The translations under genes and the position numbers were made by a program. A stretch of 17,522 nt of DNA from Sulfurimonadaceae bacterium (GTDB taxonomy: Bacteria > Campylobacterota > Campylobacteria > Campylobacterales > Sulfurimonadaceae). The stretch is taken from positions 1 through 17,522 of the forward strand of contig JBFFUI010000041.1 of assembly GCA_041571435.1 (NCBI GenBank). The letters run 5' to 3'. Positions 1-17,522 of this stretch are shown here, in pieces. The notes beneath the pieces were generated by a model. It made no database searches, was not told where the DNA came from, and saw only the letters and a program-made list of their open reading frames with translations. Positions within the stretch are counted from its first letter, which is position 1. Each line of letters opens with the position of its first letter.

Positions 1-2
1 AA

Positions 3-224
3 GAGAATGAATCCCTGAAAAAGCTCCCCGGAGAGATCGAAGAGCTGGAGGCACAGATCGATGCGCTCAATGCCTGCCTGGCAAACCCGGACTGTTATGG
101 GGAGAGAGGTATTTCTGTGGTTGCCGGCGAGCTTTCAACGCTGGAAACACTCTACGAGGAGAAAGTCGAAGAGTTGCTTCTCATCGAAGAGAAGGTCGAA
201 TCGATCGAAGCGCAGAAAGCCTGA
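3..224 (+). CDS. 3' end (partial) of ABC-F family ATP-binding protein (Uup-like C-terminal coiled-coil domain)
   Basis: Manual translation of frame 3: ENESLKKLPGEIEELEAQIDALNACLANPDCYGERGISVVAGELSTLETLYEEKVEELLLIEEKVESIEAQKA*, stop TGA at 222-224. The LP.EIE.LE..I..L...L..PD.Y pattern is typical of the ABC_tran_CTD of Uup-type proteins. The 5' part lies outside the window. Confidence 0.8.
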   Translation, partial: ENESLKKLPGEIEELEAQIDALNACLANPDCYGERGISVVAGELSTLETLYEEKVEELLLIEEKVESIEAQKA

Positions 225-227
225 TAT

Positions 228-878
228 ATGAACTGCAAGATCTGCCAGGAACCGACAATCCCGTTTTACGACGACTATATGAAGTGCCAGACCTACCACT
301 GTAGGAGCTGTGAGTTTATCTTCAAAGATGAAGAGGCAATCATCACCGAAGAGCGGGAACTCAAAGTCTATCAACAACACAATAATACCGAAGAGAATCT
401 CGGTTATGTCGCCATGTTCCAGGACTTTATCGACAAAACGATCACCCCCAACGCAGACCAGATCGAAACGGCGCTAGACTTCGGTTCTGGACCCAACCCA
501 GTTTTGGCCGGAATTCTGGAAAAAAACGGCATCAAGACCGACCATTATGACAAGTTCTTCTCACCTCAAAAGGTCTATGAGGAGAAGCGCTATGACCTTA
601 TCACCTCGACCGAAGTTCTGGAGCACATCAGTGACATACAAGGGGTGATGCGACTTTTTGTCAACCATCTCAAACCGAACGGTTACCTGGCGCTGATGAC
701 GCAGTTCCACGCTGATGATCCGGAGGCTTATCTGAACTGGTGGTATCGACGTGACCCGACCCACATCCTCTTTTTTAGACCGCAAAGCTTTGAGGTTCTG
801 GCAAAACAGCACGGGTTTACGTTGCGCTTTCATGATGCAAAAAAAGTCATACTACTACAAAAAAATAGCAGTTTGTAA
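228..878 (+). CDS. Class I SAM-dependent methyltransferase with N-terminal zinc-ribbon
   Basis: 216-aa ORF with N-terminal CxxC...CxxC (CKIC, CRSC), SAM motif I ALDFGSGP, and YDLITSTEVLEH and LKPNGYL motifs. Starts 3 nt after the upstream stop. Confidence 0.9.
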   Translation: MNCKICQEPTIPFYDDYMKCQTYHCRSCEFIFKDEEAIITEERELKVYQQHNNTEENLGYVAMFQDFIDKTITPNADQIETALDFGSGPNPVLAGILEKNGIKTDHYDKFFSPQKVYEEKRYDLITSTEVLEHISDIQGVMRLFVNHLKPNGYLALMTQFHADDPEAYLNWWYRRDPTHILFFRPQSFEVLAKQHGFTLRFHDAKKVILLQKNSSL

Positions 879-893
879 AATCTGTACATACTG

Positions 894-902
894 TGCTACA
901 AT
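894..902 (+). promoter_or_regulatory. Putative extended -10 housekeeping promoter (TGcTACAAT) for the downstream hypothetical gene
   Basis: TGCTACAAT in the AT-rich intergenic region about 44 nt upstream of ATG 946; matches the TGnTAnAAT consensus of Campylobacterota. Confidence 0.5.
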
Positions 903-945
903 GATGTAAAATCGTAATATAAATCCGTCATTGAAGGAATATACT

Positions 946-1359
946 ATGTCAGAAAATTTGTCTATAGGGATGCTTTTTAAAGAGGCTCTGCGCGAGTTCA
1001 GCGAAAAGCATAAAGACGACGAGAGTGTCTGCGGTGTCAAGATCGATCTTCGATCACAAGGTATTGATCTGATTGTCGGTATCCGGTTTATTGAAGGCGA
1101 GTGCCGATATTCTGTCTGCACCGCAGGTACAAACTGTGAAAGTGCTGAGGACAGTGACTTTGAGCTTCTTTCCGATGCGCTGAAGAACATCGGCGTAGAG
1201 AGTAAAAGCGGTGCTGTCATCATGATCAAGCGCAATGCACAGGTCGTCTCAACAGAGGAAGGGTGTTCCGCTATTGAAGATGCGCATAAGGAAGAAGCAA
1301 CCTCAGACGAAACCCCTAAAAAACGCGGCGGTCTTTTTGGTCTCTTTGGCCAAAAGTAA
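946..1359 (+). CDS. Hypothetical protein (137 aa), Cys-containing, with C-terminal amphipathic tail
   Basis: The ORF track starts at TTG 931, but AAGGA precedes ATG 946, the more likely start. No recognised family; ends KKRGGLFGLFGQK. Confidence 0.7.
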   Translation: MSENLSIGMLFKEALREFSEKHKDDESVCGVKIDLRSQGIDLIVGIRFIEGECRYSVCTAGTNCESAEDSDFELLSDALKNIGVESKSGAVIMIKRNAQVVSTEEGCSAIEDAHKEEATSDETPKKRGGLFGLFGQK

Positions 1360-1365
1360 TCTTTA

Positions 1366-1659
1366 CTATTTGACGTAGTCCACTACTTTGCTCAAAGTGG
1401 TCACCTCTTTGATAAAGGCGACCACTTCCAGATGCGCCGGATGTGTCGCATATTCGCTTAACCCCTCTTTTGTCTCAAATGTCGAGATCAGCGAGAGGTC
1501 CATTGCTCTCTCGCTCCCGTTAAAGTCTATACCGATCTCCATCGAAAGCAGAGGTTCAACCTTGTCAACCAAAGCCTCCAACATCTCTTTTGCCTTGGCG
1601 ATATTTGCGGCTTTGTTCTCTTCTTTAAAGTCAAACATTACGATATGTACGATCATCAT
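1366..1659 (-). CDS. Dabb family protein (stress-responsive A/B barrel)
   Basis: MIVHIVMFDFK...DLSLISTFET...L..YATHPAHLEV...VVDY is the classic Dabb signature. AGGAG RBS upstream; the second ATG at 1656 may be the true start. Confidence 0.9.
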   Translation of the reverse strand: MMIVHIVMFDFKEENKAANIAKAKEMLEALVDKVEPLLSMEIGIDFNGSERAMDLSLISTFETKEGLSEYATHPAHLEVVAFIKEVTTLSKVVDYVK

Positions 1660-1807
1660 TTCTCCTGGTTTTTCATTGCGAGAATTTTACCCAATATTGG
1701 CTACTATCATGATATGAACGCAGTTTACAGTAGTATTATCATCTTTTTATACTTTCTCGGGCTCTTCTGTTCAGGGCTTGTCAACAACGATAGCCGGACA
1801 ACATATT

Positions 1808-3232
1808 GTGGTGTCTGAACTTTCTGATTTATACATCGCTTTTGTCGAAGCGCCGCTGGAATTTCTGACTATTTCGGGTGTCTTCATCTTTACCGAGGTT
1901 CTGATCATAGCGACCCTGCTGCACATGCTTTATCAAAGGCGTTCCCCGACCAGCATGATCTCCTGGCTTCTGCTGATGGTGCTTGTTCCTTACTTTTCCG
2001 TCTTGCTCTACTTTCTGATCGGTGTTCGCAAACGCCCGGACAGAAAAAGCAAATCATCGCTCCAGATCAACAGTGTGCGCACGCCCGCAACAAAGCAAAA
2101 CAGTATTGACGGTATCTTGCGTTCAAACGGTATTGCCGGTGTGAGCAAAGAGAACAGTTTTGAGCTGATCACTGACGGTATCAAGGCTTATAGCACGCTC
2201 ATGAATTCGATCAACAACGCGACAGAGAGCATCAGTATCGCCACCTACATCCTGAAAAATGATGCCGTCACCAAAACCATCATTGATGCCCTCATAGATA
2301 AAGCGGCACAGGGAGTCCGGGTACGGCTGCTTATCGACTCACTGGGCTCCTACAAACTCTACTTTTTTCAAAGCCCGCTTAAAAAATTGCGAAAAGCCGG
2401 CTGTGAAGTCCACTTCTTTATGCCGCTGTTGCGCCTGCCGTATCGTAACTATATCAATCAGCGCAACCATCGCAAGATCTATCTTTTTGACGAGTCCACC
2501 TTGATCACAGGGGGGATGAACCTCTCCGATGAATATATGGGGCCTTCCGAGCATCCTGATCGATGGAAAGATCTTCTTTTCAGGACCCAAGGGGATGCTG
2601 CCTACCAGTATGCCCAGGTCTTTGAAGCGGACTGGTCCTATGCTTCAGGCGAGAGGCTTCGTGCTGCCGCACTGCCTGTTGATAAGCGCTATGGCGATGC
2701 CTATATTCAAGTCGTACCATCGGGTCCCGACATCGAAGGCGATGCCCTTTTTGAAGCGCTCATCAGTGCCATTCATACGGCACAAGAGCGTATCTGGATC
2801 GTTACCCCCTATTTCATGCCCGACGAAGTGTTGATGAATGCATTGAAGATTGCGAAGCACAAAGGGATTGATGTCAAGCTGATCACACCAAAGTCGACCG
2901 ATTATCTCATCACTGACCTGAGTCGCAGCTCGTACATGCGTGAACTCGAGGAGAACAATATAGACCTCATCTTGTATAATAACACTATGCTGCATGCAAA
3001 AGCTATCTTGTTTGACAAGAGTGCTGTGATGATCGGTTCTGTCAATATTGACGACCGTTCTCTGTTACTCAATTACGAGGTCGTCAGTTTTGCCTATTCT
3101 GCCGCCATCATAAGTGAGATAGAGCATTGGATGCTAAGCTTTATGCGCCATGCAGAGGAGCGAATGCCTAAAGTCTCGAAGATTCGTCGTATAATAGAGA
3201 ACTTCATGCGTATTTTGGCGCCACAACTGTAA
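1808..3232 (+). CDS. cls: Cardiolipin synthase (phospholipase D family)
   Basis: Two HKD motifs (NHRKIYLFD...GGMN; LHAKAILFD...GSVN), N-terminal TM/PLDc_N segment, VQVVPSGPD-like motif (IQVVPSGPD) and IWIVTPYF. Start uncertain (TTG 1778, GTG 1808 or 1811). Confidence 0.92.
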   Translation: MVSELSDLYIAFVEAPLEFLTISGVFIFTEVLIIATLLHMLYQRRSPTSMISWLLLMVLVPYFSVLLYFLIGVRKRPDRKSKSSLQINSVRTPATKQNSIDGILRSNGIAGVSKENSFELITDGIKAYSTLMNSINNATESISIATYILKNDAVTKTIIDALIDKAAQGVRVRLLIDSLGSYKLYFFQSPLKKLRKAGCEVHFFMPLLRLPYRNYINQRNHRKIYLFDESTLITGGMNLSDEYMGPSEHPDRWKDLLFRTQGDAAYQYAQVFEADWSYASGERLRAAALPVDKRYGDAYIQVVPSGPDIEGDALFEALISAIHTAQERIWIVTPYFMPDEVLMNALKIAKHKGIDVKLITPKSTDYLITDLSRSSYMRELEENNIDLILYNNTMLHAKAILFDKSAVMIGSVNIDDRSLLLNYEVVSFAYSAAIISEIEHWMLSFMRHAEERMPKVSKIRRIIENFMRILAPQL

Positions 3233-3253
3233 ACAGATCAAAAGGGAGAGAAA

Positions 3254-3988
3254 ATGTTCATTCCGCGGATATTTCCACAAAGACTCAAGCACCAGGAGCA
3301 CTCTCTGAGAGAGACCTTCTCCCTTCTTGTCTGGAATGTCCATAAAGAGAACCAGGAACCGGCCTTTCAGGAGAGGCTAAAAGAGCTGCTGCACCATTAT
3401 CCAAGTGACTTCCTTCTTTTTCAAGAGGTTAAGCATCCTAAAACAACACCCTACTCTCTGCAGCACTACTCCTATGCTATTGCTAGCAACATTGAAACTG
3501 CAAAAAATATTTTCGGTGTTGTCACCGCCGCCAATATCTCTTTTGAAAAAGTTGACAGATCGATCTCATCGCAAAGAGAGATGGGTGTTGCCACCCATAA
3601 AAGTTTCCTTGTTACGCAGCACAGATTGAGCAATAATGAACTTTTTCACCTCATCAACCTGCATTCCATCAACTTTGTTTCAATAAAAAGCTTCACCTTG
3701 GAGTTGGACAAAATCAAACGCGAACTCGGTGCCATCAAAGGGCCGATGATCATCGGCGGAGACTTCAACAACTGGACTAAAAAGCGTATAAAAGCACTCG
3801 CCCTGTTTCAAGAAGAGCTGGGTCTGGAAAAAGCGGATGTTGATGAACATCACCACATCAAATCCATCTTTTCCAAACCGTTGGACCACATCTTCTATCG
3901 CGGTGTCAAGCTTCTTAAAGCAGAAGCGATCGACACAAAAAAAGTCTCTGACCACAATCCTATTCATGCGCTGTTCACGCTTGTTTAG
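3254..3988 (+). CDS. Endonuclease/exonuclease/phosphatase (EEP) family protein, YafD-like
   Basis: Motifs LLVWNVHK, FLLFQEV, INLHSIN, IIGGDFN, LDHIFYRG and SDHNPI; GGGAG RBS upstream. Confidence 0.9.
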   Translation: MFIPRIFPQRLKHQEHSLRETFSLLVWNVHKENQEPAFQERLKELLHHYPSDFLLFQEVKHPKTTPYSLQHYSYAIASNIETAKNIFGVVTAANISFEKVDRSISSQREMGVATHKSFLVTQHRLSNNELFHLINLHSINFVSIKSFTLELDKIKRELGAIKGPMIIGGDFNNWTKKRIKALALFQEELGLEKADVDEHHHIKSIFSKPLDHIFYRGVKLLKAEAIDTKKVSDHNPIHALFTLV

Positions 3989-4002
3989 CTAGAGGTTCTG
4001 AT

Positions 4003-5361
4003 CTATACCAGGCCGGACCAAAAGAAGTTGGCGATCAGGACGATCAGGACGATCCCGGCGATGTTAAGTAAAATCCCGTACTTCACCATTGTCTTGACAT
4101 CCACTGCCCCTGTCGACATCGCAACAGCATTGGGCGGCGTCGCGATCGGAAGCATAAAGGCATAACTCGCACAAAGCGTCGCCACCATCATAAAGAGACG
4201 CGTGTCGATACCGGTCTGTACAGACACCGAGTAGATCACCGGCAGCATGATAGAGATCAGTGCTGTGTTGGACGTCACTTCCGTTGTAAAGGTGACGATA
4301 GTAGCGACCACCAGCAGCAGCAGGATCGGAGCTAGCACCGTAAGATCGATGATGTAAGAGGCGATCTGATCGGCCAGGCCTGTTTCTGAAAATGCCCTGG
4401 CAATGGAAAAACCGGCACCAAAGAGTAGCATGATGCGGAATGGGATCTTGTTTTTGTCTGTCATCCAGTCAAGCAGATTGAACGGCGGGGCGAAGAGGAT
4501 CAAGCCTGCAGCCAGCAAGATCACGGGTTCGTTCATCCCCAGCCCGTCCCAATAGGGTCGTATGGGTGCATTGACCAGTAAGAGCAGCAACAGAGAACCG
4601 AGAACAAACATCACCTTTTTTTGATCCCTGTTCATCGGTCTGTGCTCAAAATCACGCTCTAAACGCACTTTGCCGACACCGATACTAAGTACTGATGCGA
4701 CCACGATGAACATGATGATCGAAAGCGGTGCAACCATCCACATCCATTGAAAAAAGGGAATCGTCTCCATGCCGTGTTCTTGCATAATTCCAAGCAGAAT
4801 AAGGTTTGGCGGCGTCCCTATCGGCGTCAAGACTCCGCCGACGCTTGCCCCATAGGCAATAGCAAGGGCAAAACGGAGTTTAAGTGTCAGCTCTTCTGAG
4901 AGGTAAAGTGCGATCGGGATAAGCAGCAGTGTGGTCGTTGTATTGGAGAGGATCGAGCTGAGCAGTCCTGACGTAATGGCCAATGAGAAGATGATCCCTC
5001 TGGCCGTGTTGGGAAAGACCTGCAGTACCTTCTCGGCGATCCAGGTGTGCAGTCCGCTCTTTTCAACGGCGATCGCCAACAGAAAACCGCCTAAAAAAAG
5101 GTAGATGATGGGATGCGCATAATTGACCGTTGTCGCCTTGGTGCTCAAAATTCCCAGGCTGGGAAAGAGCACAATGGGAAGAAGTGAGACGACCGCAAGG
5201 GCAAGTCCCTCATTCGTCCAAAGTGTCACTAGCAATACCAGTGTCCCCACCAGTGCCGACTGCTGATACGTTAAAAAAAGGGATCCGAATGCAAAACCAA
5301 ACAGACCTAGAAGAAAAGCGATCGTTATCTTTTTTATCTGTGTGCGTTGCTCGATCATCAA
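4003..5361 (-). CDS. SLC13/DASS family sodium:dicarboxylate/sulfate symporter
   Basis: Highly hydrophobic 452-aa protein with LSNTTT, GGVLTPIGTPPN, TEVTSNTA and AFMLPIATPPNA motifs. Confidence 0.92.
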   Translation of the reverse strand: MMIEQRTQIKKITIAFLLGLFGFAFGSLFLTYQQSALVGTLVLLVTLWTNEGLALAVVSLLPIVLFPSLGILSTKATTVNYAHPIIYLFLGGFLLAIAVEKSGLHTWIAEKVLQVFPNTARGIIFSLAITSGLLSSILSNTTTTLLLIPIALYLSEELTLKLRFALAIAYGASVGGVLTPIGTPPNLILLGIMQEHGMETIPFFQWMWMVAPLSIIMFIVVASVLSIGVGKVRLERDFEHRPMNRDQKKVMFVLGSLLLLLLVNAPIRPYWDGLGMNEPVILLAAGLILFAPPFNLLDWMTDKNKIPFRIMLLFGAGFSIARAFSETGLADQIASYIIDLTVLAPILLLLVVATIVTFTTEVTSNTALISIMLPVIYSVSVQTGIDTRLFMMVATLCASYAFMLPIATPPNAVAMSTGAVDVKTMVKYGILLNIAGIVLIVLIANFFWSGLV

Positions 5362-5366
5362 TCTCC

Positions 5367-6263
5367 TTAGCGTGTCAAAAGGTCATTGAGGCTTTTGAGC
5401 GGCTCTTTGCCCTCGAGAATGGCATAGACCTCGGCAGCGATCGGCAGATAGATAGCGCGTTCCTGGGCGATGGTATTAAGAGCATATGCCGTTCCGATGC
5501 CTTCTGCGACTTCGCCCAACTCCTCGAGTATCTCAGCTTGAGACTTGCCCGCTGCCAGACCGAGACCGACACGATAGTTGCGTGACATTGTCGAAGATGC
5601 TATCAAAAAGAGGTCCCCTGCACCGCTTAAGCCCATGAAGGTCTCATCGTCTGCTCCGAACTGTTTACCAAAACGGCGCATTTCAACAAGACCGCGTGAG
5701 ATCAGTGAGGCGCTGGCGTTATGACCCAGTCCCAGCCCTTCGCAGATACCTGCAGCGATCGCGATGACGTTCTTGTATGCCCCCGAAACTTCAGCACCGA
5801 TGACATCGGTAGAGACATAGGTGCGGATAAACGAAGGGAAATACTCCGTAAAGGTCTTGGCCAAGGCCTCGTTTTGCGAGTTGACGACCAAGGCGGTAGG
5901 CAACGCTTTCATCACCTCTGCTGCGAAAGAAGGGCCCGTAAGAAAAGCGAGGTTCTGTACCGGGACATGCTCAGCGAAGATCTCGTTTAAAAAACGGCCT
6001 GTACTGGCTTCGATCCCTTTGGCTACGACCAATATCTTCTGGTTATCGTAAACCAGGTTCTCTTCAAGCCAACAGGCCACCTGCTGTGCCGGGATGGCCA
6101 TCACAAGGTACTCCAGTTTAAAGATCTCTTCGAGTGAGACAAAGTTCTCTATATCACGTTTCGTACGCGAAGTAATGTAGACCTCGTTCTCAGGGTTTTG
6201 GCGAAAAGCAAAGGCGAGCGCCTGCCCCCACTTACCTGCTCCGATCACACCTATTTTCTTCAC
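5367..6263 (-). CDS. gpsA: NAD(P)H-dependent glycerol-3-phosphate dehydrogenase
   Basis: GAGKWG Rossmann motif, AKGIE, GPSFAAEV, KNVIAIAAG, GLSGAGDL, SRNYRVG and AEG; GTG start. Confidence 0.96.
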   Translation of the reverse strand: MKKIGVIGAGKWGQALAFAFRQNPENEVYITSRTKRDIENFVSLEEIFKLEYLVMAIPAQQVACWLEENLVYDNQKILVVAKGIEASTGRFLNEIFAEHVPVQNLAFLTGPSFAAEVMKALPTALVVNSQNEALAKTFTEYFPSFIRTYVSTDVIGAEVSGAYKNVIAIAAGICEGLGLGHNASASLISRGLVEMRRFGKQFGADDETFMGLSGAGDLFLIASSTMSRNYRVGLGLAAGKSQAEILEELGEVAEGIGTAYALNTIAQERAIYLPIAAEVYAILEGKEPLKSLNDLLTR

Positions 6264-6949
6264 TATATCGTCCTTTTAAAATTCTCTATCTGTTCATCAT
6301 AACCGATTACAACTAAAATATCACCGACGTCTAGACGGTGTTTGAACCCTCTTGACGTAAAGACAAATGAAGTCTGCATCGTCGCATCGACAACGGCAAG
6401 AACGATCAGATTCTCCTCGACTTGAAGAGAGACGTCGTACAGCGACTGGCCCACCAAAACCGAGCCTTCATTAATGGCTAACTGGACGGTTTTGAGTGCC
6501 GTCTCTTCCTTCAGAATATCGCTAATGATGCGGGTGACGACCGGTTTTTCCAGCACCTCGATGATCAGGTCGGAGGTGGCCTGCAATTTGGATATGACTT
6601 TATTGGCGCCGGCAAGATGCAGCTTGGAAGCGTGCTCATGCGTCGAGGCCAGGGCGATCAGACGGACATCTTCCAGACCATCTCTCAGTCCGATGGTTAA
6701 ATAGACGTTTTCGGCATCGTCTTCAAGCGCACAGATAAAAAGCGTCTCTTCCATGTTATAGTCACGGAAATCGTCCCAGTTGTCATCAAGATCGAAAAGG
6801 TCCGCTTGGAACCCATCTTTGATCGCCTCGGTCACGCACTCTTCATGCAGCGCATAGACTTTTACACTGCGATAGGCCTCTTTGACCTGATGCACGATCT
6901 CTTTTGCAAACTCCGCATAGCCAAATACGACAACGTCTAATGTCTTCAT
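6263..6949 (-). CDS. Stand-alone TrkA/RCK (RCK_N + RCK_C) potassium-channel regulatory protein
   Basis: Degenerate Rossmann start (VVVFGYAEFA), D..NVY...GLR, LHLAGANKVI and a C-terminal TrkA_C-like domain (SVLVGQSL...GDILVVIG). Overlaps the channel stop (ATGA, 6946-6949). Confidence 0.85.
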   Translation of the reverse strand: MKTLDVVVFGYAEFAKEIVHQVKEAYRSVKVYALHEECVTEAIKDGFQADLFDLDDNWDDFRDYNMEETLFICALEDDAENVYLTIGLRDGLEDVRLIALASTHEHASKLHLAGANKVISKLQATSDLIIEVLEKPVVTRIISDILKEETALKTVQLAINEGSVLVGQSLYDVSLQVEENLIVLAVVDATMQTSFVFTSRGFKHRLDVGDILVVIGYDEQIENFKRTI

Positions 6950-8562
6950 CGTAACCTCTTGTGTATAAAGAGTCTAAACTCGTTGATCATGGAGTGGTCC
7001 CCTACGACGATCATAATGTCCCCTGCGTTGATCGCTGTCTCTATCGGCGGATTAAAGATAAAGTTCTCCTCTTCCGGTTTGGAGAGACCGATCAGCAACA
7101 GACGATGCCTTCGGATATGCAACTCTCCGACATTGCCGAAATTGCCGGCGATACGTTCATCAACAACGATCTCTTCCATCGCCGTTCCCGAATCTTCTGC
7201 CCGCAGCATGCTCAAGGTTTCGAACGCCACCGGTCTACCGCTGTACTCCTTGGAAAGCAGTCCGATCAACTCCTGGGAATAGACGATGTCGTTCACACCG
7301 GCAAGATGCAGTTTCCGGCGGTTTTTCTTTTCGTGCAGCAGTGACAGTACTTTCGTCTGCTGGTCCATTGCACGCAATGTCAGCGCAGTATAGACGTTAA
7401 GAATATCTGTTTCTCGCAGCAAGATAACCGCTTTAACCTGCTTCTCGAAATCGATCCCCATGCTCTGGTATGTCGAGAGCGAAGCCGGATCCAGCATCAG
7501 ACCATAGAGCTGATTGTCCTTGGCCTCTTTGATGCGTCCGTAATCGGTGTCGAGTACAACTACATCCCTGCCGCTGCGACGCAGTTTTGAGGCCGTCTGT
7601 TTTGCGACGATACCGTAACCGCAGATAAGATAAAAGTGTTTCAGACGTTTTATATCGGCAAACATCTTGTTCTCGCGGATATCATCAAGCTTTTCCGTAA
7701 AGGCCGTCACTACGATCGATGTCGCAAACGAGATAACCGCGATCCCGGAGATGATCACAAAGATGGCGACCATCCGTCCCTCTTGAGTTACCGGGGTCAC
7801 GTCACCGTAGCCCACGGTCGAAATGGTAACGACAGACCAGTAGAATGCATCGAAGAGCGTATTGATCGGCGAGCTTGGATTGTTCGCTTCCATGACATAG
7901 ATCAATACCGAAGCGACAAAGACAACCACACTGGCAAAGGTTAGAAGCGTCAGTAACTCGAACTTCTTATGAGAGAGAATATAGCCGAAATACTGCATAT
8001 TCTGGGTATATCGGAAGATTTTGAAGACACGGAACAGGATGAATAGACGCAGCAGACGCAGTTCATGGAAGAATGGCATGATCGCCAATAGATCGATGAT
8101 AGCAGCAGGTGAACGGACATAGTTCCATTTGGCGGTAATGACTTTCAACAATGCATTACCGACACGGAACCGGCGCTGAAGCAGTTCATCTTTCTCATAC
8201 TGACTGATGATCATTCCCGACGAATCACTGATCACCCAAAAACGGAAGAGGTACTCGATCAAAAAGATGAGTGAAATGATATAGTCATTAAAGAATGCAA
8301 AAAAATCATGGGACTCATAACGTACTTCTCGGATCAAAATGATGACACTTGAAAAGATCAGTACCATCATGGCAAGATCAAAATAACGTTTATAAGGATA
8401 ATTGTTGTTCTCTAACAGGTCATAAAAGAAGTTTTTGGCACGCTTGTAGCGCGATGACGTTTTAAGAAAATAGGCGAGATCAACCAGTTTTTTGGCGATC
8501 ACCCCGGAAGGTTTATATTGTGATGATGAAGAGTTATCAGACACGTTCTGTTCTTCATCCAT
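6946..8562 (-). CDS. 6TM potassium channel with voltage-sensor-like domain and C-terminal RCK domains
   Basis: S4-like LRLLRLFILFRVFKIFR, pore helix and filter DAFYWSVVTISTVGYGD, and RCK HFYLICGYG. ATG 8562 is preferred over TTG 8565. Confidence 0.93.
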   Translation of the reverse strand: MDEEQNVSDNSSSSQYKPSGVIAKKLVDLAYFLKTSSRYKRAKNFFYDLLENNNYPYKRYFDLAMMVLIFSSVIILIREVRYESHDFFAFFNDYIISLIFLIEYLFRFWVISDSSGMIISQYEKDELLQRRFRVGNALLKVITAKWNYVRSPAAIIDLLAIMPFFHELRLLRLFILFRVFKIFRYTQNMQYFGYILSHKKFELLTLLTFASVVVFVASVLIYVMEANNPSSPINTLFDAFYWSVVTISTVGYGDVTPVTQEGRMVAIFVIISGIAVISFATSIVVTAFTEKLDDIRENKMFADIKRLKHFYLICGYGIVAKQTASKLRRSGRDVVVLDTDYGRIKEAKDNQLYGLMLDPASLSTYQSMGIDFEKQVKAVILLRETDILNVYTALTLRAMDQQTKVLSLLHEKKNRRKLHLAGVNDIVYSQELIGLLSKEYSGRPVAFETLSMLRAEDSGTAMEEIVVDERIAGNFGNVGELHIRRHRLLLIGLSKPEEENFIFNPPIETAINAGDIMIVVGDHSMINEFRLFIHKRLR

Positions 8563-8572
8563 CAAGAGACCT

Positions 8573-9997
8573 TTATCCTAGTTTTGCTTTGAGCATCTCG
8601 TTTACAGTTTGCGGGTTGGCGGTACCTTTGCTTGCTTTCATCGTCTGACCGACAAAGAAGCCGAAGAGCTTATCTTTACCGCCTTTGTACTGCTCGACTT
8701 TGTCACCGTTCGCAGCAATGATTTCATCGATGATCTTTTCAAGTGCACCGGTGTCATTCATCTGTTTTAGACCCAGTTTGTCAATAGCACTGTCAACATC
8801 ACTCTCGTTTTCCATCAGATAGTCAAGGACCTCTTTCGCCGCTTTACCGCTGATCGTCTTATCCTCGATACGTTTGACAAGGGTTCCCATCGTTTTGGCA
8901 TCTACAGGTGATGTGGCGATCGTCATGCCGCCTTTAAGACGACCCTGCAGCTCGACTGTCAACCATGTGACCGCATTCTTGGCACTGATACCTTCTGCCA
9001 GCATCGCCTCGAAAAAGTGTGCTGTCTCAAGCTCAGAAGTGATGACCGCCGCATCATACTCGCGCATACCGTATTCGGAAACAAGACGCGCCTTTTTCTG
9101 ATCCGGAAGCTCAGGGATGTTCGAATAAGTTGAGAACATATCATCCGGGATCACCGCTTTCAGCAGGTCCGGCTCCGGGAAATAACGGTAATCCGCTGCT
9201 TCCTCTTTACCGCGCATCGAGCGGGTCTCCTGTTTATTCTGGTCAAACAGACGTGTCTCCTGGTAGATCTCTTCATCATAAACACCGTCTTCCCAGGCAT
9301 CGACCTGCCGCTGGACTTCGATCTCGATCGCTTTTTGGATGAAACGGAAGCTGTTGATGTTCTTGATCTCAACACGCGTGTAGAGTTTCTCATCGCCTTT
9401 GGGACGAATAGAGACGTTGACGTCGACACGGAACGACCCCTCTTGCATGTTGGCGTTCGAAATGTCAAGATAACGCACTATAGAGTGCAGTTTTTTGACA
9501 TAAAGTACGGCCTCTTCGGCAGAGCGCATGTCCGGCTCGGAGACGATCTCCAGCAACGGCGTACCGGCACGGTTCAGATCCACTTTCGAGATGGCGCCGT
9601 CGTGAATGTTTTTACCCGCATCTGCTTCGATATGCGCACGGTTGATACGGATCGTCTTGCTTGTACCGTCTTCAAAATCGATATCAAGTGATCCATGCTC
9701 CACAACCGGTGTATAGAGCTGCGTGATCTGATACGCCGACGGGCTGTCCGGATAGAAGTACGACTTGCGGTCAAAAAATGAGGTACGGTTGATCGTCGCG
9801 CCGATCGCCGTTCCAAGCATCACCGACTTTTCGAGGACACTTTTATTTAATACCGGCAATGCTCCCGGCAGGGCCAGACAAGTTGGACAGGTGTTGACAT
9901 TGGGACGGTCATTAAAACTGGTCGGGCATGAACAAAAGAGTTTGGTTTCTGTATTAAGCTGAACGTGGACTTCAAGGCCGATAACGACTTCAAACAT
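8573..9997 (-). CDS. gatB: Aspartyl/glutamyl-tRNA amidotransferase subunit B
   Basis: [56 protein letters not shown] and [13 protein letters not shown]. Confidence 0.98.
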
Positions 9998-10013
9998 TGG
10001 TTTCCTTGTGGAG

Positions 10014-10042
10014 ATCAGTCAGTGACTGATATTTTAAAATAT
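10014..10042. promoter_or_regulatory. Two abutting palindromes upstream of gatB (candidate operator)
   Basis: ATCAGTCA-G-TGACTGAT (10014-10030, perfect 8-bp arms) and ATATTTTAAAATAT (10029-10042, perfect 14-bp palindrome). Confidence 0.35.
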
Positions 10043-10043
10043 A

Positions 10044-10601
10044 TTAGTTGTCTATAAAATAGCGGATCGAAGCAAAGCCGTAAGCACCGCTTTTTTCAAC
10101 CGCTTTTACCTGCTCCGGCGTAGTGATCCCGCCCAGTGCGATAATAGGTAAGCTTATTTTATCCACTATATTCTGTAAATCCTCTAAACCCTTGGGTTTG
10201 CCCTTGTCTGGCGTACTGAAGATGGGGCTGTACGTGACAGCATCGGCCCCTCTTCTCTGCGCTTCGAGGATCTCCGCTTCACTGTGACAGGAGATGACCA
10301 CAAAAAGGCCCAGTCCTTTTGCTTTTTCTATGTCATCAAACTGCAATGATGTCAAGTGCACACCATCGGCCTTCAGTTTTGCGGCCAGTTGAACATCGCC
10401 ATGAAGCATCGTTTTTGTATTTGCTGATTGCGAGCAGATGGCTATGAACTGTTCTGCCGTTTTTGCATAAGACGGGTTGTTTTTGTCCCGATACAAAGTA
10501 AAGTCGGGACAATGTCTCAAGAGTGTCGCGCTCAGCGTGTCGCGGAATTCAGAATTGAGAGAACCGTAATACTTGGGATCTGTAATCAGATAGGACTTCA
10601 T
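10044..10601 (-). CDS. thiE: Thiamine phosphate synthase (TMP-TENI) family protein
   Basis: YLITD, LYRDK, ADGVHL, SCHS, GADAVTYSPIFSTPDK and PIIALGGI. Could be a ThiE paralogue or TenI-like protein. Confidence 0.85.
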   Translation of the reverse strand: MKSYLITDPKYYGSLNSEFRDTLSATLLRHCPDFTLYRDKNNPSYAKTAEQFIAICSQSANTKTMLHGDVQLAAKLKADGVHLTSLQFDDIEKAKGLGLFVVISCHSEAEILEAQRRGADAVTYSPIFSTPDKGKPKGLEDLQNIVDKISLPIIALGGITTPEQVKAVEKSGAYGFASIRYFIDN

Positions 10602-10604
10602 AAA

Positions 10605-10880
10605 CTAAGCAGCAACCTCTACCAACCCCGTGTCAACCAGTTCCTGCACAAAACGGCAGATATCAGCTTCTAGTTGTTCCGCATCGACTTCATAGGCCTC
10701 GAGCATAGAGTCATATGTTTCACGCAATGAACCGGATGCATTGAGATGCTGCCAGATCACAGCTGCCATCTCGTCAAGACCGAAGTACTCTTCTTTCACA
10801 GTATCCAATATGACGACCTCTTCATCGATCTTCTGGGCAAATACGGAATCGGAGATAATTACTTTGTCATCTAACGTCAT
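10605..10880 (-). CDS. Stand-alone PqqD family protein / RiPP recognition element (lasso B1-like)
   Basis: 91 aa with the pattern VILD....YFGLDE.AA.IW..L.....L......L..YEVD..QLE.DI..F..EL...GLV typical of PqqD/RRE proteins; AGGAG RBS. Confidence 0.92.
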   Translation of the reverse strand: MTLDDKVIISDSVFAQKIDEEVVILDTVKEEYFGLDEMAAVIWQHLNASGSLRETYDSMLEAYEVDAEQLEADICRFVQELVDTGLVEVAA

Positions 10881-10962
10881 TTACATCTTTCTCCTGTTTC
10901 CTGAGCAGATCGGAAAAGATCGATCTTTGCTGTTACAAGGGCCTATCCACTCTATGTTTAGC

Positions 10963-11736
10963 TTAAAACGACGGCGGTAGCAATTTACTGTTACTGTTTT
11001 GAGGGCGTTGCATGAGTTCTGAGGCTTTGGTACCGACGAATGCAGCTGTTTTAGCTGCACTCGGTGCCGCTAACGGGAGGTAGTCCTCATCCGTCACCAC
11101 ACCCAATACCCAGCGGAAAGTCCGCGTATGCAGACCATCCATCTTCAGACCTGCTGTCGGAAGCTGGTCTGCTGTGTAAGTCGTATGGTTGTCAATATCA
11201 ACCAGGACCAGGGCCTCTTTCAAGGCTGGGTTAGCCTCTTGTACCTTATAATCAATCCCGCCATATTCTGTTTCGAGATAAGTCACGCCGAAAGCGCCGT
11301 CAAGAGTGATCGTGAGTGGCGCATTTGAAAGGTCGATCGAATGCTGATTTTTAACCTGAAATATCCAGCTTTTTTTCGTCGTGTCACTTCCGTCCCAACT
11401 ACGATAATCACTAAAGTAATCACCATTAGCCCCTGCCCACGCTGTTTTCGGGAAGACCACCTGAAGTATCGCCGTTCCGTAGCCTGGGATGTCGCTTGGG
11501 TCTTTATCGTCCTGGCTTTGCAACAACTCTCCGAATACCCCGGCCGAGGTATGTTTGTACACGGTCCCATCAGCAGCCGTAGCATAAACACCACTCTTCA
11601 TATACCAGCCGGCCGGCTGGTATGGCATTGCAAGTTCGCTTGTACTGCTTCCATCACTGTTGCTACAGCCTGACATACCGGTCAATACTGCCAGAACCAA
11701 AGAGAAAAATAAAGTATGTTTTAACGTTTGCATCAT
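10963..11736 (-). CDS. Hypothetical lipoprotein
   Basis: Signal peptide ending in lipobox-like MSG/C24, followed by a Ser-rich tether (SNSDGSSTS), a beta-rich body and an Ala/Pro-rich tail. The AGGAG RBS overlaps the upstream TAG stop. Confidence 0.8.
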   Translation of the reverse strand: MMQTLKHTLFFSLVLAVLTGMSGCSNSDGSSTSELAMPYQPAGWYMKSGVYATAADGTVYKHTSAGVFGELLQSQDDKDPSDIPGYGTAILQVVFPKTAWAGANGDYFSDYRSWDGSDTTKKSWIFQVKNQHSIDLSNAPLTITLDGAFGVTYLETEYGGIDYKVQEANPALKEALVLVDIDNHTTYTADQLPTAGLKMDGLHTRTFRWVLGVVTDEDYLPLAAPSAAKTAAFVGTKASELMQRPQNSNSKLLPPSF

Positions 11737-11742
11737 CTTCTC

Positions 11743-13530
11743 CTACTTTTCATATGGCAAAGCAAGTTCAACGCCTGTATTTGGTTCCAGGACTTTTACC
11801 CAGAACCCCTCGCCTGCTTTGATAGTATCCCCTAAGCCCGGGGCCGCAGCACTAACTGCTCTATAGGGTTGACCTGTCTGTGTTGCGTCATAGACATAAC
11901 CCGTTGCATTCTGCAAGACCGTTGCTGCTGCAGGGCTGTTCATAGGTGTTACTCCGCTTGGTGACCCCACATAAATGACAATATTGCCCCATTGAAATGA
12001 ACGGGGCAGATTATTGGAGACAAGGACCGTCGCATTACCGTCGGGTAGCGCAACAATCGACTGTGTCCCTACACCCACTGGTTTCGACAAATTAGCATCT
12101 GTTGCCGTGCGTGTCGGACTGATAGAACTATCAACCCGTGTCGTAACATTGCGGTCGGAAATGATCCAATACCCTTTTCCCTGCGTCACTGGGCTGCTTG
12201 CATTTAGTTCGACGTATGATGCACTCGTCGTTCCATACGTACTGTTTTGTTCGTAGACGACCCAGTTTGTTCCGTATGTTCCCAAATCGTCACCTGTCGC
12301 AGTAGAGCCATTGGTGTTGAATGCCTGCGATACCGTCGTACCAGCTGGGATAGCACAAGGGATCCCGACCATCGCCCATTCGTATGCCGTAAGGTCATAT
12401 CCTGATCCGCAAGGCAGCTCATAGATATATGCGGGTTGCGTTACACTGTGCTTCACCGCCAGCGTATCTTTGTATAAGGATATATCCTCAGCTGTCTGAG
12501 TTACATCTACAGTTGAAGGTATGATTGCTGTCGGATTTACATCGCTATCAAGTTTAGAAACAAGTTCAACCTTGTTCCCAAGATAGCCGATGGCATTGAC
12601 ACCGTCGCTGATAGAGACATCTGCTCCATTCGTCCCGTTGAACGTTTTAGAGTAGGACCAGGTACCGTTCAAAGTGTATACATCCGTATTGGTTCCGGAA
12701 AGGATGATGGTAGCACTATCCATAGCCACTTGCTGTCCGGCTTGACCACCGGCAGTCATACCCGGTGCAATGCCATCCAATGTCGCCGTCGTACCGTCAA
12801 AGTCATACAGATAACCCGCGCCCAGGTTACTGGAATAGCCGGGTGCACCAACCAGTATTTTGCTACCTGCACCTGTTACAGCTGCACCGAACCGATCATT
12901 TGTACTTGTTCCGTCTATCGTAGCCAAAGTTGGATAGACTTTGCTCCTTGCGGTCACATTCCAGTCATAAATATAGACCTTGCCTTCGTTATTAGTACCG
13001 GTAACATCGTAATAAGGCGCTCCAACGACCAGATAGTCGCCCCGGATGGACAAGGTTTCGCCAAATCCCGATAAAGCCTGATTATCTTTTGTGGCCGCCG
13101 GGGTCGCCGCAACCACTTGCTCGTTTTTAACTACCCACGCTACCCCATCGTATTCATATGTTGTATAGGCACCAACATCTTTGTCGCTACCGTCATCAAA
13201 ATTCAAAAGACCGACAGCCAGTTTTGTTCCGGACAGTGATACGGAAACACCAAACCCTTTGTTTCCGCTGCAGTTTCCTTTTGCACTACCCAACGTCTGT
13301 GCAAACCCCCATGACATTGTCGAATAGTCATATTTATACATTGTTACATAACACGAGGAAGTGTTTGCTGGATCAAAAGCCCCCACTGCGACCCACTCCC
13401 CGCTGATAGCGACTGATGAACCACCATCCGTAGGGCTCAGATCATGGAGTAAGGTCGATTCAGTATATGTAATACCGCCATACAAAGCCGTCGATAGCAG
13501 CAATGTCATCAGGCTATTTCTGAAAATCAT
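11743..13530 (-). CDS. Secreted FG-GAP repeat (7-bladed beta-propeller) protein with C-terminal beta-rich domain
   Basis: Sec-type signal (MIFRNSLMTLLLSTALYG). Repeats GSSVAISGEWVAVGA, FGVSVSLSGTKLAVG, FGETLSIRGDYLVVGAP and FGAAVTGAGSKILVGAP, plus three degenerate ones. AGAGGA RBS. Confidence 0.88.
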   Translation of the reverse strand: MIFRNSLMTLLLSTALYGGITYTESTLLHDLSPTDGGSSVAISGEWVAVGAFDPANTSSCYVTMYKYDYSTMSWGFAQTLGSAKGNCSGNKGFGVSVSLSGTKLAVGLLNFDDGSDKDVGAYTTYEYDGVAWVVKNEQVVAATPAATKDNQALSGFGETLSIRGDYLVVGAPYYDVTGTNNEGKVYIYDWNVTARSKVYPTLATIDGTSTNDRFGAAVTGAGSKILVGAPGYSSNLGAGYLYDFDGTTATLDGIAPGMTAGGQAGQQVAMDSATIILSGTNTDVYTLNGTWSYSKTFNGTNGADVSISDGVNAIGYLGNKVELVSKLDSDVNPTAIIPSTVDVTQTAEDISLYKDTLAVKHSVTQPAYIYELPCGSGYDLTAYEWAMVGIPCAIPAGTTVSQAFNTNGSTATGDDLGTYGTNWVVYEQNSTYGTTSASYVELNASSPVTQGKGYWIISDRNVTTRVDSSISPTRTATDANLSKPVGVGTQSIVALPDGNATVLVSNNLPRSFQWGNIVIYVGSPSGVTPMNSPAAATVLQNATGYVYDATQTGQPYRAVSAAAPGLGDTIKAGEGFWVKVLEPNTGVELALPYEK

Positions 13531-13579
13531 GATTTTCGTCCTCTTATCTTTTTACTACTCGGGTACACTTCGCGCTGTC

Positions 13580-13777
13580 TCAAAACTGAGGTGCACTTGG
13601 AGGCGTCTCAAAACTATGGGCATCGCTAGCCTTTGTCAAGGCCCCCAGTGCGATCAATGTCGGGGCGACGTAGGCTGCTTTTTTTATAAATGCACGTCTT
13701 GCATCCTTCTGTTGTTTCTCTACTTCTTCAGCTTTTTTAATTGTATTATTGTTTTTATTCTCAAAAATTTTATGCAT
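13580..13777 (-). CDS. Putative RiPP-like precursor peptide (65 aa) with twin-arginine motif and RRE-binding-type leader motif
   Basis: RRAFIK (res 27-32), YVAPTLIALG (res 36-45) and a short Ser/Thr/Pro-rich C-terminus. Has its own promoter and AGGT RBS, and lies in a cassette with PqqD and an HPrK-like kinase. Confidence 0.8.
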   Translation of the reverse strand: MHKIFENKNNNTIKKAEEVEKQQKDARRAFIKKAAYVAPTLIALGALTKASDAHSFETPPSAPQF

Positions 13778-13809
13778 ATTTACCTACTACTTTAAGCTTA
13801 TGTATGCTT

Positions 13810-13818
13810 ATTATATCA
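13810..13818 (-). promoter_or_regulatory. Extended -10 promoter (TGaTATAAT) for the precursor peptide gene
   Basis: The minus strand reads TGATATAAT, a perfect TGnTATAAT, about 33 nt upstream of ATG 13777 in an AT-rich intergenic region. Confidence 0.7.
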
Positions 13819-13858
13819 CTTTAGCTATAAGTATTTTATAATATTAATTTTTATTCAG

Positions 13859-14755
13859 CTAAAGACAGGCTTTTCGCCTGGCACTTGTGTGGGCCACAAT
13901 TGCACAGTGAACCTCTTGCAACCGCATTTTATCCCATGGTACCGTCACCCTGAAAACGGGGATTTTTGTGGCCATTTCACTCACTGTTTTAAAACGGTAC
14001 GCCTTAAAAAAATCGAAATTGATAAAACTGCTGAAATGAAATGCTGTAAACTTTTCAATACCGCTGACCTCTTCAATAGCGACTGCAGCATCAGATTCTG
14101 CTCTCTCTAACAGATAGACTGCTTTAAGTGGCTTTGGACCTTTAGTAACATTTGTTATTTTATGGCCCAGGCATTCTGCTTCACGAAACGGCCTGTGATA
14201 AGGATAGGAAGGGACAGCCATATACTGTTGGTCATCTCTGTAAACGCCAAGCGTATCATCCGACAACATCGTGTGCCCCTGCTGGATAAAAAAATCCGTC
14301 AAGGTTGATTTTCCGCCAAACGACTCCGCCGAAAAGATGATCGGCTCTCCATTGACTTCAACAGCCCCAACATGCAAAATATCATAACGTTTTTCCAATG
14401 TCAGCACCATAGGTAATATAGTGTGCAAGAACCAAAACTGCAGTAGTTCAGCTGAAAATGACTTTTGTGGAAAATACTCTATGGTGTGATCACCACATTG
14501 CCATATCACATACATCACGTCTTGAATATCGACTCCCCAGCTGCAACCCTGCTGGCAATCAGCATACGCTTTTTCTGCACAATACATCACTTGTCGTCCG
14601 GAGAGAGGCTTGTATTCAGATCGTACTCTTAACTTTTTAAACGCAGAAGGATCAACACTTTTGGCTACCGTGAAATTTTCTTTACTAGAATCGTATATCT
14701 TATCATTCAATGATGGCTCATCTTGGAAATTAATGTTGAAGTCAAACGCGATCAT
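13859..14755 (-). CDS. HPr kinase-related (RiPP/lasso-cluster type) Ser/Thr kinase
   Basis: LH(128)VGAV, Walker A AESFGGK(149)ST, LSDD(166-167), PLKAVYLLER and IPVFRVTVP, as in HPrK-like kinases of paeninodin-type clusters. Lacks a recognisable canonical HPrK N-terminal domain. Confidence 0.85.
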   Translation of the reverse strand: MIAFDFNINFQDEPSLNDKIYDSSKENFTVAKSVDPSAFKKLRVRSEYKPLSGRQVMYCAEKAYADCQQGCSWGVDIQDVMYVIWQCGDHTIEYFPQKSFSAELLQFWFLHTILPMVLTLEKRYDILHVGAVEVNGEPIIFSAESFGGKSTLTDFFIQQGHTMLSDDTLGVYRDDQQYMAVPSYPYHRPFREAECLGHKITNVTKGPKPLKAVYLLERAESDAAVAIEEVSGIEKFTAFHFSSFINFDFFKAYRFKTVSEMATKIPVFRVTVPWDKMRLQEVHCAIVAHTSARRKACL

Positions 14756-14761
14756 TGACGG

Positions 14762-15025
14762 TTACTTTTGGAGGGCGTCGCGGATCTCTTGAAGAAGCTG
14801 TGTCTGTTTTTTCGACTCATCCAACCGTTCTCTGTAACTGAGCATAGTCTCAAGCAAAAGAACAAGAAAAAGACCGAAGATGATAAAGATAATGGAGAAA
14901 AAGAGTGCCGTACTGACACCCATAAAGAGAAATATCTTAAAGATAATAATAGCACCCAGGACAATAAATGTCCATGAGATGCCAAGAAGGAAGCTGGTGA
15001 TCTTGTCGAAAACGCTTCGCTTCAT
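14762..15025 (-). CDS. Small integral membrane protein downstream of atpB (87 aa)
   Basis: The likely start is ATG 15025 (MKRSVFDKITSFLLG...), 8 nt after the atpB stop. Two TM helices and a coiled-coil C-terminus. The longer 131-aa call overlaps atpB. Confidence 0.8.
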   Translation of the reverse strand: MKRSVFDKITSFLLGISWTFIVLGAIIIFKIFLFMGVSTALFFSIIFIIFGLFLVLLLETMLSYRERLDESKKQTQLLQEIRDALQK

Positions 15026-15033
15026 AAAAAAGT

Positions 15034-15711
15034 TTAGTGATCGTCCGCGATCTGAACTGCACCGCCAAGGTAGACGTATGTCAGCATCATAAAGATAAAC
15101 GCTTGAAGAAGTGCCATGAATGAAAGAAGTGCGAATGGGATCATCGGCAGCAACCATGGTGCAAGCATCAGGATTACCATCAGGAACATATCGTCACCCT
15201 TAACGTTACCGAAAAGACGGAATGAAAGAGAGATAATACGAGAGATGTGCGAAACGATCTCGATCGGGAACATCAACCATGCCAACCACCAGACCGGCCC
15301 GAGGAAGTGTGCAAAGTACTTGATTACACCGTGACGACGGATACCTTCGAAGTTATAGTAGACAAAAACAACAAGCGCAAGTGCAAGTGTAAAGTCAAGG
15401 AAAGCTGACGGTGCTTCGAAACCCGGAACAATACCGATAAGGTTCGCGATAGCCACAAAAAGACCGATTGTCGCAACAAGCGGAAGGTAGCGGCGAGCTT
15501 CCTCTTTACCCATTACGTCTGTCCCCATAGCAAGTACACCGCCAAGGTATGCTTCTAAAAGGTTCTGTGTTCCTGTCGGAACAACCTTCATGTTGCTTGT
15601 TGCCAATTTAGCGATAACAAGTACGATAGCGGCTGTAAGCAGCATGTGCGTCATATAGATAAAAGCGTGATCATGGCTGATCAGACCAAAGAATGTAAAC
15701 AATTCACCCAT
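15034..15711 (-). CDS. atpB: F0F1 ATP synthase subunit a
   Basis: [40 protein letters not shown] (conserved Arg) and [14 protein letters not shown]. Confidence 0.97.
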
Positions 15712-15743
15712 TCAGTGTCCCTTTAGTACGATTTAGTTCGGCG

Positions 15744-15749
15744 ATTTTA
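15744..15749 (-). promoter_or_regulatory. Putative -10 box (TAAAAT) upstream of atpB
   Basis: Minus strand TAGTAAAAT about 33 nt upstream of the atpB ATG, with an AT-rich region further upstream. Confidence 0.4.
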
Positions 15750-15832
15750 CTACTTCGTTGATTAAACGTGGCTAAGAATTATCTTTTTTATCAGCAATTT
15801 CTATAAATTTGAGCGTTGTTTTTCAATTCTGC

Positions 15833-15860
15833 ACATTTCTGCAGTCAAACGCGGAAATGT
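15833..15860. terminator. Stem-loop downstream of ribF (possible terminator)
   Basis: ACATTTCTGC-N8-GCGGAAATGT, with 9 of 10 positions Watson-Crick paired, 24 nt after the ribF stop. No U-tract on the minus strand, so function is uncertain. Confidence 0.35.
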
Positions 15861-15884
15861 TTTAAAGCCTATCAAATGTAGTGA

Positions 15885-16706
15885 TTACAAGCTTAATCGG
15901 CGTGTTTGACGCTTGGCTGTAGCGACATCCTCTGCTATCGCTTCTTTAAGCATCTCAAGTGTATCAAACTTCTTGTTTGGCCTGATAAAATCGACAAATG
16001 AAAGTTGTAGTTTGTCAACATTTTCGACTTCACCGTCCAAAATATGCGTCTCGACCGCGTACGATCCGTCTGTTGTGACACGATGGCCAACAAAGCTGAC
16101 CGCCGGATGATAATGCTCTTCATTATTCAGACGGGCCAGGGTGACATAGACCCCTTCCCGTGGAAGAAGAAAACCTTTGACATCGATGTTAATTGTCGCA
16201 TAGAGCTCTTTTTTTCCAAGTCCCTGACCCGTCACCTTCTCTCCGGCAACGGTATAGTTGTGTCCTAAAAAGCGGTTTGCCCCTTTGATATCGCCGATCT
16301 GAAGTTTGGCTCGGATCTTATGCGAGTGCACCGAGTCACCATCGATCTGGACTTCATCAATCACCTCGACCTTGCCATCAAAGAGGGCACGCAGGTCATT
16401 AACATCATAACAGCGATTTTTGCCAAAATGAAAGTCGTAGCCGACCACGATCTTTTGCAGATCAGGGAACTCCGTCTTCAGTCTGGCGATAAAACCACTT
16501 GCATCAAGATGGCGGATATCGTCAAGTTCATAATAGAAGATCGGCAGGTCGCTGTAATGTTCTCTGGCCCTGGCCGGTGTCAAGTTGGCATAACCGGTCT
16601 CGATAACCAGGATAGCACCATTTTTGCCTAAAGCTTCAAAAAGCTGCTGGTGGCCCAGATGCATCCCGTCAAATCCGCCTATAGCGATCGCTTTAACATT
16701 TTTCAA
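15885..16706 (-). CDS. ribF: Bifunctional riboflavin kinase / FAD synthetase
   Basis: GGFDGMHLGH, VVGYDFHFG, S..IR, G.GLG....ATIN, GVY, ETHILD and FIRPNKKF; TTG start overlapping the tlyA end. Confidence 0.95.
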   Translation of the reverse strand: MKNVKAIAIGGFDGMHLGHQQLFEALGKNGAILVIETGYANLTPARAREHYSDLPIFYYELDDIRHLDASGFIARLKTEFPDLQKIVVGYDFHFGKNRCYDVNDLRALFDGKVEVIDEVQIDGDSVHSHKIRAKLQIGDIKGANRFLGHNYTVAGEKVTGQGLGKKELYATINIDVKGFLLPREGVYVTLARLNNEEHYHPAVSFVGHRVTTDGSYAVETHILDGEVENVDKLQLSFVDFIRPNKKFDTLEMLKEAIAEDVATAKRQTRRLSL

Positions 16707-17400
16707 AACAGTAACACTCCTCTAGATTTCCCTCTTTGCCGCTCAAGGTTGATGGTGCATGGTGTACCAGCTTCCATCCCAGGGCCTGTGTTGCCTCTTC
16801 AAAGGCTGTTTTAGCACTCTCTATCGCTTTTTCGTCTACAACAACGCCGTTACTGTCACGCTTGACATCTTTGCCCACCTCAAACTGTGGTTTAAAAAGC
16901 AGGATGATCCATTTTTGACTCAACGCATCAACTGACTCCAAAATATGGTGCAGCGAGATGAACGAGACGTCACTGGTGACAAGGTCATACTTGGCCTGTC
17001 GTGGATAGTCGCGGATATCCATCTTCTCAAAGCTGATCACCCGATTGTCGTCGAGCAGTTTCTGGTGAAGCTGTCCCTGTCCAACATCCACACAGGTGAC
17101 CGAAGCAGCTCCCTCTTCCAAAAGCACCTGTGTAAACCCCCCTGTACTTGCACCGATGTCAAGGACCTTAAGGCCTTTGACACTAAACGGAAGCGACGGT
17201 AAAAAACCTTTCAGCTTATGAGCTGCTCTGGAGACATAGATCATCTCGTCTGCAATCTCTACCTTTTCGTCGGTGACCTTGAAGGAAGGCTTTGTGACGG
17301 GCTTGCCGTTGACACTGACCTTGCGCGCTTTGATTAGGGTCTGCGCCTTGGTCCTTGAATCAACAAATCCCTCTTCGACCAGATATTGATCCAAACGCAT
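16693..17400 (-). CDS. tlyA: TlyA family rRNA (cytidine-2'-O)-methyltransferase
   Basis: N-terminal S4 domain MRLD.YL...SR.KA..LI....V, then YVSRAAHKL, LDIGASTGGFT, DVSFISL, KPQFE and GKEGNLE. Confidence 0.96.
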   Translation of the reverse strand: MRLDQYLVEEGFVDSRTKAQTLIKARKVSVNGKPVTKPSFKVTDEKVEIADEMIYVSRAAHKLKGFLPSLPFSVKGLKVLDIGASTGGFTQVLLEEGAASVTCVDVGQGQLHQKLLDDNRVISFEKMDIRDYPRQAKYDLVTSDVSFISLHHILESVDALSQKWIILLFKPQFEVGKDVKRDSNGVVVDEKAIESAKTAFEEATQALGWKLVHHAPSTLSGKEGNLEECYCFEKC

Positions 17401-17522
17401 TAAAACTGTACCTCTATATTAGCATAAGCGGAGCTCAGTTCCATATTGTACTGCTGCGCAACCAGACCGCCGTTATCCAGCTGATCCAGCGTAAAGTAGT
17501 AACGGCGATAACCGATGTTCAG
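17400..17522 (-). CDS. 3' end (partial) of probable outer-membrane beta-barrel protein
   Basis: Manual translation LNIGYRRYYFTLDQLDNGGLVAQQYNMELSSAYANIEVQF*. Alternating beta-strand pattern with terminal Phe. The TAA stop overlaps the tlyA ATG. Confidence 0.6.
   Translation of the reverse strand: MNIGYRRYYFTLDQLDNGGLVAQQYNMELSSAYANIEVQF

Follow-up and report, generated by a model that had tools for sequence, protein, structure and literature searches.

By analogy, the closest known system to the locus described here is that of the linear polyphosphorylated peptides (LPP) of Bacillota, encoded by lppA-K-B-S-D-N in Paenibacillus alginolyticus (Popov et al., Nat Commun 2026, PMC13381572). According to that paper, an HprK-like kinase phosphorylates core Ser, an RRE binds a leader with a YxxP motif and a signal-peptidase-I-type enzyme removes the leader; LPP and paeninodins are stated there to be restricted to Bacillota. 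The genome of a marine member of the Campylobacterota carries a five-gene cassette that is probably an undescribed Gram-negative relative of this peptide family. The initial annotation had called the whole arrangement undescribed, which, judged against PMC13381572, still applies to the cassette variant itself and no longer to cyclase-less systems with a kinase, an RRE and signal-peptidase processing, a family published in 2026 as LPP.

As far as sequence comparison allows, the five genes probably serve to phosphorylate a small peptide, to export it by a leader that resembles a signal peptide and to bring it together with two envelope proteins. In the window, i.e., the whole stretch of 17,522 nucleotides that was analyzed, the five genes stand co-oriented on the minus strand where they had been annotated, and all ORFs are intact. 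The features are as follows:

13859..14755, minus strand: HPrK-like peptide kinase, 298 aa
13810..13818, minus strand: candidate promoter element of the extended -10 type, TGATATAAT, read from the sequence 33 nt ahead of the ATG of the peptide gene
13580..13777, minus strand: precursor peptide, 65 aa
13583..13618, minus strand: predicted mature peptide region with P-P-S-x-P, residues 54-65, possibly 51-65 or 56-65, from the alignment of cores
11743..13530, minus strand: secreted protein with an FG-GAP head, 595 aa
12439..13530, minus strand: signal peptide and FG-GAP head, the variable module of the 595-aa protein (FG-GAP_2, E 1.2e-15, above cut-off)
11746..12438, minus strand: conserved C-terminal domain (CTD), residues 365-595, ~230 aa, from alignments of homologues
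10963..11736, minus strand: lipoprotein, 257 aa
10966..10986, minus strand: C-terminal tail of the lipoprotein, K-L-L-P-P-S-F where the family has ...KFGLPPQ, and similar to the peptide core, from the tail alignment
10605..10880, minus strand: stand-alone PqqD-type RiPP recognition element (RRE), 91 aa

The cassette lies between atpB/orf87 and thiE, and the housekeeping genes reported on both sides are indeed present, the flanks comprising thiE (10044-10601), gatB, a small conserved membrane ORF, atpB and ribF. The ORFs and Pfam searches confirmed that the cassette itself encodes no ABC transporter, radical SAM enzyme, cyclase, B2 peptidase or nucleotidyltransferase. The element TGATATAAT may serve the peptide gene as an extended -10 element; the consensus promoter scan demands a -35 hexamer and therefore does not list it.

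The precursor, the only such peptide in the genome, has a Lys/Glu-rich N terminus followed by R27-R28-A-F-I-K-K and Y36-V-A-P-T-L41, a hydrophobic stretch running to G45-A-L-T, predicted cleavage sites at the small residues A50, A53 or S55, and a core that ends in ...F-E-T-P-P-S61-A-P-Q-F. R28, K32, K33, Y36, P39, L44 and G45 are invariant in 17 aligned peptides, an AxA-type site precedes the core in every aligned peptide, and the short core, which follows this site as xFGxPPSxP..W in homologous peptides, is conserved. One leader merges the hallmarks of twin-arginine signal peptides, namely RRxF-KK, a hydrophobic segment and AxA, with KKxxYxxPxL, the docking motif for the RRE, and the predicted coexistence of a Tat motif and YxxPxL in this peptide is thus upheld. 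The earlier proposal that Tat and signal peptidase might stand in for the transporter and the protease is consistent with these conserved motifs and with the presence in the genome of TatC and of one bacterial signal peptidase I. Tat-like proteins of the same genome show the RRxFLK pattern too, and the leader-peptide profile weakly matches the N termini of 440-1140-aa ORFs in genomes of the order, as would be expected of genuine Tat substrates. We found no precedent in the literature for Tat export of a 65-aa phosphorylated peptide, and the twin arginines could serve in recognition by the kinase or the RRE instead of export. The peptide would then stay in the cytoplasm or leave by an unlinked transporter, and the twin-arginine/hydrophobic segment would be an extended recognition sequence. 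The cassette has no transporter gene, and lasso leaders of the same lineage already have KK-x-Y-x-x-P-K-[LI], so that some of it is older than any role as a signal. We nevertheless consider this explanation highly improbable, given that the n-region, the uncharged h-region, the basic c-region residue and the AxA site are all conserved, that one partner protein is exported by Sec and the other is a lipoprotein, and that in LPP an enzyme of the signal-peptidase type takes off the leader (PMC13381572).

The assignment of the PqqD gene product is firm with respect to Pfam PqqD (E 1.5e-16, above cut-off), with a match below cut-off to lasso_PqqD_Bac (6.4e-13) and TbiB1 (5v1u, E 2.8e-9) as the nearest solved chain. 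The kinase, homologues of which occur in 13 of 60 relatives, falls below every curated family cut-off in Pfam and NCBIfam, be it Hpr_kinase_C (E 1.6e-4, 21.7 bits against a cut-off of 33.3 bits) or ScmC and HprK_rel_A (both 2.4e-6, far under theirs), which counts against our model. Its P-loop/Walker-A (GGKST) and DD motif align to the solved HPrK/P 2qmh (E 8e-4). We propose Ser61 as the phospho-acceptor, by analogy with LppK and the paeninodin kinases (PMC13381572). The homologue at locus L022, in which Asn replaces this Ser, also counts against the phosphorylation model.

The cassette had alternatively been viewed as a satellite of a larger lasso locus, an idea that we reject. The 100%-complete genome has no Transglut_core3 match, and hence no B2 peptidase. 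A lasso-type cyclase is missing as well: lasso cyclases in relatives score 77-155 bits, whereas the only Asn-synthase genes here reach 350 and 282 bits, as true AsnB does. PqqD and the HPrK-like kinase are each encoded once. The reported absence of a nucleotidyltransferase is correct for the cassette and not for the genome, which has one NTP_transf_5 in an EPS locus (contig C18), beside Wza/Wzc. The atpB-thiE site is a gain/loss hotspot: two congeners hold a full lasso cluster there (ABC, B2, kinase, 39-aa precursor, cyclase and PqqD), one has PqqD only, and in three it is empty. This site history, together with cassette kinases that are not monophyletic relative to lasso and EPS kinases, would fit a decaying lasso-cluster remnant, its kinase and PqqD left behind and its small ORF encoding an ordinary exported peptide that receives no modification. 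Such decay is very unlikely in our view, since none of the five genes is damaged, P-loop and DD residues are preserved in the kinase, and two families of the order share the set, with protein identities of 40-68%. Moreover, the leader retains the invariant docking motif for the RRE, for which a merely exported, unmodified peptide would have no use.

The CTD protein and the lipoprotein are each encoded once in the genome. We retrieved 1159 cluster representatives of the CTD family at E<=1e-3, and in the best 150 of them the CTD lies at or near the C terminus, behind heads as varied as P_proprotein, Laminin_G_3, legume lectin, DUF285 and others; Laminin_G_3, legume-lectin, CBM96 or F5/8-C domains were found on 17 of 60 sampled heads. 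The FG-GAP propeller, initially taken for the conserved partner, is therefore just one head among many, and the conserved part is the C-terminal ~230 aa. The lipoprotein, with 211 homologues, consists of a lipobox with Cys24, a beta domain (~40-225), a low-complexity linker and a C-terminal tail. Neither the CTD nor the lipoprotein matched a Pfam or NCBIfam family, and their AF2 models (CTD, pLDDT 86 and pTM 0.84; lipoprotein, pLDDT 83, with residues 40-225 above 90) gave no clear match in the PDB, with no Foldseek hit at E<=1e-3 and best VIA Z scores of 5.2 and 4.4, respectively. Conserved columns of the CTD are mostly aromatic or Gly, and no catalytic-type residue is conserved in the homologue alignments. 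The ...KFGLPPQ-type tail is present in 52 of 69 aligned lipoprotein homologues and in 53 of 67 metagenome lipoprotein ORFs, and it has FGxPP in common with the peptide cores, FGxPPS[DGA]P..W. A second peptide class, TGGPxGPPG, pairs with a second lipoprotein tail class, FDLxxPP, at four loci (L036, L037, L086 and L093); second-class tails at L103 and L112 fit FDLxxPP only loosely. With no informative structural match for either fold, it is the conservation patterns and the motif likeness that suggest a binding role for the two proteins.

The grouping is not fortuitous: of 18 genome loci with the lipoprotein gene, 7, including most of the long ones, have the complete set of five. Two families of the order are represented, and gene order and chromosomal site differ. 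The anticipated recurrence of kinase and RRE with peptide and envelope genes in Campylobacterota is therefore borne out. CTD, leader peptide, kinase and PqqD were detected in 52, 24, 22 and 11 of 61 metagenome loci and in 18, 12, 10 and 7 of the 19 contigs of at least 6 kb, and the joint travel of peptide, kinase and RRE across genomes and metagenomes is in keeping with their being one system. Within the stretches fetched, 7 of these 19 long contigs have no leader peptide and 9 have no kinase; at genome locus L033, a lipoprotein-like gene stands alone. The envelope pair may consequently work without the peptide.

One could go further and regard the pair as an independent surface-adhesin module that merely shares a variable island with the peptide system. 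On metagenome contigs of at least 3 kb, CTD and lipoprotein genes are almost obligate neighbors (33 of 34), with leader, kinase and PqqD in only 19, 15 and 10 of the 34, and the large size of the CTD family and the gain/loss at the atpB-thiE site point the same way. However, many apparent absences fall on short contigs, and one congener (L021) has two copies of the unit of peptide, CTD protein and lipoprotein beside a single kinase and a single PqqD. The peptide and tail classes change together, FGxPP is common to both, and the same PSDP tail accompanies the pair on either a linear or a lasso precursor, since at L031 and L080 the linear peptide is replaced by a lasso precursor that ends in PSDP and adjoins the lipoprotein gene. 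We thus find an independent module unlikely. The tie between envelope pair and peptide that had been suggested gains from the co-duplication and the shared motif, with the CTD, not the propeller, as the conserved partner.

We favor, with somewhat more confidence than doubt, a model in which the cassette is a cyclase-less, exporter-less relative of the phosphorylated lasso/LPP pathways that has been joined to a dedicated envelope protein pair. In the cytoplasm, the PqqD RRE would bind KKxxYxxPxL of the 65-aa precursor, as the conserved motif and knowledge of the family suggest, and the HPrK-like kinase would phosphorylate Ser61, which hardly varies within the P-S-x-P core. The leader would double as a twin-arginine signal peptide, the modified peptide would exit via Tat (or Sec), and the housekeeping signal peptidase I would cut at the conserved small-x-small site to release a Pro-rich peptide of 10-15 residues. 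The least certain step would follow in the periplasm or at the cell surface, where the peptide may act on the lipoprotein and CTD-protein pair; it would most likely occupy a site that also takes the lipoprotein's own C-terminal FGxPP tail and would thereby tune the envelope holding of lectin- or propeller-headed proteins.

The phosphopeptide might instead be an intermediate to which the NTP_transf_5 of C18 adds a sugar, creating a handle that ties polysaccharide to the pair and its lectin-like heads. Phosphoglycosylated lasso peptides have been proposed to undergo such an extension, lectin or carbohydrate-binding domains are common among CTD heads, and the sole NTP_transf_5 sits beside Wza/Wzc, where other genera hold peptide, kinase, PqqD and NTP_transf_5. 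LPP and paeninodin clusters are likewise located in capsule loci (PMC13381572). Against this reading, LppN was inactive in the published reconstitution (PMC13381572), NTP_transf_5 is found in none of the cassette-type loci examined with Pfam, and the tie between two unlinked loci would be pure conjecture; we therefore deem this extension improbable and retain the model of a phosphopeptide acting on the envelope pair.

Compared with LPP, as described in PMC13381572, the cassette likewise combines a discrete PqqD-type RRE and an HprK-like kinase with no macrolactam cyclase, a conserved N-terminal leader with YxxPx[VL] and leader removal of the signal-peptidase-I type, which for the cassette is a prediction. 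In both cases, relatives are situated in polysaccharide loci, gain and loss are patchy, and co-localization and apparent exchange with kinase-bearing lasso clusters are frequent. Measured against the same source, the cassette differs in having no dedicated SpI-like peptidase, MsbA-like exporter or nucleotidyltransferase, a leader predicted to be a complete twin-arginine signal peptide, a conserved core of just 10-15 aa beyond the predicted cleavage site, whereas that of LPP is long and variable, obligate genes for two further envelope proteins, the CTD protein and the lipoprotein, and a host in Campylobacterota rather than Bacillota.

With paeninodin-type lasso clusters (A, B1, B2, C, D and kinase), the cassette shares a homologous kinase, a B1-type RRE and the YxxPxL leader motif; two congeners hold such a cluster at its chromosomal site, and a true lasso precursor carries its PSDP tail in two loci. 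In contrast, its genome has neither cyclase nor B2 peptidase nor ABC exporter. The phospho-acceptor of paeninodin is the C-terminal Ser, whereas the acceptor proposed here is internal to the P-S-x-P motif.

The leader resembles the Tat signal peptides of exported redox enzymes in its RRxF[LIM]K n-region, its moderately hydrophobic, uncharged h-region, its basic c-region residue and its AxA site, yet the passenger would be a peptide of 10-15 residues, and the h-region, which doubles as a putative RRE docking motif, is far more conserved than in ordinary signal peptides. Finally, loci with PqqD, an HPrK-like kinase and NTP_transf_5 in other Campylobacterota genera (L025 and L027-L029) share with the cassette the leader family RRxFLKKAxYxAPxxxxLG, the kinase, the RRE and linear peptides with no cyclase; unlike the cassette, they hold a nucleotidyltransferase, are embedded in EPS loci, have cores that are long and variable, and encode neither the CTD protein nor the lipoprotein.

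Five co-oriented genes, all on the minus strand, fill positions 10605 to 14755 of the window, as the initial annotation had read them. In gene order, they are the following:

Kinase, 298 aa, minus strand; similar over residues 126-185 to the HPr kinase C-terminal domain
Precursor peptide, 65 aa, minus strand
Secreted protein, 595 aa, minus strand; FG-GAP_2 repeats (E 1.2e-15)
Lipoprotein, 257 aa, minus strand; lipobox Cys24, without a family match
PqqD, 91 aa, minus strand; Pfam PqqD (E 1.5e-16, 60.9 bits, cut-off 23.4)

The kinase scores below the Pfam cut-off for Hpr_kinase_C (E 1.6e-4, 21.7 bits vs 33.3) and far below both cut-offs for the NCBIfam models ScmC and HprK_rel_A (E 2.4e-6 each). 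When it is aligned with solved HPrK/P, its GGKST and DD residues fall in the P-loop region, and the protein is homologous to the kinases of complete lasso clusters (41-46% identity). The nearest solved relative of PqqD, the RiPP recognition element (RRE) of the cassette, is the lasso chaperone TbiB1 (E 2.8e-9). The cassette is flanked by thiE/gatB on one side and by a small membrane ORF, atpB and ribF on the other, and ORF and Pfam scans agreed with the initial annotation that it is devoid of a radical SAM gene, a cyclase, an ABC exporter and an NTP-transferase. The small membrane ORF borders the cassette in every congener, empty sites included. In the window it was called as a 131-aa ORF (14762-15157, minus strand) overlapping the end of atpB. 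Congeners keep only its last ~87 residues, annotated there as an 87-aa membrane ORF, so that the true gene probably spans about 14762-15025. Reading of the sequence upstream of the peptide revealed an extended -10-like element, TGATATAAT, 33 nt before the ATG (13810-13818), a candidate separate promoter for the peptide; the consensus scan for promoters and terminators did not rise above shuffles (14 vs 9.5 +/- 3.0 expected; 8 vs 5.5 +/- 2.4). The listed runs that hold the cassette region are marine and sediment metagenome DNA, with no RNA run among them.

The peptide carries a leader that combines two kinds of signal. An alignment of 17 peptides, in which R28, K32, K33, Y36, P39, L44 and G45 are invariant, yields the consensus ...RRxFLKKAAYxAPxxxxLGxLxxPTxAxA followed by xFGxPPSxP...W, so that an AxA-type site directly precedes the conserved core. 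The leader contains the parts of a twin-arginine signal peptide, namely an RRxF[LIM]K n-region, an uncharged h-region and a basic residue in the c-region, together with the YxxPx[V/L] motif typical of the linear polyphosphorylated peptides (LPP) of Bacillota, which reads Y36-V-A-P-T-L41 in the window's peptide. YxxPxL is described as the motif bound by lasso-type RREs (PMC13381572), and the lasso precursors of the same lineage bear KKxYxxPK[LI] followed by a polar segment. Since these lasso leaders share the docking motif, the linear leader looks like that motif with three additions: an n-region bearing twin arginines, a hydrophobic stretch and a site for signal peptidase. When the 401 genomes of the order were searched with a profile of the peptides, 17 matches were strong (E<=3.3e-9), spread over 13 genomes, and many weak ones fell at the N-termini of ORFs of 440-1140 aa, as expected if the leader resembles real Tat signals. 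[quoted passage not shown] With these features, the window's peptide is a predicted Tat-exported precursor. The candidate cleavage sites lie after A50, A53 or S55, and a cut at any of them would release a predicted product of 10-15 residues holding P-P-S61-A-P. Every cassette-type peptide seen keeps the Ser of this P-S-x-P motif, save the one at locus L022, which has Asn.

The initial annotation had offered, as an alternative, that the cassette is a satellite of a larger lasso locus elsewhere in the same genome. A genome-wide search found a single PqqD and a single copy of the kinase, and the genome, complete as it is, returned no match to Transglut_core3/B2 peptidase. Asparagine synthases are present, two in number (642 and 648 aa), and one of them sits among glycosyltransferases in an exopolysaccharide (EPS) locus; their PF00733 scores of 349.6 and 282.1 bits are like those of AsnB, the lasso cyclases of relatives reaching 77-155 bits, so that the PF00733 search identified no lasso-type cyclase in this genome. 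A genome-wide scan for the RR...YxxP leader also found a single peptide. With one PqqD, one kinase, no B2 peptidase and synthases of the AsnB kind only, the satellite reading is not supported, and we regard the cassette as a real, conserved and self-contained system.

The EPS locus of the same genome (contig C18, ~22771-31674, retrieved as L038:2772-11675) encodes Wzc, Wza, an orphan PF14907 NTP_transf_5, glycosyltransferases and an AsnB-like amidotransferase. The NTP_transf_5 (387 aa) is the only one in the genome, and neither a kinase nor a PqqD adjoins it. It may extend the peptide phosphate with a sugar, a suggestion prompted by its location, exactly at the spot where other genera hold a peptide, a kinase, PqqD and NTP_transf_5. 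We keep this possibility as a rival to the pathway proposed below.

The proposal that the five genes belong together predicted that their homologues would co-occur, and the neighborhoods of kinase and lipoprotein homologues bore this out: the same components recur across genomes, in other gene orders and at other sites. Of 60 relatives, 13 have a kinase homologue, among them 7 of the 15 congeners, and the neighborhoods of these homologues are of three types. In type A, the same five genes occupy the same atpB-thiE site in three congeners (G011, G015 and G005); in G015 the unit of peptide, large protein and lipoprotein is present twice, with one kinase and one PqqD, and in a further congener, G008, the contig stops inside the kinase. 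In type B, a complete kinase-bearing lasso cluster, whose 39-aa precursor has a YSSPKL leader and a C-terminal Ser and whose other genes encode an ABC exporter, B2, the kinase, a cyclase and PqqD, sits at the atpB-thiE site of the congeners G010 and G002; a similar cluster was found at a different site in G024. The G024 cluster also has a subtilisin-type S8 peptidase between cyclase and PqqD (L026:11154-12305, minus strand). In type C, found in other genera of the window's family (L025, L027-L029), one to three peptides beside the kinase have the same leader and long, unlike cores that are Gly/His-rich, Cys-containing and unrelated. PqqD comes next in L027-L029, NTP_transf_5 (PF14907) was identified in L028 and L029, the L025 contig ends within the kinase, and L025, L027 and L029 lie within Wza/Wzc EPS loci. 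These LPP-like type C loci are a Gram-negative counterpart of the published LPP clusters of Bacillota.

Within the genus, the atpB-thiE site is empty in three genomes (G003, G004 and G006; loci L051, L053 and L054), and holds PqqD alone in one; four or five genomes carry the cassette there and two carry a full lasso cluster, a variety that marks the site as a hotspot of gain and loss. The lone PqqD (G009, L052) is 61% identical to that of the window, no kinase was found in its genome, and it is a relic. Outside the genus, the lipoprotein was found in 7 of the 400 other genomes of the order, all of them in a second family (f6), where the same components appear in different gene orders and at different sites. 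Our locus search used the lipoprotein alignment, and its counts refer to lipoprotein-bearing loci, scored with profile HMMs built here (see the table). Misses among the 18 genome loci fall mostly on contigs of 1-5 kb, and some metagenome loci are probably duplicates of genome loci (for example L094 and L048, of equal length).

Table. Cassette components at lipoprotein-bearing loci (CTD, conserved C-terminal domain of the secreted protein)
Genome loci (18): CTD protein 15, leader peptide 12, kinase 12, PqqD 9, all five genes 7
Metagenome loci (61): CTD protein 52, leader peptide 24, kinase 22, PqqD 11
Metagenome contigs >=6 kb (19): CTD protein 18, leader peptide 12, kinase 10, PqqD 7

Some individual loci deserve mention. 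At L036 (9790-16565, genome G200), the CTD protein, lipoprotein, peptide and kinase adjoin a second, complete lasso cluster with ABC, B2, a second kinase, cyclase and a 43-aa precursor, and a single PqqD at the far end suggests that one RRE serves both pathways. The lipoprotein homologues at L033:8370-9590 and L034:7446-8774 (406 and 442 aa) are fused to an N-terminal DUF4214, and at L033 the other cassette genes are absent nearby. At L031, an inserted HepT-like/nucleotidyltransferase (MNT) gene pair of the toxin-antitoxin type (2773-3524, minus strand) separates the ABC exporter from the B2 peptidase.

In the kinase tree, four lasso-context kinases form a supported clade, and the cassette kinases are not monophyletic: the L022 kinase groups with the lasso/EPS clade (97/99), and the kinase of L031, a lasso cluster with the envelope pair (CTD protein and lipoprotein), forms a sister pair with the L032 kinase, which comes from a linear locus (100/99). 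Kinases thus seem to move between the three contexts. The PqqD tree had no starred branch. Genome G041 has a divergent orphan homologue of the kinase (29% identity; L030:7265-8143), flanked by infA and a TPR protein, with no PqqD or peptide nearby and with a very long branch in the tree.

The initial annotation took the FG-GAP propeller to be an envelope partner of the peptide. The FG-GAP_2 assignment stands (57.9 bits vs a Pfam cut-off of 23, four stretches), but only the last ~230 residues of the protein, the CTD (residues 365-595), are conserved, and the head is replaced in most homologues: FG-GAP heads occur in the window's protein and at L022, and P_proprotein or Laminin_G_3 heads elsewhere. 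A word-based search for CTD homologues gave only three proteins; the full HMMER search, which was needed, returned 696 cluster representatives at E<=1e-10, a number that grows to 1159 with the threshold relaxed to E<=1e-3. Among the 1159, the CTD is at or near the C-terminus in the 150 matches listed. Sixty of the 150 were compared with Pfam and contained Laminin_G_3 (8), P_proprotein (8), a legume-lectin domain (7), DUF285 (3), DUF6923 (3) and FG-GAP_2, CBM96, Sortilin/BNR and F5/8-C (1 each), with no family in 29. The large CTD-bearing proteins begin with Sec-type signal peptides. Predicted models of the CTD (pLDDT 86, pTM 0.84) and of the lipoprotein (pLDDT 83, residues 40-225 above 90) are confident and all-beta. 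Neither found a PDB match in Foldseek at E<=1e-3; the best VIA wide scores were Z 5.2 for the CTD, a generic beta sandwich over residues 112-231, and Z 4.4 for the lipoprotein. Neither matched a Pfam or NCBIfam family, and the ESM Atlas gave scores <0.9 and only clusters named "hypothetical" or "putative lipoprotein". Foldseek rows of the CTD for peptidylglycine monooxygenase (TM 0.14-0.18) were treated as noise, and a peroxidase- or PHM-like catalytic CTD was rejected, because His, Cys, Ser and Asp are missing from the conserved columns. These columns hold W, Y, F, G and P, and such an aromatic/Gly/Pro pattern devoid of catalytic-type residues suits a binding module better than an enzyme. The CTD, with its 1159 cluster representatives, and the lipoprotein, with at least 211 homologues, each define a protein family.

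A shared motif links the peptide to this pair. In 52 of the 69 lipoprotein homologues aligned, a low-complexity linker leads to a conserved C-terminal tail, typically ...KFGLPPQ and, in the window's protein, KLLPPSF; 53 of 67 metagenome lipoproteins have the tail motif as well. This FGxPP end resembles the FGxPPSxP core of the peptide. A second class of peptide, ADxTGGPxGPPG..., co-occurs with a second class of tail, FDLxxPP, at L036, L037, L086 and L093, and at L103 and L112 the class-2 peptide is paired with a divergent second tail that fits FDLxxPP loosely. L031 and L080 have no linear peptide; there, a lasso precursor adjoins the lipoprotein gene, with a YxxPKIE leader, Thr at -2, a G1-D8 ring and a tail of ...PSDPGGW or ...PPSDPNYQ. 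L031 also has the cyclase, B2, ABC exporter, kinase and PqqD, and its lasso precursor adjoins the whole envelope pair, while L080 is a short contig that gave no CTD match. The lipoprotein homologues of L031 are short, signal-peptide forms from which the tail is absent, and a separate 127-aa membrane-anchored protein of this locus ends in ...KFGEPPL. The PSDP tail of these lasso precursors suggests that the same C-terminal motif is delivered by either the lasso or the signal-peptide route, and one motif arriving by two routes, both beside the lipoprotein gene, argues more strongly than anything else here for a joint role of the peptide and the pair.

Based on these sequence comparisons, we propose a pathway whose steps carry different degrees of confidence. 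RRE-guided phosphorylation of the peptide on Ser is likely. Export through the leader, by the Tat or the Sec route, and cleavage by the housekeeping signal peptidase are somewhat less certain, though still probable, whereas the chances that the peptide acts on the CTD/lipoprotein pair appear evenly balanced. That it is a mimic of the lipoprotein tail we consider doubtful. In its fullest form, the leader would double as a working Tat signal peptide and as the dock for the RRE; phosphorylation would take place in the cytoplasm, and the already modified peptide would be exported by Tat and trimmed by the housekeeping signal peptidase. It would then mimic, in trans, the C-terminal FGxPP tail of the lipoprotein, acting as a self-made phosphopeptide switch that governs how surface proteins with lectin or propeller heads are retained on the envelope or let go. 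In sister lineages a "PSDP" warhead would be sent by the lasso route, the two routes being interchangeable means of delivery for one ligand. Taken as a whole, this scheme is unlikely to hold in every part. If the proposed pathway is correct, LPP chemistry would reach beyond Bacillota into the Gram-negative Campylobacterota, a true general-secretion signal could serve as a RiPP leader, and a minimal pathway would require no more than a kinase and an RRE. Genetic linkage joins the peptide to the lipoprotein and to a large, lectin-headed secreted family sharing an uncharacterized CTD; these would then be the first candidate receptors for this peptide family and would open the role of phosphorylated lasso and linear peptides to binding and localization assays.

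The closest published system is the LPP family, the only relevant hit of our literature search on Tat-type RiPP leaders, HprK RiPPs and Campylobacterota lasso peptides; the main text of RRE-Finder (PMC7470986) mentions neither HPr, kinase nor twin-arginine. As described in the main text of PMC13381572, LPP clusters combine a precursor with a YxxPxVL leader, the HprK-like LppK, the RRE LppB, the SipW-type peptidase LppS, an MsbA-like pump and the NTP-transferase LppN, and they are embedded in capsule loci, often adjoining paeninodin-type lasso clusters. LppK adds several phosphates to the core Ser3, and leader cleavage by LppS requires LppB (PMC13381572). According to the authors, both LPP and paeninodins are confined to Bacillota and have no known role, and Tat, Gram-negative, Proteobacteria, Campylobacter and FG-GAP do not occur in that main text (PMC13381572). 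The cassette shares with the LPP clusters so described the RRE, the logic of the leader and the lack of a macrolactam cyclase, and its kinase is a candidate counterpart of LppK. However, its five genes include no dedicated archaeal-type signal peptidase I like LppS, no MsbA-like pump and no NTP-transferase, the NTP_transf_5 of the genome being unlinked on contig C18; with these three LPP-defining features missing, the cassette works, as we read it, like an LPP pathway, and we do not file it as a member. Unlike paeninodin-type lasso clusters, it has neither an Asn-synthetase-like cyclase nor a transglutaminase-like B2 peptidase, whereas G010 and G002 carry both at the atpB-thiE site. It is also distinct from the HPr-rel-A system (TIGR04352/TIGR04353; HprK_rel_A 26.9 bits vs 200, PqqD_rel_X 24.5 vs 35) and from SynChlorMet (ScmC 27.1 bits vs 125, ScmD 27.5 vs 100, no radical SAM gene). 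Together, these comparisons place the cassette as a variant of the phosphorylated lasso/LPP kind, with a putative signal-peptide leader and two new families of partner proteins, whose functions we infer.

Follow-up and report, generated by a model that had tools for sequence, protein, structure and literature searches.

The precursor gene and its neighbours

The window analysed here, a stretch of 17,522 nucleotides from a member of the Sulfurimonadaceae, carries on its minus strand an open reading frame whose 65-residue translation is exactly the one described in the initial annotation (MHKIFENKNNNTIKKAEEVEKQQKDARRAFIKKAAYVAPTLIALGALTKASDAHSFETPPSAPQF). An AGG sequence is located 6-9 nt 5' of the ATG. 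Judged from sequence comparisons, this open reading frame is a genuine, conserved gene. It is flanked on one side by the gene for an HprK-like kinase, and on the other by genes for a secreted protein, a lipoprotein, and a lasso-type PqqD/RRE protein. The features of the locus are as follows, with positions numbered within the window.

10605..10880, minus strand: discrete PqqD-family RRE, 91 aa (Pfam PqqD, PF05402, 60.9 bits versus a cut-off of 23.4)
10963..11736, minus strand: lipoprotein of no known family, 257 aa (lipobox residues G23 and C24 invariant in nine homologues)
11743..13530, minus strand: secreted 595-aa protein with FG-GAP repeats (Pfam FG-GAP_2, 1.2e-15) and a conserved C-terminal domain (residues 371-595)
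13580..13777, minus strand: putative precursor peptide gene, 65 aa plus stop, member of a conserved family
13583..13612, minus strand: predicted mature decapeptide FETPPSAPQF, codons F56-F65 (P59, P60, S61, and P63 invariant in seven close homologues)
13613..13621, minus strand: predicted type I signal peptidase site A53-H54-S55 (-3 to -1), cut before F56, in the family register
13643..13672, minus strand: putative RRE-docking motif of the lasso type, YxxPx[LIV]xxxG, codons Y36-G45 (YVAPTLIALG), within the h-region
13679..13699, minus strand: twin-arginine motif RRAFIKK in the n-region, codons R27-K33, conserved in the family
13859..14755, minus strand: HprK-like kinase, 298 aa (sub-threshold matches to Hpr_kinase_C, ScmC, and HprK_rel_A)

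The residues that had been singled out earlier, namely R27-R28-A-F-I-K-K, Y36/P39/L41/G45, and the TKASDAHS stretch, are all present where the initial annotation placed them. The uncharged h-region of the peptide spans 15 residues (A34-T48) and is followed by the basic residue K49 and then by A53-H-S55. Two cleavage sites had been proposed, and the one between S55 and F56 is favoured because A53-H-S55 falls in the register of the A-x-A site of the family. This choice leaves a predicted mature peptide of 10 aa, rather than the 10-12 aa suggested previously, with T58 and S61 as candidate phospho-acceptors.

The protein encoded by the neighbouring kinase gene is 37-43% identical to the kinases of canonical lasso peptide clusters, and its P-loop (G148, K149, S150, and T151 of GGKST) is invariant in 13 homologues. 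Its score with Hpr_kinase_C (21.7 bits) is below the cut-off of 33.3, and its match to an HprK structure in the PDB (8e-4) is limited to residues 127-185. A profile built from 14 homologues of the PqqD protein matches the lasso RREs TbiB1 (5v1u) at 6.8e-22 and TfuB1 at 2.5e-13, and the NCBIfam lasso_PqqD models match the window protein below their cut-offs.

The C-terminal domain of the secreted 595-aa protein recurs in proteins of two related loci (L054 and L058) that have different N-terminal domains, and a protein atlas placed the full protein with the FG-GAP_2 cluster alone (0.90). The lipoprotein co-occurs with the short-peptide type of precursor. Its structure model has a mean pLDDT of 66.2 and matched nothing in the PDB at E<=1e-3 when searched with Foldseek (the top rows, VioE, had a TM of ~0.11), and the best result of a wider structure search (Z 4.4) was to generic beta-sandwiches. 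A scan with Pfam and NCBIfam found no exporter or peptidase family among the window ORFs.

No stem-loop beyond chance expectation was found 3' of the peptide gene (z = -0.27), and a scan for promoters and terminators found nothing specific. The locus derives from marine metagenome assemblies. In whole or in part, it is present in seven DNA runs, four of which possibly represent the source sample, and in no RNA run listed.

Conservation and linkage of the peptide family

The peptide belongs to a large family of short peptides that has not been described before. When 1.84 billion representatives were searched with a profile, there were 509 matches at E<=1e-3, which are cluster representatives at 50% identity, and 53 matches at E<=1e-10. 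Members occur in Campylobacterota, in Chromatiales, and in one betaproteobacterial MAG, and all 150 members listed are 46-141 aa in length. Pfam DUF5972 gives weak matches (E 0.018-0.2) to the AYVAPTLIALG stretch.

In seven close homologues, the invariant residues are R27, R28, F30, I31, K32, K33, A34, A35, Y36, V37, A38, P39, T40, L41, A43, L44, G45, L47, D52, A53, P59, P60, S61, and P63. Among 14 diverged members these are reduced to R27, R28, K32, K33, Y36, P39, L44, and G45. The twin arginines are present in 149 of the 150 members examined, and the one other member carries KR instead. Counts within these 149 sequences partly reflect selection, as the profile used for ranking includes RR and YxxP among its own positions: serine precedes the arginines in 71, F occupies +3 in 138, L, I, or M occupies +4 in 143, and K is found at +5 in 143 and at +6 in 139. 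The docking block is comparably maintained (Y in 138, P in 138, L/I/V in 140, and the G of LG in 135). Thus, the joint conservation of RRxF and YxxPxL that the initial annotation had put forward as a check is indeed seen in homologous short ORFs.

Beyond the docking block, the uncharged run has a median length of 15 residues and reaches at least 13 in 125 of the 149 members, and a basic residue is present at +22 in 73. A small-x-small site 28 residues past the first arginine is found in 128 members (exact A-x-A in 84), and in this cleavage register proline occupies -6 in 124, alanine -3 in 93, and alanine -1 in 127.

The predicted mature segments have a median length of 22 aa and are at most 15 aa long in 40 of the 149. 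A passenger of 10 aa is far below typical Tat cargo size, which is a point against the Tat reading. We agree with the earlier remark that so small a passenger is odd for Tat, but short passengers are the norm in this family. The C-terminal PPS is invariant in the seven close homologues, and tails are hypervariable across the wider family. The serine of PPS is replaced by asparagine in one close relative (L015), and the acceptor site is therefore uncertain.

Genomic linkage was assessed in 401 genomes of the phylum. The kinase is encoded in only 15 of these, including all nine with a strong match to the peptide, and no such match is found in the 386 genomes that lack the kinase. Within this sample, the kinase is located no more than ~1 kb from 11 of 13 peptide genes. 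In the non-adjacent cases, both kinase and PqqD are encoded elsewhere in the same genome (5/5).

Linkage to PqqD is looser than linkage to the kinase. No PqqD gene was found within ~9 kb at loci 2 and 3 of genome G103 or at the locus of G342, and in G201, G029, and G427 it is located on other contigs. One peptide gene in G201 has neither the kinase nor PqqD inside 9 kb. In the betaproteobacterial MAG, three peptide genes are on contigs apart from the kinase-PqqD pair.

A search for related loci with the single pattern FIKKAAYV, derived from the seven-row alignment, yielded six loci and thus a narrow sample. In four compact clusters comprising peptide, kinase, and PqqD genes (L021, L029, L057, and L061), no other candidate precursor can be seen. 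The related clusters L021, L057, and L060 encode an NTP_transf_5 nucleotidyltransferase, which is absent from the cluster in the window.

Relationship to lasso peptide clusters

Two sister genomes (G010 and G002) carry, in the slot between atpB and thiE/gatB, genes for an ABC exporter, B2, kinase, precursor, cyclase, and PqqD. This arrangement is a canonical kinase-type lasso cluster at the same chromosomal position. The window cluster resembles kinase-type (paeninodin-like, phosphorylated) lasso clusters both in its homologous kinase and PqqD genes and in the slot that it occupies. Another related locus (L054) has an RR module adjoining a complete lasso cluster, with a single PqqD found. The ABC exporter gene there directly follows the RR-type kinase gene, though it is part of the adjoining lasso cluster.

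The resemblance extends to the leaders. Lasso precursors from L016, L017, and L054 are collinear with the window leader from KK onward, with K33, Y36, P39, and L41 invariant, such that both share KKxYxxPxL...G. The lasso leader pattern YxxPxLx3Gx5Tx is matched by Y36, P39, L41, G45, and S51 (Thr in homologues), which corresponds to the register Y(-17), P(-14), L(-12), G(-8), and [T/S](-2) if the peptide is read as a lasso precursor. However, the lasso precursors start exactly at KK, whereas the RR family has an N-terminal extension of ~30 aa that carries RRxF. The lasso precursors also have Lys within the segment that lacks charged residues in RR peptides, and the Thr of the pattern is lost in distant members of the RR family.

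The window genome, which is scored as 100% complete, has no match to the B2 leader peptidase (NF033537), nor is there one among the window ORFs. Its best match to an Asn synthase (C18) scores 494 bits with asn_synth_AEB (cut-off 267) and 572 with a PEP-CTERM amidotransferase model. These scores identify C18 as a true AsnB type and not a lasso cyclase, and a second Asn-synthase match (C1) was left out of this further scan. The tail also has no lasso-type core: such a core starts with G, A, S, or C and has an Asp or Glu at position 7, 8, or 9, whereas the Glu of the window peptide is at position 5 when read from A53 and at position 2 when read from F56, and most close homologues have a tail without any acidic residue. 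With neither B2 nor a cyclase in the genome and no acceptor residue in the tail, a lasso peptide was ruled out as the product.

A kinase tree of all 21 rows collected, in which 8 of 18 inner branches are open and one row (L030) is very long, requires three changes of the RR label and nests the lasso-type kinases among those of RR type. With three changes and mixed types, the tree did not show a single derivation of the RR type from a lasso cluster.

A prediction of the complex between the PqqD protein and leader residues 22-56 scored 0.55, compared with 0.02 for the best of three controls. The mark applied is reached by 116 of 157 solved complexes and by 2 of 215 mismatched pairs, but just 18 of the 157, together with both of the mismatches, reached it with a score of 0.60 or less. 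At least 93% of contacts are shared between runs, and the pLDDT of the partner is at least 59. Because similar RRE-leader complexes have been solved, likeness alone may explain this outcome, and the model lends weak support to binding.

A proposed twin-arginine signal overlaid on a putative RRE-docking leader

The sequence A-R-R-A-F-I-K in the window peptide conforms to the S/T-R-R-x-F-L-K pattern, and the peptide further has the architecture of a Tat signal, with an h-region of at least ~13 uncharged residues, a basic residue in the c-region, and a site of the A-x-A type. Across the family, the first basic pair is nearly always RR and the second nearly always KK, with Lys and not Arg, so the choice between arginine and lysine is position-specific. 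Such position-specific arginine is a prediction of twin-arginine recognition, and not of generic positive charge.

Weak matches of the leader profile elsewhere in the phylum are to the N-termini of NapA, SoxC, a PhsA-like molybdoenzyme, and a small FDH Tat target. Plausible Tat substrates of the window genome share the motif and have h-region hydropathies of 0.8-2.1, compared with 1.79 in the window peptide. TatC is encoded in the window genome (226 bits) and in all five of the other peptide-bearing genomes tested. HMMs for Tat signals, run with HMMER filters that discard many weak matches, gave little: the window peptide has no match to TIGR01409 even at E<=10, three of seven homologues match this model sub-threshold (14.2, 13.5, and 10.9 bits versus a cut-off of 16.7), and none of 14 members matches Pfam TAT_signal (PF10518).

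RiPP leaders and secretion signals are mostly regarded as distinct devices. In the family described here, a lasso-type RRE motif and a canonical twin-arginine signal appear to be superimposed in one leader, and the dedicated protease and exporter of related clusters appear to have been dropped. We give an even chance to the reading that this ORF specifies a precursor from which a linear, kinase-modified peptide of lasso ancestry is made, with a leader that serves two machines and with export via Tat. The dual Tat/RRE leader proposed in the initial annotation is in this respect partly supported, by the family-wide RRxFLK, by the collinearity of the YxxP block with lasso leaders, and by linkage to the kinase and PqqD.

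The steps that we infer would begin in the cytoplasm, where the discrete PqqD-type RRE would bind Y36-x-x-P39-x-L41 as lasso B1 proteins do with their leaders. The RRE would hand the peptide to the HprK-like kinase for phosphorylation of a Ser or Thr of the tail, with S61 in the conserved P-P-S-x-P as the best guess. The same leader would then act as a twin-arginine signal by way of its RRAFIKK n-region, its uncharged h-region, and the basic residue of its c-region, and the modified peptide would cross the inner membrane via TatABC. Housekeeping signal peptidase I would cut after A53-H-S55 to leave a (phospho)peptide of ~10 aa in the periplasm, where it would presumably encounter the secreted protein and the lipoprotein encoded with it. 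In this manner, the Tat signal and signal peptidase I would stand in for the dedicated exporter and leader peptidase of lasso and LPP (linear polyphosphorylated peptide) clusters.

Masking of the signal by the RRE until the peptide is fully modified, also proposed in the initial annotation, is plausible. A more specific version, in which the lasso-type RRE has been co-opted as a proofreading chaperone for Tat that holds the h-region until the kinase phosphorylates the tail and then releases the leader to TatBC, is a tentative idea that we consider somewhat unlikely. Known proofreading chaperones such as TorD, DmsD, and NapD bind Tat signal peptides before export of substrates that mature in the cytoplasm. 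These chaperones have other folds and serve large cofactor enzymes, whereas the proposed binder is a winged-helix RRE and its cargo is a peptide of 10-100 aa. If this version were true, the peptide would be a natural RiPP that leaves the cytoplasm via Tat, and its passenger of ~10 aa would rank among the smallest natural Tat cargos. The earlier suggestion that a partner protein hitchhikes through Tat on the peptide found no support, as the co-encoded secreted protein and lipoprotein have, by eye, Sec-like and lipobox N-termini of their own.

It is unlikely that the peptide is not exported by this leader at all, such that RRxFLKK-AAYxxPxLxxLG is simply an extended cytoplasmic leader for kinase and RRE, its likeness to Tat signals is coincidental, and the tail is released and exported by unlinked factors. 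The lasso leaders of sister clusters already have KKxYxxPxLxxΦ[G/N], the kinase is the most tightly linked gene, and sequence by itself cannot prove export. However, homologous kinases and RREs of lasso and LPP clusters work without RR, and a Pro(-6)/Ala(-3)/Ala(-1) site that is conserved at a constant spacing is not easily accounted for on this basis. The h-region has also been stripped of charges relative to lasso leaders, most clusters have neither protease nor exporter, and a secreted protein and a lipoprotein are co-conserved. Export through Sec, with an ordinary signal in which two arginines occur by chance and with RRE and kinase acting before post-translational translocation, is quite unlikely. 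A tripartite signal with a P-x-x-A-x-A site suits Sec as well as Tat, the Tat HMMs remain below threshold, and published RiPP precursors with signal peptides take the Sec or lipoprotein pathway (PMC12452194; PMC13056109). Nevertheless, chance arginines are difficult to reconcile with an RR that is nearly universal while the adjacent basic pair is nearly always KK, with the retention of S-R-R-x-F-L-K and of the basic +22 residue at the frequencies given above, or with profile cross-matches that are Tat substrates only.

Two other explanations accept less of the proposed leader function. The peptides could be a plain small Tat-secreted family in which YxxP is an h-region signature that PqqD does not use, with kinase and PqqD serving another substrate. 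PqqD is indeed sometimes non-adjacent, the three betaproteobacterial peptide genes are off the kinase-PqqD contig, and small Tat targets are known, such as TIGR02811 at L045. We regard this explanation as very unlikely given that Y and P each persist in 138 of 149 members despite lying in an h-region, which normally drifts freely, that the block is collinear with true lasso leaders, that the kinase accompanies the peptide in nine of nine genomes, and that the four compact clusters offer no other precursor. Cleavage is a prediction, and the window site is A-H-S rather than A-x-A, as might suit an uncleaved signal anchor, in which case the product would be a small bitopic protein of the inner membrane with its short Pro-rich tail exposed to the periplasm. 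An uncharged run of 15 residues, the family median, is short for a membrane span and contains Pro and Gly, and the -6/-3/-1 pattern is kept in most members, which makes such an anchor highly improbable.

Among published systems, the closest to the RR peptide family is that of the LPPs of Bacillota (Popov et al. 2026, Nat Commun; PMC13381572). LPPs are likewise linear peptides from clusters akin to kinase-type lasso clusters, with an HprK-like kinase, a discrete RRE, and a Y-x-x-P leader, all of which are present in the window cluster. They share with the RR family a conserved N-terminus and hypervariable C-termini (35-200 aa in LPPs), NTP_transf_5 genes in some clusters, co-location with lasso clusters (as at L054) and with capsule/EPS genes (as at L029), and leader removal by an enzyme of the signal peptidase type, which in the RR family is predicted. 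However, LPP clusters encode a dedicated SipW-like peptidase (LppS) that is presented by the RRE, and an MsbA-like exporter, neither of which is encoded in the window cluster, and the LPP leader motif YxxPxVLxHQxIxFETxxS has neither RR nor a hydrophobic h-region (PMC13381572). Many RR-family tails, by comparison, are just 10-16 aa long and co-occur with a secreted protein and a lipoprotein. In the LPP report these peptides are described as confined to Bacillota, and a search of PMC13381572 for the terms Tat, twin, signal peptide, Proteobacteria, and Gram-negative found none of them.

Housekeeping export and signal peptidase also replace a dedicated transporter and protease in bufferins and oxazolins, whose precursors have Sec signals (PMC12452194), and in lipidated MNIO peptides, whose precursors follow the lipoprotein pathway (PMC13056109). 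These peptides differ in having Sec or SPII signals and RRE-independent modifying enzymes, and Tat occurs in neither text. A literature search, with subscription journals and supplements outside its scope, found no natural RiPP precursor with a Tat signal. Use of Tat for lanthipeptide display has been speculated upon as engineering, with preliminary attempts reported as unsuccessful (PMC5686179). TIGR02811, the formate dehydrogenase region TAT target, which also occurs in this phylum (L045), resembles the window peptide in its length of ~66 aa, its twin-arginine signal, and its short passenger, but has no YxxP block, no linkage to kinase or PqqD, and a different conserved C-terminus.

If confirmed, the dual leader would be a natural case in which competition over a single short peptide coordinates cytoplasmic modification with Tat export. 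The class of linear phosphopeptides would then reach beyond Bacillota to Gram-negative bacteria, and the family would offer a test of how small Tat cargo can be. It would also supply a mining signature, SRRxFLKKxxYxxP beside an HprK-like kinase, by which hundreds of small genes that lack annotation could be recognized. The association of the peptides with a lectin-like secreted protein, with a lipoprotein and, in other genera, with capsule/EPS genes suggests a connection to the cell envelope, and one of the compact clusters (L029) neighbours genes for Wzz/BY-kinase, CpsB, and Poly_export.

A probable precursor gene in a kinase and PqqD gene row

Re-translation of 13580..13777 (minus strand) returned the same 65 residues that the initial annotation had given, and an AGG lies 6-9 nt 5' of the ATG. 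The gene belongs to a co-directional row, given here in order. Intergenic gaps are short, at 81, 49, 6, 82, and 3 nt.

14755..13859, minus: HprK-like kinase
13580..13777, minus: peptide precursor gene, 65 residues
13530..11743, minus: FG-GAP protein, 595 aa, signal-like N-terminus
11736..10963, minus: lipoprotein, 257 aa
10880..10605, minus: PqqD, 91 aa, the putative RiPP recognition element (RRE)
next after PqqD, minus: thiE-like and gatB genes

Window ORFs beyond this row included no look-alike of a lasso protease, cyclase, exporter, or peptidase. In the peptide, R27-R28-A-F-I-K-K is followed by an uncharged 15-residue stretch (A34-T48) that holds Y36, P39, L41, and G45, then by K49, A-S-D-A-H-S, and the tail FETPPSAPQF. 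We consider it very probable that this ORF truly encodes the precursor peptide of a kinase/RRE system.

A leader profile searched against 401 genomes of the phylum found 13 strong peptide genes in nine genomes, including the window's. A kinase lies within ~1 kb of 11 of the 13; another is cut off at a contig end, and that of genome G201 has neither a kinase nor a PqqD for 9 kb in either direction. The kinase occurs in 9/9 peptide genomes versus 15/401 overall (E<=1e-60), and none of the 386 kinase-less genomes has a strong peptide match, a co-occurrence that is not a formal test because the peptide genomes are mutually related. Linkage to PqqD is looser than to the kinase: it is in-cluster in the window's genome, G416, G315, G323, G391, and at one of three G103 loci, and at the remaining loci it is far away or on a separate contig, yet it is present in 5/5 genomes checked. 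These five include a betaproteobacterial MAG with three peptide genes (L032, L033, L034) on contigs apart from its sole kinase-PqqD pair. Beyond the clusters of the phylum sample, sets of peptide, kinase, and PqqD genes were also recovered with the exact pattern FIKKAAYV from one Arcobacter and two Chromatiales MAGs, reported as lying outside the phylum.

The clusters come in two flavors. Short P-P-S-D-P-x-W or G-P-S-G-P-P-x-G-W tails occur with the secreted protein and lipoprotein, and longer tails occur in compact peptide-kinase-PqqD sets, with or without NTP_transf_5, which often adjoin Wzz/BY-kinase, CpsB, and Poly_export genes. The number of peptide genes rises to two or three in some genomes. 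Locus L014 of G015 has them at 10434-10613 and 13927-14109, and the lipoprotein is duplicated in that genome. G103 (L058, L059, L060) has three kinases and a single strong PqqD, which suggests that one RRE serves several precursors in trans. At L010 (G021:C92), a kinase homolog is interrupted by an in-frame TAG, which could reflect either a misassembly or a pseudogene.

The leader as a candidate twin-arginine signal

A word-indexed search gave six homologs (54-80% identity), and in their alignment with the window peptide RRxFIKKAAYVAPTL-ALG-L, D52-A53, and P-P-S-x-P are invariant; the first 25 residues drift. In a set of 14 sequences, comprising close homologs and small ORFs beside kinase homologs in related genomes, R27, R28, K32, K33, Y36, P39, L44, and G45 are invariant. 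The initial annotation had looked to joint conservation of RRxF, YxxPxL, and a C-terminal PPS. RRxF and the YxxPxL part are kept in most of the family; PPS is invariant in the close homologs, and tails in the wider set vary from ~10 to ~100 residues.

Among 1.84 billion representatives, a profile of the 14 matched 509 proteins with an E-value of 1e-3 or lower, 53 of them at 1e-10 or lower, and the 150 matches listed are all 46-141 aa long. Residues were counted in 150 members, 149 of them from that list and the other the window peptide. RR occurs in all but one of the 150, which has KR in its place.

Residues numbered from the first Arg in the 149 members with RR; counts are partly circular, because members were ranked by a profile that holds the same motifs
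Position -1: S, 71/149
Position +3: F, 138/149
Position +4: L/I/M, 143/149
Position +5: K, 143/149
Position +6: K, 139/149
Position +9: Y, 138/149
Position +12: P, 138/149
Position +14: L/I/V, 140/149
Position +18: G, 135/149
Position +22: K/R, 73/149
Position +23: P, 124/149
Position +26: A, 93/149
Position +28: A, 127/149

Circularity notwithstanding, RR is the most invariant feature of the family, and Arg and Lys do not substitute for each other at its two basic pairs. To judge from its sequence, the consensus S-R-R-x-F-L-K-K, followed by the 15-residue uncharged stretch and (K/R)-P-x-x-A-x-A, reads as a textbook twin-arginine signal with a putative type I signal peptidase site. Taking +28 as the fixed register, residues -3 and -1 are small in 128/149 members and exactly A-x-A in 84/149. 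In the window this register falls on A53-H-S55; therefore, of the two cleavage sites first proposed, A-H-S/F, not S-D-A/H, is the one backed by the family. The predicted mature product is the decapeptide F56-F65. So small a passenger had been thought unusual, but within the family short passengers are normal: the median predicted mature length is 22 aa, with 40/149 members at <=15 aa and 69/149 at <=20 aa.

Weak matches to the leader profile in the 401 genomes lay at the N-terminal ends of classical Tat substrates: NapA, SoxC and a PhsA-like molybdoenzyme in two genomes each, and the small formate-dehydrogenase Tat target. Scanned for the motif, the window genome gave ~10 plausible Tat substrates with n-regions like that of the window peptide and h-region hydropathies of 0.8-2.1, versus 1.79 in the peptide. 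TatC was found in this genome and in 5/5 other peptide-bearing genomes checked. The curated Tat-signal HMMs count against this reading: TIGR01409 gave zero match for the window peptide and placed 3/7 relatives at 10.9-14.2 bits, below its 16.7 cut-off, and PF10518 matched none of 14 members. On balance, the window peptide is probably exported with a cleaved signal.

Tail composition varies. The 133-aa member at L057 8641-9042 (G391) has two copies of a ~23-residue unit around N-N-G-F-G-N-G-D-Q-x-A-P-G-N-S and is a candidate multi-core precursor; 5/149 representatives among the matches listed have a similar unit. The three betaproteobacterial paralogs have Lys/Pro/Glu-rich tails with K-P-K-E-K repeats.

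Proposed RRE docking and comparison with lasso clusters

The window PqqD scores well over the Pfam threshold. Against solved structures, a profile of 14 PqqD homologs ranked the lasso RRE TbiB1 first (6.8e-22), then two 2026 PqqD-family chaperone entries, then TfuB1. The strongest evidence for RRE docking is the comparison with sister genomes G010 and G002, where the slot that holds the window's cluster, between atpB and thiE/gatB, is occupied by a canonical kinase-type lasso cluster. This comprises an ABC exporter; the lasso leader peptidase B2 (NF033537, 6e-27 and 2e-27, over cut-off); a kinase with ~37-45% identity to the window's; a 39-aa precursor directly 3' of the kinase; an Asn-synthetase-like cyclase (lass_lactam_cya, 1.9e-91 and 2.7e-101, both under the 525-bit cut-off); and a PqqD with 43-47% identity to the window's.

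The lasso precursors of G010, G002, and locus L054 (G323) align collinearly with the twin-arginine (RR) peptides, sharing K33, Y36, P39, and L41; their first residues are exactly K-K, and their leader closes with T-Q. The RR peptides differ from these lasso precursors in a ~30-residue additional N-terminal extension with RRxF, in the A-x-A site, and in lacking charged residues between KK and the c-region, where the lasso leaders carry Lys. At L054, an RR module (secreted protein, lipoprotein, peptide, and kinase) directly adjoins a full lasso cluster that includes a kinase of its own, and just one PqqD was found at the locus. G315, a congener of G323, has the RR module and PqqD without lasso genes.

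Weak support comes from a predicted complex between residues 22-56 of the leader and the window's PqqD, whose score of 0.55 (best of three controls, 0.02) may reflect likeness only, because similar RRE-leader complexes are already solved. The mark applied was reached by 116/157 solved complexes and 2/215 mismatches, but at <=0.60 by only 18/157 and by both mismatches; contact agreement between runs was at least 93%, and partner pLDDT at least 59.

The window peptide itself is ruled out as a lasso peptide: B2 is absent from a genome scored 100% complete, the best Asn-synthase match there is a true AsnB/PEP-CTERM amidotransferase, and positions 7-9 of the tail hold no acidic residue. A single origin of the RR type was not recovered in the kinase tree; we therefore claim homology of parts, not a direction of evolution. 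In the full dual-use model, the RRE would dock on the leader, and the modified peptide would then be exported via Tat. Judged on sequence comparison, we give this sequence of steps an even chance.

The slot is variable within the genus and spans ~10600-14760 in the window, from a gene for a small membrane protein to thiE. G010 and G002 (L016, L017) have a lasso cluster there, whereas G011, G015, G005, and the window have an RR-peptide cluster. The small two-span membrane-protein gene always lies between atpB and this slot. In the window it is listed as a 131-aa ORF (14762-15157) overlapping the atpB end, whose start is probably an internal Met because relatives conserve only the last ~87 residues.

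The closest known system and the partner proteins

The linear polyphosphorylated peptides (LPP) of Bacillota combine an HprK-like kinase, a discrete RRE, and a YxxP leader with variable tails of 35-200 aa, near an NTP transferase and a capsule locus, and co-localize with paeninodin-like lasso clusters (Popov et al. 2026, PMC13381572). A SipW-like signal peptidase, dedicated to the system and presented by the RRE, removes the LPP leader, and the exporter is MsbA-like. The RR-peptide family follows this logic closely. However, LPP are stated in that paper to be Bacillota-restricted, whereas the RR peptides occur in Gram-negative lineages. The window cluster lacks the dedicated peptidase and exporter of LPP, in place of which its leader would supply a full twin-arginine signal and signal peptidase I site. 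The words Tat, twin, signal peptide, Proteobacteria, and Gram-negative do not appear in the LPP paper. RiPP precursors that carry a Sec or a lipoprotein signal have been described (PMC12452194, PMC13056109); no natural Tat-signal RiPP precursor was found in the open-access article texts searched.

The 257-aa lipoprotein (10963-11736) is co-conserved with short-tail peptides. It matched no family, and its all-beta model (mean pLDDT 66) gave no convincing fold match (best Z 4.4). The secreted protein shares a C-terminal domain of ~225 aa (residues 371-595; window 11743-12420), which matched no Pfam family, with the proteins at L054 6577-8772 and L058 6157-8571 (BLASTP 2e-12 and 2e-15). Its N-terminal part varies, being FG-GAP in the window, Laminin_G_3/Pentaxin at L054, and a proprotein-convertase P-domain at L058.
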